Source: a virus. Taken from it: DNA of 54,320 nt. Location of the stretch: UHGV virus genome UHGV-1522278; one strand, given 5' to 3'. Below are positions 1 through 54,320 of this stretch, one piece after another (the stretch's first letter is position 1; the number at the start of each line of letters is the position of its first letter). The translations under genes were made by a program, and so were the position numbers. The notes beneath the pieces are model-generated. The model was not told the DNA's origin. It did not search any database and saw only the letters and a list, made by a program, of their open reading frames with translations.

Positions 1-116
1 CCGTTCTCTCTTAAGACAAACGTGGGTAAATCCCCGGACCTATCGGCAGACCAACAAGATACCACGCCAGCAACATCAGCAGCCATACCACCAAAAAGAT
101 AAGTAGGTAGCGCCAT
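1..116 (-). CDS. 5' end of a flanking (probably host) ORF, truncated by the window edge
   Basis: ATG at 116 on the minus strand opens a frame that runs off the left edge (MALPTYLFGGMAADVAGVV...); lies outside the candidate att repeat; no strong RBS. Confidence 0.2.
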   Translation of the reverse strand, partial: MALPTYLFGGMAADVAGVVSCWSADRSGDLPTFVLREN

Positions 117-130
117 TTCTATCATTTTAT

Positions 131-213
131 ATCGTGTCACATCGTCACCGTTTCGCGTTGATTTAAAAAGAAATATTTATTCTATCGTGTCATATCGTTC
201 CCCATCGTGTTAC
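131..213. repeat. direct repeats ATCGTGTCA(C/T)ATCGT x2 plus a partial third copy (ATCGTGTT)
   Basis: copies at 131-145, 184-198 and 204-211, read directly; possible arm-type Int sites or host operator repeats. Confidence 0.4.
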
Positions 214-230
214 TATCCATGCGTAAAATG

Positions 231-252
231 TGTGTACCAAATAGTGACCAAA
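231..252. repeat. candidate attL core (22-bp imperfect direct repeat, partner at 54122-54143)
   Basis: TGTGTACCAAATaGTGACCAAA here vs TGTGTACCAAATtGTGACCAAA at the right end; abuts the int start codon. Confidence 0.4.
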
Positions 253-256
253 AATC

Positions 257-1456
257 ATGCTTACAGATACCAAACTAAGAAACATCCACGGCAAGCCATA
301 CGACGGCCCGGAAGAAGTACCGGATGCGGGCGGATTGTCTGCCAGGATAAGCCCGCGCGGAGTTATATCTTTCCAGTATCGCTACCGATTCAACGGCAAG
401 CCTCGACGGATGAAGATCGGCACATACGGAGAAATAACACTTAAAGAAGCCCGCGCGGCGGTGGCTGAACATAAGGAAGTGTTAAACTCAGGACGAGATC
501 CATCAATCGTAAAAAGAATGCACTTTTCCCGCGTTACGACACGGGCAACGGTTGAGGATATTGTCAGGGAGTACATGGAATCACCGCAGGCAAGAAACAT
601 GGTTAACTATAAGCAGGTTGAAGCGATGTTGAATAAGCACGTCATCAGGCCATACGGTGTCTATATAGTCGATGATATGGACGCTATGATGTGGGAGGGT
701 GTTTTTAGAAAGGTGGCTAATGGTGGTGCACCAGTTCAGGCGGGCATAGTTCTCAACAGAATGAAAGCGGTAATAAAATACGCCATGCGTCGCCGCCGCG
801 TGGATCGTGACGACATATCGTTACTACGCGTGAAAGACGTTGGTAAAAACCCGGCGCAAGGGAAGCGGGTTTTATCAATACAGGAGATTCGCCATCTAAT
901 CAGCCTTATAGACAGTTCAAAAATGGCGCGTCTAAATCAGATATTGATGAAACTGATTATATTCACCGGATGCAGGACAAGCGAGCTAACAAACGCAAGG
1001 CGAGAACATTTCGATCTTGATAACTGCGTGTGGACTGTGCCTGGTGCATTGAGTAAGAACAGAAACGAGTTTAAACGCGGTTTATCCGACGTTAGCGTCG
1101 ATTTATTGCGTGAGGCTATGGATCTGCATAGCTTTGATTTTGTCTTCGTTCCCGTTCTTTCTGGAAGGGATGAGGCGGTGGACAGAAGCGTACCGAAAAC
1201 AGCGGCAAGGGATTTAATGATGAGGATGGGCGGCGAGCCGTGGTCGTGTCACGATCTACGCCGCACCGTGAGGACAAACCTTTCAGCGCTTGGCGTTGCG
1301 CCTCACGTCGCTGAAAAGGTTTTGGGGCATAAGCTGGCGGGGATGTTGGCTATATACGATCAGTATGACTATGTGAGGGAACAAATAGAGGCGATGAATA
1401 AGCTGGCTGATTATTACATGAAGCCCATTGATTTACAAAATGAAATAACATCCTGA
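257..1456 (+). CDS. int: tyrosine recombinase / phage integrase
   Basis: 399 aa; C-terminal catalytic region with HDLRRT and VLGH..Y motifs typical of the tyrosine integrase family; at the prophage end. Confidence 0.93.
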   Translation: MLTDTKLRNIHGKPYDGPEEVPDAGGLSARISPRGVISFQYRYRFNGKPRRMKIGTYGEITLKEARAAVAEHKEVLNSGRDPSIVKRMHFSRVTTRATVEDIVREYMESPQARNMVNYKQVEAMLNKHVIRPYGVYIVDDMDAMMWEGVFRKVANGGAPVQAGIVLNRMKAVIKYAMRRRRVDRDDISLLRVKDVGKNPAQGKRVLSIQEIRHLISLIDSSKMARLNQILMKLIIFTGCRTSELTNARREHFDLDNCVWTVPGALSKNRNEFKRGLSDVSVDLLREAMDLHSFDFVFVPVLSGRDEAVDRSVPKTAARDLMMRMGGEPWSCHDLRRTVRTNLSALGVAPHVAEKVLGHKLAGMLAIYDQYDYVREQIEAMNKLADYYMKPIDLQNEITS

Positions 1457-1632
1457 TAACGGTAAAGAGATCCGCCGCGCTTTAATGCTGGCATCCCCTT
1501 AACAGGTTCAGGGAAAGGAGTTCCCGCATCTTTCCATTTTTTAACGAGCTTAAAAAAGGCGGACTTACTAAGCCCGCCCAACATTTTTTGCACTTGCTCA
1601 CGATTAATAAGTATTGTCCCGATCTTATCCAT
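1414..1632 (-). CDS. AlpA-family excisionase / transcriptional regulator
   Basis: 72 aa, small HTH protein resembling AlpA-type phage regulators, directly next to int. Confidence 0.7.
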   Translation of the reverse strand: MDKIGTILINREQVQKMLGGLSKSAFFKLVKKWKDAGTPFPEPVKGMPALKRGGSLYRYQDVISFCKSMGFM

Positions 1633-2294
1633 TATCTTTTCCCCGTGAATTCAACATGTCCGATACATCCATCAATAATAGCTTGCGCCATATTGCGATA
1701 ATCGCACGAAAAATCGTTGTCGTGGTTAAAGTCAATCTCTTTTGCCGCGTCTTCACCCATGACATTGATAGCAAGTGCAAGCGCGATTTCAGATAGTGCC
1801 TTTTCTTTCGGGTCAATGTGAATGCGGTAAGAGTATTGTTTCCATGCGATTGCTGTTTCAATATCTGATACTAATTTACTGTGAGCGATAGCCCAATTAT
1901 CACCGAGATATAAAAACTTGACGACATCAAGAACCGTTCCGCTGGTTACACCCATACAATCAAGCCACACATTAACAGGAGGTTTATCACCTGCGGCCCA
2001 TTCCGTTTTTTCTGGTTGTTTTTCGCAGTCATGCCGCTCATCTTCGATTAATTCATCAATGATCTCACTTTCTTTATTCATGCCGTCATCATCCTTATTC
2101 GATAAATTAGCGTATTTATCAAATTTCCAGCTTGCAGCCATAACCGAATAAGTGCCGCCAGTGTCAGCGCGAACACCCAATAGATAGTATGATCCAAAAT
2201 TATATTCTGTGCGGCATGTTGTTACCTCAAACGATGGGTAACATTCAGGGTTAGTGCGATGGCTAATCACGCCAATTGCTTTAAGTTTATTCAT
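1632..2294 (-). CDS. hypothetical protein (att-proximal cargo)
   Basis: 220-aa ORF with an acidic central stretch; no motif recognised. Confidence 0.55.
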   Translation of the reverse strand: MNKLKAIGVISHRTNPECYPSFEVTTCRTEYNFGSYYLLGVRADTGGTYSVMAASWKFDKYANLSNKDDDGMNKESEIIDELIEDERHDCEKQPEKTEWAAGDKPPVNVWLDCMGVTSGTVLDVVKFLYLGDNWAIAHSKLVSDIETAIAWKQYSYRIHIDPKEKALSEIALALAINVMGEDAAKEIDFNHDNDFSCDYRNMAQAIIDGCIGHVEFTGKR

Positions 2295-2308
2295 TTGCTT
2301 ATCCTCAA

Positions 2309-2485
2309 TTACGCCACCGTTACATTGTCAACTTTGATAAAATATTCAGGATGGTTTTCTATTTCGTGCTTGAAGTGTGCGTGACACAATCGCCAATCAC
2401 GCGCCTGGTTGTGAAAGTAATAAACATATTCGCCATCAATCTTATACAAAATTCCAGTAGGTTTAGCCATATAATAACGAGCCAT
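2309..2485 (-). CDS. hypothetical protein
   Basis: start trimmed to the internal ATG at 2485 (GGGGG RBS; ATG overlaps the ninB stop by 1 nt); 58 aa. Confidence 0.45.
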   Translation of the reverse strand: MARYYMAKPTGILYKIDGEYVYYFHNQARDWRLCHAHFKHEIENHPEYFIKVDNVTVA

Positions 2486-2916
2486 TATTGCCCCCAGCGT
2501 TTTATAAATTCCTCGTTTAACTTCGTATCGCCAGACCACTGAACACCGTGTTCAGCGCCGAACGAGTAGATCAGTTCGATTAATTCGCTAAATTCTGATT
2601 TACTCATCCGGCTGGTTGATGTTCCCAGCACAACAAAACCTGATTTATCCAGGTTAGGGACAACGCCATATTTCTTAAGCCCGGCAGTGAATACCGCCTT
2701 CCAGTCTTCCGGCGACAGCTTTTTGCCGTACCAATTAACCTGATCGCTAACGTCTGTCAGCAGCGCCCAAAGTAACGCGTTTTGACTCAGCGAGCGGGTT
2801 TTCTCCTGGATGGTAATGACCAGCGGGCTTTTGCTATCAGGCAGGATTTCCTTTATCTGCCTGATAGCGTTTTCTTTTACGGCATCGTTGACTATTTCAA
2901 ATCTTATTTGCCTCAT
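2485..2916 (-). CDS. ninB: NinB-like recombination protein (Orf family)
   Basis: 143 aa with clear similarity to lambda NinB (IQE..RSL.QN..LWA.L.DVS.QV.W.G, VVPNL, GFVV.G.STSRM). Confidence 0.85.
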   Translation of the reverse strand: MRQIRFEIVNDAVKENAIRQIKEILPDSKSPLVITIQEKTRSLSQNALLWALLTDVSDQVNWYGKKLSPEDWKAVFTAGLKKYGVVPNLDKSGFVVLGTSTSRMSKSEFSELIELIYSFGAEHGVQWSGDTKLNEEFIKRWGQ

Positions 2917-3110
2917 GATACACCGTTACTATTTTTCCACTGTGCCCGCGCATACATGATCGCCCGCAAAGAAATTAGGCGCGAGCTTGTCATGAAAGCG
3001 CTTTTTAAGTACCTCATATCAACAACAACAGGCTTATCAGGATCGTCGCCGCGCATGTATTCCGCAATTGTGCTTAAGTCTTCCACGGTCAAATCTAATT
3101 CCCTATTCAT
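2913..3110 (-). CDS. hypothetical protein
   Basis: 65-aa ORF in the nin-like region, start coupled to upstream gene. Confidence 0.45.
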   Translation of the reverse strand: MNRELDLTVEDLSTIAEYMRGDDPDKPVVVDMRYLKSAFMTSSRLISLRAIMYARAQWKNSNGVS

Positions 3111-3119
3111 GGCCGCCCC

Positions 3120-3326
3120 TTACACAATCCGCATTGTGTTTCGTAACTCACCGCGCAGCGCCTGCAAAGCGTAACGAATAGGCACAAAAGCCCGGTTAAA
3201 TTTTACATGCTTATACTTGCGCATTAATGGAGGCGTATAAACCATCGTGCCGCAACGATCGCATGTGAATTTAAAGTGAGATTCGTCAATAAACGTTTCA
3301 ACTGAATAAAAAATTACCCGTCTCAT
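3120..3326 (-). CDS. hypothetical protein with a CxxC pair
   Basis: 68-aa ORF containing CDRCG. Confidence 0.45.
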   Translation of the reverse strand: MRRVIFYSVETFIDESHFKFTCDRCGTMVYTPPLMRKYKHVKFNRAFVPIRYALQALRGELRNTMRIV

Positions 3327-3880
3327 AATTCCAACCCCGTTTCTCCGTTAAGTTTTTCAATCTCAAATACTGGTTTATCAGGTAGCAGGTAGTTATTTTT
3401 CCGGTACTCGTTCAGGCGGCTGTCAAAGTCAAACGCCAAATCATTGGCGTGACCGAATCGCCCAGGTTTAAACAGTGAGTAAAAATTAACCCCATGCCTA
3501 TTTGGATCAACGCAAAGCGTTTCATCAATCACCATTAAACGCAGAGTACGAGAAAGATAATTCCACGGTATACCCGTTTCAGCGCTAATGTCGCGCATAC
3601 GCTTTTTAACGCTGTAGTCACCAAATAACGACGCGACACGCTCACGACGTTCAGCATATAACTGTTTAATACGATAACCCAGCAGGCGGCGGCGGCGTCC
3701 AAAGCATGTATACACGCGCTCGACGATGCCGTTTTTTATTAAGTGTTTAATTGTCTCAGGCATGATTCCATACTTATCATACCCAGCCAATAACCCTGTT
3801 TTCTGGCGTAACTGGTGCATTGTTGCGATGCCATCAAGTTCAAGGATATTGATAATTTTTGTTTCAATTTCAGCGCTCAT
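3323..3880 (-). CDS. hypothetical protein
   Basis: 185-aa ORF downstream of the helicase gene in the same operon. Confidence 0.55.
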   Translation of the reverse strand: MSAEIETKIINILELDGIATMHQLRQKTGLLAGYDKYGIMPETIKHLIKNGIVERVYTCFGRRRRLLGYRIKQLYAERRERVASLFGDYSVKKRMRDISAETGIPWNYLSRTLRLMVIDETLCVDPNRHGVNFYSLFKPGRFGHANDLAFDFDSRLNEYRKNNYLLPDKPVFEIEKLNGETGLEL

Positions 3881-3956
3881 TTTTAGCCTCGTTTAAAACG
3901 CGATAACAGCCACCAGAAAGCGGTAAACTTTCCGGTAAGCCGTTTGCTCAGATTAA

Positions 3957-5372
3957 TTAAAAAGATGTGTTATTCTGATTGTTTCGTTGGTTAAAACGGC
4001 TTGTGCGATGATTCATTGACTGAATACACGCGGCGGCGGCGCGAGCCTGGTCGCATGGCAAGATATTACCGTTGTCATCAAACCGCTGGTAAACAGTTCC
4101 AGACTTACCATGACGGTTTTTTGACACAATGATTTCCATATATTCGCGGGCAACAGACTGTTCATCGTAATATCCATCTCGGTAAACCATGATTATCCTG
4201 TCGGCATCTTGCTCAAGGTTGCCAGAATCACGAAGATCAGAATTGTTAGGGCGCTTGTTCGGTCGTTCCTCAACGCGGCGTGACAGTTGCGCCAGCGCCA
4301 ACACTGGTACACGCAATTCTTTCGCCATCATCTTCAACGACCACGACAATTGCCCTACAGCGAGATCGTGACGTTCGGCCTTAGCCAGCTTCATTAACCC
4401 GATGTAGTCAATCATTACCATGCCCAAATTTGGGTGATCCTGTTTCATGCGTTCCGTTGTTGCGCGTATTTCCTCAACCGTTAACTGCGACGCGTCAACG
4501 ATCCACACATCAAGGTTAGCAAGTGCGCTCATGCCCTGGCCGACATGCGCCCACCCCTCATCATCAAGTTTTACCGGATTGCGCAGGCAGTCGGTTGATA
4601 AATTACCAGCGCCAGCGATGGCGCGTTCAGTCATCTGATCGAGTGACATTTCAAGCGTGAAGAACAAAACGCCAACCCGCTGATCTTTACTGCCAGGGTA
4701 AGGGCGTTCAGCGGCAGCGCGGGCAATTGCAAGCGCCAACGCAGATTTACCAGACCCAGGACGTCCAGCTAAAAGCACCAAATCAGTAGCGTTAATGCCG
4801 CCCAACATCTCATCGAGTGGATCTATCCCTGTTTTGATGTTGTCAGAATTAACACCGCATTCCATGCGCTTGCTTAAAACGTCCGTATATTCCTGTACCG
4901 CATCACGCAACAGAACAGGAATGATCTTATCTTTCGTTACCTTTAATTTTGAATACCGGGAATCAAAATCTTTCATCGTCTCTTTGACGACCTCAAGCGT
5001 CCCCGTCTCCAGTTTGTAGCGCATATCGTCGATGAGTTCCAACATCTGCCGCCGCTGGTGCTCTTCACGTAGTAGCTGTGCGTATCCCTTAAGGTTGGCA
5101 GCAGAAGGGCACGAACGCGCCGTTTGCATTAGGGGCACGAAATTTTCATTGCCAATCTCATCGCCAACAAGCAATGCGTCTATCAGATTCCTGTTTCTGG
5201 CTTGCGCCCGGATAACTTCAAACGCACGTTTATAAAGCGGGATCGTGAACACTTCAGGATCAAGCGTGGCGAGAACATCTTGCGCGTTAGGAGTAAGGCC
5301 ACCCAACAACAGCCCGCCGATAACTGACGCCTCACGTTCCTGCCGTAGTGAGTTTATTTGCTCAGTTACCAT
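3957..5372 (-). CDS. replicative DNA helicase, DnaB family
   Basis: 471 aa; Walker A GRPGSGKS and DnaB-like N- and C-terminal regions. Confidence 0.9.
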   Translation of the reverse strand: MVTEQINSLRQEREASVIGGLLLGGLTPNAQDVLATLDPEVFTIPLYKRAFEVIRAQARNRNLIDALLVGDEIGNENFVPLMQTARSCPSAANLKGYAQLLREEHQRRQMLELIDDMRYKLETGTLEVVKETMKDFDSRYSKLKVTKDKIIPVLLRDAVQEYTDVLSKRMECGVNSDNIKTGIDPLDEMLGGINATDLVLLAGRPGSGKSALALAIARAAAERPYPGSKDQRVGVLFFTLEMSLDQMTERAIAGAGNLSTDCLRNPVKLDDEGWAHVGQGMSALANLDVWIVDASQLTVEEIRATTERMKQDHPNLGMVMIDYIGLMKLAKAERHDLAVGQLSWSLKMMAKELRVPVLALAQLSRRVEERPNKRPNNSDLRDSGNLEQDADRIIMVYRDGYYDEQSVAREYMEIIVSKNRHGKSGTVYQRFDDNGNILPCDQARAAAACIQSMNHRTSRFNQRNNQNNTSF

Positions 5373-5390
5373 TATGTTATTTCCTCCGGT

Positions 5391-6509
5391 TTACAAAATG
5401 GAAAATTCAGGGTAATAAACAAAGCGCCCGATCTCACCATGATCCGGGCTGTAGATGATAACCGCCGCCAGGCGACGCGACCGCCATCCGCCATTAGTCG
5501 AATAAGCATCCTTACCGGCTAACGTGCCGTGGTGCTCAACAATTCCGAGCGACGTTTCAACGACTGATTGATGGTGCAGATGTCCAGTGTGCGCGTAAAC
5601 AGCAACCGACTTCCCGAAATCCTCGCGCCAGTCAGAGACGCAAGCAGCCAATAAATTTTCAGGCTTTTTGATAGTGTGCCCGTGGTGGTAAGCGAGAAAT
5701 GTTTTACCGTACTGCGTGTGGTGAACGATAGCAGGTGACACATCAACCGTCACACGCGGTTCATCTTCGTAAAAAGCCGCCAGCGCCGCACGTAACCAGA
5801 TCATCCCTGACTGATCGTGATTGCCTGATAACACCTGGATTTCAATATCCTTATGATTTAACAACATCTTACCTACAGCACGCCGGACAGACCTGATCGC
5901 TACATAGACAAGTTTTGCATAACGACTATCTTGATCAAGAATGTGCCCGCTTGTTGGCGTAACCGGGACCATTCCATCAGAATGAAGCAGGTCGCCACCT
6001 AGAAGCAAAACGGCTTTTTCAGACATCGGCGCGGCGCCCACAGCGTAGTCAAAGAAGTCATTCAACACGCGCTCAGCGATCCCGGTGTCGTAGCTCTCGC
6101 CGCATTCTGCTTTGTGAGCAAGTGCGCCGATATGCAGATCAAATACCGGATAAAGGGCCAGGCTTTTTTGGAAATCAATTTCCGGCACTGGCACGGCCTC
6201 CGCGCGTGGTATTTCTTCCGTGAATGCGTCGCGGGCCGATTCCATTAGCTGTTCCATTTCATCGCGGTCACGGGCTGTTTTAATCCAGCGCATGATCACA
6301 TTGCCGTTCTTATCGACTAGCAACGACTCGCCATTGACGCCAAAACCAGGCGCGCGGCGTGTTGACAATAAACCGCGTTTCGCCAGTTTTGCCCCCAGGC
6401 GCTCTACGTTGCGTTTTGACATGCCGTACTTTTCAGCGATCTGCTTGTACGTTAAACCGTTGTTATATTCAGCGATCAATTGCTCATCGCTTATCTTTCT
6501 TTGTGACAT
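5391..6509 (-). CDS. HTH domain fused to a calcineurin-like metallophosphoesterase
   Basis: 372 aa; N-terminal HTH (LTYKQIAEKYGMSKRNVERL); phosphoesterase motifs DLH, GGDLLH, GNHD, HHGH, GHLHH. Confidence 0.8.
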   Translation of the reverse strand: MSQRKISDEQLIAEYNNGLTYKQIAEKYGMSKRNVERLGAKLAKRGLLSTRRAPGFGVNGESLLVDKNGNVIMRWIKTARDRDEMEQLMESARDAFTEEIPRAEAVPVPEIDFQKSLALYPVFDLHIGALAHKAECGESYDTGIAERVLNDFFDYAVGAAPMSEKAVLLLGGDLLHSDGMVPVTPTSGHILDQDSRYAKLVYVAIRSVRRAVGKMLLNHKDIEIQVLSGNHDQSGMIWLRAALAAFYEDEPRVTVDVSPAIVHHTQYGKTFLAYHHGHTIKKPENLLAACVSDWREDFGKSVAVYAHTGHLHHQSVVETSLGIVEHHGTLAGKDAYSTNGGWRSRRLAAVIIYSPDHGEIGRFVYYPEFSIL

Positions 6510-6543
6510 AGTGTCATTTCCTCACGAATAACAAATTGTATAC

Positions 6544-7284
6544 TTAGTTACAAGTTAAAAGCTCAGTGATCCATACTTGTCCTTTAGCAGTGAATACAGC
6601 CTGCTCATATCCATCGTGAGTTACCCTCATTTCACCGTAGCCCTCATCAATAAACCACTGACTGAATACACGGCGGCGACAGCGAAGATCGTAAACACCA
6701 ACCGCCGAAAGTTTTCTGTTTAATTTTACGGCTGACATTCCCAGCGGTTTAGCTACCTCTGAAGCCGTTCGGTGCATATCGTTTTTGACTATCGCGTCAC
6801 ATACAGCCGCTTTCGGAGCCAGCACCTTGTTTTCAAGCGTAAGCCGTTCATTTTCTTTCTTAACTAACAATTTTTGCTCAACCTCATCCGCCCATGCGCG
6901 GGCTGCCGCAACCGGATCAGTGAAATCCGGCAAAGCTAGTTTGTGTTGCGCCTCCTCCAACTCTTTAACGCGTTTAATTACCTTCATGCGTTGCTTAACG
7001 TCATAGCCAGTGATCAAGCACATTGTTAGCTCTTTATTTAGCAAAACCTCATCAATGACGTTGCGACCTTTGTACTGCTTGTACTTAAACAAAAACCCTA
7101 TAAATTCAAAATCCTGCATTTTTGCAGGATAAAAATCATGTTCAGTAAACCCTAAATCTAGCAGCATGTTTTTAATATCACGCACAACCACAGAAGAATG
7201 ATCCTTGTCTGTTGCTTCTGCTATTTCACGCGATGAAATCATTAATACTTCGCTATCGACATCAAAAACCATCAATTCAGACAT
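6544..7284 (-). CDS. antirepressor-like protein (Rha N-terminal + KilA-C/ANT C-terminal domains)
   Basis: start set at the ATG at 7284 with GGAGA RBS; Rha-like motif ISSREIAEATDKDHSSVVRDI. Confidence 0.75.
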   Translation of the reverse strand: MSELMVFDVDSEVLMISSREIAEATDKDHSSVVVRDIKNMLLDLGFTEHDFYPAKMQDFEFIGFLFKYKQYKGRNVIDEVLLNKELTMCLITGYDVKQRMKVIKRVKELEEAQHKLALPDFTDPVAAARAWADEVEQKLLVKKENERLTLENKVLAPKAAVCDAIVKNDMHRTASEVAKPLGMSAVKLNRKLSAVGVYDLRCRRRVFSQWFIDEGYGEMRVTHDGYEQAVFTAKGQVWITELLTCN

Positions 7285-7651
7285 TGTATTTTCTCCGTAA
7301 AACGCGCTACAACGCAAAAATCCCACCGCGTAACCCGTTTGCACAGGTTGCAGTGTCTTATTGCGTTATAGACGCTCTCAGGTGGCTAATTTTTGATTTA
7401 CAGGATGGTATGAAGGTTATAGATTGACCAGAAGGAACAAACCGCCGAACAAAGCGACGTTAACGGCGATTGCAGCAGCGATGGCAAAAGCCAGGGCAAA
7501 AACGTGTTTACCGTCCATTTTGAAATCCTCTCTAAAACGCTCTCTAACGAGATAAATAGCTAAAGGTATGCAAGTGTAGCACTCAATGCTTTTTAGCTCG
7601 CTGGTGAGCTTGTTTTGCGGGTAATTTTGTGTTTTTGCGTATCGTGTTTGG

Positions 7652-8704
7652 TCAAAGAGCGCCACATCGTGTATCACGTAGCGTTTTTGGTTTAAGCAGG
7701 AAATCAAGTGTCGCAGTGAAGCCATCGCCGAAGTAAAAATCTGAAGCATTGTTTTTGAACGTTTCAAAGTAGGCGACAAAGCCGTTAATGCTTTTGTCTT
7801 TCAGGTAGTCAGTGAACGCATAAATCTTGCGTTCAAGATCCCGATCCAGTTCGGCAGGTGGCAACATGCCATCAAACGTGCTGTTAAATGCCTCCACTAC
7901 GTCGGCAGCGTTTGCAGTGGCTGACAGTTTGCGCCATTTTTCAGCATCAGCCAGATACCCATCAAATTTAGTCACCCGGCAAATGTTTATAGGCTTAGGT
8001 GTTCCACCACGGCTACGCCATTGCGTTAAAGCCCACTCAATCACTAATGTGATCTCATCCTCCGTATACGCTTTACGTGTTTTTGTTTCTGTCAGTAGTT
8101 CTACGAATGGCTTAGCATCACGACACTTGCATCCTGCCTTGTCGTTGTAGAAGGCCAGACAACGCAACGCCGCTTCGTTTACGCCATCCTGACTGACCGT
8201 TTTTTGTTCATTTTCGACAATACACGAAGTGTATATATCTTTTTCTCTTTCTTCTTCTTCTTCTAATTCTAATTCATGACCCTTTCCTGACCCTGTCATG
8301 ACCCTATCATGACCTTTTTGTGTTTGATTGATTAGCTTTTCTAATTTTAATTGCTCCTTAGCTGTGTTTATTGCTGCCCTGTATGCGCTTTTAGAAGTCA
8401 TTGATTGGTCAAGCCTTTTCAATAACTTTAAACAAGTTATGTGGCCCTGAGAACATTCGAATAAACCAATTTCGATAAAGTATTTCATCATTTCTTCTAT
8501 GCGCTTTTCAGTAGATCCTACGTTTCGCGCAATGATTCTTGCATCGTGTCGAAGGTCAAAATTAAGGTTGTGCTGATCTACGTCGTAAGTTATCAGTTCG
8601 AGGCAATACCAATAAAGACCGTAACCTTCCAGGCCATAATCTAATAAAACGTTTTGAAGTTTTTCATCGCGGTTCGCATCGCTATCATGCTTAAACCACT
8701 TCAT
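7652..8704 (-). CDS. phage replisome organiser / replication initiation protein (DnaD-like N-terminal domain)
   Basis: N-terminus MKWFKHDSDANRDEKL...GYGLYWYCLELI resembles the Lin1244-type replisome organiser domain; start 8704 chosen for GGAGGA spacing and ATGA coupling. Confidence 0.75.
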   Translation of the reverse strand: MKWFKHDSDANRDEKLQNVLLDYGLEGYGLYWYCLELITYDVDQHNLNFDLRHDARIIARNVGSTEKRIEEMMKYFIEIGLFECSQGHITCLKLLKRLDQSMTSKSAYRAAINTAKEQLKLEKLINQTQKGHDRVMTGSGKGHELELEEEEEREKDIYTSCIVENEQKTVSQDGVNEAALRCLAFYNDKAGCKCRDAKPFVELLTETKTRKAYTEDEITLVIEWALTQWRSRGGTPKPINICRVTKFDGYLADAEKWRKLSATANAADVVEAFNSTFDGMLPPAELDRDLERKIYAFTDYLKDKSINGFVAYFETFKNNASDFYFGDGFTATLDFLLKPKTLRDTRCGAL

Positions 8705-8706
8705 AA

Positions 8707-8961
8707 TCATTCCTCCGGCAACATAACTACATAGACACCACTAAACGCATCAATACGGCAAACAAACCCTTTGCTAATTAATGCGGCGAAGGCATCATGT
8801 ACCGTATGAACAGGAAGTTCACACATTTTTGCTACTTCTTCGCGTGATACGCTTGTCCGCCCCTGGCTATCCGCCGTCTCAGCAAGGGCGATCAAAACTA
8901 GTTTTTGAATCGGGCTGTTAAGTTTTACGTTCCATGCTTTGCTAATTATGTTCATGCTCAT
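8707..8961 (-). CDS. HTH DNA-binding protein, first gene of the leftward early operon
   Basis: 84 aa from the ATG at 8961 with AGGAGA RBS; HTH-like segment SREEVAKMCELPVHTVHDAF. Confidence 0.6.
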   Translation of the reverse strand: MSMNIISKAWNVKLNSPIQKLVLIALAETADSQGRTSVSREEVAKMCELPVHTVHDAFAALISKGFVCRIDAFSGVYVVMLPEE

Positions 8962-9070
8962 CGTGTTTTCTCCTATGGTTAGAGTGAACGCGCTGGCGGG
9001 CATCCAATTAGCATTAGATAGCAGTGACTGACCGCTCAACAGATCCCGCCGTTGCGTGATATTTGTTTTT

Positions 9071-9102
9071 CGCTTCGCAGCGACACCGGATTTTTAAAGA
9101 GC
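9071..9102 (-). promoter_or_regulatory. nut-like site (boxA-like GCUCUUUAA plus hairpin) in the leftward early leader
   Basis: minus-strand reading AGCTCTTTAAAAA then 11 nt then CGCTGCGAAGCG (4-5 bp stem, GCGA loop). Confidence 0.35.
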
Positions 9103-9143
9103 TTTTAAGGTATGTTCCTTTTGTGCTTTCCATTATCTTTTTT

Positions 9144-9159
9144 CTTGCATCCTTGCAAG
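9144..9159. promoter_or_regulatory. operator-like palindrome CTTGCA-tcct-TGCAAG in the divergent immunity region
   Basis: perfect 6-bp inverted half-sites; further half-sites CTGCAAG at 9176-9182 and CTTGCA at 9232-9237. Confidence 0.45.
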
Positions 9160-9267
9160 TATGGACTTACCTTGTCTGCAAGTTTACAGAATGGCGTTAA
9201 CAGGTCAAGGATTGAAAAATACATTTTGTGACTTGCATCAAACTTTTTTAGCTTATAGGGTAGCGAC

Positions 9268-9915
9268 ATGAAAACAAAATGGTATGACTTGGCAAAACAA
9301 CTCATGCGGGCGCAGGGCATGAGTCAGGATTCACTGGCTGATCTCATGGGGATAACAAAAGGCGGCTTGTCGCACTGGCTGAACGGTCGCCGTGAGCCAA
9401 ATCTTGAAGATATTGCGCGGATCATGCGGGCGCTTGGGCGTCGGCAATTCACTGTCACACATGATGGGATGGTCATCGATGATTCTGTTTCTAACACGTT
9501 ACCGGGAGCGCCACCGCGTGATTTAGGCAGTTACCCGGTTGTTGACTGGAAGGACGCAGTAAACAATATGGAAGATGCAAGGCGATCAACATTACCACAC
9601 GTTACAACTAGCGTTATTTGTTCTGATGATAGTTATTGGCTGGTAGCTAAAGGCGAATCAATGAACGCTCCGCAAGGATTGAGTATACCAGCGGGGACGA
9701 TGATACTTGTCGATCCGCACGCGCCAGCTATTGACGGCAAACTAGTTATAGCCCAACTGGAGGAAGGGCAAACTCCTACGTTTAAACAGCTTGTTATTGA
9801 TGGAGGTCAAAGGCTTTTACGTTCACTCAATCCGCTGTATCCACCGATCCCTATGAATCCAGAATCTAAAATCATAGGTGTGGTAGTGGATGCGAAGATC
9901 GTAAACCTGCCATAA
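9268..9915 (+). CDS. cI-like repressor (HTH plus S24 LexA-type peptidase domain)
   Basis: 215 aa; N-terminal HTH (SQDSLADLMGITKGGLSHWLNG); C-terminal S24 motifs GESM and a downstream Lys. Confidence 0.88.
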   Translation: MKTKWYDLAKQLMRAQGMSQDSLADLMGITKGGLSHWLNGRREPNLEDIARIMRALGRRQFTVTHDGMVIDDSVSNTLPGAPPRDLGSYPVVDWKDAVNNMEDARRSTLPHVTTSVICSDDSYWLVAKGESMNAPQGLSIPAGTMILVDPHAPAIDGKLVIAQLEEGQTPTFKQLVIDGGQRLLRSLNPLYPPIPMNPESKIIGVVVDAKIVNLP

Positions 9916-9920
9916 ACACT

Positions 9921-9946
9921 AGCCGCCGAATGGCGGCTTTTCTTTG
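9921..9946 (+). terminator. rho-independent terminator after the repressor gene
   Basis: AGCCGCC-gaat-GGCGGCT followed by TTTTCTTT. Confidence 0.6.
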
Positions 9947-10037
9947 CTAAAAAACACCAAAACGTAAACAGAAAACCATGTTTATCATTTAAATATCAAG
10001 TGCTTATAAAATTTTATAAAAAAGTATACAAAATGTG

Positions 10038-10066
10038 TTGACTCGTGTTTTTACGGGGCGTATATT
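10038..10066 (+). promoter_or_regulatory. near-consensus sigma70 promoter (TTGACT - 17 nt - TATATT) flanked by an inverted repeat
   Basis: -35 at 10038-10043, -10 at 10061-10066; TTGACTCG (10038-10045) and CGAGTCAA (10069-10076) are exact reverse complements. Confidence 0.55.
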
Positions 10067-10108
10067 TCGAGTCAAAAGGAGGAAGCAAGGCAGGGAAAGA
10101 AGGTTACT

Positions 10109-10146
10109 TGCTCTTTAATAATCTGGTCAGCCGCTGGAAGTGCGGC
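10109..10146 (+). promoter_or_regulatory. nut-like site: rrn-type boxA (TGCTCTTTAATAA) plus boxB-like hairpin
   Basis: boxA-like 10109-10121; hairpin GCCGC-tggaagt-GCGGC at 10130-10146, in the leader of the rightward early transcript. Confidence 0.45.
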
Positions 10147-10202
10147 AATTAACGAAGATGATTTTTTATTAAGTATCATCAAGGATATAAGGAGATCAGA
10201 TC

Positions 10203-10493
10203 ATGACAGTTACAATCATGTATGGCAAATGTGACAGTAAACTGAATGCCAGGGAACGCAGAAGAATAAAAAGAGAAAACGAAAGAAAATCATCACCTGC
10301 AATTAATAAAACAGACAATGTGGATAAAGCTATTCGCTTTGCAAACGAGGAAAGATGCAAACCAAATAGCATTAAAGAACGTCGCAAAGGAGCAGTAAAA
10401 TGGTATACGGAAAATGAAAGCGGCAACTACTACCACGCAACGCAACCACGCCATTTAGGGGAAAAACCACTTGATAAAGTCCGTTACCATTAA
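10203..10493 (+). CDS. Arg-rich small protein, candidate N-like antiterminator
   Basis: 96 aa, strong RBS AGGAGA; N-terminal Arg-rich motif NARERRRIKRENERK; first gene after the boxA/boxB-like site. Confidence 0.5.
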   Translation: MTVTIMYGKCDSKLNARERRRIKRENERKSSPAINKTDNVDKAIRFANEERCKPNSIKERRKGAVKWYTENESGNYYHATQPRHLGEKPLDKVRYH

Positions 10494-10523
10494 TACAAAA
10501 TGTAAACAGCCGGAGGTGACGTT

Positions 10524-10646
10524 ATGGTTATTCAGGCGCTCCAATTCAAACTGGCGGTAGCGGAAATGCTTCATGATGCCGAAATGTGGAGCGCCGCGAA
10601 TAAAGCCTTATATATAGTGTTAACAGCGAAGGAGATTAAAGAGTGA
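10524..10646 (+). CDS. small ORF (40 aa)
   Basis: GGAGGTG RBS; stop overlaps the erf GTG start (GTGA). Confidence 0.35.
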   Translation: MVIQALQFKLAVAEMLHDAEMWSAANKALYIVLTAKEIKE

Positions 10647-11284
10647 AAACAGAGTTACACAAAAAACTGTGGACGATTCAGCAAACGCTGAACGCGCCGA
10701 AAAATCAGCGTAATAATTTCGGTGGATACAATTACAGGTCGGCGGAGGATATTTTAGAAGCGGTCAAACCACTGCTTCAAAGTATTACGCTGACTGTAAG
10801 CGATGAAATTGTCCTGATCGGCAATCGCTATTATGTGAAAGCCACTGCGACACTAAGCGACGGTGAGGATGAAATAGCGGTAACGGCTTACGCCAGGGAG
10901 GAAGAAAGCAAGAAGGGAATGGACGCAAGCCAGTTAACTGGCGCGACATCAAGTTACGCGCGTAAATACGCTTTGAACGGGTTGTTCTGCATTGATGACG
11001 CAAAAGATCCTGATACTGATGCTTACGCGAAACAGACAAATCAACAGCCACGCCAGCAGAAAAACCCACCAAAACAACAACCACAGCAGCAGAAAGCGCC
11101 TCCAAATCCTGATGAGGTGTTAGCGCGTTTCTGTGATGCGGCAGCGAAAGCGCAGGACGCTAACAAATTGCGCGAGATCTTCTGGAAGTGCTGGAAGCTA
11201 CTGCCTAAAGATTCAGAGCAGCAACAGAAAGCCAAAGACGTTTATGACATTAGATTAAAAGAGCTTAACGGGGAGATCAGTTAA
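10643..11284 (+). CDS. erf: Erf-family single-strand annealing protein
   Basis: 213 aa; strong similarity to P22 Erf N-terminal domain (LNAPKNQ..FG.Y.YRS.EDILE.VKPLL...DEIVLIG.RYYVKATAT). Confidence 0.88.
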   Translation: MKTELHKKLWTIQQTLNAPKNQRNNFGGYNYRSAEDILEAVKPLLQSITLTVSDEIVLIGNRYYVKATATLSDGEDEIAVTAYAREEESKKGMDASQLTGATSSYARKYALNGLFCIDDAKDPDTDAYAKQTNQQPRQQKNPPKQQPQQQKAPPNPDEVLARFCDAAAKAQDANKLREIFWKCWKLLPKDSEQQQKAKDVYDIRLKELNGEIS

Positions 11285-11700
11285 TGAGCTTAAATTTAAT
11301 CACACTTGGCGGTAATATCGGGAATGATATGGAAATTCATTACACGCAAAACGGAAAGGCGATTGGTAGTTTTCCGTTAGCTGTAACGAATGGCTACGGC
11401 GATAATAAGCGGACAATGTGGGTCACTTGCCTGGTATTTGGCGAGCGTGCGGAAAAATTAGCGCCACATATCCGCAAGGGTGGGAAAATAGTGGTAAGCG
11501 GTCGCCTGGATGTTCGGCAATATGACCGGAACGACGGCACGAAGGGGACGGCGGTAGAAGTGGCGGTTAACGAATTTGAATTCATGAACGTTAACCAACA
11601 AGGCCAGCAGCAAGGCCAGCAGCAGAAAGCGCCACCGCATCAAAATAATAACGTGAATAATCCTCCGCCGATGGACTTCGACGATGATATTCCGTTCTGA
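11284..11700 (+). CDS. ssb: single-stranded DNA-binding protein
   Basis: 138 aa; OB-fold-like N-terminus, Gln/Gly-rich linker, acidic C-terminal tail DFDDDIPF. Confidence 0.9.
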   Translation: MSLNLITLGGNIGNDMEIHYTQNGKAIGSFPLAVTNGYGDNKRTMWVTCLVFGERAEKLAPHIRKGGKIVVSGRLDVRQYDRNDGTKGTAVEVAVNEFEFMNVNQQGQQQGQQQKAPPHQNNNVNNPPPMDFDDDIPF

Positions 11701-11715
11701 TTCAATAGGTTAGCG

Positions 11716-11994
11716 ATGGGTGATTATTTAAAACCGCCACCGCCACCGCGAACAAAAGAGCAAGTTCTAAAAGAAGCCCGTGATCATATCGATCATGGGC
11801 TTTTTTTATGCGGAACGGCAGCGGAACGGATGGCAAAAAGATTTAGTGACCTGTACGCAAAACAAATATGGTTCGACAACTGGCAGGCAAGTTTTTACCC
11901 ACTGCAAAGAAAACCGGATATGCATTGGCCTGAATATGTCGATCCACGTATGCGCAAATATCGCGGGCGTATGGGTCAGGTTATTAACGATTAA
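11716..11994 (+). CDS. hypothetical protein
   Basis: 92-aa ORF with a polyproline stretch (PPPPP). Confidence 0.45.
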   Translation: MGDYLKPPPPPRTKEQVLKEARDHIDHGLFLCGTAAERMAKRFSDLYAKQIWFDNWQASFYPLQRKPDMHWPEYVDPRMRKYRGRMGQVIND

Positions 11995-12008
11995 TGAGGT
12001 ATTAAATC

Positions 12009-12233
12009 ATGATCGAAGGTAAAGAAGTTGATAGGGAAATGCCTGACACAGCAGATGACTACGTTACTTTTGATGGTGGCATGTATGAGTTCGATACGTC
12101 GGCTGGTTGGCATGATAAATGGCCTCTGCCTACTCGCAAGGAATTGAATGACCGTAAATCATTCGGCGAAGATGCCGAACGCCTGGCGAATAACAAATGG
12201 CTTGATAAATTCATTGCGGAGGGTGGCAAATGA
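12009..12233 (+). CDS. hypothetical protein
   Basis: 74-aa ORF with GAGGT-type RBS. Confidence 0.5.
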   Translation: MIEGKEVDREMPDTADDYVTFDGGMYEFDTSAGWHDKWPLPTRKELNDRKSFGEDAERLANNKWLDKFIAEGGK

Positions 12234-12337
12234 AAAAGATTGCAATGTTAGCCGCATTTGTTGCTGTGGCGGCTGTTTACCTTAGTGCGTCACTTTATAT
12301 CACTGTGGCGATTGTTAAGCTGATTACTGACATGTGA
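12230..12337 (+). CDS. small membrane peptide (35 aa)
   Basis: ATGA start/stop overlap; one hydrophobic segment (IAMLAAFVAVAAVYLSASLYITVAIV). Confidence 0.35.
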   Translation: MKKIAMLAAFVAVAAVYLSASLYITVAIVKLITDM

Positions 12338-12344
12338 GGCTTAT

Positions 12345-12461
12345 ATGCGAGTCGATAAAAATACTGTAAGGGCTGTTTTCTGCGTGGTCGCTTTCGTCTT
12401 CATGGTGGTAATAGCTGGCGCTACTGCGGCAATTATTAGCTATATCGGCGGGGTGATGTGA
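12345..12461 (+). CDS. small membrane peptide (38 aa)
   Basis: GAGG RBS; hydrophobic segment AVFCVVAFVFMVVIAGATAAIISYIGGV. Confidence 0.35.
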   Translation: MRVDKNTVRAVFCVVAFVFMVVIAGATAAIISYIGGVM

Positions 12462-12733
12462 TGATTACTTGGAATGCAAAAGATGGCGATCTTGTTGTTT
12501 TACCTGAGTATCGTAGTGACCCTGGCCTGGTCGTGCTGAATAAGACATTTAATGATCTTGAGCGCCCGATCCTGGTTAAATACCTGGACGGAACAATTAT
12601 AGAGCCGCGTTTCTTTGACAAGATTGAACTGAAGGCCCGAAATGTTCGCGTTAAGCCGTTCCGGGCTTATGCTGAAAACCACTGGCGGAAATTATTCGCC
12701 GGACTGAATGGGATGTACGGCGTATGGCTATAA
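12458..12733 (+). CDS. hypothetical protein
   Basis: 91-aa ORF, start overlaps upstream stop. Confidence 0.5.
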   Translation: MMITWNAKDGDLVVLPEYRSDPGLVVLNKTFNDLERPILVKYLDGTIIEPRFFDKIELKARNVRVKPFRAYAENHWRKLFAGLNGMYGVWL

Positions 12734-12915
12734 AATTAGTGAAAGTTAAAGATTTAAAAGGTGGTGAAAAGATCCGAACGTGGTATGGCTATAAATTTAT
12801 TATAGCTGCCTTTTCTTTTGGGCCAGGTGGTCAGGTAACATTATTTGATGAGGAAGATGACGAGGTTGGTAAATGGCATCTTGAGCAATACGTCGAGGTG
12901 TTAAATGAAAATTAA
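12724..12915 (+). CDS. hypothetical protein
   Basis: 63-aa ORF in the early accessory cluster. Confidence 0.45.
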   Translation: MAIKLVKVKDLKGGEKIRTWYGYKFIIAAFSFGPGGQVTLFDEEDDEVGKWHLEQYVEVLNEN

Positions 12916-13237
12916 ATTCCATAAAGGCTATGATTCAGCTACTAACAAGCTATCGCTATTTATTGAGTTCGAGCGCAGGATCGTGGTTGTTCCTTATTCT
13001 CGGCGCTTTAATGATGCGGCAGGGCGGAGACAGTTCGCGTTAGACATGTTGTTACGTGGTTGCGGCCTTATGCGCCCGCTATCTGATTTAAAACGGATAA
13101 TGCCTGGATCGTTCGGTCAGATTGATGAAATAGAAATAAGCCAGGAAGAGCTAAAACGGGAGCGTGATTTATTCCTTTCAAGTGAAGGAAACCCGTTCAA
13201 TCCAGAAACTGAAATGAAATGGCATCACCCACTATAA
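12905..13237 (+). CDS. hypothetical protein
   Basis: 110-aa ORF. Confidence 0.5.
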   Translation: MKIKFHKGYDSATNKLSLFIEFERRIVVVPYSRRFNDAAGRRQFALDMLLRGCGLMRPLSDLKRIMPGSFGQIDEIEISQEELKRERDLFLSSEGNPFNPETEMKWHHPL

Positions 13238-13249
13238 AGGATAAATATC

Positions 13250-13870
13250 ATGAACGACATCAAAACAGCTTATTCACTCGGCAGCGAAGGCATGTTAATC
13301 ACTCGCTACACTGAAGACGCAAGTTTTCATGAAGTTGAAATTAAAGATTATCACGAAGTATTGAAAGATATGGAAGCTGGCAAGTATGACGCTGATTTGA
13401 ATCTGGCGTTACAGATTGTTGATATTGTGATGGATGCGTCGATCCGCGATTATGTGTCTTTAAATGCTGAAGAAAAAACGGCCGTAGCTCGTTATGTCTT
13501 CTGCCTTACTTTCGTAAAACGAATGGAAGAAGAATTTGGACGAGTACCAGTGCCGGAAGAAATTGACCCGCTGGCGTTCGGAAGTGCTGTTATTTTCCCG
13601 TTAGATGAAAATCATATGGGTAGCGTTGCGCTGTATTCTATGCGCGGCGTAATGAAAGAAATATTCGAGGCTAAAGCGTTACAGAAGTGTATTGATGAAG
13701 GGCACAAAGAGGAAGACGTAAAGGCGATCATGCCATTGTTTTACGGCGAAATGGTTGGAAATAATATGCGTGCAAATGATTTAGGTGTACAGGCGGCTAT
13801 AGCTGTGCTTAATGATGTACGGAAAAACGTGCAGCCAATGCCTGAACCTGAAAAGCGCGTACTTCATTAA
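13250..13870 (+). CDS. hypothetical protein
   Basis: 206-aa ORF. Confidence 0.55.
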   Translation: MNDIKTAYSLGSEGMLITRYTEDASFHEVEIKDYHEVLKDMEAGKYDADLNLALQIVDIVMDASIRDYVSLNAEEKTAVARYVFCLTFVKRMEEEFGRVPVPEEIDPLAFGSAVIFPLDENHMGSVALYSMRGVMKEIFEAKALQKCIDEGHKEEDVKAIMPLFYGEMVGNNMRANDLGVQAAIAVLNDVRKNVQPMPEPEKRVLH

Positions 13871-13877
13871 CGTTGTG

Positions 13878-13917
13878 GTTGCGATCGCATAAATATACGT
13901 TTTGTGTTGCGATCGCA
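13878..13917. promoter_or_regulatory. two copies of the palindromic motif GTTGCGATCGCA
   Basis: copies at 13878-13889 and 13906-13917, each with a central GATC, in a 99-bp intergenic gap. Confidence 0.35.
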
Positions 13918-13969
13918 AATCCGTTTTGTGAACTGAAATCAAAAGGTTTACGGCGCGGAGGAAAACAAG

Positions 13970-14188
13970 ATGGCCCGCGAATTAATGCTTTATTGTGTTG
14001 AGGGTGGAGTAGGTCACGATGCCTACGTCGCCGGGAAAGGCTATCCAGCCGATGAAGTGCTTTCTAATATGCACTTCCGGGAAAATGAAAGCCGGGTGTC
14101 TGTGTGGAAACGGTGCATTGATGGTATTGAAGTTGTAAGTATCGAACGGTATTTAGGCACATTTGATTACGGTGTTATTGAGGCTTAA
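13970..14188 (+). CDS. hypothetical protein
   Basis: 72-aa ORF with GGAGG RBS. Confidence 0.5.
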   Translation: MARELMLYCVEGGVGHDAYVAGKGYPADEVLSNMHFRENESRVSVWKRCIDGIEVVSIERYLGTFDYGVIEA

Positions 14189-14286
14189 TTATGGACGACA
14201 CATTGTTTTATATGTGCTGTTGCTGGGGTTTTATTGCCTTATGCCTGTTTATCAGGTGGTTTATTGAATACCATATGAGGTGATTT

Positions 14287-14478
14287 ATGAAGTGCGTTGC
14301 ATACTATAGGCTACCTGATAACGCTAAATTAGCTGGGATCGGTTATGCTGGCTGTTATTACTATAACGCGGTCGGTGATATTTACAGAGTTAACATTATT
14401 GATGGTGTGCAGCATTTTCGCCTAATGACTTGCACATTAAAAGAGCTAAAACAGGCGGTAAATATGTATGAAGTTTAA
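14287..14478 (+). CDS. hypothetical protein
   Basis: 63-aa ORF with GAGGTG RBS. Confidence 0.45.
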   Translation: MKCVAYYRLPDNAKLAGIGYAGCYYYNAVGDIYRVNIIDGVQHFRLMTCTLKELKQAVNMYEV

Positions 14479-14671
14479 ACAGTATAAAGAATGGAAGATT
14501 CCAGAATCAGCAACAAAGGCAGCGCCCGGAAACTTTTCGGGCGTTTATTTTTATATGGAAGGGAAATGGTATTTCGGCAGCAGGCCGGATCACTATTATC
14601 AAGAAATATGCAAGCCTCATGTGTGGGATATTAAGGAACGCGTGCAAGGTGGTGTAATAGACGAGGTTTAA
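14468..14671 (+). CDS. hypothetical protein
   Basis: 67-aa ORF. Confidence 0.45.
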   Translation: MKFKQYKEWKIPESATKAAPGNFSGVYFYMEGKWYFGSRPDHYYQEICKPHVWDIKERVQGGVIDEV

Positions 14672-14672
14672 A

Positions 14673-14909
14673 ATGGTTAAGAGCTTTTTTAACTGGTTGG
14701 GGGCGTGGCTTTTGGCTACGCTTTTTGTTTTTTTGGTGTTCAGCGGCGGCATCGTCATATTTACGCTGGCTGTGATGTTTGTTACATGGTCAGTACCTGA
14801 GTTTAATGACTTGGGATCTATTCTTACCATAGCCCGCGCTTTATTGGCTGTTAGCTCATTTATTGGTTTTTGCTGGACTGTAGCGCCTGATTGGGGTGAT
14901 GAATGGTGA
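14673..14909 (+). CDS. small membrane protein
   Basis: 78 aa with two predicted TM segments. Confidence 0.5.
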   Translation: MVKSFFNWLGAWLLATLFVFLVFSGGIVIFTLAVMFVTWSVPEFNDLGSILTIARALLAVSSFIGFCWTVAPDWGDEW

Positions 14910-15147
14910 TCCTATGGCTTTGTTTAATATGTCAGAGCCGCAATTTAACGCCGTTAAAGCTGCCGCCCGCGCCGCGCTTTCTGCCTGCAAAGCGGAGGTA
15001 GAGAAAAACGGATACAGCGATAAAGCTACGCGGCTGATATTAGAAAAGCATTATCGCAAAGTCGCCCCGCTAATCAGCATCGAGCGTTTTGTCTGGCTGG
15101 TGGGGTATTTAAACAACAGATGGGGAACTGATCAGGATTATTTCTAA
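14896..15147 (+). CDS. hypothetical protein
   Basis: 83-aa ORF. Confidence 0.45.
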   Translation: MMNGDPMALFNMSEPQFNAVKAAARAALSACKAEVEKNGYSDKATRLILEKHYRKVAPLISIERFVWLVGYLNNRWGTDQDYF

Positions 15148-15156
15148 GGGGGCGTA

Positions 15157-15696
15157 ATGAAGAATGACTACGGCGGAAGCCATACGCCGAAGGAAATTAA
15201 AGACCTATGGCAGACGCCAAAACCAGTTTTTAGAGGAATGGATCGCGAGTTCGAATTTGTCGCAGATGTGGCGGCAAACAAGGCAAATGCGCTAGTTCCG
15301 CGATATATAACCGAAGAAATGGACACATTGCATTATCCGTGGGGAGCGGTGGCAATGCCTGGTGAGTATGTATGGCTTAATCCGCCATATTCTAATCCGG
15401 GGCCATTCGTTGATAAAGCTGCGCTTGAACACAGCAGAAACCATATCGGATGCGTAATGCTGTTGCCCGCTGATATTTCTGTTAACTGGTTTATGAACGG
15501 CGTGGGGACGGCAAACGAATGCAGATTAATCACGCGCGGGCGGCTGGCTTTTATAAATGCTGCGACTGGTAAGCCAGTGAGCGGAAACAATAAAGGCAGC
15601 TTGTTTTTGATCTGGCATCCACGGTGCAGACATGAATGTATTTTTACACACGTAACGCGCAAAGATCTATATGCAAGAGGTGCAGATAATGACTAG
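15157..15696 (+). CDS. phage-type DNA N6-adenine methyltransferase (Dam-like)
   Basis: 179 aa with the catalytic NPPY motif (VWLNPPYS). Confidence 0.85.
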   Translation: MKNDYGGSHTPKEIKDLWQTPKPVFRGMDREFEFVADVAANKANALVPRYITEEMDTLHYPWGAVAMPGEYVWLNPPYSNPGPFVDKAALEHSRNHIGCVMLLPADISVNWFMNGVGTANECRLITRGRLAFINAATGKPVSGNNKGSLFLIWHPRCRHECIFTHVTRKDLYARGADND

Positions 15697-16186
15697 TGCA
15701 GCAGATTTATTACGACTTGCAGCGGAAACAATTGAGCAAAGAGGGAAACAAAACGGATACGACAGAAAACAAGAAAAATCAGCGCCAAAAATAGCCACTA
15801 TATACAACGCTAAGAAGGGCGCAAATTTAACCCCACTTGATGTATGGGATCTGTTGATTTGTCTTAAGGAGGCGCGTTTAGAGGCAATTTTGGCTAATGG
15901 TTCTGACCCTACTGATACTTTGGTTGACTTAATCAGCTACAGCGCACTAAAAGCGGAGCAAATATTAAATGATCGGGAGAATGAGCAAAAGAAAAATCAG
16001 TTCACTGCCGCCAATATTAATGATGGAATAATAAATGACGCAGCAATAACAAGCTGTAAGGGGTTGCCACCTTCAATGCTTAATCCTCAATGTGGTTGTA
16101 TTTCAACTCGGCTTGATTTGAATTTCAAAAGATCTGAGGCTATTCGCGATAAGAGGTATGACCCAAATGAAAAAGGTGACAATTGA
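15689..16186 (+). CDS. hypothetical protein
   Basis: start taken at the ATG at 15689 (AGAGG RBS); helical N-terminus MTSAADLLRLAAETIEQRGKQNGYD. Confidence 0.5.
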   Translation: MTSAADLLRLAAETIEQRGKQNGYDRKQEKSAPKIATIYNAKKGANLTPLDVWDLLICLKEARLEAILANGSDPTDTLVDLISYSALKAEQILNDRENEQKKNQFTAANINDGIINDAAITSCKGLPPSMLNPQCGCISTRLDLNFKRSEAIRDKRYDPNEKGDN

Positions 16187-16670
16187 CAGGTTATTGGCCT
16201 GCGTTTACGTCGCCGTTTTCGTGATCATCAACCTTATTGTTAACCATTGCGGTCCGTGGGTAATTCCTATCACCACGGTAGCCGTAGTGTGTGTCAATAT
16301 GATGATCCGCGACTTTCTGTTATATGACGGCGGCCTGAAATGGTCGGCTACAACATGCGCCGCCGCTGGCGCAATCACGGTGCTGATAAATTATGACGCA
16401 GGGATGGTGGCAATCGCGTCATTCGTCGCGGTTGTTTCTGGTGCGCTTATATCTGGCGGCGTTTACCGGGTTTTACCTGGTGATTTCGATTCGAAACGCT
16501 GGCCTGCAAATATAGCGTCAGCCATTGGCGATGCGTTGATTTTCCCTACGTTATCGTTTATGGCATTCATGCCGGAAATATCAGCAATGCAATTCATCTC
16601 AAAAATGGCAGCGGTAACGGTGATCACTATCATCATGCGCCGCTATTTCACGTTTGAGGGCAAAAAATGA
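16158..16670 (+). CDS. integral membrane protein
   Basis: 170 aa with 4-5 predicted TM segments. Confidence 0.6.
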   Translation: MTQMKKVTIDRLLACVYVAVFVIINLIVNHCGPWVIPITTVAVVCVNMMIRDFLLYDGGLKWSATTCAAAGAITVLINYDAGMVAIASFVAVVSGALISGGVYRVLPGDFDSKRWPANIASAIGDALIFPTLSFMAFMPEISAMQFISKMAAVTVITIIMRRYFTFEGKK

Positions 16671-17449
16671 GCAAGGGTAAACACTGGTTAAATAATTGGC
16701 TTAGAAGTTGGGTTGTGTGGTCGCTGTACGACGGCAGCGGGTACGCCGTTAAAGATTGGGCGGAAGCAGGATATAAGTGCTATTGCTTCAACTATGACGG
16801 CGCAAATCACGGCGATTATGAAGGCGTTAAAATCATTCATCCGAATATTGAATACGTTAACGTGTGGATTGACAGCCATTTCCTGGTAATGTTCTCCCCT
16901 GAATTGTCTGTTTATCCAGAGCCTGACATTATCTTGGGTTTTCCTCCATGCGACGATCTCGCCGTGTCTGGCGCTCGCTGGTTCGCTGATAAACGGAAAA
17001 AAGATCCTGACTTCCAGGTGAAGGCGGCGAATAGCGCAAAACTGGTAGAAAAACTGGCGGATATGCACAACGTTCCGTGGATGGTGGAAAATCCGGTGGG
17101 AGCACTGTCAACGCTATGGCGCAAACCTGATTTTATCTTCAACCCGTGCGCTTACGGTGGCTACCTGCCTGAAGATGACAAACATCCTGCTTTCCCTGAT
17201 GTTTACCCGCCGCGAGACGCGTACACGAAGAAAACTTGTATTTGGTGCGGCAACGGATTTAAACAGCCGCTTTTTAGACCTGTAGATCTTAACTCTGGTG
17301 ATAACCCTGGGTGGGCGAAAACCGGAGGAAGGACGAAACGAACAAAGATGATCCGCTCACTAACGCCGCGTGGCTTTGCCCGTGCTGTATTCCTGGCTAA
17401 CGACCTGGCCATCAATCGTGCTACGCTCAACCGCGTTTTACCGGACTGA
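16667..17449 (+). CDS. C5-cytosine-methyltransferase-like protein (divergent, short)
   Basis: 260 aa; motif I-like LYDGSGY, PC motif GFPPCDDLAVSG (PCD rather than PCQ), ENV-like MVENPVG; no obvious target-recognition domain. Confidence 0.55.
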   Translation: MSKGKHWLNNWLRSWVVWSLYDGSGYAVKDWAEAGYKCYCFNYDGANHGDYEGVKIIHPNIEYVNVWIDSHFLVMFSPELSVYPEPDIILGFPPCDDLAVSGARWFADKRKKDPDFQVKAANSAKLVEKLADMHNVPWMVENPVGALSTLWRKPDFIFNPCAYGGYLPEDDKHPAFPDVYPPRDAYTKKTCIWCGNGFKQPLFRPVDLNSGDNPGWAKTGGRTKRTKMIRSLTPRGFARAVFLANDLAINRATLNRVLPD

Positions 17450-17608
17450 AATTTACAAAATGGCGTCATTGCGTGATGTGGATCACATAATGGCGCTTTT
17501 TACCTTGTTCTGACGTATCCATTTTGTATACTTCAAACAAGCAAAATGCTCTTTAAAAATCCGGCAGCGCTGAAATGCGTAGAAATCACCTGAAAAGGAG
17601 AGAGCATT

Positions 17609-17785
17609 ATGCCTTTTGATAATTACCAATGGCATGACGACTATGAACGAGAAAGCGTCATGCGTGCAATGTGCAATGTATGCAGCACGAAGAAAGGAGA
17701 CTGCAACGAGTGCAACGAATGTTTAGATCATTGGCTAAAGGCCGGACACGCCGAAAGGCTGAACGAAACAGAGAATCAAAAATAA
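17609..17785 (+). CDS. small Cys-rich protein (58 aa)
   Basis: AGGAGA RBS; Cys cluster CNVCSTKKGDCNECNEC. Confidence 0.4.
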   Translation: MPFDNYQWHDDYERESVMRAMCNVCSTKKGDCNECNECLDHWLKAGHAERLNETENQK

Positions 17786-17799
17786 TCGGGGTGGTTTTT

Positions 17800-18405
17800 A
17801 TGCAAAACCCTAAAAAACCCATAAGACGCCGTTGCAAATGCTGCGGCGTTTTTTTTGAGCCTAAATATCACAATCAAACATGGTGCAGCGATGAATGTCT
17901 GGAAGAACTGAAATTTGATCAGCTATGTCGCGATCGTGAGAAGGCTATGAAGGCTATGGAACGGAAGAAACGCCGTGATAGCCAGCGTGAGGAACGCAAC
18001 CGGAAGCGGAAGCAGTTAAATCCGCGCAGCTACTGGATTAAACAGGCGCAAAACGTTTTTAACGCTTATATACGCGAGCGTGACGCGCTATTGCCGTGCA
18101 TATCATGCGGGACTTACTACGGTGAGCAATGCGGGTGGGATGCAGGCCATTACAGGACGGTAGCCGCCGCCGGACACCTTCGCTTTAACGATGATAATTG
18201 TCACAAGCAATGCAGGCACTGCAACCAGACACTAGACGGCAACATCGGAGGGTATCGCCCTGCGCTGATTCGAAAAATTGGCCTCGCCAGGGTAGTAGCT
18301 CTGGAGAACAACAACGAAACTCACAAATGGACGATAGAAGAATGCAAGGAAATCATAAAAGTCTATCAGGCTAAATTAGACGCCTTAAGGAGAAAGGCAG
18401 CATGA
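17800..18405 (+). CDS. ninG: NinG/Rap-like recombination protein
   Basis: start at the ATG at 17800; Cys-rich NinG-like sequence (CKCCGVFFEP...WCSDEC, CISCG, CHKQCRHCN). Confidence 0.8.
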   Translation: MQNPKKPIRRRCKCCGVFFEPKYHNQTWCSDECLEELKFDQLCRDREKAMKAMERKKRRDSQREERNRKRKQLNPRSYWIKQAQNVFNAYIRERDALLPCISCGTYYGEQCGWDAGHYRTVAAAGHLRFNDDNCHKQCRHCNQTLDGNIGGYRPALIRKIGLARVVALENNNETHKWTIEECKEIIKVYQAKLDALRRKAA

Positions 18406-18815
18406 ACGAATATACATTTAGCCTACCTTACCCGCCATCGAATAACCGCTATTACCGACATTCGCGCGGTTTTCACTATATAAGCAAAGTTGGGAAGGAA
18501 TATCGGGAACAAGTAAGAGACATCATCGAGCTATTAAATTTAAACATTAACCTACCTTGCCGACTGGCAATCGCCATCTATGCCGCGCCGCCGGATAACC
18601 GGATCAGAGATCTGGATAATATCCCTAAATGCCTTTTTGATAGCCTTACCTATGCCGGATTTTGGAAGGATGACGGGCAAATTGACTCAATAAAAATTGT
18701 CCGCTGCCGGAAGGTAAAAGGCGGACGCTTGTTTATTAAGATCCGCGAACGCGGCGACCTGCTACCGGATATTGACGAATACGCGACGAATACGTGGGGG
18801 TTACAATGGAGCTAA
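18402..18815 (+). CDS. rusA: RusA-type Holliday junction resolvase
   Basis: 137 aa; RusA-like N-terminus LPYPPSNNRYYRHSRG and DLDNIPK acidic motif. Confidence 0.85.
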   Translation: MNEYTFSLPYPPSNNRYYRHSRGFHYISKVGKEYREQVRDIIELLNLNINLPCRLAIAIYAAPPDNRIRDLDNIPKCLFDSLTYAGFWKDDGQIDSIKIVRCRKVKGGRLFIKIRERGDLLPDIDEYATNTWGLQWS

Positions 18816-19042
18816 TAAACATTGTTGTTAAATGTACTCAATCAAGCGTCGATTTTTTCACTGAAGGTAAAAAATATTCAGGTTTTATAAAGCATGGGTG
18901 CTTTGCTTTCATTCTACAAGACGATCTTGTATCTGATTTCGACGACGCCGACGCATGGCGATTAGTCCAGTATTTCCCGTCAAAAAATGAGTATTTTTTG
19001 CAGGGTCATTTTAAAACTAGGTTTAAGGTGGTAGAGAAATGA
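18806..19042 (+). CDS. hypothetical protein
   Basis: start at the ATG at 18806 with GGGGG RBS. Confidence 0.45.
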   Translation: MELINIVVKCTQSSVDFFTEGKKYSGFIKHGCFAFILQDDLVSDFDDADAWRLVQYFPSKNEYFLQGHFKTRFKVVEK

Positions 19043-19221
19043 AAAACGAAATTAAAGATCTGCAAATAGATATTCAGCGCGATGAGCATGATTTAGAAAC
19101 GGTCCGACAAATCCAGGCTTTTCATATGCGCGAATTGCTTGCATTGAAAGAGCTTGAGAGAAAGTTAGTTCAGTCTATTTCTGATCGTAAACACCTTATT
19201 GCTCGTTACGGGGGCAAGTAA
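19039..19221 (+). CDS. hypothetical protein (predicted coiled coil)
   Basis: 60-aa ORF. Confidence 0.45.
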   Translation: MKNEIKDLQIDIQRDEHDLETVRQIQAFHMRELLALKELERKLVQSISDRKHLIARYGGK

Positions 19222-19943
19222 TGAATCTGGAATCTATTCTCAAATTCCACTTCCCAAAATCACCGCGTTTATCAGATGAAAGCCGGGGCACGTCCCCGGA
19301 TGCACTTAATACTACGGATGCACTAACAGCAGCAGGCATGGCGCAATCGCGCGTAGAGCTTGGTTATAGCGCTTTTTTAGGGAAGATGGAACTATCACAA
19401 GCCGAAAAACATAAGGCCGTAGTTTTGCTTACAGAGCGTTTAAGGACTATGGCAAAAGATTATGAATACGTTATGGAACTGGACGAGGCCAAACGCAATG
19501 ATCTTATTATTCTTGTTGCCGTTTTCGCGTTTCGGGATTATTGCCAAAGCGCCGCGACGGAAAAAACTTGCCCGGAGTGCGGCGGATATAAATTTACGTT
19601 TGACGACTACGGAGAAAAACACCTTTGCAAAAAATGCAAGGGGCATGGGACAGTTCGCAATCATTGTAAACAATGCAAGGGCCGTGGCGAAGTACCGGAT
19701 AAAGCAGCCAGTGAAGCGGCGGAAATGCCAGTGTTCAAAACGTGCCAGCATTGCGGCGGGCGCGGGTACTCGCGTTTCCCTGTAGATCTTGTACGGCAGG
19801 CGGTTAATCAGCTTGTTTTTCCGGTAAGCCGATCAACATGGTGGAAAAAGTACCGGGCTTTCTATGAAGACGCCATTGCTGAATTGTTCAAAGAAGAGGC
19901 GCTGGCAGATAACGAAATTAAAAGAGTGACGCGGGGTGAATGA
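19221..19943 (+). CDS. DnaJ-type zinc-finger protein (4 x CxxCxGxG); possible Q-like late regulator
   Basis: 240 aa; CPECGGYK, CKKCKGHG, CKQCKGRG, CQHCGGRG repeats; sits where Q would be after ninG/rusA. Confidence 0.55.
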   Translation: MNLESILKFHFPKSPRLSDESRGTSPDALNTTDALTAAGMAQSRVELGYSAFLGKMELSQAEKHKAVVLLTERLRTMAKDYEYVMELDEAKRNDLIILVAVFAFRDYCQSAATEKTCPECGGYKFTFDDYGEKHLCKKCKGHGTVRNHCKQCKGRGEVPDKAASEAAEMPVFKTCQHCGGRGYSRFPVDLVRQAVNQLVFPVSRSTWWKKYRAFYEDAIAELFKEEALADNEIKRVTRGE

Positions 19944-20146
19944 TGGATAAGCTGGAAATAAACGATCAGTTTGCTGTTATCTTGTTCGAAGATAAAACGG
20001 GCGGTGCATGGTGTAAGAAAGTCACTGGTGCGGAAGCACGATTAATATTGGGTATGGCAAGCGCGTTAAATGATGGTGAATTGCCAGCCGTACCAGTTGA
20101 GCCAGTACATATTTACGGACGGAATAAAGATAATGAAAATAATTAA
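19940..20146 (+). CDS. hypothetical protein
   Basis: 68-aa ORF. Confidence 0.4.
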   Translation: MMDKLEINDQFAVILFEDKTGGAWCKKVTGAEARLILGMASALNDGELPAVPVEPVHIYGRNKDNENN

Positions 20147-20480
20147 TATTGGGTGGCTGTATTGCGAAAACTGCGACGACGATGGTATGGTCGTAAAAAC
20201 TGAAAAAGGTTGCGGCTTCATGCTGTATCAAGGTGATAAATTCGTTTGTCCTCGCTGCGGCGGCGGTGGTGAGATAGAAATCGTTAATGATATTGCTACA
20301 GCACATAAGCCATCTCGCATTGTCCTTGATGAAAAAATAAAAATTCATCCTGATTTATTACAGCAAATTATCGATCACGTATCGGCAGCCGCAATCTATA
20401 GCGATAACAATTATCAGCGTGAAATGAACGTCAAACGTGCTATTAAGCAGTATTTCGAGGTTGACGACAATGAAGCCTAA
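20133..20480 (+). CDS. zinc-ribbon protein
   Basis: start at the ATG at 20133; CENC...CPRCGGGG. Confidence 0.5.
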   Translation: MKIINIGWLYCENCDDDGMVVKTEKGCGFMLYQGDKFVCPRCGGGGEIEIVNDIATAHKPSRIVLDEKIKIHPDLLQQIIDHVSAAAIYSDNNYQREMNVKRAIKQYFEVDDNEA

Positions 20481-20742
20481 ATTAAAGGAACATCTATTTG
20501 CAAAACTGGTTAACGAATTAACGGAAACGGCACACCATTACGCTGGAACACAACAGCTACGCGGACGGTTGTCTTCAGTTGTCAACCGTTACATTGATGC
20601 AGGATGTCACCGCAAAGGTGAAATGACTATGGACAAGGCCATCAAGCGCCGTTCGGCTGAATGGTCAGTGAGTAACACCGGATTAACCGGATACATTGAA
20701 GGCTATAACGACTGTTTACAGGATCATAGCAATGAAAAGTAA
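20470..20742 (+). CDS. hypothetical protein
   Basis: start at the ATG at 20470 (GAGGT RBS). Confidence 0.45.
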   Translation: MKPKLKEHLFAKLVNELTETAHHYAGTQQLRGRLSSVVNRYIDAGCHRKGEMTMDKAIKRRSAEWSVSNTGLTGYIEGYNDCLQDHSNEK

Positions 20743-20950
20743 CCGCAAGCGCCTTGTAAGGGCATATGACAAAGCATTAAAGGCTTTTGATGATCTGCGA
20801 AGCAATAAGCGCCAGCGCCGCAAATGGGCGCGCATGCTTGTTCATGAATGGCATTATCCTGATGCTGCCTTGATAGAAGGTGCACCGCCATTTACACAGG
20901 AACAAGCCGACGAAGTAGCTAACGATAACGTTTATTATATGATGTGGTGA
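20732..20950 (+). CDS. hypothetical protein
   Basis: start at the ATG at 20732; basic N-terminus. Confidence 0.45.
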   Translation: MKSNRKRLVRAYDKALKAFDDLRSNKRQRRKWARMLVHEWHYPDAALIEGAPPFTQEQADEVANDNVYYMMW

Positions 20951-20954
20951 TAAT

Positions 20955-21320
20955 ATGCAAATAATCATTGATTATCTTTGTCATGCTGCAAATACGCTTT
21001 TTGGTTTTTATCAACAACCATTCCTCAAAGAATGGGACGAAATGCTGAATGACATCATTGATAAAGGGTTAATAATGGAGGTTGACGATCTCACAATCAA
21101 ATTTAATTACGATGGTAAAGAATATCTAATTTGGGTTGGTAATAGATGGTATTCATACGGTCATATTTATTCAATTGGTGGTAAGTTCATTAAAAGAAAC
21201 CAGGAATTTAGGCCACGCTTCCGCACAATGCGCCGCCTGCATGACCTGCATATGAAGATATTTGAAGATCAGGAAGAGCGCGAACTATTCAAGATCTACG
21301 GGGATAAATCATGGAATTAA
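20955..21320 (+). CDS. hypothetical protein
   Basis: 121-aa ORF. Confidence 0.5.
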   Translation: MQIIIDYLCHAANTLFGFYQQPFLKEWDEMLNDIIDKGLIMEVDDLTIKFNYDGKEYLIWVGNRWYSYGHIYSIGGKFIKRNQEFRPRFRTMRRLHDLHMKIFEDQEERELFKIYGDKSWN

Positions 21321-21541
21321 AAATCTGGCAGGCTATCGACGTAGTTGATAATGCGTTATCTATGTTCGCCACCGATGGGAAACGCGTAGCAATCACTACA
21401 TGGACGCGCAACTATGATGATATTTCTTTTCGTCGCAGAACGGCGGAGTGGTTTTTCTCTGAAGGCGGCTACACGATGAACATCGCACAGCTTGCCAGAA
21501 TGAAAGATGAAAAGCTGGTGGACAGCTACACAACTGCGTAA
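21311..21541 (+). CDS. hypothetical protein
   Basis: 76-aa ORF. Confidence 0.45.
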   Translation: MELKIWQAIDVVDNALSMFATDGKRVAITTWTRNYDDISFRRRTAEWFFSEGGYTMNIAQLARMKDEKLVDSYTTA

Positions 21542-21551
21542 CGGGGTAAAT

Positions 21552-21785
21552 ATGCGTATCTATGAACACAAGCGGGATAAAACCCGCTTTTTTGTTCGTG
21601 CTGGCGTGGCGTACCAGTATCACGAATGCGGTTACATTGAGGCGCTTGCTTACGATCTGGACTTCGAGCAAGAAAAGGAATGGTTCGATTTTAAAATTTA
21701 CCGTAAGCGCAAACCAACTCGCGACGAGCGCCACGCTATCCGTGAATTTTTAATCAGCATTGAACGTTGGGAGACAGAAGAGTGA
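21552..21785 (+). CDS. hypothetical protein
   Basis: start at the ATG at 21552. Confidence 0.45.
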   Translation: MRIYEHKRDKTRFFVRAGVAYQYHECGYIEALAYDLDFEQEKEWFDFKIYRKRKPTRDERHAIREFLISIERWETEE

Positions 21786-22009
21786 AAGTTAAATTCTTGC
21801 ACGATCACGGTTATCCGTCACTGAAACAGGTTGTTGGTAAGGTTGTTAACGTCGTCCATAGCGATGATGTCACTTGCATGATTAACGGTGCTGATTTAAT
21901 CGCCGCTGGCGCTGATGATCATTACATCAATCCTGCCTGGTCGTATACGTTCAGCCTGGGTGACTTCGTTGGCGACAAGGGGCGCGGGCTGGAAGTAGTC
22001 GAGGGTTAA
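21782..22009 (+). CDS. hypothetical protein
   Basis: GTG start at 21782 overlapping the upstream stop. Confidence 0.4.
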   Translation: MKVKFLHDHGYPSLKQVVGKVVNVVHSDDVTCMINGADLIAAGADDHYINPAWSYTFSLGDFVGDKGRGLEVVEG

Positions 22010-22013
22010 CATC

Positions 22014-22262
22014 ATGGACGTTTACGAAGATCTATACCTCCAGACAAACACCCGCACTTTTTATTTTCTGAAAAACGGCGTCGTATATCGCAGCGACGAC
22101 GGGGTAATAATGAAGGAGTGGTTATTTAAGCGTAAAGACCTACTCGACGATCTGGTTTTTGCCGGGATATTTCGTAAACGTCCGGCTAACCTGGAAGAAG
22201 AAATGTTGATTGAGGTATATCAAAATGAAAATCAGGGTAAGTTATTTCCGGGCGAAAGATAA
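22014..22262 (+). CDS. hypothetical protein
   Basis: 82-aa ORF. Confidence 0.45.
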   Translation: MDVYEDLYLQTNTRTFYFLKNGVVYRSDDGVIMKEWLFKRKDLLDDLVFAGIFRKRPANLEEEMLIEVYQNENQGKLFPGER

Positions 22263-22476
22263 GGCAACAGGAAAGCAGATGGCGATCCTGGTAAACGAGG
22301 CCAATTACATGTTTGTGCTTCAACCGTGGTGTATAGCTGACTATAACGATAATTATCGCCGCCACAGCGCGCGTGGTGCTGTAGGGATGAAAGGCTGGCA
22401 GCCGCGCGACATGGAAAGCTATTGTGAATGGAAGCTGATAGCAAAATACACGGTCGATTATAAAGGTGTGTTCTGA
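22225..22476 (+). CDS. hypothetical protein
   Basis: start at the ATG at 22225 (GAGGT RBS). Confidence 0.45.
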   Translation: MKIRVSYFRAKDKATGKQMAILVNEANYMFVLQPWCIADYNDNYRRHSARGAVGMKGWQPRDMESYCEWKLIAKYTVDYKGVF

Positions 22477-22531
22477 TGGTATTGCTTTCACGCAATAAAT
22501 ATAAAACGTGATCTACCTCGCAAAATATACG

Positions 22532-22563
22532 AAATGGCATTGTTTCGGCAGTGCCATTTTGTT
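22532..22563 (+). terminator. candidate rho-independent terminator
   Basis: AAATGGCA...TGCCATTT stem with a long loop, followed by TTTTGTT. Confidence 0.35.
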
Positions 22564-22586
22564 ATATATAAGCCACCGAAAGACGG

Positions 22587-22898
22587 ATGGGCAAAATCAT
22601 GAAAAGCAATAAATTCATAGCGTGCTGTTTTGTTGAAGTACCTGAAGGTGATGTCTTCTGCAATTACGAATTTAAAGACAGTTGGGGAAAATCTCATGTT
22701 GTAGTTGGCAAGCGCGGGGACTGGTTATACATAACAGACGATGACATGATTTTTACTGTAAGCCAGTTATTCAAAATTAAGTCAGAAAATAGTGAAGCAC
22801 CACTTTGCAGAATGTTTAACATGCATTATCACTCACTATTATTGTTAAAACAAGATGTTGTAAACAAAGCGCGTAGCTTACCTGGTGCCGAATTTTAA
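22587..22898 (+). CDS. hypothetical protein (AT-rich insert)
   Basis: 103-aa ORF in a visibly AT-richer stretch after a terminator-like hairpin. Confidence 0.5.
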   Translation: MGKIMKSNKFIACCFVEVPEGDVFCNYEFKDSWGKSHVVVGKRGDWLYITDDDMIFTVSQLFKIKSENSEAPLCRMFNMHYHSLLLLKQDVVNKARSLPGAEF

Positions 22899-22921
22899 TT
22901 TCTTACGAAGGAGAATGACAA

Positions 22922-23122
22922 ATGTCTAAATTTATCAGCGTTAAAGTTTTTCGTGGCACTTTTCCAGAAGATGAAAAAAATGGACAATTCGCCGGACAAC
23001 CTGGCGCATGTTTCCGTGTAGCAACTGACAACGAAGATTGCGTAAAATGCTACCACGTATCTGAACCTCCTTTTGACGTGAAATATCTTGATAATGCAGA
23101 TCACGTTAAATTTTTATCTTAG
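22922..23122 (+). CDS. hypothetical protein (AT-rich insert)
   Basis: 66-aa ORF with AAGGAG RBS. Confidence 0.5.
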   Translation: MSKFISVKVFRGTFPEDEKNGQFAGQPGACFRVATDNEDCVKCYHVSEPPFDVKYLDNADHVKFLS

Positions 23123-23221
23123 TATCATTGGAACTTAATCCATTCCCTGGTGATGAAGTGGAATTGATTGGCGCTGAACTGGTCGCTGAATACAAAATGA
23201 CTGAAGGTGTAACAGGGGGAA

Positions 23222-23476
23222 TTGACATTGAGCGCATCAAGTAAGCTATACAAGATCAGGTGTAAAGGCGAATATCCTGGCTTTACGACTGGTTGCGAAT
23301 ACCTGGGCCATATTGGGTACGGCCCTTTCGGCGAATTAGGGATGAATACGCTGGACGACGATGGCGACAACAGGACGCTTGATCTTGATTCTGATGATTT
23401 CGAATACATCCCGCCAGTAACTTACCGCGTGGTTGATGAGTTCCTGGCTGAACATGAAGACGATGAGGATGATTAA
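23222..23476 (+). CDS. small highly acidic protein
   Basis: 84 aa, non-ATG start inferred; Asp/Glu-rich C-terminal half ending EDDEDD. Confidence 0.4.
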   Translation: MTLSASSKLYKIRCKGEYPGFTTGCEYLGHIGYGPFGELGMNTLDDDGDNRTLDLDSDDFEYIPPVTYRVVDEFLAEHEDDEDD

Positions 23477-23608
23477 ATGGAAGATTGGTATAAAAATTTG
23501 CTAATTATGTTTCTTTCTGAAAATTGGGCGCTATTTGAGCGTTTTTGCGAGGAACATGGAGAAGACCCTAACGATATTTATCACGATCTTGGGGGTGAAG
23601 ATGATTGA
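23477..23608 (+). CDS. small ORF (43 aa)
   Basis: ATG directly after the upstream stop. Confidence 0.3.
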   Translation: MEDWYKNLLIMFLSENWALFERFCEEHGEDPNDIYHDLGGEDD

Positions 23609-23801
23609 ATGCCTTATTATTGCGGTTATTATCATTTACCTGGCTGGCGTCATTTTAATGGGCGCTTTTCAGAAAGCTGTTGATAGTGACGGCATTATTT
23701 GGTTCGAGCTAGTCTTCTGGCCTTTCATTACGATATACGCATTCAGTGACGCTATGCGTATTAACATCATGCGAGCCATTAAGGAGCGCAAAAATGATTG
23801 A
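23601..23801 (+). CDS. small membrane protein
   Basis: start at the ATG at 23601 (GGGGGTGAAG RBS); two hydrophobic segments. Confidence 0.5.
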   Translation: MIECLIIAVIIIYLAGVILMGAFQKAVDSDGIIWFELVFWPFITIYAFSDAMRINIMRAIKERKND

Positions 23802-23976
23802 AGATGGCGTGTACGCGGCAACAGTAGTTGAAAGGCTGTTTTACCGCGTAGAAGGCGATGATATTCGTATCCGCGTTGGCGGTGGCGAGTGGGTAGCGCC
23901 AATCATTAAGACGACGCGAGAAACAATTAAAATATTTCTTGATGCTGGCGAACTGGTGAAGGTTGGCGACCTATGA
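23794..23976 (+). CDS. hypothetical protein
   Basis: start at the ATG at 23794 (AGGAG RBS). Confidence 0.45.
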   Translation: MIEDGVYAATVVERLFYRVEGDDIRIRVGGGEWVAPIIKTTRETIKIFLDAGELVKVGDL

Positions 23977-24149
23977 ATGAGATCGAAGATGGCATCTATT
24001 TGCATAAGGTATTCAACATCGCTTATTTGGTTAGAGGTGAAGCGGTGATGATAAGACCTGATGACGTTCCGTATTGGGAATTAAGCGACATGGATCGGTG
24101 GCACATGCAAATGCTACTTGATAATGGACTGATATACAGAAAGCGGTAA
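23973..24149 (+). CDS. small ORF (58 aa)
   Basis: ATGA overlap with the upstream gene. Confidence 0.35.
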   Translation: MNEIEDGIYLHKVFNIAYLVRGEAVMIRPDDVPYWELSDMDRWHMQMLLDNGLIYRKR

Positions 24150-24157
24150 AGCCGTAT

Positions 24158-24186
24158 TTGTGGGTCGAAAACAAACAGATTAAAAT
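24158..24186 (+). promoter_or_regulatory. candidate late promoter (TTGTGG - 17 nt - TAAAAT) upstream of the lysis cassette
   Basis: -35-like at 24158-24163, -10-like at 24181-24186; followed within about 30 nt by a strong terminator hairpin. Confidence 0.35.
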
Positions 24187-24213
24187 ATTACCTAACAATG
24201 CGAAAGTGTAACT

Positions 24214-24240
24214 ACCCGGCCCCGTGCCGGGTTTTTGCTT
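24214..24240 (+). terminator. rho-independent terminator just upstream of the holin gene (tR'-like)
   Basis: ACCCGGC-cccgt-GCCGGGT followed by TTTTTGCTTT. Confidence 0.55.
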
Positions 24241-24256
24241 TGTTGGAGGTAAATCT

Positions 24257-24457
24257 ATGTTCGACAGAATACGGGAGGCGTGTGCGTATGTGACCGGGGC
24301 CGTAACTGCTTTTTTCGGCGCGATAACCATCAATGACATTGCCGTCTTTGTGGGTATCTTATCAACCATTGGCACATTTGCCGTTAATTATTACTTCAAA
24401 TCACAGGAGAACAAGCGAGCGCAAGAGGAACACGACGCGCGAATGGGGAATAAGTAA
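24257..24457 (+). CDS. holin (class II / pinholin-like)
   Basis: 66 aa from the ATG at 24257 (GGAGG RBS); two TM segments and a charged C-terminus; precedes a SAR endolysin. Confidence 0.75.
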
Positions 24458-24458
24458 C

Positions 24459-24950
24459 ATGATTAGCCAATCGCTGAAAAACAAGATTGTTGCGGCGGCG
24501 GCTGGTGGGGCGATCGCTATTGCGGCGGTGATGATTAAGCCATTAGAGGGAGTTGATTACAATCCTTATCGTGATGTTGTTGGTGTATGGACTGTTTGCC
24601 ACGGTCATACGGGAAAAGACATCATGCTTGGCAAGACTTACACGCAATCAGAATGCGATGCTTTGTTAAATAAAGATCTACACAAGACCGCAAAAGCGAT
24701 CGATCCATATATTAAAGTCGAAATATCAGATTTTACCCGCGCAGCACTTTATTCATTCGCCTATAACGTAGGCGCTACCAATTTCAAAACATCAACCTTA
24801 TTGAAGCTACTCAATGACGGCAAGAAATCAGAAGCGTGCGCACAGCTTAAACGCTGGGTATACGCTGGCGGTAAGAAGTGGCAAGGCCTGGTTAACCGCC
24901 GCGAGGTTGAATATGCCGTTTGCGAATGGGGTGAAACATGGACAAGGTGA
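24459..24950 (+). CDS. SAR endolysin (T4-type lysozyme fold, phage 21 R-like)
   Basis: 163 aa; N-terminal signal-anchor-release segment [17 protein letters not shown]; catalytic E-x8-D-x5-T. Confidence 0.9.
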
Positions 24951-25408
24951 AGACGTTAATCATCGCCGTTGTTGTTTGTATTGTTGTTGGCCTTGTTGCC
25001 GCGCTCAGTCATTGCCAGTCAGTGATAAACACAATGCAAAGCGAGCTAACTACTACGCAGGGCGCACTAAAAACAGCAAGTAACACTATTCAGCAGATGA
25101 AGGAGCGAAACGCCGAACTGTCAAAACTTGATAAGAGGTATCACGATGAGATTAAAGCTATCAGATCTGACATTGCCGATCTGCGCACTGGCATTGATAA
25201 CGGTACTATCCGGTTGCGCGTCAACGCAATACCCGTGCGAGTGTCCGACTCCACCGGAACCGCCAGCCGCATTGATGGAGCCACCTGTAGACTCACTCCC
25301 GACGCTGAATCAGCTTATCTATCCCTCAGAGAACAACTAAAAACGAAAGACGCTCAGATCACTGGGTTACAGGACTACATCAAAACGCAGTGCTTACGCA
25401 AAGAATAA
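24938..25408 (+). CDS. Rz-like i-spanin
   Basis: 156 aa; N-terminal TM segment then coiled-coil periplasmic region; overlaps endolysin end. Confidence 0.8.
25146..25340 (+). CDS. Rz1-like o-spanin lipoprotein (embedded in the +1 frame of Rz)
   Basis: start at the ATG at 25146 (AAGAGG RBS); lipobox LSGC; Pro-rich mature part. Confidence 0.7.
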   Translation: MRLKLSDLTLPICALALITVLSGCASTQYPCECPTPPEPPAALMEPPVDSLPTLNQLIYPSENN

Positions 25409-25687
25409 CAGCGCGTGGACGTGTCGCCGTTTCCGCCAGCCAGCCATAACCGGGCCAATCCTTCCCGCGAGCGACGGCGGAAAAGTCAAAAACACGTAAT
25501 ACCTGGTCAACAGCCTCATTAACAGGTCCGGCGCTACCTGGGTAGAAGAAAGCGCCATTCTCCAGTTTTATAAAATTCTGAAAACGGTACTCATGCAGCG
25601 CCGTTTTTAGTGTTTTATAGCTGTTTTCACTCCCTGCGGTGTCCGGTTTTGCGGGGGTTATATTTTTCAGGATAGAGGAATATTCTG

Positions 25688-26272
25688 ATGGCTAAGGCTA
25701 AAGGCATCAAGTTGCCTCAATTCAAAGTTCCGCTCTTTGAGCATACAACTGTTTTCTTCTGCCCGACCCGCGAGATGTTCTATGAGTTTTGCGAAAAGGC
25801 AGGGATCCCAATCGAACCTGATTTCGAACTGGCAGGGGGATTAACACTTACTTGCACTGGAGAGAAAGGCGGTAACTTCTACGTGATCGCAGTATTCGAC
25901 AATGAGTTAGGAACGCTGGTACACGAATGCGCCCACACCACATTTCACGTATTAAGTGATGTAGGTGTCGTGGCGACAACTGATCCAACTCATCCGGCAA
26001 ACGAGACTTACGCTTACATGGTAGGCCGCATCTTTGATGCATTCTTCCCGATCCTGGCTGAATCAAACGAAGCACAGGTGGCAGCTATGCAGGCCGCTGA
26101 AGTCGTAGAGAAGGCATTAGACCAGGCAGAAAAGGCGACTGATGCAGCAGAACAGGCAGTTGAACAGGCAGAGGAGCCGAAAGAAGAGAAAAAACCAGCG
26201 AAGAAAGGCAAACGTAAGCCTAAAGCAAAAGAAGCGCTTGTACCGCGTGTAATGAGCTTTAAACGGGGGTGA
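25688..26272 (+). CDS. hypothetical protein with HExxH motif and Lys-rich C-terminal tail
   Basis: 194 aa; VHECAHTTFH; C-terminus KEEKKPAKKGKRKPKAKE. Confidence 0.6.
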   Translation: MAKAKGIKLPQFKVPLFEHTTVFFCPTREMFYEFCEKAGIPIEPDFELAGGLTLTCTGEKGGNFYVIAVFDNELGTLVHECAHTTFHVLSDVGVVATTDPTHPANETYAYMVGRIFDAFFPILAESNEAQVAAMQAAEVVEKALDQAEKATDAAEQAVEQAEEPKEEKKPAKKGKRKPKAKEALVPRVMSFKRG

Positions 26273-26347
26273 TTATGGTTACTTTTCTGTTGGGTTTATT
26301 TATCGGAATGGCTGCCGCTGTAATATTACTGGTTGGTGAATAATGTT

Positions 26348-36613: not shown

Positions 36614-37294
36614 ATGATTCATGTTCGAACAGGACAATTTGCGGCTGTGGTCGATGGCAGGCGGTATGTGTTTAATCCCTGCTTTGCTGCAATGGCTAAG
36701 ATCGGCAGTGACAGGGAATTGGTCGAATACTTCGCAACTGTGCACGGTGGTAAATATCCACAGCGTTTGCCAACGGATCCAGACCTCCGCAATCGCATTA
36801 TGGCGCGTTGTTATGGTGAGTTAGTGCAAACGTCCATCCACGTCCTGAAATGTTGCTCAGAATGCGAAATAGGCCAGTTATTGGGCGAATGCAGCTTTAC
36901 TCCTTCGGGTAAGTTGAGACTGAAACCTGGGTTGATGCCCACCAGCGACGTTATCACGCTGGCGCAACACTGCATGTTCCACGGTTTAATTGGTGACGGT
37001 CCAGAGGAAGACACGGGCGAAAACCATGATGGCGAGTACAAGCCCACATTCGACATCCTCGAATATGTTTACTCCGCCGTTGCTCACCTGGGATTGTCTG
37101 AATCTGAAGCATGGGGCATGACAATGACCGGATATAGGGCCGCTGTACGAGCTAAAACGCCACCAGACGAAAGAAACGAGAAAGGTAAACCAAACGTTCA
37201 TATAAATAAACGTGATTATGATGAGCAAATGGAGGCCGCTAAAAGGGTGCTGGAATTGATGAAAAAACGCGAGCAAGAAAAAGCCCGGGGTTAG
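36614..37294 (+). CDS. tail assembly chaperone (putative)
   Basis: start at the ATG at 36614; between major tail and tape measure genes; no G/GT frameshift identified. Confidence 0.5.
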   Translation: MIHVRTGQFAAVVDGRRYVFNPCFAAMAKIGSDRELVEYFATVHGGKYPQRLPTDPDLRNRIMARCYGELVQTSIHVLKCCSECEIGQLLGECSFTPSGKLRLKPGLMPTSDVITLAQHCMFHGLIGDGPEEDTGENHDGEYKPTFDILEYVYSAVAHLGLSESEAWGMTMTGYRAAVRAKTPPDERNEKGKPNVHINKRDYDEQMEAAKRVLELMKKREQEKARG

Positions 37295-37300
37295 CCGGGC
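37261..37300 (-). terminator. terminator hairpin for the minus-strand cassette (overlaps the chaperone stop)
   Basis: GCCCGG-ggttag-CCGGGC; on the minus strand it is followed by a T-rich tract. Confidence 0.5.
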
Positions 37301-37334
37301 GTTATATGTCGATGATGCTTTTTGATAGTGCCCA

Positions 37335-37751
37335 TTATCTGAACCTTACTATTTCAATTCTGCCGTTGCCCAAGTCAATGATGGCATGATTTTTTATACC
37401 CGCGCCGCCTTCGTTAAATATTCTTTCAGCAAATGCGGCTTTATCAGCGTTACACTCATTGGCTATTCTGTTTCTTATTTCATCGTTGCCTTCGAATACG
37501 ACGCCTACAGCAGCCTCCTTCACAAGCCCCCAGTTAAACCATCTTGCGTAAACTGGTTTACCTTCGAAATGCTTATCAATTGCTTCATAAAAAACCTTAA
37601 TGGCGGCCGGTTCCTTCTTGAAAATTTTATGGTATTCGGCAACGTTGTTTGCTACTTCATTGCAGTTTATGTTTATTGCTTCGTTTGCATTGGCGTTGAA
37701 TGCCATACCAACCATTACCGCCATCACCGCCGCTTTGATTAACCGTTTCAT
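37335..37751 (-). CDS. secreted protein of unknown function (minus-strand insert in the tail module)
   Basis: 138 aa; signal peptide MKRLIKAAVMAVMVGMAFNANA; two Cys; opposite strand to all flanking tail genes. Confidence 0.65.
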   Translation of the reverse strand: MKRLIKAAVMAVMVGMAFNANANEAININCNEVANNVAEYHKIFKKEPAAIKVFYEAIDKHFEGKPVYARWFNWGLVKEAAVGVVFEGNDEIRNRIANECNADKAAFAERIFNEGGAGIKNHAIIDLGNGRIEIVRFR

Positions 37752-37763
37752 AACCCACCCCGC

Positions 37764-37850
37764 TTAGTTTTTATTTTTAAGTGCTTTCAGCATTTCTTCT
37801 ATAAAGTCGGCATAGTGCTCATGCTCGTTGGGTCGGTAGTAGTTTTTCAT
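37764..37850 (-). CDS. small ORF (28 aa) upstream of the secreted-protein gene
   Basis: GAGGA RBS; 12-nt gap to the next gene. Confidence 0.35.
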   Translation of the reverse strand: MKNYYRPNEHEHYADFIEEMLKALKNKN

Positions 37851-38007
37851 TTTCTTATCCTCTTTTGCTTCCTCCGGTTAATCCGGCCTTTTAAGTCCCT
37901 TCGCTCTATCCCTTTTCTTTATCTTCTTTATACAAAATGTACTCGTTGAAGTGAAGCCATTTTGTATAAAATAGAGACGTGGATCACATTTCGTATGAGG
38001 TTAAATC

Positions 38008-40347
38008 ATGGCTACCAGTTTAGGTACAATTTATTACGAAGTCGATGCAAAAACTGGTCAGCTTCTTGTCGCTCAACGACAGGCAGACCAGGCTTTTGAC
38101 AGTATAGAACGCGGCGCAAAACGTGCTGACCGCCAGGTAAACACACTGAAGACATCAATCAAAGCACTGTCCAGGGTTATACATCTGCTACTTGCCGCAG
38201 AGGCTGTACGCCAGTTTATTGACATGGCGGAGCAAGCAAAAATGCTTCGCGTAAAAATCAAAATGCTTACTGGTGATGCAGAGGTCGCAGGACGTGTTTT
38301 CGATGGCCTGAAAGAAATATCAAAAGAAACCGGGCAAAGCCTGAAGGATACTGGCGAACTATGGCAAGGCCTGGCTATCTCACTGAAGAACACGTCAGCT
38401 ACGGATGGTCAATTGCTTAACCTGGTTGGCACGATTCAAAAGATGGGGGCGTTAGGCGGCGCGTCAGCGGAACAGATGTCTAATTCTATGCGCCAGTTCC
38501 GCCAGTCTATAGACGGTGGCGTTCTTCGTGCCGAAGAGTTTAACAGTCTGCTTGAAAACACGCCGACCATCGTACAGACAATGGCCCGCCATATGGGGTT
38601 GTCAATGGGTCAGTTCCGCGCCGAAATGCTGGACGGCAAGATCACGGCTGAAAGGATGGTTAACGCGATCCAGGCAGCTACACAGGAAACAAACGAGAAG
38701 TTTGCACAGTTGCCTCGCACATCCGGCAAGGCTATCAATGAGCTTAAAGTAGAGGTGATGGGGCTTGTTGAGCAACTGGATGATCTTTTCGGTGTATCAG
38801 ATGGCGTTGTGTCAGCTATCGACCTAATAACTGGCGGCGTTGAGGGATTAGGTAAAGGTGCAAAATTCGCCGCAACCTGTTTCAATACACTCAAAACCGC
38901 TGGCAGCGAGTTTATAGACATGTTTGACGACGTTGCTGTTAAAGCTGGTGAGGTGGCGGAAGAGATTATCAGGATGGTAACGCCAATAAAAGCGCTAATG
39001 GATGGCTACAAATGGATGAAGGAGATCATTGATAAACGCAAGGAAGAGCTAAACAGCAATAACGAGAAGAAATTCGGCCCCACCATTGGCAAATTCATGA
39101 CGTTTAAGAATGACATCGAAAAAGCAACTGCCGCTTATGATGAGTTCATGCAGAAACAGGGTGAGGCTAACGATGGCAAGATCACCGGATTCGATCAGCC
39201 AGTTGGTAAGCCGAAAAAACCGAAAAAACAAAAGAAATCTGAAGCTGATCGGCTTGGTGATGAAGGTATAAAAGTGTCCGACCAGTACAACAAGGACGCC
39301 GCCGCTATGCGTAAAGCACTGGAGAACGGCAAGGCCATTGATGCTGCATTCGCCCAGGGAAAAATAACCCTCCTTGAGTACAAGGCCGCGCAGAAAGGGA
39401 TAGGTAAGGAACTGAAGGACGAATTGGCCCAAATCCCGGTGGAAGAATTGCAAGACAAATGGGCGCACATAGTAAGCCCAATGGATCAACTTAAGGGCGA
39501 AATTGACCCCATCAAACAGGTGCAGAATGAGTGGGCCGTCAAAAAACAAATGCTGATAGACCTGGGCGCTACAGAAGCGCAACAGAAACAGGCGCTTTTG
39601 GAATATGAGCAACAGATACGAGATCTGAAGTGGGAACAATGGCAGGCGCAAAGCGACACGAATAGCCTAATCGGTGCTTGTGTTAGTGGCCTAAAAGGTG
39701 GCATGGGTAATGCGCTCACCGGCCTGTTAAACGGTACTCAATCATTAAGCGAGGTTTTCGCCAACCTGGGAAGCAGTATCCTCAATACCGTTGGCAACAA
39801 ACTATCAGAGATTGCCGCTAACTGGATAGCAGATCAATTGATGATGGAAACGCAAAGCAAGGCTACCCAGGCAAGTACAACTGCTGGCGCTGTGGCGGCG
39901 CAAGGTCAGATTGCTGCGGCGGCGGCCCCGGCTGCGGCTGCAACGGCTGCGTCAACTGGTGGTAGCTGGGCTGCGGCTGGTGCTGCGGCACTTTCTGCGA
40001 TCATGTCGCTGGCAACATCAATTTTTGGCGGCGGGCGTTATAATGGTGGTTCTGTAAATGGTGGCAGCCTGTATCGCGTAGGGGAACACGGGATTCCTGA
40101 GTTATTCCAGACGAGCAACGGGCGTCAGTATATGATTCCTGGGGAAAATGGCAGGGTTATTCCTGGCCGCGATCTCTTCAATGGTGGCGGCATCAATATG
40201 CCTGTTAACATCACAGTACAGACCACAAACGGATTTAGCGACGAAGACGGTCGCAGACTTGAACAGACGATGGAACGCGTAGCAATGAAAATGATGGCAA
40301 GGGAATCGCAACGACCGGGAGGAATGTTGCAACCGCGCCGCAAATAA
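38008..40347 (+). CDS. tail tape measure protein
   Basis: 779 aa; long helical protein with Ala/Gly-rich segment; position before the M/L/K/I/J-like genes. Confidence 0.85.
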   Translation: MATSLGTIYYEVDAKTGQLLVAQRQADQAFDSIERGAKRADRQVNTLKTSIKALSRVIHLLLAAEAVRQFIDMAEQAKMLRVKIKMLTGDAEVAGRVFDGLKEISKETGQSLKDTGELWQGLAISLKNTSATDGQLLNLVGTIQKMGALGGASAEQMSNSMRQFRQSIDGGVLRAEEFNSLLENTPTIVQTMARHMGLSMGQFRAEMLDGKITAERMVNAIQAATQETNEKFAQLPRTSGKAINELKVEVMGLVEQLDDLFGVSDGVVSAIDLITGGVEGLGKGAKFAATCFNTLKTAGSEFIDMFDDVAVKAGEVAEEIIRMVTPIKALMDGYKWMKEIIDKRKEELNSNNEKKFGPTIGKFMTFKNDIEKATAAYDEFMQKQGEANDGKITGFDQPVGKPKKPKKQKKSEADRLGDEGIKVSDQYNKDAAAMRKALENGKAIDAAFAQGKITLLEYKAAQKGIGKELKDELAQIPVEELQDKWAHIVSPMDQLKGEIDPIKQVQNEWAVKKQMLIDLGATEAQQKQALLEYEQQIRDLKWEQWQAQSDTNSLIGACVSGLKGGMGNALTGLLNGTQSLSEVFANLGSSILNTVGNKLSEIAANWIADQLMMETQSKATQASTTAGAVAAQGQIAAAAAPAAAATAASTGGSWAAAGAAALSAIMSLATSIFGGGRYNGGSVNGGSLYRVGEHGIPELFQTSNGRQYMIPGENGRVIPGRDLFNGGGINMPVNITVQTTNGFSDEDGRRLEQTMERVAMKMMARESQRPGGMLQPRRK

Positions 40348-40351
40348 ACAA

Positions 40352-40381
40352 AACCCCGGTACAATGCCGGGGTTATCTTTT
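40352..40381. terminator. bidirectional rho-independent terminator
   Basis: AACCCCGG-tacaatg-CCGGGGTT with T/A-rich flanks on both strands. Confidence 0.55.
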
Positions 40382-40556
40382 AGTTATTCTCAAAACTTGT
40401 ATATCCTCTTTCAATTTTCCCTCCGTGTACACTTCTGGCAAATACCGCGTCAGTATACCTGAAAAATGGGCATGTATATGTATCCCCTTTACTATCCATA
40501 TATTTTAGCACCCACGCCATACGTTTTACGTTGCTTTTATTTGCCGGGTTTTTCAT
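40380..40556 (-). CDS. small protein (58 aa), last gene of minus-strand cassette B
   Basis: GGAGG RBS; MKNPANKSNVKRMAWVLKYMDSKGDTYTCPFFRY... Confidence 0.4.
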   Translation of the reverse strand: MKNPANKSNVKRMAWVLKYMDSKGDTYTCPFFRYTDAVFARSVHGGKIERGYTSFENN

Positions 40557-40574
40557 TTTATTTTCCTCCGCAAA

Positions 40575-40667
40575 TCACAATCTTCCGTTTCTTGCTACAT
40601 AGCTGCGAGCAAACATCACCTGCCAGATGTTCCAGATCTCCCTCCAGGTGAATTTATCGTCATCCAT
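40575..40667 (-). CDS. micro-ORF (30 aa) in cassette B
   Basis: GAGGTGA RBS overlapping the upstream stop; Trp-rich MDDDKFTWREIWNIWQVMF... Confidence 0.25.
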   Translation of the reverse strand: MDDDKFTWREIWNIWQVMFARSYVARNGRL

Positions 40668-40675
40668 ATTTCACC

Positions 40676-40930
40676 TCATTTATGTGCCCCTTTTACGCCA
40701 CAGTGGCGGTTGTATTCCAGATGGTCAATAATTAACCACATCTTTAGATCTTCGCTGAATAACCGCCAATCGGGGTTGATGTCAAATTTATAACCGTAGC
40801 CATCGCGTAATTTTTTGGGGTTGGCCTCTTTTTTCAGGAAAGCATTTAATAAAGCCTTGCCTTTTTTGATGATCCGTTCCTGGGCGTTTTTCTGTGCTTT
40901 CAGGTTTTTGCCAATCATTACCAATTTCAT
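40676..40930 (-). CDS. hypothetical protein (84 aa, Lys-rich N-terminus) in cassette B
   Basis: GGGGTGAG RBS; no motif recognised. Confidence 0.55.
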   Translation of the reverse strand: MKLVMIGKNLKAQKNAQERIIKKGKALLNAFLKKEANPKKLRDGYGYKFDINPDWRLFSEDLKMWLIIDHLEYNRHCGVKGAHK

Positions 40931-40950
40931 AACTCACCCCACGCAATCAA

Positions 40951-41106
40951 TCAGTTGACCACTTTCAGGAAGAAATCACGGTATTCATCTTCTTTTGCAT
41001 TCATCATAAATTGACCGTATTTGAATGCATCATCAAAACCCTTCACAATCGCAACTTCCACCTGTTCGAATGCTTTGTTTAGCATTACCACTACATAGCG
41101 TTCCAT
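40951..41106 (-). CDS. small protein (51 aa), first gene of cassette B
   Basis: AAGGAGG RBS; MERYVVVMLNKAFEQVEVAIVKGFDDAFKYGQFMMNAKEDEYRDFFLKVVN. Confidence 0.4.
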   Translation of the reverse strand: MERYVVVMLNKAFEQVEVAIVKGFDDAFKYGQFMMNAKEDEYRDFFLKVVN

Positions 41107-41275
41107 ATTGGCCTCCTTTGTTGGTGCTGCTTTCTCTTCTTGATTTCTATATACATCTTGTCACGTCATGTGTGAAGCCGTTTTGTAAACTGGGTATAAT
41201 TCTTGTGACAAAGTTCTCATTTTTCGCGTAGAAGCGCGTAAAGATGTATGCAATATGTAACTTATAGGGGGAATC

Positions 41276-41629
41276 ATGCCGGAAGTTTTCAGATGGACGC
41301 CGCAAAGAAGCTACAGCGTGACCAGGGAACCAAATGTGTCAGTCGTTAAACTTGGTGATGGTTATGAGCAAAGGCAGGCAAAAGGTATCAACACATTACT
41401 TGATAGCTACACCCTGGTTTTTAAAGGCAGTAGCGCAGGATGCGGTGATAGCGGGAACGTAGCGATCCAGGCGGAAGCATTCTTGAGGGCGCGCGGCGCT
41501 GTCGAGGCTTTCTACTGGACGCCGTCGATGGATAGGGTGCAAAGGCTTTTCGTTTGCCGTAGCTGGAGTATGACTAAGGACGGACCTGTGTACACGCTAA
41601 ACGCAACGTTTGAACAAGTTGTTGGCTAA
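41276..41629 (+). CDS. M: minor tail protein M (lambda gpM-like)
   Basis: 117 aa; alignable to lambda M (FRW...GDGY.QR......FEQVV). Confidence 0.85.
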   Translation: MPEVFRWTPQRSYSVTREPNVSVVKLGDGYEQRQAKGINTLLDSYTLVFKGSSAGCGDSGNVAIQAEAFLRARGAVEAFYWTPSMDRVQRLFVCRSWSMTKDGPVYTLNATFEQVVG

Positions 41630-41826
41630 TGGAGGTTGTTATGTACGGGACTTGTGTAGTTGACAAAACTGACGCTTTTACATTGTTTGACGACTATGAG
41701 ATCAACGACCTTACTGTAAAGGCTGACAATGGCGATACCTGGTATCTTCATGATGTTGGTGACGGGTATGTGGGATGCAGATCCAGGGAAGGCAAGGAGG
41801 TTTTATTTTTGGTTGATGGCGTGTAA
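41629..41826 (+). CDS. hypothetical protein
   Basis: 65-aa ORF coupled to the M gene stop, followed by a terminator. Confidence 0.45.
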   Translation: MEVVMYGTCVVDKTDAFTLFDDYEINDLTVKADNGDTWYLHDVGDGYVGCRSREGKEVLFLVDGV

Positions 41827-41830
41827 TAAC

Positions 41831-41856
41831 AACCCCGCTTCTCGCGGGGTTTTCTT
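41831..41856. terminator. bidirectional rho-independent terminator (near-identical copy at 50286-50313)
   Basis: AACCCCGC-ttctc-GCGGGGTT followed by TTTCTT. Confidence 0.6.
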
Positions 41857-41857
41857 G

Positions 41858-41995
41858 TCAGTAGTTAATGTAAATCAAACTCATTGGGTGAGCGTGCGCC
41901 ATATTATTGGCTATCGCCGCCCAATCCCAATCAGCAGCGTGAACGCCAAATACTATAAGTCCCATTATTATTAGCGCCAAAACTTCTATTTTCAT
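41858..41995 (-). CDS. small secreted/membrane peptide (45 aa), last gene of cassette C
   Basis: AGGTGA RBS; signal-peptide-like MKIEVLALIIMGLIVFGVHA then a Trp/His-rich tail. Confidence 0.35.
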   Translation of the reverse strand: MKIEVLALIIMGLIVFGVHAADWDWAAIANNMAHAHPMSLIYINY

Positions 41996-42005
41996 AATCT
42001 GTCAC

Positions 42006-42254
42006 CTATAAGTTATCACGCAGATAATTAACGCCCTTATCAGTGACGAATGAATGGTTAACCTGGTTTTCATCCGTCATGATGATGAATAACTTTTCCT
42101 GTAGGTATTTCGCTTTTGGGTACAGTGTTAAACAGACTTGATACAGTATCCCGCGCTCAATCAGCAAATCAATAAATTCGTGTTCATGATAACCGATGAG
42201 GCGGGCGGCCTGTTTCAACGTGTACACATAATCGCCGTGATTGCGCCGCCCCAT
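42006..42254 (-). CDS. hypothetical protein with HTH-like segment (82 aa) in cassette C
   Basis: YTLKQAARLIGYHEHEFIDLLIERGIL resembles an HTH. Confidence 0.55.
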   Translation of the reverse strand: MGRRNHGDYVYTLKQAARLIGYHEHEFIDLLIERGILYQVCLTLYPKAKYLQEKLFIIMTDENQVNHSFVTDKGVNYLRDNL

Positions 42255-42263
42255 GTTGCCGCC

Positions 42264-42614
42264 TTATTTATCGAATGCGCCCAGGTTATCTATGCAGAAA
42301 TCTTTTGCCGCTTTTTCGTATTCGCGTTTTGCTTGCGGATCGTCTGCCGGGAAACCTTTTGCGTGTATTTCACCAGGGCAAGACTGATCCATAGAGTCAG
42401 CAAGGTTAACATTGACATTGAAATTGACATCTTTCGGGTTCATCTCTTCCACCTTATCCGGTACTTGTACTGGAACAACATAATAATAACGAGCATTAGA
42501 CCAACAGCGCAGTAATTCACGACCTTCATCACACGCTGATTCATATGTATCAAATAGCCCCATGCGTTCCCATTCGTATTTATCAGTCCACACGTCTAAT
42601 CTGTATTTTTCCAT
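42264..42614 (-). CDS. hypothetical protein (116 aa) in cassette C
   Basis: no motif recognised; tightly packed with neighbours (9- and 15-nt gaps). Confidence 0.55.
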   Translation of the reverse strand: MEKYRLDVWTDKYEWERMGLFDTYESACDEGRELLRCWSNARYYYVVPVQVPDKVEEMNPKDVNFNVNVNLADSMDQSCPGEIHAKGFPADDPQAKREYEKAAKDFCIDNLGAFDK

Positions 42615-42629
42615 TTTTTGTTATAACCC

Positions 42630-42785
42630 TCATTTGACAGGTTCGATCCTGTACCCCAAAACGCGTTCGTCTTCAGCGAGTAAGAGCGCGTCGGTAAGTG
42701 CCTCGCCTTCATCTTTATACAGGGCCACAGTCATTTTCCTGCCATCCGCAAGGAACACCGTCAACCTCCACACCTTGTCATCCAT
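42630..42785 (-). CDS. small protein (51 aa), first gene of cassette C
   Basis: start at the ATG at 42785 with GGAGGTG RBS; MDDKVWRLTVFLADGRKMTVALYKDEGEALTDALLLAEDERVLGYRIEPVK. Confidence 0.45.
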   Translation of the reverse strand: MDDKVWRLTVFLADGRKMTVALYKDEGEALTDALLLAEDERVLGYRIEPVK

Positions 42786-42913
42786 TTCACACCTCCGCGC
42801 CATTTTGTTAACCATGCTTCCTTTTGAGTACAATATACATATTGTAAAAAACGCGATCAACCGTTTTGGCATGATTTAGCGTGATTTAGATCACAAAATG
42901 ACAAGGTGATAAA

Positions 42914-43618
42914 ATGCGCAGCATACCTACAGAAATGATTATTGATTCCGTGGATGCCGGAGTCGGCGCGGTCATTGACTTATTTGAACTGGACCTCACG
43001 CCCCTGGGTGGCGAGGTTATCCGCTTCCATTCCGGCGCGAATGGTTATTACGGCCCTGTTATCTGGAAGGGATTGGCTTACAACAGCTACCCAATCGAGG
43101 CTACCGGCTTCGAAATGAAAAACGAAGGCGTTTACTCACGCCCCCAAATGGTCGTAGCCAACATTGGCGGCCTAATCACTGGGATGAATAACGATTTTAA
43201 CGACCTGCGAGGAATGAAGGTTACGCGCCGCCAGGTGGAAGTAAAATACCTGGATGCTGTTAACTTCCCCAATGGCAACCCGGATGCAGATCCGTCTATC
43301 GAGGCGGTATCTTTTTACGTCGTTGAGGCGATGAGCGAAGAAACAGCCGACCAGGTGCAATATGAACTGTCAACGCCAATTGATGCTGACAAGGCTGTTA
43401 TCCCTGGGCGCACAATCCTCGCTGACGTTTGCCAGTGGCAATATCGCGGCGACGGTTGCAGATACAGTGGCGGCCCTGTAGCCACTGACAAAGACGAGCC
43501 AACCAGTGATCCGAAGCTGGATAAATGCAGCCACCGCCTGAGCGGTTGCCGTTTGCGATTCCCGCGCCCGAATCCGTTACCGATTTCATGTTTCCCCGGA
43601 TCAAGTAAGGTCGGTTGA
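42914..43618 (+). CDS. L: minor tail protein L (lambda gpL-like)
   Basis: 234 aa; gpL-like sequence with C-terminal Cys cluster (CQWQYRGDGC...CSHRLSGC). Confidence 0.85.
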   Translation: MRSIPTEMIIDSVDAGVGAVIDLFELDLTPLGGEVIRFHSGANGYYGPVIWKGLAYNSYPIEATGFEMKNEGVYSRPQMVVANIGGLITGMNNDFNDLRGMKVTRRQVEVKYLDAVNFPNGNPDADPSIEAVSFYVVEAMSEETADQVQYELSTPIDADKAVIPGRTILADVCQWQYRGDGCRYSGGPVATDKDEPTSDPKLDKCSHRLSGCRLRFPRPNPLPISCFPGSSKVG

Positions 43619-43620
43619 TT

Positions 43621-44352
43621 ATGGCACTTGAAGATAAAATGATTCGCTATGCAGCGGCCCACCCTGACGAGGAAGTATGCGGGCTGGTGATAGATAATGA
43701 TTATTTTTACCCGTGCTTAAACGTGTCTGAAACGCCTCACAACAGCTTTAAAATCTCGCCTGACGATTATATCAAAGCTGACGAATTAGGCGTTATAACA
43801 GCCGTTTTTCACTCCCATACTGACGATTCGTTGGTATTGTCAGCACTGGATCGGCAGCAACAGGTTATTTCCGGCCTGCCGTGGTATTTGTGTTCCGGTG
43901 GCAGGGTAAGAAAATTCCGCCCGGTTGCGCACCTGTTGGGCCGTAAATTTGAGCACGGGAAAACGGATTGTTACTCGCTTTTTCGTGACGCCTATCACCT
44001 TTGCGGCGTGGATCTACCGGACTTTGAGCGCCACGATGGGTGGTGGCTGCGTGGGGAAAACCTGTACATAAAAAACCTGCCATTGAACGGGTTTTTCATG
44101 GTTGACGCGCAAAGTATTCAGCCTGGTGATGTGATTATTCGCCAGCCGTTTAAGGGTGCAGATCCATGCCACGCGATGATTTACCTGGGTGACAACACTG
44201 TTTTGCATCATGACAATGCCGGACTGTTAAGCCGCCGCGAGCAAATGCGGCCCGCGTATGTTCGACAGACTAATTCAATATGGAGATCTGACAAATGCTC
44301 AAATTTAGATTTACGGGCAATCTTCGAAGATATTACGGCAAGGTGTGTTTAA
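43621..44352 (+). CDS. K: tail assembly protein K (lambda gpK-like; JAMM/MPN plus NlpC/P60-like)
   Basis: start at the ATG at 43621; JAMM motif FHSHTDDS; Cys/His peptidase-like C-terminal region. Confidence 0.85.
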   Translation: MALEDKMIRYAAAHPDEEVCGLVIDNDYFYPCLNVSETPHNSFKISPDDYIKADELGVITAVFHSHTDDSLVLSALDRQQQVISGLPWYLCSGGRVRKFRPVAHLLGRKFEHGKTDCYSLFRDAYHLCGVDLPDFERHDGWWLRGENLYIKNLPLNGFFMVDAQSIQPGDVIIRQPFKGADPCHAMIYLGDNTVLHHDNAGLLSRREQMRPAYVRQTNSIWRSDKCSNLDLRAIFEDITARCV

Positions 44353-44825
44353 ACGTTGATACGCCAGCGCAAGGACTTAGCATATTGACCGCGCAGGATC
44401 AGGAGTTCAAGAAGGCTTTTTTAAATACACCTTTGCGCTTACGAATTGCCGGAAAAGATTATGACGAAAAGACGGCCCCGGCAGCGGTTAATAGTAAATA
44501 CCCTGACGGAACTACAGTGATTGTTGCGCCAGTGGTGGAAGGTGGTATTGCTGGGATTGGCGTTGTAGGCTGGATTTTAATCGGTGTTTCTGTTGTTAGC
44601 GTTGCTTTCTCGATCTTTATGTCACGCAACATGAAGATAAAAACATCAGCAGAAAGCGCACAAGATAACACCATATCTAACAACACATACACCAGCATTG
44701 AGAACAAAGTAGGACAGGGTAGACCAGTGCCAATCCTGTTGGGTGAAATGAAAATAGGTTCAAATGTCGGGTCGTTAGGCATAGACACAAGCAACAACAG
44801 AGACGCCCTTGACGTTGTAAGTTAA
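44295..44825 (+). CDS. I: tail assembly protein I (lambda gpI-like)
   Basis: 176 aa; overlaps the K gene 3' end as in lambda; internal hydrophobic segment. Confidence 0.75.
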   Translation: MLKFRFTGNLRRYYGKVCLNVDTPAQGLSILTAQDQEFKKAFLNTPLRLRIAGKDYDEKTAPAAVNSKYPDGTTVIVAPVVEGGIAGIGVVGWILIGVSVVSVAFSIFMSRNMKIKTSAESAQDNTISNNTYTSIENKVGQGRPVPILLGEMKIGSNVGSLGIDTSNNRDALDVVS

Positions 44826-44838
44826 CAGGAGAAAAACC

Positions 44839-47800
44839 ATGAGTAGCGGCGGCGGCAAAGCCAAAACACCAACATTATTAAACGATAACCTGTTTCATAA
44901 ACAGTTTTATCGTGTTTTGGACATTCTCAGCGAAGGCCCAATCTACGGCCCTGTAAACCAGAAAGCGCCATTAAACAGCGTAATGCTTAATGACAGCCCA
45001 ATCACTGACGCCAACGGCGGCACATCGGTCCCTGGCGTTAGCGTGGCGTGGCGTAATGGTACGGCTGACCAGTCACCAATCAACGGCTTCAACGCCATTG
45101 AATCAACCGTTATTGTTAACGCAAAAGTGACTCACGATACGCCAATAATCAGGACTGTTTCAGATCCAAACGTTAACCGCGTAAGGCTGAATCTTGGCGT
45201 TGATTCTCTGGTTCAGTCAGATGATAAGGGCAATCAATACAATACATCTGTTGTGTTGATGGTTGATGTTAAGCCATCATCGTCAACAACGTGGTCACTG
45301 GTCAAAGATATTACCATTGGCCCTGGTAAACAAAGCGGCGAGTATATGGAAGCGCACATCATCCAAGCGCCGGATGAAAAACCGTTTGATATTCGCGTTC
45401 GTCGCGTAACGCCAGACAGTAAAAGCGATCTACTTCGCAATGACACCAGGTGGAGCAGTTACAGCGAGATAATAGACGATAACTTGTCTTATCCCCATAC
45501 CGCTGTAGCAGGCGCGGTAATTGACCACGATCAGTATACCGACACGCCGACACGCACCTATCACATGCGCGGCCTGATTGTTGACGTGCCTGATAACTAC
45601 GACCCGGAAACACGCACATACTCAGGTTTATGGCTTGGTGGCTTCAAAAAGGCATACACCAACAACCCTGCATGGCTTTTCCGGTATCTGGTGAAAAATG
45701 AACGCTTCGGGCTTACCCGCCACGCCGGTTACATTGACGTTGATGATGGCGCATTATATGTGCTTTCTCAATACTGCGACCAGTTGGTAAACGACGGTTA
45801 CGGCGGCCTTGAACCACGCATGACGCTTAACGCTTACATCACTGAGCAAATTAGCGCCCGCGACTTGCTGGACAACATTGCAGGCATGTTCCGTGGTATC
45901 GCGTTATGGGACGGGCAGCGCCTTACGGTGATGATTGATGCACCGCAAGATCCAATTGCCACCATCACGAATGCAAACGTCGTTGATGGCGCATTTACTC
46001 GTTCAAGTATCGCCCGCGCGGAATCTTACAACGCTGTGATTGTGTCATGGACTGACCCGGAAAACGGTTGGGAACAATCAAAAGAATACGTAGCAGATGA
46101 TGAACTGATCGCCCGCGATGGTTACAACGAAACCACTTTGGAGGCTTTTGGTTGCACGTCACGCGGGCAGGCGTACCGCGCTGGCAAATGGCTGATAGAA
46201 ACAGCAAAACGCGAACCCTCAAAATTCACGTTTAAAATGGCCCGTGACGCGATTCACTTCACCCCAGGGGATATTATCGAGATACTCGACAATAACCGCG
46301 CTGGCGCTCGTTTAGGTGGTCGCATCGTGGCGAATAACGGGAAAGTGATAACCGTAGACAAGGTTGATTCTGACCTGGTGGCGGCTGGTGACACTATCAG
46401 CTTACTGGACAGCGACGGTAAGTTTAAAAAACATCAGATCACTGGGGTTAACGGAAACAATATTACCCTTGCGGCAGCGCCCGCATGGATTCGTAACGGA
46501 ACCGTATTTGCCGTTTCAACTGAATCCGCAAAACCTGTTCTGTGCCGAATTACCAGCGTAGCGGAAACCGAAAATAACAGCGTGTACACCATTGAGGCTG
46601 CACAGCACGATCCTCACAAACAGGCTGTAGTTGATGAAGGCGCAATCTTCGAGGTAAACAACGACACGCTTAATCACTTCCGCGTGCCGAACATTGAAAA
46701 TCTGAAGGTGTTAAATGTTGGTTCTGAAACTGTTCAATGTCGCGCAACATGGGAAACACAGACGACAACGCATCGCCTGACCTTTGAAATCCGCGTATAT
46801 AACACCGAAGGCCGCATTGTGGCAACTTATGAAACCACGAATTACCGCTATGATTTTTATGGCCTCGACGCTGGCAGCTACACGCTTGGTATTCGCGGGC
46901 GTAATGACACTGGCATGAAGGGTGCGGAAAGTATTGTAGACCTGGTTATTGGTGCGCCAGCGGCCCCGATTGGAGTCAATTGGGTTCCAGGTGTCTTCCA
47001 GGCAACGGTATATCCGATCAGCAAAACAACCCTTACCACTGATACGGCATATGATTTCTACTACTCAGGTGAAAATCAGATCACAGATCCATCAAAAGTA
47101 ACCACGCTGGCGCAATTCACCGGGCGCGGCTACCAATGGACTTTTGGCGGTATGAATACGGGACACACTTATTACGTCTATGTGCGCACGCGTAATGCCT
47201 TTGGTGTGTCAGACTTCGTTGAGGCATCAGGTAAACCGACTGAAAACTTCGACGAAATCAGCGACTACGTGATGAAGGATGTCATGGAGTCAGAACAATT
47301 CAAGGACATGATTGGCGACATTAAAGATCTTGGCGACCGTGCCGACCTTATCGAAAGCGCTACAAATGACCTTAAAAACGCTACTGACAACCTCAAAACT
47401 GCAACTGACACCCTGACAAACGTCACTGACGAATTGAGGACTGATACTGACAACCTGACAAACATCACTGAGGATTTAAGGACTGACACTGACAGCTTAA
47501 TCACAGAAACAGGAGTCATAAAAGCTGACACGGACACACTGAAAAAAGAAACGGAAGATCTCTACAAAAAAGTTAAAGAGAACGCCGATGATATTGGTCA
47601 GCATGAGTCCAGAATCGACTTATTAGAAGTGTCAAGCGAAAAAGTTGACAGCGAACTGGCGCAGGCAAAAGCAAGCCTGCAAAACGCTTCATTGGCGCTT
47701 ATCAACAACTCGCTTGCACAGACAAACACGCGCGTAACCCTTACCGCCCAGTATAAGAAAGGCATGACGGAAACGAAAGCGGAAATTGACCGTATTGACA

Positions 47801-50280
47801 ACGTTATCGCTGAAGAGAAAAAAGCGACAGCGGAATCACTGGAAACCATCACGGCAGAAATGAACACGATGGATTCCAACCTTAAAGGTCAGATTTCCAG
47901 CGTGGAACGTGCAGTGGCTGACGAGGCCAGCGCACGCGCCGAAGCTATTAACGGTGTGAACGCCTCAATAGACAATCTCGACAAGAAAACTGACGCCAGC
48001 GTTAAACGTCTGGACCAGGCAATCGCCGATGAATCGAGCGCGCGCACCCAGGCTGTCAGCGACGTTAACGCAAGCATTTCAGCACTTGACAAGAAAACTG
48101 ACGCCAGCGTTAAACGCCTTGATCAAGCTATTGCAGACGAAACAAGCGCACGCGCCGAAGCTATCAATGGGGTAAATGCCTCAGTATCAGCACTTGATAA
48201 GAAAACCGATTCAAGCATAAGCCGCCTTGATAAAGCTATTGCCGACGAAACGAGCGCGAGAACCGAAGCCATCAATGGTGTGAAGGCATCAATCTCCACA
48301 CTTGACGGCAAGGTAACAAGTAACGTTAATCGCCTTGATAAAGCTATTACAGACGAAACTAAGGCACGCACTGACGCTATCAGCAGCGTTAATGCAAGCA
48401 TCAGCACGCTTGAAAGCAACACTGAATCAGAGGTGAACAGACTCGACCAGGCCATCGCTGACGAGGCCAGCGCACGCGCACAGGCCATCAGTGGCGTGAA
48501 GGCATCGATAGACACCCTTGATAAGAAAACAGACGCCAGCGTTTCCCGTCTTGATAAAGCGATAGCAGACGAAACTCAGGCAAGAAGCGCCGCAATAACA
48601 GATGTTAAGGCTGATTTGACAACGCTCGAAAACAGCACAAACGCCAGCGTCAAACGCCTTGACCAGGCGATTGCTGACGAATCAAGTGCCCGCGCTGAAG
48701 CAATATCAGGCATTAACGCAGAGATCGGCAGCATCGAAAACAACGTTGACAAAAACAGCGATGATATAAATCAGACCAAAGCAAGCCTGCAAAACGCTTC
48801 ATTGGCGCTTATCAACAACTCGCTTGCACAGACAAACACGCGCGTAACCCTTACCGCCCAGTATAAGAAAGGTCGCAAGGAAACAAACGCGCAGATTGAT
48901 CGTATTGACAGTGTTATCGCTGAAGAGAAAAAGGCTACAGCCGAAGCAATTGGCGTGGTAAAAGCATCGATCACCGATCTTGACAAGAAAACAGACGCCA
49001 GCGTTTCCCGCCTTGACAGAGCGATTGCAGACGAAACAAGCGCACGCAGCGAGGCTATCAGCGGCGTGAACGCATCAATTTCCACCATTGATAGTAATGT
49101 GAAAAGCAATATTACCAGGATGGATAAGGCTATCGCCGACGAAACAAAAGCACGCGCAGACGCAATAAGCGGCCTTAATGCATCGCTTACCAGTACGATC
49201 ACCTCGAAAGTATCTGAGGTATCAACGGCACTGGCTACGCATGAGGAATCAAGCGCTGAAAAATTCAGCCAGATCTCAGCGTCATTCGAACTAGTAGACG
49301 CAAGTATCACTGAATGGTCGCAGGCGATGGCTACGGCTGACGAGGCGTTATCAACGAAAATCGATCAGCTAACAGTGACCGTTAACGGGAATAAGACGGC
49401 AATAGAAACGACATCTAAAGCATTGACCGACTTCAAGGGCAATGTTGATGCGTCGTACTCTATCAAGCTGGCGACCGACAACAACGGAATGAAATACGCA
49501 ACAGGTATGTCGCTTGGCCTCACTGGTGACGGCACTAACTTTCAGTCGCAGTGTATTTTCCTTGTTGACCGTTTCGTGTTAATGACCGCAGCAAACGGCA
49601 CATATACAACGCCTTTCTATGTCACCAATGGCGCAATGTATGTAAGAGAAGCGTTTATTAAGGACGGAACTATCAACTCCGCCAAAATAGCTGATCGAAT
49701 ACAGTCAGTTAATTACAGCTGGGAAAACGGTACAGGATGGGCGATAGATAAAGCCGGTGACGCAGTATTTAACCAGGTAACCGTAAGGGGTACGGTATAC
49801 GCTTATGCTGGTGTGTTTAACGGTACTGTTTACGCAACTGGCGGTAAATTTACTGGAGCAGTTGAAGCTACAAGTTTTGTTGGTGACGTGGCAAGTATGT
49901 CAGTGATAAACGAGGATGTATTTCCGTCAATGAGGGGAAATGGCAGCAGGCGCGTTTCGAAAACTTATCTTGATTCAAGTTCATCAAGTTTATCAAAAAC
50001 AGTTTACGTTATGATTCCGTATGATTTGTCATACCATACATATAGTGAATCTTCTCGCATCAATGTAACTATAAATATAAGCGGACACACAAAAACAATT
50101 AATATAGAAAGGCCAGCATCAGGCCAAGCAATGTCATCTGTCGCGGTGCACTGTGTATCTGGCCTCACATACCCAACAATTACAGTCGAGGTGACGGAAA
50201 ACTTTACCAATACATCTAATGCAGCAATAAGAAAACCAGGTTTAATACTTATAACAAGAAGTTCAGGAACATGGATATAA
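44839..50280 (+). CDS. J: host-specificity / central tail fibre protein J-like, extended by a long coiled-coil repeat domain
   Basis: 1813 aa; N-terminal two-thirds J-like; aa about 1020-1450 are about 11 tandem 37-aa repeats (LDKKTDASVKRLDQAIADE.SAR.EAI.GVNASI); distinct C-terminal domain. Confidence 0.85.
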   Translation: MSSGGGKAKTPTLLNDNLFHKQFYRVLDILSEGPIYGPVNQKAPLNSVMLNDSPITDANGGTSVPGVSVAWRNGTADQSPINGFNAIESTVIVNAKVTHDTPIIRTVSDPNVNRVRLNLGVDSLVQSDDKGNQYNTSVVLMVDVKPSSSTTWSLVKDITIGPGKQSGEYMEAHIIQAPDEKPFDIRVRRVTPDSKSDLLRNDTRWSSYSEIIDDNLSYPHTAVAGAVIDHDQYTDTPTRTYHMRGLIVDVPDNYDPETRTYSGLWLGGFKKAYTNNPAWLFRYLVKNERFGLTRHAGYIDVDDGALYVLSQYCDQLVNDGYGGLEPRMTLNAYITEQISARDLLDNIAGMFRGIALWDGQRLTVMIDAPQDPIATITNANVVDGAFTRSSIARAESYNAVIVSWTDPENGWEQSKEYVADDELIARDGYNETTLEAFGCTSRGQAYRAGKWLIETAKREPSKFTFKMARDAIHFTPGDIIEILDNNRAGARLGGRIVANNGKVITVDKVDSDLVAAGDTISLLDSDGKFKKHQITGVNGNNITLAAAPAWIRNGTVFAVSTESAKPVLCRITSVAETENNSVYTIEAAQHDPHKQAVVDEGAIFEVNNDTLNHFRVPNIENLKVLNVGSETVQCRATWETQTTTHRLTFEIRVYNTEGRIVATYETTNYRYDFYGLDAGSYTLGIRGRNDTGMKGAESIVDLVIGAPAAPIGVNWVPGVFQATVYPISKTTLTTDTAYDFYYSGENQITDPSKVTTLAQFTGRGYQWTFGGMNTGHTYYVYVRTRNAFGVSDFVEASGKPTENFDEISDYVMKDVMESEQFKDMIGDIKDLGDRADLIESATNDLKNATDNLKTATDTLTNVTDELRTDTDNLTNITEDLRTDTDSLITETGVIKADTDTLKKETEDLYKKVKENADDIGQHESRIDLLEVSSEKVDSELAQAKASLQNASLALINNSLAQTNTRVTLTAQYKKGMTETKAEIDRIDNVIAEEKKATAESLETITAEMNTMDSNLKGQISSVERAVADEASARAEAINGVNASIDNLDKKTDASVKRLDQAIADESSARTQAVSDVNASISALDKKTDASVKRLDQAIADETSARAEAINGVNASVSALDKKTDSSISRLDKAIADETSARTEAINGVKASISTLDGKVTSNVNRLDKAITDETKARTDAISSVNASISTLESNTESEVNRLDQAIADEASARAQAISGVKASIDTLDKKTDASVSRLDKAIADETQARSAAITDVKADLTTLENSTNASVKRLDQAIADESSARAEAISGINAEIGSIENNVDKNSDDINQTKASLQNASLALINNSLAQTNTRVTLTAQYKKGRKETNAQIDRIDSVIAEEKKATAEAIGVVKASITDLDKKTDASVSRLDRAIADETSARSEAISGVNASISTIDSNVKSNITRMDKAIADETKARADAISGLNASLTSTITSKVSEVSTALATHEESSAEKFSQISASFELVDASITEWSQAMATADEALSTKIDQLTVTVNGNKTAIETTSKALTDFKGNVDASYSIKLATDNNGMKYATGMSLGLTGDGTNFQSQCIFLVDRFVLMTAANGTYTTPFYVTNGAMYVREAFIKDGTINSAKIADRIQSVNYSWENGTGWAIDKAGDAVFNQVTVRGTVYAYAGVFNGTVYATGGKFTGAVEATSFVGDVASMSVINEDVFPSMRGNGSRRVSKTYLDSSSSSLSKTVYVMIPYDLSYHTYSESSRINVTINISGHTKTINIERPASGQAMSSVAVHCVSGLTYPTITVEVTENFTNTSNAAIRKPGLILITRSSGTWI
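47668..47762 (+). repeat. exact 95-bp direct repeat, copy 1 (inside J)
   Basis: identical to 48778-48872; similarity continues with mismatches for about 100 bp more. Confidence 0.8.
47896..49200 (+). repeat. degenerate tandem coding repeats (about 111-bp unit, about 11 copies) inside J
   Basis: periodic repetition of GACAAGAAAACTGACGCCAGCGTTAAACG...ATTGC(A/C)GACGAA-type units; in-frame coding, not CRISPR. Confidence 0.6.
48778..48872 (+). repeat. exact 95-bp direct repeat, copy 2 (inside J)
   Basis: identical to 47668-47762. Confidence 0.8.
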
Positions 50281-50285
50281 AAAAC

Positions 50286-50313
50286 AACCCCGCTTCGCGC
50301 GGGGTTTTCTTTT
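50286..50313. terminator. bidirectional rho-independent terminator between J and the lipoprotein gene
   Basis: AACCCCGC-ttcgc-GCGGGGTT followed by TTTCTTTT. Confidence 0.6.
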
Positions 50314-50560
50314 AGTAGTTAGCTACACAGTTAGAAGGGCTACCGATGCGGCGCATGTTGTGATCGAGTTCGTGACACCATTGACCAGTATATGGCAGTT
50401 TTTCAGTGTCATAGACTAGATGCCCGCCACCATCATAAACAACATCTTGCGGAATTACTCCACTATTCGGCAGGTTATGCAATGCAGCCTCTTTGTCAAC
50501 AGAGCAACCAGTAAGAGCAACAGCCGCAGCGAACAAAACCACTTTGAACACGTTTTTCAT
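50312..50560 (-). CDS. lipoprotein, candidate Cor-like superinfection-exclusion protein
   Basis: 82 aa; signal peptide plus lipobox (MKNVFKVVLFAAAVALTGC); convergent with and immediately downstream of J. Confidence 0.7.
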   Translation of the reverse strand: MKNVFKVVLFAAAVALTGCSVDKEAALHNLPNSGVIPQDVVYDGGGHLVYDTEKLPYTGQWCHELDHNMRRIGSPSNCVANY

Positions 50561-50737
50561 TTTTGAACCCTCATTCTTGTTTGTTAATCCGGTTCACCCG
50601 GTGACTTAAATATCCGGCAAAACCACATTTCGTATATTGACACAGATCAACAAATACATTTTGTGTAAGCAGAAAATGCAACACAGATCACAAAATGGTA
50701 GAATTATTCCGTTAATTAACAAAATGGAGTCATCGAG

Positions 50738-53700
50738 ATGATTTACACAACTGGAACAATTGCCATCAGCGGCAATACTGTTACAGGCACGGGCACAAAC
50801 TTTTCCGCGCCGCTTTCTCTTATTCGTGTAGGTTGCACGCTCATTGCTGTTGGCAACCCTGTACAGATCTTTACCATCACGGAAATCAAAAGTGGTACTG
50901 AACTGTCAGTGACGCCAGCGGCTAACCCCGCCATCCCTGCCGGGACAAAATTTAGCATCCTGCTATCTGACTCGATCTCAGTTGATGGGCTTGCTCAGGA
51001 CGTGGCTGAAACCCTGCGTTACTACCAGAGCAAAGAAACAGAAATCGCCTCCGCTGTAGAGTGGTGGGAAGATTTCGGCGGCGAAGGTCAGTTGGATCAG
51101 CTTCTTACCAACATTCGCGCAGAAACAGCACAATCAACCGCCAACGCTCAAAAAACAGAAACTGACAAAAACGCAGCAGAAGCGTCAAAAACAGCGGCTG
51201 CAAAATCTGCCACAGCAGCGAAAACATCAGAAACTAACGCTAAGGCAAGCGAGACGGCAGCGAAAACAAGCGAAACCAACGCCAAAACATCAGAGAACAG
51301 GGCGCAAGAATATCTGAATCAGATAATAAGGTCTAACAACGCATTGGTACAATGCAATTGGCCTGTTACAACTGAAGCCTTTGCCCGTTATGTGAAGATC
51401 GCTAAACTAACCGATCCGGGTGCAGTAAGCTGCCATTTAACACTAATGATCGCCAATGGCGGTAACTACGGTACAAGTTACGGGAATATTGACTTTGTAG
51501 AGATCTCCGCTCGCGGTCTTAGCGATGTGGAAAGCATAACCAGTGAAAATATAACTAAATTTTTAAGTGTTCGCCGCCTCGGATCGCCTAACCTTGCTAA
51601 TGACAACCAAATGCGTTACGGCCTGGTTAAAGGTGACGGCTATATCGAGGTCTGGTGCTACCAGCGAGCTTTTATTAAAGAAACAAAGGTTGCGATACTG
51701 GCACAGACTGGCAGAACTGAATTATACATTCCTGAAGGGTATGTCGTTCAGGAAGCCGAACCCGCTGGATATGTTGAAAGCCCAGCAGCAAGGATTTACG
51801 ATCAGGTAAACAAACCAAGCAAGGCAGACTTAGGCCTTTCTAATGCTATGCTTATAGGCGCTTTTGGTCTTGGCGGCAGCGGTCCGTCATCAAACGGCAT
51901 GATGAGCAATACAGAGCTATTAAAAGCACTGCGTGCAAAAGGTAGTCATTTCTGGCGTGCTGATAAGCCTGACGGAAGCACAGCGACACATTACGCCCAC
52001 GGTTCTGGTATATTCTCTCGGTGCGGTGATACATGGTCGGCGATCAACATAGAATACGAAAATGCCAGAGTTAAGATTTTCGCTGGCAATGATAACAAAC
52101 TTGAAACTGCAACTTATGCCGTAAATGAGCTATACGGAACCAAAAATAAGCCGTCGAAATCTGACGTTGGACTTGGCAACGTAACTAATGATGCGCAGGT
52201 GAAAAAATCCGGCGATATTATGTCTGGCGACCTGGCGGTCTATAAAGATACTCCGTCACTATTCCTTAGGGCAAAAGATGGAGCAGGTGCTGCCGCTGTG
52301 CGGTTTTTCACTGATCAAAACCTGGAGCGCGGCATAATCTATGCTATTCAAAACACTGATACGCTTGGAGAAGTTCGCATTAGGGCTAAAAACGCAAAAG
52401 GTGAAACAAACGGTGATCTTGTTGTTCGCCACAACGGGGTGGTTGAGGTTCAGAATCTCACAGCGGCTAAAAAAGTAAAAAGCGTAAACGCAGAGCTTGC
52501 AAACACATCAACTAACACGCTTGAGAACACGTTAAAAATCAGCGGTCAACAGCATACTCCATTACTTTTAACGCGTACCGGTTATACTGAAAACCTATCC
52601 ATTGGCTTTAAGGTTGACAACCTTGATCAAAAATATCTCGGAATCAATGGCAGTGGAGATCTAGCTTTTGGTAAAAATGCTGATCATAAACAAAACAGCA
52701 GAGTGATTACGCAAGCAATACTGGATAGCGGGGTGACGGTAGGCGGCAAAACAACATTTTCTGACCTTGCCACATTTAACGCAGGTATGGCTGGAGCAAT
52801 TGAGCCTGAAAGCATTTCTGAAGTGGCTGTTGATCTTAATAATCTGACCATAAAAGGCACAGATAAAGGTTCAGTTAAATACTATCACTGCAGAACTGCC
52901 GGAGGCGGTGCAAATATTACCAATAAGCCTGCTGGCATAGGTGGTAACTTTTTGCTTCGTGTAGAGTCAATTCGTAAGATCACGGATTCAGATTATACAA
53001 ACTTGCAAACCCTTGTTGGCACAGACACAAAACAAATATACGTTCGCTATTGTGAAAATGGCAATTGGTCTGCATGGAGTCAGATTGTTGTTTCAGGAAG
53101 AAATCAGGATGTAACCGTCAGGTCGTTAACCTCGACGACTCCATCAAAATTAGGTGGCGGGCGTATTGATGTGCTTGGGAGTACGTCAGATTATAACAGC
53201 ATGAATTGTACCGTGCGCGGTGTTGATAGCAGCGGAACTAATTCTGCGTGGTCAGTAGGCACATCAGTAGACACTGGCAAAATGTTGTTCCTGAAAAACC
53301 ACAGAAGCAGCGCTCAAGTGCTGTTAAATGGCGATGACGGCGCGGTTCAACTACTAAGCGGTACTGTCAACGGTGCTACAGCACAGGCGCTAACCATCAA
53401 CAAAGATGAGGTTAACTCAACTGCTGATTTAGTAATTAGAAAACAAACAGGGACTGGCAATCGTTTTGTTTTACAGAACGCAGGTAATGCAGAACTACCG
53501 TTTTCTGTCAGTGTGTGGGGTTCCAGTACTCGACAAAACGTTTTTGAGGTTGCCACGTCTGCTGCGTATCTGTTTTATGCGCAAAAAACGTCAGCAGGCC
53601 AGTTGTTTGATGTAAATGGCGCTATTAATTGCACAACGCTGAATCAGTCATCAGACCGCGACCTTAAAGACGATATTCTCGTTATCAGCGACGCGACGAA

Positions 53701-54064
53701 AGCAATCCGTAAAATGAACGGATACACCTACACGCTCAGGGAAAACGGGATGCCTTATGCTGGCGTTATTGCACAGGAAGTAATGGAGGCGCTACCGGAA
53801 GCCGTAGGATCGTTTACTCGTTACGGTGAAGAATTGCAGGGTCCGACCATTGATGGCAACGAGCTACGCGAAGAAACGCGTTACCTCAATGTTGATTATG
53901 CGGCGGTGACTGGTTTACTTGTCCAGGTGGCACGCGAAACGGATAACCGCGTCACCAAACTGGAAGAGGAAAACGCCAGCCTGAAAGCTAACATTGCCGC
54001 AATGGATGAGCGTATCGCAAAACTTGAAGCGCTTGTCAGTCAGTTGACCGGAAGCGAAGAATAA
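50738..54064 (+). CDS. side tail fibre protein with C-terminal intramolecular chaperone (S74-type) domain
   Basis: 1108 aa; Thr/Ala-rich SETNAK-type repeats near the N-terminus; C-terminal about 120 aa resemble the self-cleaving chaperone domain and end in a coiled coil. Confidence 0.85.
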   Translation: MIYTTGTIAISGNTVTGTGTNFSAPLSLIRVGCTLIAVGNPVQIFTITEIKSGTELSVTPAANPAIPAGTKFSILLSDSISVDGLAQDVAETLRYYQSKETEIASAVEWWEDFGGEGQLDQLLTNIRAETAQSTANAQKTETDKNAAEASKTAAAKSATAAKTSETNAKASETAAKTSETNAKTSENRAQEYLNQIIRSNNALVQCNWPVTTEAFARYVKIAKLTDPGAVSCHLTLMIANGGNYGTSYGNIDFVEISARGLSDVESITSENITKFLSVRRLGSPNLANDNQMRYGLVKGDGYIEVWCYQRAFIKETKVAILAQTGRTELYIPEGYVVQEAEPAGYVESPAARIYDQVNKPSKADLGLSNAMLIGAFGLGGSGPSSNGMMSNTELLKALRAKGSHFWRADKPDGSTATHYAHGSGIFSRCGDTWSAINIEYENARVKIFAGNDNKLETATYAVNELYGTKNKPSKSDVGLGNVTNDAQVKKSGDIMSGDLAVYKDTPSLFLRAKDGAGAAAVRFFTDQNLERGIIYAIQNTDTLGEVRIRAKNAKGETNGDLVVRHNGVVEVQNLTAAKKVKSVNAELANTSTNTLENTLKISGQQHTPLLLTRTGYTENLSIGFKVDNLDQKYLGINGSGDLAFGKNADHKQNSRVITQAILDSGVTVGGKTTFSDLATFNAGMAGAIEPESISEVAVDLNNLTIKGTDKGSVKYYHCRTAGGGANITNKPAGIGGNFLLRVESIRKITDSDYTNLQTLVGTDTKQIYVRYCENGNWSAWSQIVVSGRNQDVTVRSLTSTTPSKLGGGRIDVLGSTSDYNSMNCTVRGVDSSGTNSAWSVGTSVDTGKMLFLKNHRSSAQVLLNGDDGAVQLLSGTVNGATAQALTINKDEVNSTADLVIRKQTGTGNRFVLQNAGNAELPFSVSVWGSSTRQNVFEVATSAAYLFYAQKTSAGQLFDVNGAINCTTLNQSSDRDLKDDILVISDATKAIRKMNGYTYTLRENGMPYAGVIAQEVMEALPEAVGSFTRYGEELQGPTIDGNELREETRYLNVDYAAVTGLLVQVARETDNRVTKLEEENASLKANIAAMDERIAKLEALVSQLTGSEE

Positions 54065-54094
54065 TAGGTGATGTGCGAAGAACATCGCCGCGCG

Positions 54095-54121
54095 AAACGA
54101 GGCTTACGCCTCGTTTCTTTT
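54095..54121 (+). terminator. rho-independent terminator after the tail fibre gene
   Basis: AAACGAGGC-tta-CGCCTCGTTT followed by CTTTTT. Confidence 0.6.
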
Positions 54122-54143
54122 TGTGTACCAAATTGTGACCAAA
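54122..54143. repeat. candidate attR core (partner of 231-252)
   Basis: TGTGTACCAAATtGTGACCAAA, 21/22 identical to the left-end copy. Confidence 0.4.

Positions 54144-54320: not shown

Follow-up and report, generated by a model that had tools for sequence, protein, structure and literature searches.

A long-form lambda Q homologue in an mEpimmI-group coliphage and its probable late promoter 4.2 kb downstream

The antiterminator Q of phage lambda offers the best-described model for the protein considered here. Its N-terminal segment refolds with NusA to form a torus, or nozzle, at the RNA-exit channel, and its arm contacts QBE positions 11-13, sigma region 4 and the beta' zinc-binding domain (PMC9388147). 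The 'Q-dependent regulatory cassette' has been defined with the promoter-terminator unit next to the Q gene, in the same work that gives the definitions of the Q21 and Q82 families (PMC9388147). The mEpimmI group of phages has been described with mention of Q-lambda-like proteins and of an N-like system, in an account that goes no further than 'Q-lambda-like' for the Q of these phages (PMC11893012).

We analyzed a 54,320-nucleotide stretch of viral DNA (UHGV virus genome UHGV-1522278), referred to here as the window, whose phage is a further member of the mEpimmI group of temperate coliphages (mEp021-like) and shares 90% DNA identity with mEp010 over the region considered here. An earlier note on this DNA had placed an ORF of 240 aa at 19221-19943, downstream of ninG and rusA, and its position, length and gene order are all confirmed (Table 1). 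NinG and RusA are the upstream neighbors of Q in the early right operon, with two small ORFs between them and the Q gene. The start of the Q ORF overlaps the stop of the small ORF before it, and its own stop shares ATGA with the ATG of the next ORF. No Rfam family was found in the whole window, and a tRNA scan found no tRNA genes.

Table 1. Features of the Q gene, its product and the downstream region, with positions in the window
Feature	Position	Strand	Description
NinG ORF	17671-18405	+	PF05766, 2e-67 (Pfam); PHROGs agree; true start probably near 17800
RusA ORF	18402-18815	+	PF05866, 3.9e-15 (Pfam); PHROGs agree
Q gene	19221-19943	+	ATG start; 240 aa; Q-lambda family (PF03589), long phi80-like form
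Q residues 1-44	19221-19352	+	Corresponds to the N-terminal segment of lambda Q; the part most conserved relative to that protein
Q residues 117-147, inserted predicted zinc ribbon	19569-19661	+	Knuckle 1, CPECGGYK (from residue 117), and knuckle 2, CKKCKGHG (from 136); the 31-residue BLASTP gap, absent from lambda Q
Q residues 149-182	19665-19766	+	Knuckle 3, CKQCKGRG (from 149), and knuckle 4, CQHCGGRG (from 175); corresponds to the arm zinc ribbon of lambda Q
Q residues 183-240, second half of Q body	19767-19940	+	AF2 helices 188-198 and 204-237; aligned to lambda residues 150-207
Small-ORF block	19940-24149	+	17 tightly packed ORFs (at least 43 aa), overlapping or abutting; first begins at the Q stop
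Candidate late promoter (pR'-like)	24158-24186	+	-35 TTGTGG 24158-24163; -10 TAAAAT 24181-24186; read from sequence
17-bp spacer, candidate Q-binding element	24164-24180	+	Core AAACAAACAGAT; placed by analogy with phi80 pR' and lambda
AACAAT, candidate sigma-dependent pause element	24194-24199	+	About +1 to +6 of the late transcript; 7 nt after the -10
Intrinsic terminator (tR'-like)	24214-24236	+	Stem ACCCGGC / GCCGGGT (24214-24232) and T-run; starts 20 nt after the pause element
Holin	24257-24457	+	PHROG 5.1e-20; SD GGAGG 24245-24249; ATG 4.3 kb past the Q stop
Endolysin	24459-24950	+	PHROG 8.4e-65
Rz-like spanin	24938-25408	+	PHROG 4.1e-42; Rz1-like lipoprotein ORF embedded

Family membership of the 240-residue protein

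The gene very probably encodes the late-gene antiterminator Q of this mEpimmI-group phage, a function assigned by homology with lambda Q. In Pfam, the 240-aa protein scores 104.1 bits against PF03589 (cutoff 26.7, E 4.5e-30), and phrog_127, 'anti-termination protein Q-like', covers residues 1-238 of the 240 with an E of 1.5e-78. The best sequence match in the PDB by phmmer is lambda Q (7ubm/4mo1, E 8e-40; 7ubm_Q aligns with residues 1-114 and 147-238), and BLASTP aligns lambda Q over the full length at 35% identity with one gap of 31 residues. The Q21 (PF06530) and Q82 (PF06323) families are absent among the Pfam hits at E <= 0.01. An AF2 model of the protein (pLDDT 84.7, pTM 0.75) predicts the Q-lambda fold, a helical body with a helix-turn-helix together with a zinc-ribbon arm; when this model was used as a Foldseek query, hits 1-8 were all Q-lambda structures (best 7ubn_Q, E 1.8e-15, TM 0.77), and hit 9 had an E of 1.7. 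The 240-aa protein is an ordinary full-length homologue of lambda Q in its long, phi80-like form, which settles the annotation of the gene as a Q-lambda-family antiterminator. Its mEp021 orthologue carries the annotation 'putative late gene regulator Q'.

The correspondence with lambda Q can be followed residue by residue. In the N-terminal segment, alignment to lambda and relatives pairs lambda V6 with I6 and shows G39 to be invariant, and from lambda Q we infer a torus or nozzle role for residues 1-44. The arm cysteines of lambda Q (C118, C121, C144 and C147) align with C149, C152, C175 and C178, with an identical 22-residue spacing; among 75 relatives C149, C152 and C178 are invariant, and C175 is nearly so. 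In lambda, the counterpart of residues 183-240 forms the helix-turn-helix and the C-terminal helix that contacts the flap-tip helix, and here lambda T206 corresponds to the invariant T237 and lambda L202 to I233. Function-critical residues of lambda Q are retained (G39, L58, E134 at the arm tip, which is E165 here, T206 and the S110-A111-A112 patch), while several positions at which lambda Q contacts the flap-tip helix carry other residues in the 240-aa protein (C53 to L, H56 to M).

The earlier note had placed this protein where a Q-like late regulator would be expected, and the protein found there is indeed of Q type, both by PF03589 and by its match to lambda Q. It had also set a DnaJ-type character against lambda Q. 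There are more knuckles than in lambda Q, as it had noted, but the contrast itself fails for a full-length homologue: because the single zinc ribbon of lambda Q is built of two CxxCxGxG knuckles (CRDCHGTG and CGRCKGVG, matching knuckles 3 and 4), the DnaJ-type motif is a trait of the Q-lambda family that lambda Q shows once and the 240-aa protein twice. We give practically no credence to a chaperone-like, DnaJ-type protein in place of Q. The number of repeats, four (three exact), agrees with the DnaJ domain, two of the four being shared with lambda Q, and the DnaJ cysteine-rich domain PF00684 reaches 28.2 bits in Pfam against a cutoff of 32.7, over residues 136-183 only. The J domain and DnaJ_C gave no Pfam hit in the 240-aa protein, and at 23.8 bits TIGR02349 (DnaJ) stays far below its cutoff of 377. 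Successive knuckles are separated by 15, 9 and 22 residues, compared with about 13, 18 and 10 in E. coli DnaJ. The rest of the protein has the predicted Q-lambda fold instead, which distinguishes it from DnaJ and from the small DnaJ-like zinc proteins (anti-TRAP, BSD2). Pfam, phmmer against the PDB, BLASTP and Foldseek all point to Q-lambda and effectively refute the chaperone-like reading. The earlier note had named kinship with a chaperone-like family, or with zinc fingers of an unrelated family, as a ground for refutation, and no such kinship appeared.

Zinc knuckles and the inserted ribbon

What had been described as four CxxCxGxG repeats are four CxxC knuckles, three of them exact and the first ending in K (CxxCxGxK); in relatives, knuckle 1 usually ends in G. 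When the protein's own residues were shuffled, at least four CxxC motifs arose in only 5 of 100,000 shuffles. The ribbon containing knuckles 1 and 2 is placed at the junction of the Q body and arm, directly before the lambda-type ribbon arm (residues 149-178), and most likely forms a separate module carrying a second zinc, with knuckle 1 paired with 2 and knuckle 3 with 4; in the DnaJ domain, a V-shaped hairpin, the two zinc centers have a nested pairing (1+4 and 2+3). Relatives differ in the length of the loop that joins knuckles 1 and 2, from about 15 to about 60 residues, and the 15 residues found here are the shortest seen. The NCBIfam model for anti-TRAP (RtpA) matches residues 114-145 at 3.3e-5, below cutoff. 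By analogy with the lambda structure, the inserted ribbon is predicted to occupy the site at which lambda Q meets the beta' zinc-binding domain; the arm hinge also lies at the point of insertion.

The long form of Q is common in Enterobacterales, where it is annotated as an antiterminator. A profile search returned 548 proteins, and the best 120 of the 548 are all 240-282 aa in length and all from Enterobacterales; among sequenced phages, the form occurs in phi80, HK225, mEp237, SfV, SEN22 and Stx2c phages. We found no published account of a four-knuckle Q in the literature searched. The two-ribbon form makes up a large share of the Q-lambda family, and every solved structure is of the one-ribbon lambda protein.

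Within the phage group the inserted ribbon exists as two sharply bounded alleles, of which the window carries allele A. When the alleles are compared, nucleotide identity falls to 33-53% over nt 361-450 of Q, versus 93-97% in the flanks. The inserted ribbon might be a DNA-specificity module, such that the longer arm reads a differently spaced element and the two alleles recognize different late promoters, a reading we consider unlikely. It draws on the lambda residues near the arm zinc site, which read QBE positions 11-13 (PMC9388147), on the hypervariability of the insertion in length and sequence across the family, and on the cassette exchange between close relatives. However, both alleles are found with both upstream promoter types in the mEpimmI group, and no correlation between ribbon allele and promoter sequence type was found within it: from -45 to +12 the sequence is identical in the window (allele A) and in mEp010 (allele B), and L019 (allele A) and MagusPhagus (allele B) both carry the other upstream promoter type. 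The ribbon appears not to set DNA-site specificity within the mEpimmI group. On a doubtful further reading, it would be an exchangeable part that could suit Q to a partner that is not DNA, such as the polymerase beta' zinc-binding domain, or could let Q evade a factor of the host or of a rival phage directed against it.

The candidate late promoter and its distance from Q

The probable target of Q is the stretch 24158-24236, where a promoter, a pause element and a terminator can be read directly before the lysis genes. A promoter-terminator unit at 24158-24240 had been pointed out in the earlier note, which considered its link to the 240-aa protein unclear. The unit is real, and comparison now draws the link, in that 24158-24236 has, by sequence, the -10, pause and terminator layout of Q-lambda late promoters. 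The -35 matches the consensus at three of six positions, and for this reason the promoter is not called by a consensus scan. In 20 related phages the -10 and the preceding 12 bp are invariant or nearly so, the -35 region is of two types, and AACAAT is invariant. Equivalents of this pause element occupy the same position in lambda (AACGAT), phi80 (AACGCT), HK225 (AACGAT) and SEN22 (AACAGT). The stem at 24214-24232 with its T-run is the top-ranked terminator-like site in a scan of 17-26 kb, a fold of -20.7 kcal/mol (z = -4.1) is predicted for the leader RNA, and the terminated RNA is predicted to be about 43-46 nt long. A pre-holin terminator is annotated in mEp021, mEp010, mEp013, mEp044 and mEp515, and t5 of mEp021, listed among experimentally demonstrated terminators (PMC11893012), is a candidate match to TERM_5 before the holin.

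A layout consisting of a -10, 6-7 nt, AAC(A/G)NT and a terminator is common to the window, lambda, phi80, HK225 and SEN22. The composite of -10, pause element and terminator occurred in 0 of 389 control windows, and the only copy of the layout in our window that is followed by a strong terminator is 24181-24236. This non-coding unit is conserved above the flanking coding DNA (8 phages), and its geometry is unchanged in 12 further loci. The Q-binding site may lie in or beside the promoter spacer, a position suggested by lambda and by the phi80 pR', which is annotated with a -35, a Q-binding site and a -10 in that order; the candidate spacer sequence itself is unlike the lambda QBE. A further match, TAAAAT-6 nt-AACGGT at 25571-25588, was considered as a second late promoter after Rz and rejected; it is better read as a terminator because AACGG forms the 5' arm of a conserved hairpin and half of the relatives have an upstream indel.

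The lysis cassette (24257-25408) comprises the first late genes, in agreement with the mEp021 annotation. The holin start bears out the distance of about 4.3 kb given for this cassette in the earlier note; the intervening ORFs of at least 43 aa number 17, not about 20 as it had estimated. Nearly all ORFs in this block match PHROGs of unknown function, and the block is probably co-transcribed with Q from the early rightward operon. In relatives the block measures anywhere from 1.9 to 6.3 kb, and its content in the window differs from theirs as well. From the Q stop to the -35 of the late unit there are 4,215 nt in the window, and the Q-to-unit distance is 1.9-6.3 kb in 20 mEpimmI-type loci, whereas outside this group the unit keeps to within about 100 nt of Q, and 53 of 67 other long-Q viral loci have it 20-81 nt past the stop of that gene. 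The adjacency that defines a 'Q-dependent regulatory cassette' is lacking in the window, a matter of genome organization and not of protein family.

It is very unlikely that this protein, while a genuine Q, acts elsewhere than at 24158-24236, or that it is redundant, with the late genes expressed mainly through early read-through antiterminated by the N-like system (Gp17). Such readings would fit the 4.2-kb gap between Q and the unit, unlike all other long-Q loci examined, as well as the -35 at 24158-24163, which is weak and not conserved across the group. They would also fit a match at 19948-19966 (TAAGCT-7 nt-AACGAT), just past the Q stop, which we considered as a second Q-loading site and rejected: it lies in coding sequence, has no terminator and is missing from mEp021. 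They would further fit the nut site that the N-like system of the mEpimmI group has upstream of ninG (PMC11893012), and early transcripts do head toward the lysis genes because the ORFs from Q to 24149 are continuous on one strand. Set against this, 24158-24236 (spacer AAACAAAC) is the sole composite of -10, pause-like element and strong terminator in the window and is nearly invariant in 20 phages with variable flanks, and Q is kept intact and conserved in 20 of 20 related phages and in 35 E. coli genomes.

With 24158-24236 as the target, Q could act much as lambda Q does. As reasoned from lambda Q (PMC9388147), Q would be expressed from the early rightward operon, as would ninG, rusA and the 17 small ORFs downstream. 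Q would bind a DNA site in or beside the spacer of the promoter at 24158-24186 and would meet sigma70-RNA polymerase paused about 16-17 nt past the start, where the -10-like AACAAT (24194-24199) would hold it. [quoted passage not shown] Without Q, the promoter would yield only an RNA of about 45 nt. Neither the two-ribbon form nor the distance between Q and its target changes this basic picture of Q action. A doubtful further proposal for the mEpimmI group is that an early small-gene insertion split the Q cassette and that the extra ribbon is an exchangeable module independent of promoter type; under this proposal, Q must reach its target from afar because a variable, early-expressed array of small genes of 2-6 kb has been inserted.

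Comparison with known systems

Gp37 of mEp021 and the Q proteins of mEp010, 013, 044, 515, 554 and MagusPhagus are orthologues of the window Q (86-98% identity), and the mEpimmI phages have the same gene order and the same pre-holin promoter-terminator unit. With the present analysis, positions can be given for the probable late promoter, pause element and terminator in this prevalent group of gut coliphages, which has received little study.

Phi80 Q (gene 17 product, 269 aa; NC_021190 41137-41946) belongs to the same family, is 32% identical to the window Q over the full length, and has four knuckles with the ribbon inserted at the same point. In phi80 Q a loop of about 50 residues separates knuckle 1 from knuckle 2, compared with 15 in the window Q, and knuckle 3 is CxC. 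The phi80 late promoter, annotated with a -35, Q-binding site, -10 and terminator, has the layout seen here (TAGATT-7 nt-AACGCT), but pR' starts about 40 nt past the Q stop and not 4.2 kb away. The DNA-binding regions of phi80 Q were reportedly studied by Guo and Roberts in 2004 (J Bacteriol 186:3599), a paper cited in PMC9388147.

Lambda Q (207 aa; PDB 4MO1, 7UBJ-7UBN) is homologous to the window Q from the first to the last residue, sharing the torus segment, helical body and arm ribbon, but it lacks residues 117-147 with knuckles 1 and 2. The lambda promoter, TAAATT-6 nt-AACGAT, also has the layout of the window, whereas its terminator lies at +194, compared with about +21 to +43 here, and pR' is located 50 nt past Q in lambda as opposed to 4.2 kb in the window. 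Lambda Q is said to act preferentially in cis, in work by Echols, Court and Green (1976) and by Burt and Brammar (1982). The mEpimmI phages, in which kilobases naturally lie between Q and its presumed loading site, bear on the cis preference of lambda Q.

A lambda-type Q protein with an inserted zinc ribbon

All of the evidence points to the protein encoded at the Q position belonging to the Q-lambda family. It matches Pfam PF03589, 'Antitermination protein Q', scoring 104 bits where the cutoff is 26.7, and phrog_127 (Q-like) in PHROGs along its full length, and BLASTP aligns it with lambda Q at 35% identity over residues 1–238 with a single 31-residue gap. Its closest solved structures are all of lambda Q (7UBM/7UBN, 4MO1, 7UBJ-L; E 8e-40), and a Foldseek search with an AlphaFold2 model built from 75 relatives (pLDDT 84.7) returned eight significant matches, all of them Q-lambda structures, with the ninth at E = 1.7; homology and fold are both shared with lambda Q. 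PF03589 is the Q-lambda family, distinct from Q21 (PF06530) and Q82 (PF06323) (Yin et al. 2022, PMC9388147), and neither of the latter Pfam models matches window Q. Within Pfam, the DnaJ_CXXCXGXG model stays under threshold (28.2 vs 32.7 bits) and no J domain was found.

The CxxC motifs of window Q, numbered here as knuckles 1–4 from the N-terminus, start at residues 117, 136, 149 and 175; four such motifs arise in 5 of 100,000 shuffles of its own residues. Where the earlier note read four CxxCxGxG repeats, knuckles 2–4 are exact and knuckle 1 is CPECGGYK, a CxxCxGxK. That note was right that the protein is a Q that differs from lambda's, but the motif is not foreign to lambda Q, as the lambda 'arm' ribbon (residues 114–152) itself consists of two CxxCxGxG knuckles, CRDCHGTG and CGRCKGVG. 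In the alignment they correspond to knuckles 3 and 4, at an identical 22-residue spacing, and the arm-tip glutamate is kept (lambda E134, here E165). Knuckles 1 and 2 (residues 117–147) are an insertion relative to lambda Q, directly following an invariant S110-A111-A112 patch whose lambda counterpart contacts the beta' zinc-binding domain (PMC9388147). Knuckles 1 and 2 are joined by a loop of ~15 residues in window Q, the shortest, and of up to ~60 in relatives, while the 2-to-3 and 3-to-4 spacings are constant, and the NCBIfam anti-TRAP model weakly matches residues 114–145. Anti-TRAP is a small protein in which two consecutive knuckles hold one zinc. From these sequence features, two zinc sites in succession (1+2, then 3+4) seem likelier than the nested pairing of DnaJ.

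Among 20 Q proteins of the mEpimmI type (that of the mEp021-like temperate coliphages, which include the window), the sequence is nearly invariant except at residues ~116–151, which exist as two alleles: A, carried by the window (240 aa; CPECGGYKFTFDDYGEKHLCKKCKGHG), and B (242 aa; CPKCGGHGHLPNPYCEYTSTICARCGGKG). Compared with mEp010, the window drops sharply from 93–97% nucleotide identity in the flanks to 33–53% over Q nucleotides 361–450, which indicates an exchanged segment and not gradual drift. Since each allele is found with both variants of the promoter upstream region, the inserted ribbon is unlikely to set DNA-site specificity within the group. Its position suggests that it may modulate the arm hinge, or how Q touches the beta' zinc-binding domain.

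The candidate late promoter unit

A candidate promoter, pause-like element and terminator directly precede the holin gene, with the layout of the late promoters of lambda (-10 TAAATT, linker tgactc, pause-like element AACGAT), phi80 (TAGATT, catctct, AACGCT), HK225 (TTAATT, ttatccc, AACGAT) and SEN22 (TAATAT, catttct, AACAGT). In lambda, AACGAT occupies +1 to +6 and serves as the sigma-dependent pause element. By analogy, 24158–24236 fits a constitutive promoter, a sigma-dependent pause where Q would load and an early terminator. In a terminator scan, this terminator is the strongest in 17–26 kb; the leader folds with -20.7 kcal/mol (z = -4.1), and a 34-nt core of the unit occurs once in the window. 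The site is conserved: the columns from spacer to holin start are almost invariant in eight phages, and the coding sequence before them varies.

Features of the Q region, with late-unit elements from sequence reading
Feature	Position	Strand	Sequence	Remark
Q gene	19221-19943	+		real ORF, 240 residues
Terminator-like hairpin	21570-21589	+	AAGCGGG...CCCGCTT TTTT	inside an ORF of the small-ORF block
Terminator-like hairpin	22534-22563	+	ATGGCA...TGCCATTTT	110-nt gap before 22587
Candidate -35	24158-24163	+	TTGTGG	sequence reading
Spacer	24164-24180	+		17 bp; sequence reading
Candidate -10	24181-24186	+	TAAAAT	sequence reading
Linker	between -10 and pause-like element	+	ATTACCT	7 nt; sequence reading
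Pause-like element	24194-24199	+	AACAAT	sequence reading
Gap	between AACAAT and terminator	+		14 nt; sequence reading
Terminator	24214-24236	+	ACCCGGC-CCCGT-GCCGGGT-TTTT	sequence reading
Hairpin	~25583-25610	+	AAACGG-14 nt-CCGTTTT	after Rz spanin
Hairpin	~25627-25652	+	CCCTGC...GCGGGG	after Rz spanin

Should the late promoter, like those of lambda and Stx phages, be constitutive, an abundant ~45-nt terminated RNA (24194–24240, +) would be expected in lysogens; no Rfam family matches it. Stx phage pR' leader RNAs of this kind are reported to be able to serve as regulatory small RNAs (PMC7547250).

Downstream of the Rz spanin, the intergenic region (25565–25665, +) holds two conserved hairpins with T-runs, invariant in seven phages except for the loop of the AAACGG hairpin; mEp021 (TERM_6) and mEp013 (T11) have a terminator annotated there. 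Transcription of the virion genes by Q-modified polymerase would require read-through of these hairpins.

A cassette split by small genes

The same 240-aa ORF after ninG/rusA that had been picked out from sequence encodes Q. NinG and RusA lie upstream, with two small ORFs between RusA and Q; the Q start codon overlaps the preceding stop, and its own stop overlaps the following start as ATGA. The likely source of read-through expressing Q is the gap at 17450–17610, between a cytosine-methyltransferase-like gene (16667–17449) and ninF/ninG. It corresponds to the predicted TERM_4 site in mEp021, and nutR2 of the N-like Gp17 system has been placed in the equivalent gap (PMC11893012).

The holin ATG (24257) lies 4.3 kb downstream of Q, as the earlier note stated, with 17 ORFs of at least 43 aa between them and not its ~20. 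That note found the separation puzzling, and it is a genuine peculiarity of the mEpimmI group. We surveyed 80 viral contigs encoding Q relatives of the long, phi80-like form for a composite of a -10-like hexamer, 5–8 nt and an AAC-like hexamer, with a terminator no more than 130 nt away. Outside the group, it stands 20–81 nt after the Q stop in 53/67 long-Q loci, most of the other 14 showing it by eye or under a stricter pattern, and it is absent from all 389 control windows taken upstream of Q. In contrast, none of the 12 mEpimmI-type contigs has it within 300 nt of Q; each has exactly one, 4.0–6.3 kb downstream, invariably TAAAAT-7 nt-AACAAT with a terminator 20 nt further. The distance from Q to the unit is 4.2 kb in the window and 1.9 kb (mEp021, mEp515) to 6.0 kb (MagusPhagus) in isolated phages. 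Sequence comparison thus shows a Q cassette into which a variable run of small genes is interposed.

Block ORFs with a PHROG match all fall in families of unknown function; as they overlap on the same strand, they are presumably co-expressed with Q from the early operon. In relatives, the block (19940–24149 in the window) holds 8 to ~25 small ORFs over 1.9–6.3 kb in phages otherwise 90% identical, and it looks like an accessory-gene hotspot. Predicted terminators of relatives stand at positions comparable to those of the two terminator-like hairpins in the window block. The second ORF after Q (20070–20480, +; 136 aa as listed, true start probably later) carries a CENCDDDG ... CPRCGGGGE pair (CxxC...CxxCGGGG), with matches to DnaJ_CXXCXGXG (weak, E 0.006) and phrog_4446, and is a second small zinc-knuckle protein adjoining Q. 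The block ends, just ahead of the late promoter, in two tandem paralogues (23746–23976 and 23973–24149, +), each matching phrog_15318 at ~1e-30. The mEp021 annotation makes one block gene, mEp021_41, a virion structural protein, and two structural-protein genes have been reported upstream of the lysis region (PMC11893012).

Proposed mechanism and relation to known Q proteins

From its homology to lambda Q (PMC9388147), window Q would bind a promoter-embedded site via its helix-turn-helix and arm, reposition sigma region 4 and contact the beta' zinc-binding domain and flap-tip helix. With NusA, residues 1–44 would refold as a torus, constricting the RNA-exit channel and keeping terminator hairpins from forming. 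That window Q binds DNA, that the polymerase pauses, and that read-through follows and depends on NusA is what we infer from this homology. The N-terminal 44 residues are its best-conserved part relative to lambda; G39, L58 and T206 (here T237) are also kept, and C53 and H56 are not.

The window region is 88–91% identical to the mEpimmI coliphages mEp010, mEp044, mEp554, mEp013, mEp515, mEp021 and MagusPhagus; in mEp021 the orthologue bears the name 'putative late gene regulator Q', and the gene is present in 35 of 5,426 complete E. coli genomes as 'antitermination protein'. A profile search yielded 548 relatives, the best 120 of which are 240–282 aa long, come from Escherichia, Klebsiella, Salmonella, Enterobacter, Citrobacter, Serratia and Xenorhabdus, are almost all called 'antitermination protein' where named, and mostly have a precomputed PF00684 match besides PF03589. 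Relatives are encoded in 250 sequenced phage records. Window Q is therefore a further member of a known family, in a phage group already annotated for Q, and its split cassette and swappable ribbon are modest, genuine curiosities. The long form occurs in phi80, HK225, mEp237, SfV, SEN22/SE1 and Stx2c phages, and the short form (207 aa) in lambda, P22, HK97 and others. Guo and Roberts reportedly studied the DNA-binding regions of phi80 Q in 2004. As phi80 Q (269 aa) has all four knuckles of window Q, and its record carries an annotated pR', Q-binding site and terminators, the four-knuckle Q is a known, structurally uncharacterised subtype.

Follow-up and report, generated by a model that had tools for sequence, protein, structure and literature searches.

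The window analysed in this work, a 54,320-nt stretch of virus DNA, is, by sequence comparison, the complete genome of a member of the mEpimmI (mEp021-like) group of temperate coliphages. The 3-kb stretch around the site described here matches mEp010, mEp044, mEp554, mEp013, mEp021 and mEp515 at 88-92% DNA identity, and the phage MagusPhagus at 86.5%. Members of this group are non-lambdoid, depend on Nus factors and come from human faeces; in human gut samples they are reportedly as common as lambdoid phages, and their flexible genes are located mostly in variable regions (PMC11893012). The genes of the window that were recognized with Pfam and that frame the site are listed in Table 1, together with the features of the site itself. 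A search for tRNA genes found none, and Rfam yielded no match at gathering thresholds anywhere in the window.

The site comprises a conserved intergenic block with a terminator-like hairpin, followed by two small genes, ORF1 and ORF2, and is bounded by the flanking genes 22225-22476 and 23228-23476; we refer to the interval between these two genes as the slot. The slot belongs to the rightward operon, 2.6 kb downstream of the gene for the Q-family antiterminator and 1.7 kb upstream of the holin gene, so that the first-pass annotation was fair in calling this the early/late transition region. It is embedded in a run of approximately 18 small genes, and 1.1 kb further downstream lies the intergenic region 24150-24256, with the lysis genes beyond it. 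Searches of the small neighbor genes against Pfam, PHROGs, PADLOC and NCBIfam retrieved only PHROG families of unknown function.

Features of the slot and of its genomic surroundings in the window
Feature	Position	Strand	Evidence or remarks
CI-like repressor	9268-9915	+	Pfam
NinG	17671-18405	+	Pfam
RusA	18402-18815	+	Pfam
Q-family antiterminator (PF03589)	19221-19943	+	Pfam
Conserved intergenic cassette of ~70 nt	22505-22573	+	From just past the stop of the upstream gene to ~8 nt beyond the T-tract
CRP-like box CGTGATCTACCTCGCA	22507-22522		2 mismatches to TGTGA-N6-TCACA
Terminator-like RNA hairpin	22532-22559	+	12-bp stem, UUCG loop; T-rich tail 22560-22569
Weak candidate sigma-70 promoter over the hairpin	22540-22568	+	TTGTTT, 17-nt spacer, TGtTATATA (extended -10); read from sequence
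ORF1, 99 aa, mEp021 gp43 family, intact accessory gene	22599-22898	+	Homologues, dN/dS
ORF2, 66 aa, 5' portion of a 107-aa gene (phrog_23107) truncated by a frameshift	22922-23122	+	Profile match, alignment
T5 run, site of 1-nt deletion (T6 in relatives)	23111-23115	+	Alignment with mEp010, mEp044
Out-of-frame 3' remnant of ORF2, codons ~66-107, to TAA 23242-23244	23123-23244	+	Alignment
Holin	24257-24457	+	Pfam
Lysozyme	24459-24950	+	Pfam
Rz-type lysis protein	24938-25408	+	Pfam

There is no intergenic space after the Q gene because the next ORF overlaps its stop codon, and the only long gaps on the plus strand are the hairpin block and 24150-24256. The latter contains TTGTGG, 17 nt and TAAAAT; a strong terminator follows at 24214-24232, immediately ahead of the holin gene. 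This arrangement coincides in position with the annotated TERM_5 of mEp021, and the gap probably holds the late promoter. Given this distribution of gaps, we infer that late transcription would start just before the holin gene and that the small genes downstream of Q, those of the slot included, would belong to the early right operon.

To compare the slot across relatives, we used the conserved upstream gene 22014-22262, a homologue of mEp021 gp41, as the anchor, and obtained 50 loci, 46 from IMG/VR and four annotated ones from GenBank/RefSeq; a scan of genome contigs with the gp41-like anchor found no relatives. ORFs between the two flanking genes were clustered into cassettes. The resulting order is F11, zero to three copies of F0, F7, a further F0, the hairpin, F6, F4 (ORF1), F5 and F2 (ORF2). 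Every cassette is optional, the order is constant across the compared loci, and a slot can hold as many as eight or nine cassettes. Of the 50 loci, 35 have ORF1 and 45 have ORF2, the flanking genes being found in 44-50. The phage mEp021 has ORF1 but lacks both ORF2 and the hairpin, several prophages encode ORF2 without ORF1, and mEp013, an isolated phage that forms plaques, lacks both genes, which are thus dispensable. An attempt to unite the small proteins of the region in one family failed, the hhalign probabilities being too weak (31% for F0-F11 and about 9% for both F0-F7 and F0-ORF1); the only paralogy supported is that between two phrog_15318 genes (90% probability).

The first-pass annotation had interpreted the AT-rich stretch behind the hairpin as a horizontally acquired two-gene insert. 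AT-richness as such is real but moderate. The GC content of 22532-23130 is 37.4%, against 46.2% for the whole window (z = -2.6), a value reached by only 0.2-0.3% of stretches of equal size, and among non-overlapping 600-nt segments this is the second lowest; the lowest is the region of immunity and the early promoter near 9935. The GC content at third codon positions (GC3) is 0.35 in ORF1 (z = -1.7) and 0.27-0.31 in ORF2, which makes ORF2 the lowest or second lowest among the 85 ORFs of the window (mean 0.465). The dip predicted for GC and codon usage therefore exists, but it does not indicate foreign origin: low GC3 is common to the entire families of ORF1 (0.36) and ORF2 (0.38), compared with 0.46-0.52 in the flanking genes, and other genes of the window are equally AT-rich, for example, the core gene for the N-like Gp17 (GC3 of 0.32). 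Thus, AT-richness is a standing trait of these fast-evolving, lineage-restricted accessory genes.

The comparison of relatives leads to the same conclusion. The slot of the window (755 bp, hairpin-ORF1-ORF2) is among the shortest in a range from 704 to 2617 bp, and being near the minimum, it shows that nothing was inserted here. Furthermore, alleles of the two genes assort independently and do not form one module: in three loci (L011, L012 and L014), ORF1 is 90-93% identical to that of the window but ORF2 only 63-64%, and in three others (L001, L005 and L009), ORF2 is 85-89% identical but ORF1 only 71-75%. All close homologues of both genes, many of them on ~54-kb contigs, belong to mEpimmI phages or to mEpimmI prophages in E. 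coli and Shigella and occupy the same syntenic position, also in the prophage of an O157:H7 strain, which is of the mEpimmI type and carries ORF2. Neither repeats nor scars flank the AT-rich stretch, and conservation of the hairpin block does not depend on the presence of the genes. Hence, the hairpin does not mark the left edge of an insert but is a separate conserved element that adjoins different neighbor genes. What speaks for a recent acquisition of a two-gene module behind a terminator is, besides the dip in GC and GC3, the absence of ORF1 or ORF2 from some relatives and the occurrence of distant ORF1 homologues in unrelated phage and prophage contexts (see below). The genes are indeed flexible rather than core, but, with the slot at nearly its minimal size, variability does not amount to insertion. 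We consider a recent acquisition very unlikely; it is largely refuted by the comparison of relatives. The site is a case of ordinary accessory-gene mosaicism in phages, with homologous features already annotated in GenBank. A more general lesson is that a dip in composition next to a hairpin is no proof of recent insertion; at this site, the genome has almost the fewest genes of all those compared.

ORF1 is a real gene, albeit shorter than the 103 aa first proposed. The conserved start is the ATG at 22599, giving a protein of 99 aa, the same length as mEp021 gp43 and most other members of the family to which ORF1, by homology, belongs. Clustered at 90% identity, this family falls into 47 groups, whose sources are E. 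coli, Shigella or gut metagenomes and which align with ORF1 over 100% of its length at 47-94% identity; in the mEp phages, the gene is found at the same genomic position. Searches of Pfam, PHROG, PADLOC, NCBIfam and the PDB with ORF1 yielded no match. Both ORF1 and ORF2 are under purifying selection, with overall dN/dS of 0.19 and 0.35, respectively, compared with 0.09-0.14 for the flanking genes. In ORF1, constraint is concentrated in residues 1-60 (dN/dS of 0.07) and relaxed in residues 61-99 (0.47), a combination of a constrained domain and a fast-evolving tail that, we conjecture, would fit a protein binding a variable partner. In the last 11 codons of the gene (0.90) and in approximately the first 14, conservation extends to the third codon position. 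The gene junctions thus appear to be conserved as DNA, as expected if homologous recombination shuffles the cassettes there.

An exhaustive profile search with ORF1 retrieved a few distant small homologues of the N-terminal domain that share the motif GKR.DWLYITDQDRIFT and differ in their tails. Two of these (P0168 and P0169) are encoded in other contexts, one among the early genes of an unrelated phage and one at the edge of a further prophage, which suggests long-term movement of the N-terminal domain among phages. Matches of ORF1 to giant proteins with Ig-like or cadherin-like repeats were rejected as non-homologous, being sums of weak matches to a strand motif resembling G-x-W-x-Y-x-x-D.

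ORF2 is, according to the alignments, a broken member of phrog_23107, and the annotation of a separate 66-aa gene has to be corrected. The ORF matches positions 1-65 of the 107-position profile (E = 1.7e-33), and the 41 codons that remain are found in another frame. Loss of one T from a run of six places a TAG stop codon at 23120-23122, and the out-of-frame remnant overlaps the start of the next gene (TTG at 23228); restoring the T yields a product of 107 aa. The intact 324-bp frame is present in 41 of the 45 relatives that encode ORF2 and also in the closest prophage, that of E. coli WCHEC025970, which is 98.8% identical. The family spans 203 clusters of close homologues from E. coli, Shigella or gut metagenomes, and searches of Pfam, PADLOC, NCBIfam and the PDB with ORF2 gave no match. 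The proposal that each of the two ORFs has a ribosome-binding site of its own holds best for ORF2, which is preceded by a strong AAGGAG at 22908-22913, the corresponding sequence of ORF1 (GGATGGG) being weaker.

A single missing base within a homopolymer raises the question of whether the gene is truly lost: the lesion could be a sequencing or assembly error, or slippage on the T-run, during translation or transcription, could bypass it. Past the break, the frame has stayed open, with 100% conservation in places, which is compatible with these possibilities and also implies that the break is recent. Nevertheless, the truncated product was found on 5 public contigs of differing lengths from three collections (JGI/IMG, ENA and Logan), of which one, obtained from human gut metagenome ERR1190768, shows no difference from the window across 3201 nt and may stem from the same sample; the lesion is thus reproducible across assemblies, with the caveat that these may derive from one sample. 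The great majority of the relatives simply carry the intact frame, and the sequence does not conform to the canonical X XXY YYZ heptamer. A run of five T is short for efficient slippage. Altogether, we regard an artifact or a bypass as improbable.

Structure prediction added little for either protein. The AlphaFold model of ORF1 is poor (pLDDT of 60.2), with a five-stranded N-terminal part followed by helices; that of ORF2 has an alpha/beta fold, with pLDDT of 70.5 and pTM of 0.63. Both models are mediocre and match nothing: Foldseek searches against the PDB and BFVD returned no hit below E = 0.1 and TM-scores of at most 0.36, and profile searches of PDB sequences with both proteins gave nothing below E = 0.25.

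The hairpin that precedes ORF1 is borne out as a stable structure, with a folding energy of -14.5 kcal/mol on its own and -22 kcal/mol with flanks; in the latter form, the z-score is -4.3, and none of 200 shuffled sequences folded equally well. The sequence 3' of the hairpin is TGTTATATAT. The T-tract is interrupted (TTTTGTTATATAT), with a UUUU run that overlaps the end of the stem and is followed by GUUAUAUAU, and a simple terminator scan of the window did not report the site; these two points weigh against a terminator. In relatives, ARNold-predicted terminators are annotated at the homologous place in GenBank, namely, T8 in mEp010 and T7 in mEp044. The stem-loop is stable and contains G+C, and it is oriented along the direction of the genes, with a conservation pattern that keeps the pairing, all of which is characteristic of intrinsic terminators. 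Most likely, the hairpin is an intrinsic terminator of the rightward early operon, as its predicted fold and orientation suggest. A search of Rfam around the hairpin gave no match at E up to 1, and no second copy of the hairpin, its half-sites or the block was detected in the window.

Conservation extends well beyond the stem. In 31 unique copies drawn from 40 loci, most positions of the block are at least 90% conserved, whereas conservation in the flanks drops to 40-60%; the genes next to the block vary, with at least five contexts on its upstream side and three on its downstream side, and it is missing from about a quarter of the relatives, including mEp021. Within the stem, positions are either invariant or show one-sided changes to G-U wobbles, with a single non-pair in one copy, and the loop varies freely. 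No double compensatory change was seen in the 31 copies, so that the support from covariation is limited. The ~25 nt that precede the stem share this conservation, although a plain terminator would not need them, which suggests that this cassette may do something more.

Because the arms of the inverted repeat are conserved and its center is variable, and because the repeat overlaps the -35 region of a candidate promoter, it could in principle act at the level of DNA, as an operator bound by a dimeric protein of the phage or the host. The direction and type of the changes argue otherwise. In 11 of the 31 copies, an A-to-G substitution converts a U-A pair of the stem to U-G, retaining the pairing in the plus strand RNA but breaking the symmetry of the DNA, and in 30 of the 31, the plus strand fold is more stable than that of the minus strand (on average, -14.1 versus -8.2 kcal/mol), which argues for an RNA hairpin along the direction of the genes. 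The genome also lacks a second copy of the half-sites. A role as an operator therefore appears extremely unlikely to us.

The conserved segment upstream of the stem contains a CRP-like box, and a sigma-70 promoter can be read over the hairpin, raising the possibility that the block combines a terminator with a promoter that is weak, has an extended -10 element, is driven by the CRP-type site and starts transcription near 22575. The geometry is suggestive. Class I CRP promoters of the lac type have their site centered near -61.5, and the center of the box is located approximately 60.5-61.5 bp upstream of the proposed start. Relative to this start, conservation of the block spans approximately -70 to +1, and the sequences diverge past it. 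The left half-site GTGA and the final CA of the box are invariant across the copies of the block. Many relatives have a perfect TGTGA-N6-TCACA there, with four different spacers, and the block accounts for 17 of the 20 such sequences present in 392 kb of related loci, although the perfect copies are related by descent and so the counts are not independent. The layout also recalls that of the early promoter at 10021-10063, which consists of the 15-mer AAAGTATACAAAATG, 2-3 nt, a -35 hexamer, 17 nt and TATATT; the same 15-mer is present exactly in the cassette of four relatives.

Several observations count against this possibility. Boxes such as that of the window, with two mismatches, occur near chance (25 sites with at most two mismatches in the window versus 23.5 expected), and in many relatives, the right half-site is poor, leaving two to three mismatches; moreover, the palindrome could just as well form a small hairpin in RNA, its loop being variable. 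The hexamers of the candidate promoter match the consensus at only 7 of 12 positions, for which reason the promoter scan did not list it, and there is no candidate -10 element with a conserved final T. What the hairpin block shares with the early promoter is confined to the one 15-mer, which was equaled in 1 of 500 shuffles for the version of the relatives but in 50 of 500 for the 13/15 match of the window, so that the latter is not significant. Promoter-like sites are not enriched in 19000-26000 (13 versus 13.8 expected), and hence we attach no weight to a 10/12 match on the minus strand at 22921-22892. On balance, a combined terminator and promoter seems unlikely, if still worth keeping in mind. 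Such a promoter would express the accessory genes from ORF1 to about 24149, up to the terminator at 24214-24232, from the prophage according to the catabolite state of the host, in the manner of a moron-like operon.

A more elaborate version of this idea is that the block is a portable regulatory junction, in which a terminator and a CRP-activated promoter share the 15-mer with the early promoter, and that recombination at such junctions keeps the order of the cassettes. If so, the cassettes downstream would be switched on in lysogens by host nutrition and insulated from upstream transcription. We are quite doubtful of this version.

Taken together, the observations are explained reasonably well, and in our judgment probably, by a terminator in front of accessory genes. 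Under this explanation, the window would carry the minimal form of a hypervariable accessory slot, composed of a cassette with a terminator core, a gene of the gp43 family and a phrog_23107 gene inactivated by a 1-nt deletion, with read-through of the terminator by antiterminated polymerase. Antitermination by Gp17 has been described at nutR1, nutR2 and nutL, and the terminators tested were t1, t2 and t5, none of which is at the site of the hairpin (PMC11893012). In the window, the boxA-like sequence GCTCTTTAA of the nut sites is found at approximately 10111 and 17548 and, on the minus strand, at approximately 9094. Unmodified RNA polymerase arriving from upstream would stop at the hairpin, whereas polymerase that the N-like Gp17 and Nus factors of the host have modified at the nutR sites would read through it. 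The accessory genes past the hairpin would then be expressed as delayed-early genes, and in the lysogen, stray transcription would be kept off both these and the lysis genes. Since mEp021 and about a quarter of the relatives do without it, the hairpin is not needed for regulation of the phage. The differences in gene content among the relatives would have arisen through recombination at conserved junctions and through deletions, not through recent insertion in this genome. As for the ORF1 and ORF2 proteins, our guess is that they most likely modulate the host or a competitor early in infection.

The significance of these findings beyond the mEpimmI group is small. For work on these phages, they provide a map of the slot downstream of Q, with its optional cassettes in fixed order ahead of the lysis genes; an intergenic element, conserved among relatives, that is a candidate terminator and may also be a promoter; two protein families restricted to this lineage, without detectable relatives of known fold; and a corrected annotation, in which the 66-aa ORF becomes a broken 107-aa gene.

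The closest known counterpart is the homologous region of other mEpimmI phages, at the same position between Q and the lysis genes (mEp021 gp43; mEp010_66 and mEp010_68 with T8; mEp044_62 and mEp044_63 with T7; GenBank accessions MH706966, PP180001 and PP180004; PMC11893012). The proteins in these relatives are 71-76% (ORF1) and 80-89% (ORF2) identical to those of the window, and the hairpin is annotated as a predicted Rho-independent terminator. The window differs in having the shortest arrangement, hairpin-ORF1-ORF2, and a frameshifted ORF2; the records describe the products as 'hypothetical protein', and neither the slot nor the fixed order of cassettes nor the conserved intergenic block is discussed in the accompanying study (PMC11893012).

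Among lambdoid phages, three systems invite comparison. The terminators tR2-tR4 around the nin region of lambda, which polymerase modified by N and Nus reads through, resemble the hairpin and its interrupted T-tract in their placement within a long rightward early operon with dispensable small genes, in a phage with an N-type antiterminator and nut sites. The hairpin described here, however, is located downstream of Q, is optional in relatives and is a candidate terminator.

The morons of lambdoid phages (HK97/HK022-type) are, like the slot genes, small, AT-rich and dispensable, patchily present in relatives and located beside a terminator; in the slot, patchy presence goes along with deviant GC content (37% versus 46%) and GC3. 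In contrast to morons, the slot genes have no convincing promoter of their own, the weak candidate amounting to 7 of 12 matches plus TG, and the terminator stands ahead of the genes rather than behind them, the next terminator-like site on the plus strand with a strong G+C stem being that at 24214-24232, six genes on. Nor are these genes inserted between otherwise adjacent ones: they form a series of optional cassettes in fixed order, and in no relative that retains both flanking genes are these adjacent.

Finally, the cargo region of lambdoid prophages, exemplified by stx in the Stx phages, is similar in that variable accessory genes are placed between a Q-family antiterminator and the genes for holin, endolysin and spanin. 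In the window, no toxin or other recognizable function is found in this position. Moreover, the late promoter seems to be located not right after Q but just before the holin gene (approximately 24158-24186, followed by the terminator at 24214-24232), so that the cargo of the slot would be early rather than late.

In the related loci compared here (L001-L050), optional cassette genes occupy the accessory-gene slot that also holds the terminator-like hairpin, ORF1 (a 99-aa gene of the mEp021 gp43 family) and ORF2 (a frameshift-truncated 107-aa gene, phrog_23107). Members of family F0 (68-81 aa), with up to 4 copies per genome, are interleaved there with those of families F7 and F11, between homologues of 22225-22476 and the hairpin; the window has no member of any of the three. 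A distant paralogous relationship between F0 and F11 is possible, with an hhalign E of 5e-4 and 31% probability.

Downstream of ORF2, the phrog_25234 gene, of which RefSeq and GenBank annotate only a 44-aa C-terminal piece in relatives, appears to start at a TTG codon (23228) within the 3' end of intact ORF2, an arrangement that suggests translational coupling. In the frameshifted ORF2, translation stops 105 nt upstream of this start. The two small, mutually adjacent phrog_15318 genes (90% probability in profile-profile comparison) are, by sequence similarity, tandem paralogues. The distant ORF1 homologues P0169 and P0168 occur in contexts indicating that the conserved N-terminal domain of ORF1 is common to unrelated phages.

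Features of the window and of two loci encoding distant ORF1 homologues
Feature	Position	Strand	Details
boxA-like GCTCTTTAA	9085-9102	-	stem-loop after
boxA-like GCTCTTTAA	10110-10140		stem-loop after
boxA-like GCTCTTTAA	17547-17585		stem-loop after
15-mer AAAGTATACAAAATG and near copies	10021-10035, 17520-17534, 22522-22536, 9179-9193, 17448-17462	- (17520-17534)	
CRP-like palindrome CGTGATGTGGATCACA	17472-17487		near-perfect, one mismatch
CRP-like palindrome CGTGATTTAGATCACA	42880-42895		near-perfect, one mismatch
Sigma-70-like match	22921-22892	-	10/12; TTGTCA, 18 nt, TAAAAT
phrog_25234 gene	23228-23476		82 aa; next gene 3' of ORF2
phrog_15318 gene pair	23794-23976, 23973-24149		both match phrog_15318, E about 1e-30
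Candidate late promoter	about 24158-24186 (in 24150-24256)		TTGTGG, 17 nt, TAAAAT
Strong terminator	24214-24232 plus T-run		about 30 nt 3' of candidate late promoter
P0169	L051, 4001-4318		among small early genes; phage with D5-type primase-helicase
P0168	L053, 4001-4273		prophage edge, adjoining purU and ychJ

Over 600 nt, GC content is lowest genome-wide at 9935-10535 (36.8%), a segment that spans the region of the early promoter together with gp17, the gene of the N-like antiterminator, so that low GC is not confined to accessory genes. The three boxA-like sites with their stem-loops are probably the nutL, nutR1 and nutR2 known for this phage group; the CRP-like palindrome at 17472-17487 shares the intergenic region of the nutR2-like site. 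Intergenic regulatory regions contain the 15-mer repeatedly, in exact or nearly exact form: 9 sites have at most 3 mismatches, where 2.7 would be expected. An exact copy lies directly 5' of the early promoter's -35 hexamer, and the hairpin block of four relatives contains another; the 15-mer may be an operator or UP-like element. A sigma-70-like match runs antisense across the ORF1/ORF2 junction; since the region shows no enrichment of promoter-like sites, the match is probably a side effect of the AT-rich composition.

The segment immediately 5' of the holin gene is likely, from its sequence, to be a late promoter unit, and TERM_5 is annotated at the matching position in the type phage mEp021. 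Its promoter and terminator are laid out similarly to lambda pR'-tR', although the unit is 4.2 kb away from the antiterminator gene Q.

Follow-up and report, generated by a model that had tools for sequence, protein, structure and literature searches.

In UHGV-1522278, the segment at 24168-24237 is probably the Q-dependent late regulatory unit of an mEpimmI-group phage, built like the PR'-qut-tR' unit of lambda (the window, throughout, is the whole 54,320-nt stretch of DNA that was analysed). Its sequence elements, their conservation among relatives, a Q homologue encoded upstream and a layout in common with known units are all observed directly. The switch is of a known type; what is specific here is that it is compact, has a weak -35 and lies far from the Q gene.

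Genome context and the Q protein

The best relatives of the window are temperate coliphages of the mEpimmI group, with mEp010 and mEp021 nearest. Over the region of the unit, identity is 90-94% to six Mexican E. coli phages (mEp010, mEp013, mEp021, mEp044, mEp515 and mEp554) and to MagusPhagus, and 35 E. coli prophages also match. As summarized in the 2025 account of the group (PMC11893012), these phages are Nus-dependent, non-lambdoid temperate siphoviruses with N-lambda-like (Gp17) and Q-lambda-like proteins. The map of the window is the same as that of the group (Table 1), and every gene from about 10.6 kb to the hairpin of the unit lies on one strand.

Table 1 Features of the window, with those of the proposed late regulatory unit given individually.
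Feature	Position	Strand	Remarks
Early genes	first part of map	rightward	
NinG	17671		
RusA	18402		
Q antiterminator gene, 240 aa	19221..19943	+	Q-lambda family; Pfam PF03589, PDB 7UBM
About 25 tiny ORFs	after Q gene, up to 24149		
107-nt gap	between tiny ORFs and holin		holds the proposed promoter/terminator unit
-35-like hexamer TTGTGG	24158..24163	+	3/6 vs TTGACA; outside conserved core
A-rich conserved spacer block AAAACAAACAGAT	24168..24180	+	candidate Q-binding element, from position and conservation
-10 hexamer TAAAAT	24181..24186	+	5/6; 17-nt spacer from TTGTGG; invariant in 36/36 distinct relatives
-10-like hexamer AACAAT	24194..24199	+	predicted sigma-dependent pause element; 7 nt after TAAAAT; invariant in relatives
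GCG and AT-rich initial transcribed segment (predicted)	24200..24213	+	24200-24205 invariant
Intrinsic terminator, tR'-like	24214..24237	+	stem ACCCGGC/GCCGGGT, 5-nt loop CCCGT, T5
Holin RBS GGAGG	24246..24250	+	9 nt past T-run; conserved in relatives
Holin start ATG	24257	+	
Holin, 66 aa, HP1 family	24257..24457	+	first late gene; Pfam PF16080, E=1.8e-14
Endolysin, lysozyme family	24459..24950	+	N-terminal hydrophobic segment; Pfam PF00959, E=2.7e-44
Rz-type spanin	24938..25408	+	Pfam PF03245, E=4e-26
Embedded lipoprotein ORF, candidate Rz1	25128-25340		inside Rz-type spanin gene
Terminase and structural genes	downstream of Rz spanin		

The Q protein matches PF03589 with E=4.5e-30 and 104 bits (cutoff 26.7) and aligns with the Q-lambda structure PDB 7UBM (E=8e-40) over residues 1-114 and 147-238, which takes in both halves. 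Judged by these alignments, the gene is a full-length homologue of Q-lambda. Compared with lambda Q, its zinc-ribbon arm is extended by a 33-aa insertion and carries four CxxC motifs; the doubled arm suggests that its reach on DNA may be different.

Textbook Q cassettes have the regulatory unit next to the Q gene. Here many small ORFs intervene: in both the window and mEp021, whose Q is gp37, the following ORF has a start codon overlapping the stop codon of Q (ATGA), and from that stop codon to the -10 the window has 4.2 kb and mEp021 1.9 kb, with certain relatives exceeding 6 kb. This separation is a trait of genome layout and not of mechanism.

Promoter-like hexamers and spacer block

The sequence-only reading had proposed a promoter-like element, TTGTGG-17-TAAAAT, and both hexamers are present as described, but as a pair they match consensus at 8 of 12 positions, a level no better than chance: the window contains 213 such sites, compared with 251 +/- 18 in shuffled sequences. 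A standard promoter scan of the window did not list the pair. The -35 half is also not conserved, with TCGCGC in place of TTGTGG in 12 of the 36 distinct relatives (variant B). The -10 half, TAAAAT, matches at 5 of 6 positions and is invariant in these relatives.

Immediately before this -10 lies the block AAAACAAACAGAT, within which 24169-24175 (AAACAAA) and 24178-24180 (GAT) are invariant across the 36 distinct relatives. Conservation sets in 12-13 bp before the -10, at a mosaic junction at 24168. The Q-binding element (QBE) of lambda is a 13-bp asymmetric site. At lambda PR' it sits between the -35 and the -10, as given in the legend to Fig. 1 of PMC9388147, and the position of AAAACAAACAGAT fits a Q site, making the block a candidate by analogy. 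Its sequence is unlike the lambda and P22 spacer (TTGAATAAA.TTGGG), to which that of the window is unrelated, and unlike the CCCGAA motif of HK225-type units. Variants of the Q protein showed no clear correlation with the upstream variants A and B.

Pause-like element and predicted transcript

The second hexamer, AACAAT, resembles a -10 and falls at a distance from the promoter -10 that is within the 5-7 nt seen in PR' units. It is the most diagnostic element of the unit, and it had been missed in the sequence-only reading. In lambda, sigma-70 re-binds a second -10-like hexamer to produce the +16 pause at which Q loads (PMC5001585, PMC4005639, PMC9388147), and in lambda and phage 82 the position of the pause is set by what comes after this element, a G/C-rich triplet and then an AT-rich stretch (PMC5001585). 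Lambda also has a -35-like TTGACT beside the pause element, used by sigma region 4; this is absent in the window, where the corresponding positions 24188-24191 are the most variable part of the core.

By analogy with the annotated +1 of P22, transcription is predicted to start at A24194 (or 24193), which would put the pause near +16/+17 (24209/24210). The hairpin would then span +21 to +39 of the leader and termination would yield an RNA of about 43-46 nt. In structures of Q-lambda complexes, the 5' end of the RNA passes through the torus formed by Q during elongation of the transcript from 11 to about 16 nt (PMC9388147), and by the same numbering this step would precede the synthesis of any hairpin RNA. 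Since t late of P22 spans +31 to +59 and the HK225 terminator is at about +29, a very short leader is plausible; the one predicted here would be the most compact among the units compared and the same in kind. A search of 19000-27500 against Rfam 15, with E up to 1, returned zero matches.

Terminator and late region

The hairpin ACCCGGC/GCCGGGT, which had been described as a strong terminator with a T-run followed by the holin RBS, is as described, and three analyses agree with that call. It is the top hit of a terminator scan, the hairpin folds at -13 kcal/mol and all-GC 6-bp stems followed by a T-run occur nine times in the window against 0.06 per dinucleotide shuffle (~150-fold enriched), which is far beyond chance. 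The hairpin proper occupies 24214-24232 and the T5 24233-24237, placing an intrinsic terminator between the promoter -10 and the first late gene. With the holin RBS just 9 nt past the T-run, there is no space for a promoter downstream of the terminator.

The orthologous hairpin is annotated as a terminator in mEp021 (TERM_5, score 100), mEp010 (T9) and others; in these two phages the stem is identical and stands in the same place before the holin gene. The legend to Fig. 7 of PMC11893012 counts t5 of mEp021 among the experimentally demonstrated terminators. We take this t5 to be the GenBank TERM_5, from the order of TERM_1-TERM_5 along the rightward operon; the supplements of PMC11893012 hold no content on terminators or promoters. 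As annotated in the mEp021 and mEp010 records, the site is a terminator alone, and those annotations do not describe a promoter, pause element or Q site.

Four further terminators with all-GC stems lie in the late region, on the same strand and between genes, at 34228, 36577, 41833 and 50288, and no strong promoters were found between them. Because these four strong terminators face the same transcription, processive antitermination would be needed, and a single upstream promoter with a processive antiterminator is the economical reading of the late region.

Conservation among relatives

We collected the region upstream of holin from 48 loci (IMG/VR contigs, phage records and prophages), which gave 36 distinct sequences. 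Variable positions were frequent in the left flank (18 of 22 positions, 24147-24168) and at third codon positions of the holin gene (35 of 66, or 53%, within 24257-24454), and fewer in the core (11 of 45, 24169-24213) and from the T-run to the RBS (3 of 24, 24233-24256). No position varied in either the TAAAAT and AACAAT hexamers (0 of 12; 24181-86 and 24194-99) or the hairpin stem (0 of 12; 24215-20 and 24226-31), while four of the five loop positions did (24221-24225). Hexamers and stem together differ from the holin third positions with a Fisher p=8e-7, and stem and loop differ with p=0.002. The result is a sharply bounded conserved block that runs from 24169 to the RBS.

The left flank exists as two unrelated versions, GCCGTATTTGTRG... 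and CCATAATCGCGCAT..., the latter in 12 of 36 sequences, and the proposed -35 therefore falls outside the conserved unit. Across this swap, with its junction at 24168, the unit is almost unchanged; on the other side, three loci (L004, L050 and L051) have a holin that is just 57% identical and a unit that is nearly unaltered. Because the block survives both the exchange of the left flank and that of the holin, it appears to be a functional module of about 75 bp that has been maintained despite recombination to its left and right. With relatives this similar (83-100% identical at the unit), conservation is evidence of limited power, and its cause could also be a function of the RNA or service as a linker for recombination.

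The unit occurs as a single copy per genome, and within IMG/VR its motif is confined to this phage group. A scan of IMG/VR for more divergent copies returned the same phage group alone; a metagenome scan gave 120 stretches with two real units, both with the same stem; and a holin scan of species-representative genomes led to distant Xenorhabdus and Morganella holins without the unit. As these scans yielded the same stem or no unit, no compensatory changes were available from which to assess covariation of the stem.

Comparison with known PR' units

The window was compared with the PR' regions of nine further phages that encode a Q-lambda-family protein (Table 2). All nine have an equivalent hexamer 5-7 nt past the -10, and it is AACGAT in five, including lambda and P22. 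The common layout is a -10, 5-7 nt, a -10-like hexamer, usually GGG, and a terminator.

Table 2 Promoter, gap and -10-like hexamer in PR' units of Q-lambda-family phages and in the window.
Phage	Promoter	Gap after -10	-10-like hexamer and following bases
Lambda, P22	TTGACT-17-TAAATT	TGACTC	AACGAT-GG
HK225	TTTACT-16-TAATTT	TATCCC	AACGAT-GGG
Klebsiella ST16-OXA48phi5.1	...TAATTT	GTTCT	AACGAT-GGG
SfV	...TAAGAT	TTTTCC	AACGAT-GGG
SEN22	TTTACA-17-TAATAT	CATTTCT	AACAGT
phiEt88	...TATACT	TCTCT	AACACT
Pantoea AH07, Vibrio Pm34			CATAGT-GGG
Window	TTGTGG-17-TAAAAT	ATTACCT	AACAAT-GCG

Lambda PR'-qut-tR', with its 6S RNA leader, is served by a Q protein of the same family (PF03589) that is 35% identical over full length to that of the window. 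Both units have the same order, with a promoter (a proposed one in the window), a -10-like element (at +1 to +6 in lambda), a G/C-rich triplet and a terminator, and both lead into holin, endolysin and spanin genes. They differ in that the single visible leader hairpin with T-run of lambda (CCCGAAAC...GTTTCGGGATTTTTT) is about 140-190 nt past the start, whereas that of the window would begin at about +21; that the strong -35 TTGACT of lambda, like its second TTGACT, is missing in the window; and that lambda PR' is 43 nt past the Q stop codon, in contrast to the kilobases found here.

A closer precedent for a short terminated leader is P22 (Plate/t late, gene 23 protein; BK000583), whose record puts +1 at the first A of AACGAT and t late at the position given above. 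The P22 unit follows directly after gene 23 and has a lambda-like promoter and spacer, unlike the window, and its holin gene is about 300 nt past the terminator, whereas in the window the RBS follows almost at once. Salmonella SEN22 has the closest Q outside the group, at 40% identity, with the same four-CxxC arm, and its unit shares with that of the window both the 7-nt offset and a CTAACA context. In HK225 the terminator is 88 nt past Q, and the sequence that comes after it (TTTTGCGTTTCTGGAGG) resembles TTTTTGCTTTGTTGGAGG of the window. The units of SEN22, HK225, ST16-OXA48phi5.1, SfV and phiEt88 are directly downstream of Q, have better -35s and share CCCGAA-type motifs in their spacers; in none of these respects is the window like them.

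The sequence-only reading had likened the stretch to a PR'/tR' unit. This is supported, on other grounds than the hexamer match: the Q homologue, the pause-element repeat, conservation, the precedents in P22 and HK225 and the four strong terminators of the late region.

Alternative explanations

An unlikely alternative is that the hairpin is a plain terminator of the early rightward operon (t5) with no promoter of its own, the hexamers being incidental, and that the late genes are reached by polymerase from the early promoter that Gp17 has made resistant to termination at nutR1/nutR2. As far as the text of PMC11893012 goes, mEp021 does have an N-like antiterminator and three nut sites, t5 is demonstrated to terminate, and Gp17-modified early transcription reads through terminators. 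The window, for its part, has boxA-like TGCTCTTTA at 10109 and 17547, its genes between about 10.6 kb and the hairpin share a strand, and the -35 is weak and variable, with a hexamer match at chance level. Such an account nevertheless has no explanation for the invariance of TAAAAT, AACAAT and the preceding 13 bp next to a flank and synonymous sites that vary, or for the likeness to PR' units of nine Q-lambda-family phages. It would also leave a conserved Q-lambda-type gene without a target, given that no second such architecture beside a terminator exists in the window.

More improbable is that the promoter is real and the terminator a leaky, Q-independent attenuator, or that the unit acts at the level of RNA, with the 5' end (AACAA, GCGAAA) pairing with the hairpin flanks (UUUUGC, UUGUU) so as to stabilise the late mRNA, tune holin translation or form a short regulatory RNA. 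The predicted 52-nt leader folds at -20.7 kcal/mol (z=-4.1) with its 5' end paired just before the RBS; the paired segments are all invariant, the lone change, C24238 to T, keeping a G-U pair; and in lambda, P22 and HK225 the leader contains TCGTT at +19 to +23, complementary to its 5' AACGA. Against this, the extra helices have no compensatory changes, as the segments never vary among the 36 sequences, a C or G at 24206 disrupts the short hairpin ACAAT/ATTGT in 16 of them and no Rfam family matches. Leakiness sits poorly with a 7-bp GC-rich stem and T5 that scored 100 in the mEp021 annotation, and both versions leave the Q gene unused. A role at the RNA level could coexist with the Q-dependent switch. 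Very improbable, finally, is a Q-responsive late promoter elsewhere, either following Q, as lambda has it, or ahead of the terminase genes, with the unit unrelated to Q. The textbook cassette has PR' directly after Q (PMC9388147), and a -10 followed after 6-7 nt by AACRRT also occurs at 25571 and 27005; however, the space right after Q is not intergenic and has no such motif, and the six matches to this pattern in the window, against 3.1 +/- 1.7 in shuffles, indicate that most are chance.

Other candidate sites

Several other sites were considered and set aside. A late promoter just after Q was rejected given the overlap of the next ORF with the Q stop and the lack of any -10/-10-like pair from Q to 24181. 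The site at 25571 is an AT-rich palindrome without a usable -35, and that at 27005 coincides in part with the initiation codon of a small hydrophobic ORF; both were judged chance or unrelated. A nut site within the leader (ACAAT-GCGAA-ATTGT in the T variant, with a GNRA-like loop) was also dismissed, as it has no boxA nearby and an AU-only stem that 16 of the 36 relatives cannot form. Searching the window for the boxA-like TGCTCTTTA returned the two early positions only, and the unit does not have the make-up of an N-type nut site.

Proposed mechanism

We propose a start site, pause, Q-binding site and Q dependence for the unit by analogy with characterized systems and from the DNA sequence. 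Sigma-70 RNA polymerase would start at about A24194 from TAAAAT, aided by the weak and variable -35. Sigma region 2 would then re-bind AACAAT at +1 to +6, so that the polymerase pauses, scrunched, at about +16. Without Q, the polymerase would go on to the GC-rich hairpin and U-run and release the short RNA predicted above, so that holin, endolysin and spanin, together with 29 kb of packaging and structural genes, would stay silent. The Q-lambda-type protein, expressed from the early rightward operon 4.2 kb upstream, would bind the conserved stretch of 12-13 bp that precedes the -10 and load onto the paused polymerase, which could then resist the hairpin as well as four or more strong terminators lying beyond it in the late region. 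For unmodified polymerase arriving from upstream, the hairpin may double as the end of the early rightward operon.

A broader joint reading, which we put forward tentatively and with the balance tipping slightly against it as a whole, is that the Q-lambda switch of mEpimmI phages has been remodelled and separated from its Q gene. Q would act in trans on a unit 2-6 kb off, behind a hypervariable array of tiny ORFs, and would recognize a new A-rich site, AAACAAAYRGAT, through its doubled zinc-ribbon arm. The promoter would have almost no -35, the hairpin would begin about 4 nt past the expected pause, and the same hairpin would serve as both early-operon end and tR'.

Significance

For general biology this is an expected arrangement and no surprise. 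Its interest is that the unit would mark where late genes are switched on in a coliphage group, recently described and prevalent in the gut, in which experimental study has so far been confined to early (N-like) antitermination. It suggests that kilobases of accessory ORFs between a Q-lambda cassette and the Q gene are compatible with the function, or at least the persistence, of the cassette. If the proposal is true, the unit is a natural minimal Q-lambda cassette of about 70 bp and offers a second, divergent Q-lambda/QBE pair for structural comparison; together with a Q that has a doubled zinc-ribbon arm, it would be a small, divergent system in which to examine DNA-site recognition by Q-lambda proteins. 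Mutagenesis and reporter studies in mEp021 and mEp010 can also draw on exact coordinates: in mEp021, the equivalent -10 is at 24262-24267, the putative pause element at 24275-24280 and TERM_5 at 24296-24312.

Recombination around the late unit

The probable late regulatory unit is bordered on both sides by recombination junctions, at 24168 and at 24246-24256. Prophages such as 09-00049 have sequence in common with the window only from 24168 rightward. In E21845/O/A and in two IMG/VR contigs, the unit and its left flank are retained but the holin is a different one. The unit behaves as a conserved linker joining exchangeable modules.

To the left, the space between Q and the unit (19943-24149) is occupied by about 25 tiny ORFs of 40-120 amino acids (aa), all on the same strand. 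Pfam gave no matches for the tested members of this array. In relatives the interval ranges from 1.9 kb to >6 kb and the ORF sets differ; these are hypervariable accessory genes under early control.

Further mosaic junctions lie at ~25560 and ~25618, in the strongly conserved gap 3' of the spanin gene (25409-25690). This gap holds an AT-rich element, TTTTATAAAATTCTGAAAACGGTACTCATGCAGCGCCGTTTTTAG, with the inverted repeat AAAACGG/CCGTTTT, and in mEp021, a close relative, the terminator TERM_6 is annotated within the corresponding interval. The region that separates the lysis cassette from the small terminase gene contains a series of short ORFs (26333-27108) for very hydrophobic peptides of 28-67 aa. 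An AACGAT motif overlapping one of these ORFs, which starts at 27022, was rejected as a chance mimic of a pause element.

Complementarity to the transcript 5' end

The late transcripts of lambda, P22 and HK225 begin with AACGA, and TCGTT, perfectly complementary to these five bases, lies at +19 to +23. In 20 of the 36 mEpimmI sequences, the analogous segment ACAAT has ATTGT as its pairing partner at +12 to +16 (24195-24209 in the window). To our knowledge, no role has been described for pairing between the 5' bases of a late transcript and a downstream complement.

Q protein, boxA-like sites and terminators

Residues 115-185 of Q (gene at 19221-19943) contain four CxxC motifs (CPECGG, CKKCKGHG, CKQCKGRG and CQHCGGRG). 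Compared with Q-lambda, the zinc-ribbon arm is doubled by an insertion of ~33 aa, as it is in the four-CxxC Q of Salmonella phage SEN22, and this doubling may alter how the DNA site is read.

The boxA-like sequence TGCTCTTTA occurs twice, each time followed by a small hairpin with an A-rich loop; the two sites are probably equivalent to nutL and nutR2 as described for mEp021. There is a good early promoter at 10038. Four strong GC-stem terminators are located between genes of the late region, two of which, at 41833 and 50288, are near-identical (AACCCCGCTTC[T/G]CGCGGGGTT). Two hairpins look bidirectional: the one at 50288 and another, on the opposite strand, at 40354-40372.

Coordinates of regulatory and associated features
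Feature	Sequence	Position	Strand	Motif
boxA-like site	window	10109-10117		TGCTCTTTA
Hairpin	window	3' of 10109-10117		GCCGC-UGGAAGU-GCGGC
boxA-like site	window	17547-17555		TGCTCTTTA
Hairpin	window	3' of 17547-17555		GCGC-UGAAAU-GCGU
Early promoter	window	10038		TTGACT-17-TATATT
Conserved ORF	window	25394-25558	-	
GC-stem terminator	window	34228-34246	+	
GC-stem terminator	window	36577-36592	+	
GC-stem terminator	window	41833-41849	+	
GC-stem terminator	window	50288-50304	+	
Further hairpin	window	40354-40372	-	
Complementarity	lambda (L067)	788-810		AACGA/TCGTT
Complementarity	P22 (L115)	2202-2224		AACGA/TCGTT
Complementarity	HK225 (L116)	about 2376-2398		AACGA/TCGTT

Follow-up and report, generated by a model that had tools for sequence, protein, structure and literature searches.

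Thermolysin and the other gluzincins (MEROPS clan MA(E)) carry an HExxH motif and, about 20 residues downstream, a glutamate that is preceded by an asparagine. In SprT-type motifs, the third ligand is a downstream histidine. Among phages, a zincin-like MPTase domain has been described in polyvalent proteins and in the giant virion RNA polymerase (vRNAP) of N4, where it comprises aa 2130-2448 (Iyer et al. 2017, PMC5512222). In the 2026 structure of N4 vRNAP (PDB 9pnq and related entries), the MPTase region corresponds to subdomain C1, residues 2124-2375 (PMC13434306). In P22-like phages, the gene hkcC was listed as being of unknown function in the epsilon34 genome paper (PMC2629481). A literature search on hkcC, mEp021, MPTase-PolyVal and SprT-like or metalloprotease anti-defence proteins returned no functional study of the family to which these genes belong.

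Small zincin-like peptidase domains of phages are already known as a kind, and at least one pipeline has labelled a relative of the protein described here in this way: P0118, which is 60% identical, bears the third-party name 'PolyVal Metallopeptidase superfamily domain'. The present analysis adds the extent of the family, its five invariant residues and a correction of the predicted third zinc ligand from H87 to E106. It also adds a controlled link to the MPTase/C1 region of N4 vRNAP, the rejection of a SprT assignment, the recognition of P22 hkcC and ST64T gp49 as members, and the description of a charged extension that is specific to one lineage.

The window analysed is a viral DNA stretch of 54,320 nucleotides (UHGV-1522278). 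The source phage is a temperate coliphage of the mEp021/mEpimmI group, and the locus is about 91% identical to those of other temperate coliphages of this group, which are described in PMC11893012. The gene starts with ATG and encodes 194 aa, the stop codon being included in its span:

25688..26272, plus strand: complete open reading frame, homolog of mEp021_49 and mEp044_72, each annotated 'hypothetical protein'.
25675..25679, plus strand: Shine-Dalgarno sequence GAGGA, 8 nt 5' of the ATG, identified in the sequence and invariant in mEp021 and mEp044.

For the mEp021 homolog (gp49), a search for expression or functional data returned none beyond the 'hypothetical protein' label. According to Pfam, the 5' neighbours (24224-25408) are an HP1-type holin, a lysozyme and an Rz spanin, and the 3' neighbours are a Sf6-type TerS (27119), TerL, portal and a MuF-like head protein. 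The order Rz, gap of about 270 bp, zincin gene and TerS is retained in relatives of 60-67% identity, in which HNH endonuclease genes are variably present around the gene. The first-pass annotation had described a gene for a 194-aa protein with an HExxH motif and a basic tail, lying after a gap of about 280 bp and unlike the usual genes for lysis or packaging. The translation is exactly as quoted there, the gene is indeed neither a standard lysis gene nor a standard packaging gene, and the measured gap is 279 bp. This gap contains a hairpin whose position is equivalent, in relative terms, to that of the annotated terminator TERM_6 of mEp021:

25409..25687, plus strand: intergenic gap between Rz and the zincin gene, 279 bp, with 93-95% conservation in each of the seven related phage records.
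About 25580..25618, plus strand: terminator-like hairpin AAAACGG...CCGUUUUU with a U-rich run on its 3' side, from RNA folding and conserved in the alignment.

The gap (25409-25687) shows no sigma-70-like promoter, no PHROG-matching ORF on either strand and no Rfam match, and its overall RNA fold is ordinary (z = -1.2). The last three results lend no support to a coding or RNA-family role. Since the gap holds no promoter-like site and contains a terminator-like hairpin, and since the gene occupies a late-operon position, we infer late expression by read-through. The zincin gene is probably expressed late, along with the lysis and packaging proteins. In the proposed scheme, it would have no promoter of its own and would be made late because of its location in the late operon, 3' of the hairpin, and late expression of both this gene and the packaging genes would need read-through of that hairpin.

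The product would be a cytoplasmic protein of three parts, a zincin-like domain, an acidic spacer and a basic tail:

25688..26062, plus strand: residues 1-125, minimal zincin-like domain (PHROG 1365), with PHROG E = 4.9e-31, pLDDT 94.4 and hhalign 93%.
26063..26176, plus strand: residues 126-163, acidic helical spacer rich in Ala, Glu and Gln, net charge -8, extending the Glu helix.
26177..26269, plus strand: residues 164-194, disordered Lys/Arg-rich tail ending in VPRVMSFKRG, pLDDT < 50.

Single-sequence searches with the full 194-aa protein gave no Pfam, NCBIfam or PDB-sequence match, and no curated Pfam or NCBIfam model matched the family above threshold. Residues 1-131 match positions 3-124 of the 127 of PHROG 1365 at the E-value given above, a family annotated as being of unknown function. 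An exhaustive phmmer search with the same residues (E ≤ 1e-3) yielded 166 representative clusters at 50% identity, nearly all of 110-140 aa, that is, the stand-alone domain devoid of extensions. By tblastn of phage genomes, 85 records carry a family member. The family is present in sipho-, P22-like, T7-like, N4-like and crAss-like phages; for instance, a distant member is located directly after the lysozyme gene in the T7-like Ralstonia phage RSB3, and another distant member is found in the N4-like Pseudomonas phage phCDa.

P22-like phages possess two paralog classes of PHROG 1365. The first class, about 45% identical to the protein described here, includes ST64T gp49, phage L Orf129 and epsilon34 gp70, and is located between the lysis genes and the terminase. 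The second, about 36% identical, is represented by hkcC of HK620, in the immI/ant moron adjoining sieA; P22 itself has an intact, yet unannotated, hkcC ORF in its immI (mnt/arc/ant) region. All these proteins (P22/HK620 hkcC, ST64T gp49, phage L Orf129 and epsilon34 gp70; 36-46% identity) have identical invariant residues but, at 121-129 aa, lack the long spacer and tail of the 194-aa protein. With regard to gene position, ST64T gp49 resembles the present gene in lying between lysis genes and terminase, whereas hkcC differs in occupying the immI/ant moron near sieA. A post-lysis position thus recurs in the P22-like ST64T and the T7-like RSB3. If the domain is an active enzyme, a role could be assigned to a widespread phage family (166 clusters), including an unannotated gene of the model phage P22.

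The putative active site is formed by two short blocks on consecutive helices:

25922..25936, plus strand: H79-E80-C-A-H83, predicted zinc ligands (H79 and H83) and catalytic base (E80), on helix 74-91, invariant in 78 sequences.
26000..26005, plus strand: N105-E106, with which the second helix begins; E106 is invariant and predicted to be the third zinc ligand, of gluzincin type.

A bare HExxH is, by itself, weak evidence; in the window there is one among 64 ORFs of at least 100 aa, with 0.31 expected from composition. The motif is meaningful in this case because it is conserved in 148 of 151 family sequences and because H79, E80, H83 and E106 are invariant down to about 23% identity. The three sequences without it are two short ones, of 70 and 105 aa, and a 527-aa protein that matches weakly in multiple stretches. 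In an alignment of 78 family members spanning about 23-64% identity, G51, H79, E80, H83 and E106 are the sole invariant positions. The glutamate belongs to a block NE[TA][FY][CA]Y[LM] and is located at +19/+20 from the second His in most members and at +23 in this clade.

The first-pass annotation had pointed to a third His close to the motif (H87), but this residue is kept in close relatives only and not throughout the family. The candidate third ligand, as predicted from the alignment, is E106 in place of H87. Because H79, E80, H83 and E106 are invariant and H87 is not, the signature is HExxH plus Glu, in the gluzincin arrangement. Judged on sequence and secondary structure only, HExxH lies on an α-helix and the Glu on the next helix, as in gluzincins, and a β-sheet (strands 11-13, 21-25, 51-57 and 63-69) is located N-terminal of the active-site helix. 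Thermolysin-type gluzincins share with this protein the ligand set, a nearly equal spacing and the Asn before the Glu; however, no sequence or Foldseek similarity to thermolysin-like enzymes is detectable and the domain is about one third of their size.

The AlphaFold model of the domain, based on the 78-sequence alignment, has a pLDDT of 94.4 and a pTM of 0.88. Besides the four strands, it contains helices 28-38, 44-48, 74-91 (with HExxH) and 103-130, the last of which begins at N105-E106. The order of these predicted elements agrees with that of the zincin-like MPTase core described in PMC5512222. The full-length model, obtained with a shallow alignment, has a pLDDT of 77.5; in it, helix 104-161 spans the spacer and the tail is disordered. 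Residues ~126-163 would thus prolong the second helix as an acidic spacer.

Foldseek searches of PDB with the full-length and the domain-only models gave no significant match (best E = 0.05-0.12, TM ≤ 0.34, unrelated folds). The long C-terminal helix had been suspected of spoiling the search, but the domain-only model performed no better than the full-length one. Among the viral models of BFVD, 27 matched at E ≤ 1e-3 (maximum TM 0.81); almost without exception, these carry the name 'uncharacterized protein' and come from very diverse phages. Named zincins appeared only at the fringe of this search: SprT-like (6e-5), Metalloprotease (2e-3), granulovirus SprT (7e-3) and IrrE-like/BepA-like (~0.07-0.08). 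Searching PDB sequences with the family profile yielded 13 weak matches (E = 0.045-1.1), and all 13 are either zincin peptidases (myroilysin, BMP1/tolloid, peptidyl-Lys endopeptidase) or N4 vRNAP at residues ~2186-2234, which fall inside the MPTase/C1 region.

The link to N4 was examined by profile comparison. The family profile matched the single N4 segment with an hhalign probability of 74%. An N4-type MPTase profile was built from 13 sequences of diverse Schitoviridae, by tblastn on the phage collection and 12 loci; it reads ETLiHElvHA, followed by an insert of about 65 residues and then by ALNEFMAWgL. Against this profile, the family reached 93.0% probability (E = 3.4e-7) over 93-117 columns. 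In the controls, the probability was 0.1% for the reversed template and no higher than 0.5% for any of 20 column shuffles. The similarity to an accepted zincin is thus significant. What carries the match is the N-terminal half together with the HExxH helix. Removing the N4 insert brings E106 into line with the Glu of 'NEFMAW' but leaves the score no higher, so that the equivalence of the Glu helices contributes nothing to it; the profiles are compatible with E106 being the counterpart of that Glu. On the strength of this profile evidence, the domain is homologous to the zincin-like MPTase of phage polyvalent proteins and N4 vRNAP C1.

Both the N4 MPTase and the domain described here have an HExxH helix after a small sheet and, on a later helix, an N-E-x-x-[A/C]-aromatic block, which is NEFMAW in N4 and NETYAY in this protein. 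The N4 MPTase and PHROG 1365 are both phage-specific lineages with a late or virion context. However, the N4 domain is embedded in a protein of 3,500 aa and has the insert of about 65 residues between the two helices, whereas the domain described here is free-standing, of about 120 aa, and the 194-aa protein adds to it the acidic spacer and the basic tail. Polyvalent proteins carry the MPTase within a large multidomain polypeptide; with 194 aa here, and mostly 110-140 aa among the members, these proteins are not polyvalent proteins in that sense. The Pfam model MPTase-PolyVal (PF18818) did not match the 194-aa protein, and matched one of the 78 members at E = 0.1. If active, this domain would provide a convenient 120-aa stand-in for the HExxH subdomain of the N4 polymerase.

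Other zincin families were also considered. Pfam scans of the 78 members gave sub-threshold matches only: SprT-like in 18 of them (best E = 0.009) and singletons in other zincin families for the rest. The recurrence of the SprT-like matches, the 'SprT-like family protein' among the viral models at E = 6e-5 and a basic tail that could provide DNA dependence would favour a true SprT/Spartan/Wss1-type DNA-dependent protease that clears DNA-protein crosslinks. Nevertheless, we regard this assignment as highly improbable. The best match to PF10263 reaches 14.7 bits, against a gathering score of 25.6 bits, and covers about 20 residues around HExxH, while E. coli SprT, used as positive control, scores 82.5 bits. 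In addition, the family profile reaches an hhalign probability of 5% with E. coli SprT/YggI, the 194-aa protein has no zinc ribbon (PF17283), which is present in E. coli SprT, and the conserved third ligand here is predicted to be a Glu. The metallopeptidase suggested by the first-pass annotation is supported in its general part by homology and predicted fold, which fit a zincin; a role of H87 as ligand and the membership of the SprT-like group, which that annotation had suggested checking, are not supported. The profile and structure searches revealed neither of the two outcomes that it had named as contrary to its proposal: relatives retain HExxH, and no characterised non-enzymatic family was found to be homologous.

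HExxH also occurs in metalloenzymes that are not peptidases, as noted in PMC13434306, and two members of the family match weakly the aKG-HExxH model TIGR04267 (E = 0.007 and 0.029). It is, though, very unlikely that the protein is a Fe(II)/alpha-ketoglutarate hydroxylase of HExxH type or another, non-peptidase hydrolase that shares the motif. These two matches cover about 30 residues and score 14.4 and 16.3 bits, against a cut-off of 40 bits, and the 194-aa protein gives none. The weak PDB matches listed above are all to peptidases or to the N4 domain, the order of sheet, HExxH helix and Glu helix together with the invariant Glu of the NE pair fits the description of zincins, and a domain of 120 aa leaves scant space for a co-substrate site.

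The location of the hkcC paralog in the immI (mnt/arc/ant) region of P22 could suggest control of lysogeny through cleavage of a repressor by an ImmA/IrrE-like (M78) protease. One of the 78 members shows a weak match to PF06114 (E = 0.099) and the search of viral models includes an IrrE-like one at E = 0.07, but these signals are at noise level. Here, as well as in ST64T and RSB3, the gene is on the late-operon strand, unpaired with a repressor and neighboured by lysis or packaging genes, and strictly lytic phages carry the family too, which makes this function extremely improbable.

Three further candidates were discarded. A lysis protein was suggested by a PHROG 'holin' match (E = 0.01), which falls in the low-complexity spacer/tail of a protein that has no hydrophobic segment. 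A head-maturation protease does not fit a family that is found in P22-like phages and in many unrelated virion types; P22-like phages do not process their capsid protein. Regarding defence systems, searches of PADLOC-DB at E ≤ 0.1 gave no match for the 194-aa protein or for seven of eight relatives, the remaining one giving a noise match, and the gene is on the late strand, opposite to sieA in P22.

Taking sequence and models together, we consider that this gene probably encodes a stand-alone, late-expressed, trans-acting zinc metallopeptidase that belongs to a phage-specific zincin lineage akin to the polyvalent/N4 MPTase. In this scheme, in which metal binding, catalysis, expression timing, tail function and substrate are what we infer, a single Zn2+ would, as in all zincins, sit between H79, H83 and E106, with E80 activating the water used for hydrolysis. 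As a free-standing protein, it would act in trans, most likely in the cytoplasm during late infection, by cutting a single protein or a handful of proteins of the host or of the phage. The role of the basic tail, in this lineage, would be to enrich the enzyme at a polyanion, for which DNA or RNA is the most plausible candidate. Small phage proteases made late could plausibly serve against host defences or in host takeover, and for this reason the substrate would be of real interest. The outcome is no surprise; it gives good grounds for replacing the annotation 'hypothetical protein' by 'stand-alone zincin-like metallopeptidase-family protein with basic tail'.

The homology to N4 vRNAP also allows the zincin-like fold to be regarded as a structural or metal-binding module without catalytic function, serving for instance in encapsidation or in protein-protein contact. 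Encapsidation of N4 vRNAP depends on the homologous region, and the polymerase is packaged unprocessed (PMC5512222), and the accessible portion of the N4 structure paper (PMC13434306) mentions no protease activity of C1. Such a role is nonetheless improbable: E80 and the three presumed ligands are invariant across about 23-64% identity, whereas pseudo-enzymes usually lose the base, and the variety of unrelated virion types in which the family is found (sipho-, P22-like, T7-like and N4-like) argues against a single structural partner.

The same observations on N4 bear on a second possibility, that the protease is packaged with the DNA, injected and then cleaves a host defence protein, or another host protein, at the next infection. 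Polyvalent proteins containing the MPTase, as well as internal head proteins, have been proposed to act in this way. N4 vRNAP is packaged and ejected, and its MPTase-containing region is required for encapsidation (PMC5512222 and PMC13434306). The present phage encodes a MuF-like head protein, MuF being a hub domain of polyvalent systems (PMC5512222). Moreover, the gene belongs to the late operon and is located directly 5' of the packaging and head genes, and a basic tail suits contact with DNA. However, most family members have no such tail, and in the mEp021 record virion proteins are labelled 'virion structural protein' (e.g. gp41) while gp49 is a 'hypothetical protein'. To our knowledge, the hkcC product has not been reported in the well-studied P22 virion. 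The mEp021 paper (PMC11893012), in its accessible part, presents 16 structural proteins and makes no mention of this gene. Delivery by the virion thus seems unlikely, and a protease that acts in the cell in which it is made is the reading that we prefer.

The spacer and the basic tail are a lineage-specific add-on to the zincin-like domain. The tail, residues 164-194 (PKEEKKPAKKGKRKPKAKEALVPRVMSFKRG), contains 13 K/R in 31 residues and has a net charge of +10; in close relatives, K172, K175, R176, K177, K179, K181, P186 and V188 are invariant. The spacer varies among these relatives both in length and in sequence, giving forms of 180 aa and 194 aa; this length polymorphism was considered as a DNA tandem repeat, which it is not. 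Long C-terminal extensions are rare (8 of 121 members). Two diverged proteins, P0121 (57% identity) and P0177 (32%), show the same layout, with an acidic helix, a K-rich segment and an end of the type '...KRG/RRG'. This preservation of composition across lineages argues for a selected electrostatic function, and nucleic-acid binding, which the first-pass annotation had named as its alternative, is the most economical guess that the composition of the tail allows. The protein would then possibly be tethered to nucleic acid through its tail. In SprT-like/Spartan/Wss1 proteins and ArdC, a small zincin is combined with a nucleic-acid-binding element, and the same functional logic may, by analogy, apply here, although the ArdC-N domain and the zinc ribbon are both absent from the 194-aa protein. 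As most members lack a long tail, tethering to nucleic acid cannot be the core mechanism of the family.

A more specific and unlikely version of the preferred reading is that the family consists of phage-specific, minimal, trans-acting proteases of which the present one is tethered to DNA and removes DNA-bound host proteins. Its targets would be defence nucleases, restriction complexes or nucleoid proteins, and it would act either on DNA concatemers that are about to be packaged or once it has been injected together with the genome. If this were true, phages would have independently invented the 'protease on DNA' logic of SprT/Spartan/ArdC, and a function would be available for P22 hkcC and N4 vRNAP C1.

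Some minor features of the C-terminus and of the gap can be added. A short basic C-terminal peptide, often PKRGK/R-like, is found in 20 of the 121 members; for instance, RSB3 ORF49 ends in RPRKG. The gap upstream of the gene is interrupted in mEp021 by a 58-bp insertion at ~25560.

An intact hkcC ORF, belonging to the same family (PHROG 1365) as the zincin gene, is present in P22 (BK000583), on the + strand at positions 3001-3366 of the P22 locus L004, which correspond to 13861-14226 of the record. This ORF carries the motifs HECAH...NETYCY and its product is identical to HK620 hkcC across the aligned 121 aa. BK000583 contains no CDS annotation for it, and the ORF overlaps the annotated promoter of the neighbouring gene sieA, which lies on the opposite strand.

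The features of the window and of its relatives considered below are the following.

Window and relatives: positions, strand where noted, and description
25394-25560, GC-rich stretch, left half of the gap between Rz and the zincin gene
25394-25558, minus strand, 54-codon ORF within this stretch
26276-26344, one ORF of the micro-ORF array, MVTFLLGLFIGMAAAVILLVGE
30455-31420, MuF-like protein, 321 aa
33156-34208, 350-aa head-module protein, sole match DUF6260 (E = 7e-113)
Relative L022, 2752-3273, HNH_3 homing-endonuclease gene
Relatives L023/L024, 2739-3263 and 4563-5000, HNH_3 homing-endonuclease genes

The GC-rich stretch with its minus-strand ORF is as conserved as coding DNA, and mEp021, mEp515, mEp013 and mEp010 seem to carry an insertion of about 58 bp at about 25560, exactly at the start of this ORF. 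The ORF has no match in PHROG, and the stretch that it occupies may be what is left of a gene, or may have a regulatory role.

Very small hydrophobic ORFs are arrayed between the zincin gene and TerS (26273-27118), and the mEp044 record lists several of them as tiny CDSs. The first-pass annotation called them a micro-ORF array, a finding separate from the zincin gene. The TerS N-terminus, MARTKKAKADDKKPAAKKVGRP (27119-27190), is rich in Lys, Pro and Ala, the same composition as the tail of the zincin protein.

HNH_3 homing-endonuclease genes occur in this lysis-to-terminase module of relatives at varying insertion points, namely the lysozyme/Rz interval and the interval between the zincin gene and TerS. 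One is also found near this module in mEp013; the window has none in the module.

With respect to structural proteins, this phage group presumably has the DUF6260 protein as its major capsid protein; Pfam still labels the family as of unknown function. The MuF-like head protein of one relative (L022, 8491 onward) has 635 aa and bears an intein (PF14890). In mEp021, the gene for the 82-aa mEp021_41 (L001, 1558-1806), annotated as "virion structural protein", precedes the lysis genes, where a structural gene would not usually be located; its equivalent in the window falls at around 22000-23500, in a region with many small ORFs.

Follow-up and report, generated by a model that had tools for sequence, protein, structure and literature searches.

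Comparison of related loci indicates that only the segment between approximately 37304 and 37750 of the window (the whole 54,320-nucleotide stretch of viral DNA analyzed here) is exchangeable cargo, and that the expression elements surrounding it belong to the phage backbone. This layout is the main new result of the analysis. The region very likely represents a backbone-encoded antisense expression site, a "cargo dock", located in mEpimmI-type temperate coliphages, with the DUF6246 gene on one side and the tape measure gene on the other. The product of the cargo carried in the window, a protein of 138 aa, is in all likelihood an exported accessory protein.

Location of the antisense unit

The window corresponds to an E. 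coli prophage of the mEp021-like (mEpimmI) group; its DNA is 92.8–93.9% identical to that of mEp021 and mEp010 across the whole region. The features of the locus and the cargo modules found at the site are listed in Table 1. The left-hand neighbor of the antisense unit, labeled a tail chaperone in the first-pass annotation, encodes a DUF6246 protein; only its position, that of the tail assembly chaperone, marks it as a chaperone. At the antisense unit, the GC skew is inverted. A DUF6246-based search of other genera found one locus in Providencia, which holds a different accessory-gene island without the micro-ORF. The paper describing the mEpimmI phages, which come from human gut isolates, does not discuss the 138-aa gene or its site (PMC11893012).

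Table 1. Features of the antisense unit and its flanks (window coordinates) and the cargo modules occupying the site in different phages.
Feature	Position	Strand	Remarks
DUF6246 gene, left flank	36605..37294	+	PF19759, E 1.7e-56; phrog_791 (function-unknown family)
Hairpin terminator, G+C-rich	37283..37300	-	GCCCGG-loop-CCGGGC, then TTTTTCTT; terminator scan of both strands
Exchangeable cargo segment	37304..37750	-	Here a single 138-aa gene; delimited by breaks of homology between loci
Gene for 138-aa predicted exported protein	37335..37751	-	Homologue of mEp021_63, annotated hypothetical
Signal-peptide coding region	37686..37751	-	Sec-type; MKRLIKAAVMAVMVGMAFNANA, predicted cut after A22
12-nt spacer with cargo RBS	37752..37763	-	GCGGGGTGGGTT (minus strand); conserved across cargo types
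Microprotein gene (28 aa)	37764..37850	-	MKNYYRPNEHEHYADFIEEMLKALKNKN; first gene of the antisense unit
Purine-rich 5' leader, ~70 nt	37851..37920	-	Micro-ORF RBS AGAGGA 37858-37863; hairpin CCGG-ATTAA-CCGG 37874-37886
Putative sigma-70 promoter within 13-bp inverted repeat	37927..37970	-	Sequence model
Tape measure protein gene, right flank	38008..40347	+	PF20155, E 8.7e-51; phrog_1538
Cargo A			138 aa, secreted; in the present window
Cargo B			116/119 aa, secreted
Cargo C			35-aa protein plus 100-107-aa protein with hydrophobic, membrane-type segments
Cargo D			VasI/TagO-like lipoprotein; PF11319, E 2.2e-16
Cargo E			124-aa lipoprotein; weak BamE/OsmE-type likeness, E 5e-4 and 4e-3, under curated Pfam/NCBIfam cut-offs
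Cargo F			106 aa, without export signal
Cargo G			165 aa, secreted

Exchange of cargo between conserved flanks

The inverted repeat with its putative promoter, the leader, the 28-aa ORF, the RBS, and the terminator are conserved in approximately 45 related loci; in 30 loci, little or no variation is seen in the microprotein gene, leader, RBS, and inverted repeat. When loci with different cargoes are compared, homology breaks on the left at 37303 in nearly every comparison (at 37288 and 37300 in two) and on the right between 37686 and 37758, the junction with the 116-aa cargo lying at 37686. The 138-aa gene with its upstream 28-aa ORF had previously been read as inserted. The exchange does hold for the cargo at 37304–37750, but conserved backbone accounts for the 28-aa ORF as well as for the inverted repeat and the terminator. 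Likewise, the hairpin once ascribed to the 138-aa gene as its own terminator is present, but it is a backbone element that holds the stop codon of the DUF6246 gene and is conserved whichever cargo is carried.

Seven unrelated cargo modules occupy the site in different phages, nearly all of them encoding envelope proteins, and a metagenome scan revealed no further cargo type. Families B and G share their signal peptide with family A at the protein level and, in part, at the DNA level; an hhalign comparison of A with B for hidden homology aligned only residues 1–28, the signal peptide. The start codons of the cargo genes lie 99–102 nt from the micro-ORF ATG at nearly all loci. A search with the 100-aa protein of cargo C identified another orphan family. 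Nearly all of the cargo families are without annotation.

The 138-aa gene is a moron-type accessory gene at the classic moron position, a moron in the sense of Juhala and Hendrix being an extra phage gene with independent transcription. Its presence at this map position is patchy, as six other modules replace it between identical flanks, and its base composition is deviant, with a G+C content of 42.0% versus 49.3% in the DUF6246 gene and 50.0% in the tape measure gene. A moron's promoter and terminator travel with the gene; at this site, the promoter-like and terminator sequences are located outside the exchanged segment and are common to all cargoes.

Putative promoter and leader

The region upstream of the unit contains a perfect inverted repeat, TTTATACAAAATG (37927-37939) and CATTTTGTATAAA (37958-37970), separated by a spacer of 18 bp. 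The repeat had been reported as perfect over 11 bp; it is indeed perfect, but its length is 13 bp, and it reaches 18 nt at 89% complementarity. Both arms are invariant in 21 distinct sequences (30 loci), and the spacer is variable.

On the minus strand, the putative promoter consists of TATACAAAATG (37958-37968), 2 nt, a −35 element TTCACT (37950-37955), 17 nt, and a −10 element TATAAA (37927-37932). The plus-strand mirror has a poor −35 element (CTCGTT). A consensus promoter scan passed over this putative antisense promoter, since the closing T of the −10 consensus is missing from TATAAA. Three further promoter-like sites in the genome show the geometry of the putative promoter, which is shared as well by the probable early promoter (10036-10064) and by the one serving a second antisense island. 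The upstream element ATACRAAATG is also present at the probable early promoter (10026) and at 22527. The idea that the inverted repeat is an operator for the CI-like repressor found no support: the early-promoter palindrome (TTATAAAATTTTATAA at 10004) has no copy near the slot.

The small hairpin in the leader is conserved. Three relatives carry a 93-nt insertion in this part, which is consistent with an untranslated leader. The leader had no match in Rfam, and its folding was no better than that of shuffled sequence (z −1.2).

The microprotein gene

The 28-aa ORF described earlier upstream of the 138-aa gene is present, has its own RBS, and ends 12 nt upstream of the 138-aa start. In relatives the microprotein is 27–29 aa long and is encoded at every related locus irrespective of cargo. 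The pN/pS ratio of the ORF is 0.09 (0.08 over the core codons), and variable positions fall at the third position in 16 of 25 codons versus the second position in 3 of 25. Among the six frames, this one has the lowest pN/pS, that of the open plus-strand frame being 3.1. This substitution pattern indicates that the 28-aa ORF is a genuine, strongly constrained microprotein gene.

Exact 29-aa variants of the microprotein were found on hundreds of E. coli contigs, and a tblastn search of phages with the micro-ORF matched the mEpimmI group only. The back-translated micro-ORF pattern had no match among 185,579 species-representative genomes. The deposited mEp genomes either lack an annotated micro-ORF, annotate an extended version, or have plus-strand calls in its stead; the present analysis corrects the database annotation in this respect.

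The 138-aa protein

The 138-aa minus-strand ORF that had been noted in the tail operon stood up to the analysis of substitutions: its pN/pS is 0.19 over 10 distinct alleles, which indicates that the gene is under purifying selection. The two cysteines noted with it, C30 and C100, are invariant across the 16 homologues aligned, and they probably form a disulfide in the mature protein.

The signal peptide was assigned by inspection of the sequence. At the N-terminus of the precursor, K2, R3, and K6 lie in the n-region, A7–F18 make up the h-region, and A20-N21-A22 precedes N23. The protein thus has the AXA at −3/−1 expected of a Sec type I substrate, with neither a twin arginine nor a lipobox. 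All 16 homologues retain the motif AFNANA, which also appears in B and G, two unrelated cargo families. These Sec-type features and the conserved motif agree with the signal peptide claimed in the first-pass annotation. The predicted cleavable signal peptide is the only hydrophobic stretch of the protein.

The mature part, of approximately 116 aa and 13 kDa, is predicted to consist of five helices and a C-terminal beta-hairpin. The AlphaFold model is a compact, confident fold (pLDDT 76, pTM 0.75), with low pLDDT across parts of residues 1–23. The predicted fold has no specific structural or sequence relatives, and no PDB sequence was matched by either the protein alone or a profile built from 16 sequences.

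Database searches indicate that the protein belongs to an orphan family confined to mEp021-like phages. A search of 5.8 billion proteins returned 17 clusters, assigned to E. coli or Caudoviricetes wherever the source was named, and tblastn matches among 50,697 phage records were limited to mEp010, mEp021, and MagusPhagus. At a query coverage of at least 80%, the cargo was present in 2 of 5426 complete E. coli genomes. Neither the 138-aa nor the 28-aa protein scored above threshold in Pfam, PHROGs, NCBIfam, or PADLOC, and no PADLOC-DB model matched either of them or the DUF6246 protein. The Pfam and PHROGs scans revealed no homology of the 138-aa protein to tail proteins, in line with its earlier reading as an exported product. 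In the mEp021 record, mEp021_63 has no virion label; its neighbors are labeled structural, and the virion proteins were mapped by mass spectrometry.

Lysozyme inhibitors, immunity proteins, and virulence factors had been suggested as groups to search; profile and sequence searches found homology to none of them. In particular, the protein matched no profile of the periplasmic lysozyme inhibitors Ivy, MliC/PliC, and PliG and its predicted fold is not beta-rich. Beyond the family itself, the sole distant HMM matches, among 1.8 billion representatives, were eukaryote-like EF-hand repeat proteins and one other repeat protein. The EF-hand matches lie on residues 39–75, with E-values inflated by the summing of 4–14 repeats, and all of the repeat-protein matches were rejected as artefacts of such summing. 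A 12-residue EF-hand loop has Asp, Asn, or Ser at positions 1, 3, and 5, Gly at 6, a hydrophobic residue at 8, and Glu at 12; in the loop D59–R70 of the query, positions 3, 5, 8, and 12 are instead occupied by H, E, P, and R. The 138-aa query itself matches no EF-hand profile.

Proposed function and alternative explanations

In the mechanism that we propose, a sigma-70-type promoter within the inverted repeat would drive transcription of the leader, the microprotein gene, the RBS, and the cargo on the minus strand, and this antisense transcription would stop at the hairpin overlapping the end of the DUF6246 gene. The 138-aa precursor would be exported by the Sec pathway and cut after A22 to yield a 13-kDa, mostly helical periplasmic protein. 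Because it runs counter to the late operon and carries a putative sigma-70-like promoter, the unit is most likely active in the lysogen, in which late transcription is silent. The likeliest function is protection of the lysogen at the envelope level, in which the mature protein would block the periplasmic stage of genome entry by a superinfecting phage. The anatomy, conservation, cargo exchange, and coding status follow directly from the sequence comparisons, and promoter activity, export, the disulfide, the timing of expression, and the function are inferred from them. The whole chain, from the architecture to exclusion at the envelope, is put forward tentatively and falls somewhat short of probable.

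Superinfection exclusion specifically, as the function of the 138-aa protein, is possible but doubtful. It is favored by analogy, because HK97 gp15 acts in this way from the same genomic position. The earlier description of the gene as a candidate for lysogenic conversion or exclusion names a reasonable class, given the lower G+C content, the replacement of the gene in relatives, and the HK97 gene 15 position, but homology to immunity or virulence proteins does not accompany it. The protein has no homology or fold match to exclusion, immunity, or defence proteins. A second exclusion gene would not be required, since the mEpimmI phages already have Lpp elsewhere in the genome (PMC11893012). The sibling cargo D points to type VI secretion and not to phage; as the cargo families are mutually unrelated, any argument for a common function from sibling cargo is weak.

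The same sibling bears on the alternative that the lysogen is shielded from an envelope attack other than by phage, with the 138-aa product as an orphan immunity protein countering, for example, type VI effectors, colicins, or lysozymes. Small exported disulfide proteins are typical of immunity proteins against periplasm-acting toxins. The VasI/TagO-type alternative cargo is type VI-associated, and nearly all of the cargo modules are envelope-directed. We regard this explanation as rather unlikely.

In a further reading, the region is a plug-in site for envelope proteins with a fixed palindromic promoter, microprotein leader, RBS, often a signal peptide, and a terminator, where promoterless cargo would be swapped by recombination within the conserved flanks. 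The microprotein, more than a passive leader, would be a sequence-specific regulator of the site or an effector itself. Nascent-peptide or trans-acting control by the microprotein might tie cargo expression to the translation or secretion status. This combined reading is rather improbable.

A role in host fitness or virulence, as for lambda Bor or Lom (stress, serum resistance, adhesion, or colonization, and not defence), would suit the moron context, the origin of the phages in human gut isolates (PMC11893012), and the sub-cut-off likeness of cargo E to BamE/OsmE-type stress lipoproteins. However, the 138-aa protein has no homology to any virulence factor, its family is as rare among complete E. 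coli genomes as stated above, and a soluble periplasmic protein cannot contact host cells or serum. This role is unlikely.

We consider it very unlikely that the exported protein aids the phage in its lytic phase, for example by modulating lysis or preventing re-adsorption to debris, with the microprotein as the key product. The sharing of ATACRAAATG with the probable early promoter and the site at 22527 makes co-regulation with lytic genes possible, and all members retain the microprotein, as they would a core gene. Against this, a unit running opposite to the late operon would meet late transcription head-on, the low G+C content resembles that of acquired DNA, and the free replacement of the cargo by unrelated proteins is unexpected for a step in the phage's own cycle.

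Finally, that the two ORFs are chance frames in a tail-gene spacer, on which several GenBank records annotate plus-strand ORFs, is almost certainly wrong, because their pN/pS values of 0.19 and 0.08 are set against 1.3–3.1 or stop codons in the alternative frames, both ORFs are preceded by an RBS, the cysteines and the signal-peptide cut site are invariant, and the AlphaFold fold is compact and confident.

If the architecture holds, these phages possess a compact natural expression-and-export cassette, in which one promoter, a microprotein leader, and a signal peptide serve at least seven unrelated cargoes. It would then become testable what the small orphan envelope proteins encoded by E. coli prophages of the gut do, and why strong purifying selection maintains a 28-aa peptide ahead of the cargoes. 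If the cargo does block periplasmic genome entry, a soluble, Sec-exported type would join the few known entry-blocking proteins.

Comparison with known systems

HK97 gene 15, the original moron, is a superinfection exclusion gene situated between the chaperone and tape measure genes; the prophage expresses it, and its product prevents genome entry (PMC3594210). The 138-aa gene resembles it in its position, its accessory nature, its absence from relatives, its own transcription signals, and its envelope-directed product (PMC3594210). The proteins themselves differ: HK97 gp15 is a YebO-like inner-membrane protein. The 138-aa protein, by contrast, matches neither YebO nor any other Pfam family and is predicted to be soluble, with a cleavable signal peptide and no N-terminal transmembrane anchor. 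The sites differ as well, as the promoter, microprotein gene, and terminator are fixed backbone here and the coding cargo alone changes.

Lambda bor and lom likewise encode prophage-expressed envelope proteins and are embedded among late genes (PMC3594210). Their products are outer-membrane proteins or lipoproteins with known roles in serum resistance and adhesion, and they share no sequence similarity with the 138-aa protein.

The Lpp (Cor-like) lipoproteins of the mEpimmI phages are small and exported, are encoded antisense to structural genes, and exclude related phages (PMC11893012). A probable Lpp homologue is encoded at 50312-50560 of the window. Lpp and the 138-aa protein are distinct and are encoded at separate loci; the former carries a lipobox, and the latter lacks one but has a type I (AXA) cut site.

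Sim, the superimmunity protein of phage P1, is encoded by the prophage as a precursor with a signal peptide; once processed and exported, the soluble protein stops infection at a stage later than adsorption, which makes Sim the closest precedent for exclusion by a soluble periplasmic protein. The genomic context of Sim is different, and the 138-aa protein showed no detectable homology to it in the tblastn search of the phage records.

Accessory-gene hotspots of temperate phages and satellites, namely P2 and P4, were reportedly described by Rousset et al. in 2022. As in those hotspots, unrelated cargoes interchange among close relatives at a fixed site between conserved phage genes. In contrast to them, the site described here carries small envelope proteins and not recognizable cytoplasmic defence systems (no PADLOC match), and it supplies all of its cargo with one promoter, a leader microprotein gene, an RBS, and often a signal peptide.

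The Antisense Segment between the Tail Genes

The two minus-strand ORFs of 138 and 28 aa that the first-pass annotation placed between the tail genes are indeed present, and the inverted repeat reported upstream of them turned out to be longer than claimed, with 13 perfect bp instead of 11. The G+C content was 42% for the 138-aa gene and 36–37% for the small ORF and the region upstream, compared with 49–50% in the flanking tail genes, and the sign of the GC skew flips across the antisense segment. A strong terminator-like hairpin, annotated in phages mEp021 and mEp010 too, precedes the DUF6246 gene inside the late operon; RNA polymerase has to pass it to transcribe this gene and the tape measure gene.

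Features of the antisense segment, its flanks, and related elements
Feature	Position	Strand	Description
Tail tube gene	36082-36558		upstream of DUF6246 gene
Terminator-like hairpin	36576-36593	+	7-bp stem, 6 G-C pairs, then TTATTTTT; between tail tube and DUF6246 genes
DUF6246 gene	36605-37294	+	PF19759, E 1.7e-56
G+C-rich hairpin	37283-37300	-	then TTTTTCTT
138-aa ORF	37335-37751	-	
28-aa ORF (micro-ORF)	37764-37850	-	
Inverted repeat	37927-37939 / 37958-37970		18-bp spacer
Tape measure gene	38008-40347		right flank
Second antisense island	40348-41275	-	51-aa ORF, 84-aa ParE-like toxin homologue (PF24732, E 6e-12), 30-aa ORF, 58-aa ORF
Hairpin of second island	~40355-40377		terminator-like
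Third antisense gene	50312-50560	-	82-aa lipoprotein, lipobox LTGC, then terminator
Promoter-like layout	10026		probable early promoter by CI-like repressor gene; TTGACT, 17 nt, TATATT, then boxA-like sequence
Promoter-like layout	22527		
Promoter-like layout	~41190		upstream of second antisense island
ATACRAAATG	10026, 10493, 17520, 22527, 23190, 26728, 37930, 37958, 37987, 50626		

The region is 92.8–93.9% identical to the temperate coliphages mEp021 and mEp010, two members of the 'mEpimmI' group, whose Nus-dependent, non-lambdoid phages were obtained from human faeces (PMC11893012). The paper describing this group mentions neither the gene nor the site (PMC11893012). The mEp021 homologue of the 138-aa gene, mEp021_63, is annotated as hypothetical. 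The virion proteins of mEp021 were mapped by mass spectrometry by the authors of the record, in which the neighbours are tagged 'virion structural protein' and gene 63 is without that tag. In the databases, the exact sequence of the 138-aa protein occurs on a single E. coli contig of 160 kb, indicating that the window is a prophage.

Exchange of Cargo within a Conserved Frame

Between the DUF6246 and tape measure genes, other mEp phages and prophages of E. coli align with the window at the two ends of this interval only. In pairwise BLAST, homology broke off on the left at 37303 for almost all pairs (range 37288–37303), just past the hairpin, and on the right at 37686–37758, either in the codons for the signal peptide or at the ribosome-binding site. 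With the 116-aa cargo, the right junction, at 37686, coincides exactly with the codon boundary at which cleavage is predicted. Searching for the conserved leader yielded 22 viral and 9 metagenomic loci, or approximately 45 together with those from GenBank and RefSeq, and every locus contained the inverted repeat, the purine-rich leader, the 27–29-aa ORF, and the downstream ribosome-binding site.

The cargo modules encode the 138-aa protein (A), a secreted protein of 116 or 119 aa (B), 35-aa and 100–107-aa proteins both having hydrophobic membrane-type segments (C), a 219-aa VasI/TagO-like lipoprotein (D; PF11319, E 2.2e-16), a 124-aa lipoprotein (E), a 106-aa protein without an export signal (F), and a 165-aa secreted protein (G). 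The combinations observed were A, A+E, B, B+C, C, D+E, D+F, and G. Profile–profile comparison of families A and B showed that the signal peptide is their sole shared part. Since the frame is conserved and the cargo differs, the 28-aa ORF, the inverted repeat, and the terminator, previously counted as parts of the inserted unit, have to be assigned to the phage backbone, and only ~37304–37750 is cargo.

The sole distant DUF6246 locus found (L035 of Providencia sp. Je.9.19, 4125–6103; 44% identity) has no micro-ORF; its DUF6246 gene is followed by a different accessory island, with ORFs of 61 aa (Cys-rich), 105 aa, and 86 aa (antisense) and the gene for a 340-aa membrane protein. Other genera, too, may have a hotspot downstream of DUF6246.

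The Micro-ORF

The 20 distinct nucleotide versions of the micro-ORF encode nearly one peptide, MKN(Y/VN)Y(R/H)PNEHE(H/R/Y)YADFIEEMLKALKNK(N/K). Of its 25 third codon positions, 16 are variable, compared with 3 of 25 second positions. Its pN/pS of 0.08–0.09 is the lowest among the six frames, the ratio being 3.1 for the single open plus-strand frame. It is preceded by the ribosome-binding site AGAGGA, and exact 29-aa variants occur on hundreds of contigs from E. coli. The micro-ORF is a genuine gene. The peptide is confined to the mEpimmI group, with no detectable relatives; its GRAVY of -1.5 marks it as hydrophilic, and its C-terminus probably forms an amphipathic helix. As a passive leader needs no conserved amino acid sequence, the peptide is probably a small protein in its own right or a regulatory nascent peptide.

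Deposited annotations omit the micro-ORF, lengthen it to 42–46 aa, or overlay it with plus-strand ORF calls. The records of mEp010, mEp554, and mEp044 have plus-strand ORFs here (window 37815–37949), RefSeq has a 46-aa extended minus-strand version, and mEp021 has none; mEp515_84 is the sole annotation matching the 29-aa frame backed by the substitution pattern. In three relatives with different cargo (loci L011, L024, and L029), a purine-rich insertion of ~93 nt, equivalent to window ~37905–37915, between the putative -10 and the small CCGG hairpin of the leader, extends the 5' untranslated region.

The Putative Promoter

Read on the minus strand, the repeat region consists of TATACAAAATG, GC, TTCACT, 17 nt, and TATAAA. 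The same layout (ATACRAAAYG, 2 nt, -35-like hexamer, 17–18 nt, TATAWW) was found at three further sites in this genome. The window contains 10 copies of the 10-mer ATACRAAATG, where ~0.5 (0.48) would be expected and 200 simulations gave at most 3. At four sites, a -35-like hexamer begins 2 nt downstream of it, with TATAWW after a further 17–18 nt. It looks like a common upstream promoter element or regulator site of this phage. The recurrence of the layout and the excess of the 10-mer support a putative sigma-70-type promoter for the antisense unit, in which the upstream element would be formed by one repeat arm and the -10 would lie in the other. The two arms do not vary across 30 loci, whereas 8 spacer positions do, and the plus-strand mirror-image promoter has a poor -35 (CTCGTT). 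The palindrome may reflect transcription in both directions or a dimeric regulator that binds there. A strict consensus scan did not call the slot promoter. The slot contains no copy of the palindrome that lies next to the early promoter and may serve as a repressor operator; an Rfam search of the leader returned nothing, and the leader does not fold unusually. Inverted pairs of ATACRAAATG like that of the slot are also present at 22527 and 17452/17520.

Other Antisense Units

The second antisense island (40% G+C), located between the tape measure gene and the minor tail gene, is equipped with a terminator-like hairpin of its own, and its promoter-like region has the same design as in the slot; it is probably a toxin–antitoxin moron (extra phage gene). 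The third antisense gene is flanked by two tail fibre-like genes, of 1813 and 1108 aa, and has direct and inverted repeats (CATTTTGTG / CACAAAATG, TTGTGATCTGTGT) upstream. Its product is probably the Lpp/Cor-like exclusion lipoprotein known from mEpimmI phages.

The 138-aa Protein

The 138-aa protein represents a small orphan family of 17 clusters among 5.8 billion proteins. Every source-named cluster comes from E. coli or an uncultured Caudoviricetes phage, and all members checked occupy the identical slot. Among 16 homologues (70–97% identity), C30, C100, and the AFNANA end of the N-terminal hydrophobic segment are invariant, and pN/pS is 0.19 over 10 alleles. By inspection, the N-terminus shows the tripartite organization of a Sec signal peptide (K2 R3 K6, A7–F18, and A-N-A before N23). 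In homologues P0011 and P0012, the Asn-Ala dipeptide at the signal-peptide end (NANA) has grown to NANANA and NANANANA, suggesting that replication slipped within the c-region, immediately ahead of the cleavage site.

The AlphaFold model built with the family alignment (pLDDT 76, pTM 0.75) has five helices and a C-terminal beta-hairpin, parts of residues 1–23 being of low confidence. No match was found in Pfam, PHROG, NCBIfam, PADLOC families, or PDB sequences, and Foldseek against the PDB and BFVD gave nothing at E <= 0.001. Beyond the family itself, an exhaustive HMM search of 1.8 billion representatives retrieved repeat proteins only, two of the matches being eukaryote-like EF-hand arrays aligned to residues 39–75. 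These matches are regarded as artefacts: the corresponding query loop lacks the calcium ligands and the scores are summed over 4–14 repeats. Thus, homology yields no function for this protein.

Proposed Function and Comparison with Known Systems

Beyond the anatomy, the cargo exchange, and the coding status of both ORFs, which these comparisons establish, we propose that the antisense unit would be transcribed in the lysogen from its own putative promoter, against the silent late operon, and that the micro-ORF and the cargo would be translated off a single mRNA. The Sec pathway would export the 138-aa precursor, and cleavage after A22 would give a 13-kDa periplasmic helical protein, probably with a C30–C100 disulfide. 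There, it would interfere with the periplasmic stage of phage genome entry. This function is favoured, tentatively, because of the context: nearly all sibling cargo reach the envelope, and the slot has the position of HK97 gene 15. That gene was the first moron to be described. Flanked by the chaperone and tape measure genes and expressed from the prophage, it stops the genomes of superinfecting phages from entering, in a manner that depends on the tail of the incoming phage (PMC3594210). Against interference with genome entry, a demonstrated exclusion lipoprotein is already encoded elsewhere in these phages (PMC11893012), and homology provides no link of the 138-aa protein to phage. The lysogenic-conversion or exclusion reading of the first-pass annotation is supported in part, the underlying observation being confirmed. 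Immunity to periplasm-acting toxins seems rather unlikely, a role in host fitness somewhat more so, and a role in the lytic cycle is improbable.

The gp15/YebO family, lysozyme inhibitors, EF-hand proteins, and all PADLOC systems were each tested as a match for the 138-aa protein and rejected. The 138-aa gene, identical in position to HK97 gene 15, behaves like a moron or like cargo of a phage accessory-gene hotspot. It shows the variable presence and deviant composition of morons, but its promoter and terminator do not travel with it. What distinguishes the slot is a backbone-encoded frame of promoter, microprotein leader, signal peptide, and terminator common to unrelated cargo. The 138-aa protein would be an orphan exported protein at a classic moron position, to which the present analysis adds a cargo dock with clear limits and a microprotein gene that is well supported but unannotated.

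Follow-up and report, generated by a model that had tools for sequence, protein, structure and literature searches.

Why does a temperate coliphage of the mEp021 (mEpimmI) group carry four very small genes on the minus strand in the midst of its plus-strand tail operon, and what could their products do? The question is raised by the window analysed here, the entire 54,320-nucleotide stretch of the virus genome UHGV-1522278, in which a first-pass annotation had described four minus-strand ORFs as a moron-type accessory module with a toxin-antitoxin-like layout. Phages of the mEp021 group reportedly are prevalent in the human gut, and the paper on mEpimmI is silent on these four genes.

An antisense unit among the tail genes

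The cassette lies, as originally described, between the gene for a 779-aa tape-measure protein (38008-40347, plus strand) and a gpM-type minor tail gene (41276-41629, plus strand; PF05939, E 2e-29). Its ORFs follow each other on the minus strand in the order 51 aa (41106-40951), 84 aa (40930-40676), 30 aa (40667-40575) and 58 aa (40556-40380), with intergenic gaps of 20, 8 and 18 nt. The good ribosome binding sites that had been claimed are found as well: the first gene has the RBS AAGGAGG at a distance of 5 nt from its ATG, SD-like sites precede the second (GGGGTGAG) and the third (GAGGTGA) gene, and the fourth has the RBS GGAGGA. All four ORFs are under purifying selection, beyond what is expected for chance frames. 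In each of them, relatives differ mainly in the third position of codons, and dN/dS, based on 5-13 distinct related sequences per gene, has a median of 0.045 for the 51-aa, 0.063 for the 84-aa, 0.116 for the 30-aa and 0.173 for the 58-aa ORF. With 40.3% GC, the cassette differs from the flanking tail genes (50-53%). None of the four proteins matches PADLOC at E <= 1 or any NCBIfam model, and Rfam gives no match within 40000-43200.

Upstream of the first gene, a sigma-70 promoter is predicted on the minus strand at 41148-41176, with the -35 hexamer TTCACA (41176-41171), a 17-nt spacer and the -10 hexamer TATATA (41153-41148). Both hexamers and their spacing are kept in 14 aligned loci, including a lineage without the 51-aa gene, and the spacer sequence around them varies. 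A stringent consensus scan missed this site because the last base of its -10 hexamer is an A. The perfect TATAAT to which attention had been drawn is indeed present (41195-41200), but it lies on the plus strand and faces gpM, so it is not the cassette promoter; it may be part of a divergent promoter toward gpM. Its reverse complement ATTATA is invariant in the 14 loci, and its best -35 candidate, GTGAAG (41172-41177), overlaps the minus-strand -35 hexamer. The inverted repeat 41158-41164/41205-41211 likewise exists, with 7 bp per arm, but when the 169-bp spacer is shuffled, an equal repeat arises in 30% of cases, and the repeat itself is perfect only in the window and in one 98.5%-identical relative. 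It was therefore rejected as an operator, and the aligned loci contain no conserved operator palindrome upstream of the cassette. Another candidate element, TACGCG-N4-TACGCG, which is conserved in the gpM leader, was rejected as a stable RNA hairpin, its folding being not unusual (z = -0.7).

At the other end, a bidirectional intrinsic terminator (40352-40374) is common to the tape-measure gene on the plus strand and the cassette on the minus strand. That it works in both directions, as initially claimed, is well supported: the hairpin scores on both strands in the consensus scan, and the minus-strand RNA forms 8 G+C-rich pairs followed by UUUUGUUUAUUU (z = -2.8 versus shuffles). The opposite end of the transcription unit is predicted from the conserved hexamers. 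The promoter would thus drive the 51-, 84-, 30- and 58-aa genes in this order up to the shared terminator, and since such a cassette would form its own promoter-to-terminator unit, it should be expressible in the lysogen. The mEpimmI group uses N-like and Q-like antitermination, and during lytic growth antiterminated late transcription would run against the direction of the cassette, which should thereby be silenced.

This arrangement agrees with the moron-type accessory module that had been proposed, as the cassette combines the opposite strand, conserved promoter-like hexamers, a terminator, 40% GC and a variable 3' cargo. Morons of the HK97/lambda type are independent units with own promoter and terminator between structural genes (PMC3594210). 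The cassette resembles them in its place among structural genes, in its lower GC content and in a gene content that varies by presence or absence among relatives; its 51/84-aa core, however, is nearly universal in the phage group and not sporadic. As things stand, the locus is a fairly ordinary and unsurprising moron. The same logic of embedding in the structural-gene region is found in the non-contiguous Tai/Ati operon of phi80, in which a defence gene lies antisense in the Q-dependent late operon, is constitutively expressed in the lysogen and is reduced once late transcription starts (PMC11364771). The phi80 protein TaiEcA differs as a 26-kDa tail-assembly blocker that is unrelated to the 84-aa protein in size and fold.

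Family and predicted fold of the 84-aa protein

The first-pass annotation had recognised no motif in any of the four products and no RelE/ParE signature. For the 84-aa protein, this has to be revised: a profile search identifies it as a direct member of Pfam PF24732 (ParE_like), with 45.8 bits at a gathering cut-off of 24.4 (E 6e-12) and an alignment that spans profile positions 2-67 of 67. Relatives of the protein are already annotated as PF24732, and its RefSeq name is “ParE family toxin-like protein”. Clear homology to known proteins, which had been regarded beforehand as speaking against the original description, thus exists for this one product by way of PF24732.

The protein is basic (pI 9.9), and K40, R56, H70 and N74 are invariant. 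AlphaFold, when given a 19-sequence alignment that included distant members, produced a model with a pLDDT of 88; a model from a shallow alignment (15 sequences, >=69% identical) reached only 54 and was discarded. The predicted fold resembles RelE/YoeB/YafQ/HigB toxins, with N-terminal helical packing on an antiparallel sheet of 3-5 strands, as is usual for such toxins. It differs from the type II toxins of the RelE/ParE superfamily in having one N-terminal helix, not two, and in an additional N-terminal beta-hairpin. At the sequence level, there is no significant similarity to YoeB, YafQ or RK2 ParE in profile comparisons with sequences of these toxins, and sequence and profile searches of the PDB yielded no credible relative of the family.

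In the fold comparison, RNase-type toxins outrank ParE structures. This includes ParE2 of the PaaR2-PaaA2-ParE2 system of E. coli O157:H7 prophages, a system whose partners are unrelated to those of the cassette and whose gene order and gene number differ. The structural match to PfiT of the Pseudomonas prophage Pf4 is weak, and the PfiT/PfiA system further differs in its filamentous ssDNA host phage and in PfiA as a defined antitoxin. The 84-aa protein is a PF24732 member with a predicted RelE/ParE-superfamily toxin fold. It would most likely be a translation-inhibiting mRNA endonuclease of the YoeB/YafQ/RelE type, and a ParE-like gyrase poisoning appears less likely. The ParE_like match and the RelE-type fold strengthen the idea of a toxin-antitoxin-like device.

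Unlike other toxins of the RelE/ParE superfamily, the members of PF24732 were found in phages only, with neighbours that differ by phage group, and none was found on 72,556 plasmids. About 70 lytic jumbo phages carry the family, among them Klebsiella phage Muenster, whose member is annotated as “putative YafQ-like ribonuclease toxin”. Further members are encoded by phage Sortsne and Kosakonia phage Kc237 (genomes of ~41 kb, with the gene ~4 kb from the record start), by a contig on which a T7 gp0.4-family gene is a neighbour, and by a contig that weakly resembles coliphages of ~150 kb. In the jumbo phages, in a T7-like contig and in the contig just named, these distant members stand in arrays of co-directional small genes, whereas the window is from a temperate phage and has the gene at the second place of an antisense moron. 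An exhaustive search of representatives gave only 9 proteins at E <= 0.001, and the family is therefore narrow at the sequence level. In the literature, we found no experimental work on PF24732 and no paper that names it.

Pairing with the 51-aa gene

Across 58 related loci, the promoter, the 51-aa gene and the 84-aa gene form the constant core of the cassette. The 84-aa gene is present at this position in all 32 of the 32 E. coli genomes that were found with the flanking tail genes, and likewise in 7 phages and 45 IMG/VR contigs. To call the cassette “inserted”, as had been done, is therefore misleading, and the suggested comparison with relatives free of the insert found no such relatives, as the 84-aa gene is present in each of the related loci that were recovered.

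The 51-aa protein is acidic (pI 4.85), and its gene ends 20 nt upstream of the gene for the basic 84-aa protein. It matches only phrog_29810; it has no relative in Pfam, NCBIfam, PADLOC or the PDB, and profile searches recognise neither an antitoxin nor a DNA-binding domain. The gene was found only in mEp021-group phages, always adjoining the 84-aa gene. Both genes are adjacent and intact in 54 of the 58 loci, the 51-aa gene never occurs without the 84-aa gene, and every locus with the 84-aa gene has the 51-aa or the 30-aa gene in addition. With such a distribution, the 51-aa protein may be a partner of the 84-aa protein or may neutralise it. A binding of the two proteins is hinted at by their complementary pI values (4.85 versus 9.91).

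The remaining four loci lack an intact 51-aa gene. In UMNK88 and the IMG/VR contigs L035 and L037, the 51-aa gene is precisely deleted. These loci retain the promoter together with a strong RBS and the 84-aa gene, which is intact and of consensus sequence, and 7 synonymous versus 2 non-synonymous codon differences occur within this lineage. In L021, the 51-aa gene is frameshifted and the 84-aa gene intact. In all four loci, the evolution of the 84-aa gene continues to be constrained. Moreover, one and the same 51-aa protein (WP_001329613.1) pairs with 84-aa alleles that are 62%, 77% or 89% identical to that of the window, and the two do not co-vary.

The layout itself is that of a type II toxin-antitoxin module, with two small, adjacent, co-directional genes between one promoter-like site and one terminator, the 51-aa gene being at the first place, which usually is that of the antitoxin. 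The canonical antitoxin-toxin pair that this layout suggests is not supported: in the four loci just described the toxin-fold gene is kept without an intact 51-aa gene; neither a recognisable DNA-binding antitoxin nor a conserved palindromic operator, both typical of type II systems, is present; and the distant PF24732 genes, all in phages, have unrelated neighbours. In this respect, the cassette also differs from RelE/ParE type II modules, as its partner protein has no known antitoxin domain and the 84-aa gene survives the loss of this partner. In its behaviour, the cassette thus departs from toxin-antitoxin pairs of the textbook kind.

Possible roles of the module

How, then, might the cassette function? 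We favour, tentatively and with somewhat less than even confidence, the view that it is a low-GC moron expressed in the lysogen, which carries an effector of RelE/ParE fold antisense in the late tail operon and forms a toxin-antitoxin-like device restrained by the 51-aa and 30-aa products. The 84-aa protein, with its minimal RelE/ParE-superfamily toxin fold, would be the working part, to which the acidic 51-aa protein and possibly also the translationally coupled 30-aa peptide would bind, thereby restraining it. Such a module, toxin-antitoxin-like in design, would serve for exclusion, for abortive infection or for the control of phage production rather than for strict addiction. Should lysogens indeed express the 84-aa protein as an active RelE-type toxin, the cassette would be a compact candidate for prophage-encoded exclusion or abortive infection. 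The natural variants, which have the pair alone, the pair together with the 30-aa gene, or the 84-aa gene but no 51-aa gene, are ready genetic controls, and with them one can ask how a toxin-fold protein is tolerated without a dedicated antitoxin.

Which other explanations would account for the locus? It is possible, and only somewhat less probable than the view just given, that the 84-aa protein acts alone on host or phage mRNA or translation, as an early product in lytic phages and tolerated by the lysogen at native levels, and that the 51-, 30- and 58-aa genes are independent of it. An example is T4 RegB, a phage RNase that acts alone and has a YoeB/RelE-like fold. The intact persistence of the 84-aa gene, promoter included, where the 51-aa gene has been lost, the free reassortment of 51-aa and 84-aa alleles, and the occurrence of the family in lytic jumbo phages (including the member annotated as YafQ-like), in Sortsne, Kc237 and the contig with the T7 gp0.4-family gene, each time with different neighbours and with no copies found on plasmids, would all be consistent with a solitary effector. 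However, the 51-aa gene is found nowhere but directly upstream of the 84-aa gene and has a dN/dS of 0.045, and this exclusive placement and strong conservation therefore suggest a linked function. The complementary charges and the tight packing of the genes also argue against independence, and one would expect that a lysogen has to restrain a RelE-type RNase which it produces constitutively.

An evolutionary scenario that we regard as unlikely is the following: PF24732 would comprise phage-specific stand-alone RNases of RelE fold that serve an early, antitoxin-free reprogramming of host translation in lytic jumbo and T7-like phages, and the mEp021 group would have captured one of them into an antisense, lysogen-expressed cassette, in which interchangeable 51-aa and 30-aa partners restrain it and which acts as a switch for superinfection exclusion or phage production, to be turned off by late transcription. 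As strictly lytic phages have the family as well, one may ask whether the “toxins” with such a fold originally were, or at the same time are, host-takeover RNases.

A reversed order of functions, similar to HigBA, appears improbable. In this case, the 30-aa microprotein, which is Trp-rich (MDDDKFTWREIWNIWQVMFARSYVARNGRL), would neutralise the 84-aa toxin, and the 51-aa protein would be a regulator or a redundant neutraliser. At a gap of 8 nt, the stop codon of the 84-aa gene overlaps with the RBS for the 30-aa peptide, the peptide is strongly conserved (12 of 13 annotated relatives align over the full length and without gaps, with identities of 73-97%), and all four loci without an intact 51-aa gene retain it, which would fit such a role. 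This co-occurrence is not significant, though, because there are only two independent losses of the 51-aa gene and the 30-aa gene is present in ~62% of the loci anyway (~36 of 58). The other ~22 loci, e.g. MS 21-1 and L049-L059, lack the 30-aa gene entirely and have only the 51- and 84-aa genes, and the 30-aa gene of L016 and L061 is set apart from the 84-aa gene by an HNH endonuclease gene, both of which argue against an obligate neutraliser at this place.

Slightly less probable still is a canonical type II addiction module, in which the 51-aa protein would be an obligate, labile antitoxin that autoregulates, and the 84-aa protein would poison gyrase in the manner of ParE and stabilise the prophage by the death of prophage-free cells. 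Gene order, sizes, charges, the “ParE” labels in Pfam and RefSeq and the location in a prophage would be in line with addiction, but the lineages without the 51-aa gene are viable and diverging, there is neither a DNA-binding domain nor a conserved operator, ParE structures rank below RNase-type toxins, and the family is missing from plasmids and present in strictly lytic phages.

That the spacer is non-coding and that some or all of its short ORFs, chiefly those of 30 and 58 aa, are open by chance is very improbable: RefSeq does not annotate these two in a 98.5%-identical prophage and both are without a family match, but their divergence is third-position-biased (codon-position differences of 191/80/425 for the 30-aa and 30/28/102 for the 58-aa ORF; dN/dS 0.12 and 0.17, respectively), they are full-length and ungapped in relatives whose cassette DNA is ~82-87% identical, and an RBS precedes each of them.

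The 58-aa protein is basic (pI 9.7), has no match in Pfam, NCBIfam or PADLOC and a weak match in PHROG, and belongs to the variable cargo, being present in ~29 of the 58 loci. A motif “VHGGK(M)IER”, seemingly common to this protein and to the product of a gene downstream of a distant PF24732 member, was rejected as a 17-residue match at chance level. Behind the constant core, the 3' cargo of the 58 loci consists of differing sets of 30-aa, 58-aa, 59-aa, HNH and T5orf172/zinc-finger genes.

Layout, coding capacity and variation of the cassette

The window represents a temperate coliphage or prophage of the mEp021 group (mEpimmI). Over the cassette region, its identity is 95.5% with phages mEp010 and mEp044 and reaches 98.5% with a prophage of E. 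coli WCHEC025970. As described in the first-pass annotation, four minus-strand ORFs with SD-like sites lie between the tape-measure gene (38008-40347, 779 aa) and the gpM-type minor tail gene (41276-41629; PF05939, E 2e-29): a 51-aa ORF (41106-40951, AAGGAGG), an 84-aa ORF (40930-40676, GGGGTGAG), a 30-aa ORF (40667-40575, GAGGTGA, overlapping the 84-aa stop) and a 58-aa ORF (40556-40380, GGAGGA), separated in this order by 20, 8 and 18 nt. The terminator was likewise found, as a G+C-rich hairpin at 40352-40374, 5 nt past the last cassette stop, which scores on both strands and in its minus-strand form folds better than 99% of shuffles. The GC content of the cassette is 40.3%, compared to 50-53% for the adjoining tail genes.

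Judging from codon statistics, all four ORFs are genes. Across 13 annotated relatives in which the four proteins were located, differences are concentrated at third codon positions (first/second/third: 64/22/346 for the 51-aa, 913/883/2735 for the 84-aa, 191/80/425 for the 30-aa and 30/28/102 for the 58-aa ORF), and the median dN/dS values are 0.045, 0.063, 0.116 and 0.173, respectively. The 30-aa ORF, which lacks a RefSeq annotation in the closest genome, aligns ungapped and at full length in 12 of 13 loci.

In a comparison set of 58 loci (the 13 annotated relatives, 44 IMG/VR contigs and the window), the cassette always has the tape-measure gene on one side and gpM on the other. An intact 84-aa gene is present in 57 of them, the remaining one having a frameshift in a homopolymer run; 54 have an intact 51-aa gene, and about 36 and 29 carry the 30-aa and the 58-aa gene, respectively. 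In about 15 loci, such as MS 21-1, the 51/84 pair stands alone. Complete E. coli genomes with the flanking tail genes were recovered in 32 cases, and each of them carries the 84-aa gene; the cassette is therefore an accessory feature that is fixed in the group, as opposed to a sporadic insertion. Across the 58 loci, the slot 3' of the 84-aa gene is a hot spot for cargo. Two of the loci, L016 (E. coli E21845/O/A, 2688-3170) and L061, have an HNH endonuclease gene placed precisely between the 84-aa gene and the 30-aa gene, and so does mEp515. In this slot, mEp021 carries a T5orf172-domain gene together with a repeated treble-clef zinc-finger gene (DUF4379/CapR homology), so that the cassette has at its 3' end a landing site for homing-endonuclease-like genes. 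The stretch from the 58-aa gene to the tape-measure terminator holds an acidic 59-60-aa gene (MVIHETEECRSINLSIEDDGRLWIV...) in mEp010 (3081-3263 of locus L001) and 20 further loci; this gene is absent from the window and has no Pfam match.

Signals in the spacer between the cassette and gpM

The perfect TATAAT that had been noted ahead of the cassette (41195-41200) is in fact on the plus strand and points to gpM. It is invariant in 14 loci and might serve as the internal promoter of a unit that comprises gpM and the following 65-aa gene and ends at a terminator (41831-41851). On the cassette strand, TTCACA (41176-41171) and, after a 17-nt spacer, TATATA or TATACA (41153-41148) are conserved while the sequence between them varies, and both hexamers are kept even in a lineage without the 51-aa gene. 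This arrangement is the predicted cassette promoter; it is missing from the output of a stricter promoter scan. The -35 hexamer of this predicted promoter and the best -35 candidate for the plus-strand TATAAT overlap, both lying within 41171-41177, and the divergent promoters might therefore be mutually exclusive. The 7-bp inverted repeat that had been pointed out in this region does exist, but it is neither special nor conserved: an equal repeat occurs in 30% of shuffles of the 169-bp spacer, and among 14 aligned loci, only the window and its near-identical relative have it without mismatch.

The gpM leader contains a plus-strand direct repeat, CGCGTA-N4-CGCGTA (41225-41240; TACGCG-N4-TACGCG on the minus strand), that is almost invariant in the 14 loci despite variable surroundings. 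As the RNA stability of this region is not unusual in comparison with shuffles (z = -0.7), the repeat is more likely a protein-binding DNA site.

The 84-aa protein and its possible partners

The 84-aa protein had been thought to show no RelE/ParE signature, but it matches the Pfam 'ParE-like toxin domain' PF24732 over the entire profile with 45.8 bits (cut-off 24.4). The putative effector thus already belongs to an existing Pfam family, and RefSeq and UniRef already label it 'ParE family toxin-like protein'. No match came from NCBIfam or PADLOC, or from sequence searches of the PDB. A structure model built on close homologues alone was of low quality (pLDDT 54), whereas addition of distant family members gave a model with pLDDT 88 and pTM 0.76 and a predicted beta-beta-alpha-beta-beta-beta-alpha order. 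With this model, Foldseek ranked RelE/YoeB/YafQ/HigB-type toxins at the top without significance (E > 0.1, TM 0.4-0.5), and three small proteins of a viral structure library matched well (TM 0.71-0.84). The family-wide invariant residues K40, L41, R56, H70 and N74 would fit RNase-type toxins better than ParE. A profile comparison with sequences of YoeB, YafQ and ParE was not significant, and a target of the protein can therefore only be proposed.

The 51-aa protein is acidic (pI 4.85), has phrog_29810 as its sole match in family and PDB searches, and is encoded only in the mEp021 group, always immediately upstream of the 84-aa gene. Family-profile searches with the 30-aa peptide (FTWREIWNIW...RNGRL) and the basic 58-aa protein gave no relatives of known function.

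The initial impression of a toxin-antitoxin-like layout was right with respect to gene order and sizes, and the complementary charge, the common operon and the near-universal adjacency also favour such a pair. Its behaviour is not that of a textbook pair, however, as the 84-aa gene persists without the 51-aa gene. The latter is precisely lost in UMNK88 and the IMG/VR contigs L035 and L037, where the promoter region and the AAAGGGGGA RBS are joined directly to an intact 84-aa gene. As the L035 protein has the consensus sequence and L035 and L037 differ by seven synonymous and two non-synonymous codons, the 84-aa gene has been constrained since that loss. In E. coli MFDS1019527 (L021, ~2484-2500), a 1-nt deletion at codon 5 frameshifts the 51-aa gene; the intact 84-aa gene there has a unique substitution relative to the closest allele (L020), P53H, which may reflect an attenuation that compensates for the frameshift, or mere coincidence. 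Further points against a pair are that one and the same 51-aa protein (WP_001329613.1) stands beside 84-aa alleles whose identity to the protein of the window is 62%, 77% and 89%, that no antitoxin-type domain was found in the 51-aa protein by family and PDB searches, that the 14-locus alignment contains no conserved operator, and that the family of the 84-aa protein also occurs outside the group, in lytic phages among others and with other gene neighbours each time, while the plasmids searched gave no match (see below).

Our tentatively preferred reading is a moron expressed in the lysogen, in which the 84-aa protein would act as a minimal RelE-type translation inhibitor, restrained by the 51-aa protein, by the 30-aa peptide (whose translation is coupled to that of the 84-aa protein) or by both, and in which convergent late transcription would switch the cassette off. 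Every locus among the 58 that has the 84-aa gene also has at least one of the 51-aa and 30-aa genes, a statistically weak pattern that is compatible with redundancy of the two. Phages of the mEpimmI group use N-like and Q-like antitermination, and the phi80 Tai/Ati 'non-contiguous operon' is a precedent for an antisense gene in a late operon that is constitutively expressed in the lysogen and lowered once Q is made (PMC11364771). In the main alternative, which we consider somewhat less likely, the 84-aa protein would be a phage effector that acts alone and to which the other cassette products are unrelated. A strict addiction module, in which the 51-aa protein would be an obligate antitoxin, would account for the layout, but is very improbable in view of the loci that have lost this gene.

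Toxin-like genes in tail-region morons are well known, and the mEpimmI paper does not discuss the cassette genes. The points that stand out are a toxin-fold gene that naturally occurs without its partner, the phage-only distribution of its family, and the conserved 30-aa microprotein.

The PF24732 family elsewhere and further antisense islands

Outside the mEp021 group, PF24732 members occur in about 70 lytic jumbo myoviruses (e.g. phAPEC6, K64-1/RaK2 and GAP32, and also Muenster, where the annotation reads 'putative YafQ-like ribonuclease toxin'), in phage Sortsne and Kosakonia phage Kc237, next to a T7 gp0.4-family gene in the L011 contig, and in arrays weakly similar to ~150-kb coliphages. 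The gene neighbours differ in every outside group, 72,556 plasmids gave no match, and no experimental work on the family was found in the literature. In two diverged lineages of jumbo-phage-like contigs, a conserved 116-118-aa protein (ATRD[LI]AR...GKEAPKG.RWAVQF) is encoded directly upstream of the PF24732 gene (L003, 2607-2957; L007, 1606-1962). In L003, a 198-aa gene comes after it, and the corresponding K64-1 region has an annotated protein kinase.

The 65-aa ORF (41629-41826, plus strand; phrog_3249, E 1.5e-22), which overlaps the gpM stop (ATGA) and is annotated in relatives, is an extra small tail-operon gene between gpM and a second antisense cassette. This second cassette (41858-42872, minus strand), bounded by the terminator at 41831-41851 and followed by gpL, has genes for a hydrophobic peptide of 45 aa, a KilAC/Ant-like protein of 82 aa (PF03374, E 7e-7) and two further proteins of 116 aa (phrog_38567) and 80 aa; it is variable among relatives and entirely missing from the E. 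coli MS 21-1 prophage. A third antisense ORF (37335-37751, minus strand, 138 aa, no Pfam match) separates the DUF6246 gene (36605-37294) from the tape-measure gene, so that the tail module has three backward-facing islands; in mEp010, this ORF is annotated as mEp010_97 and flanked by predicted terminators.
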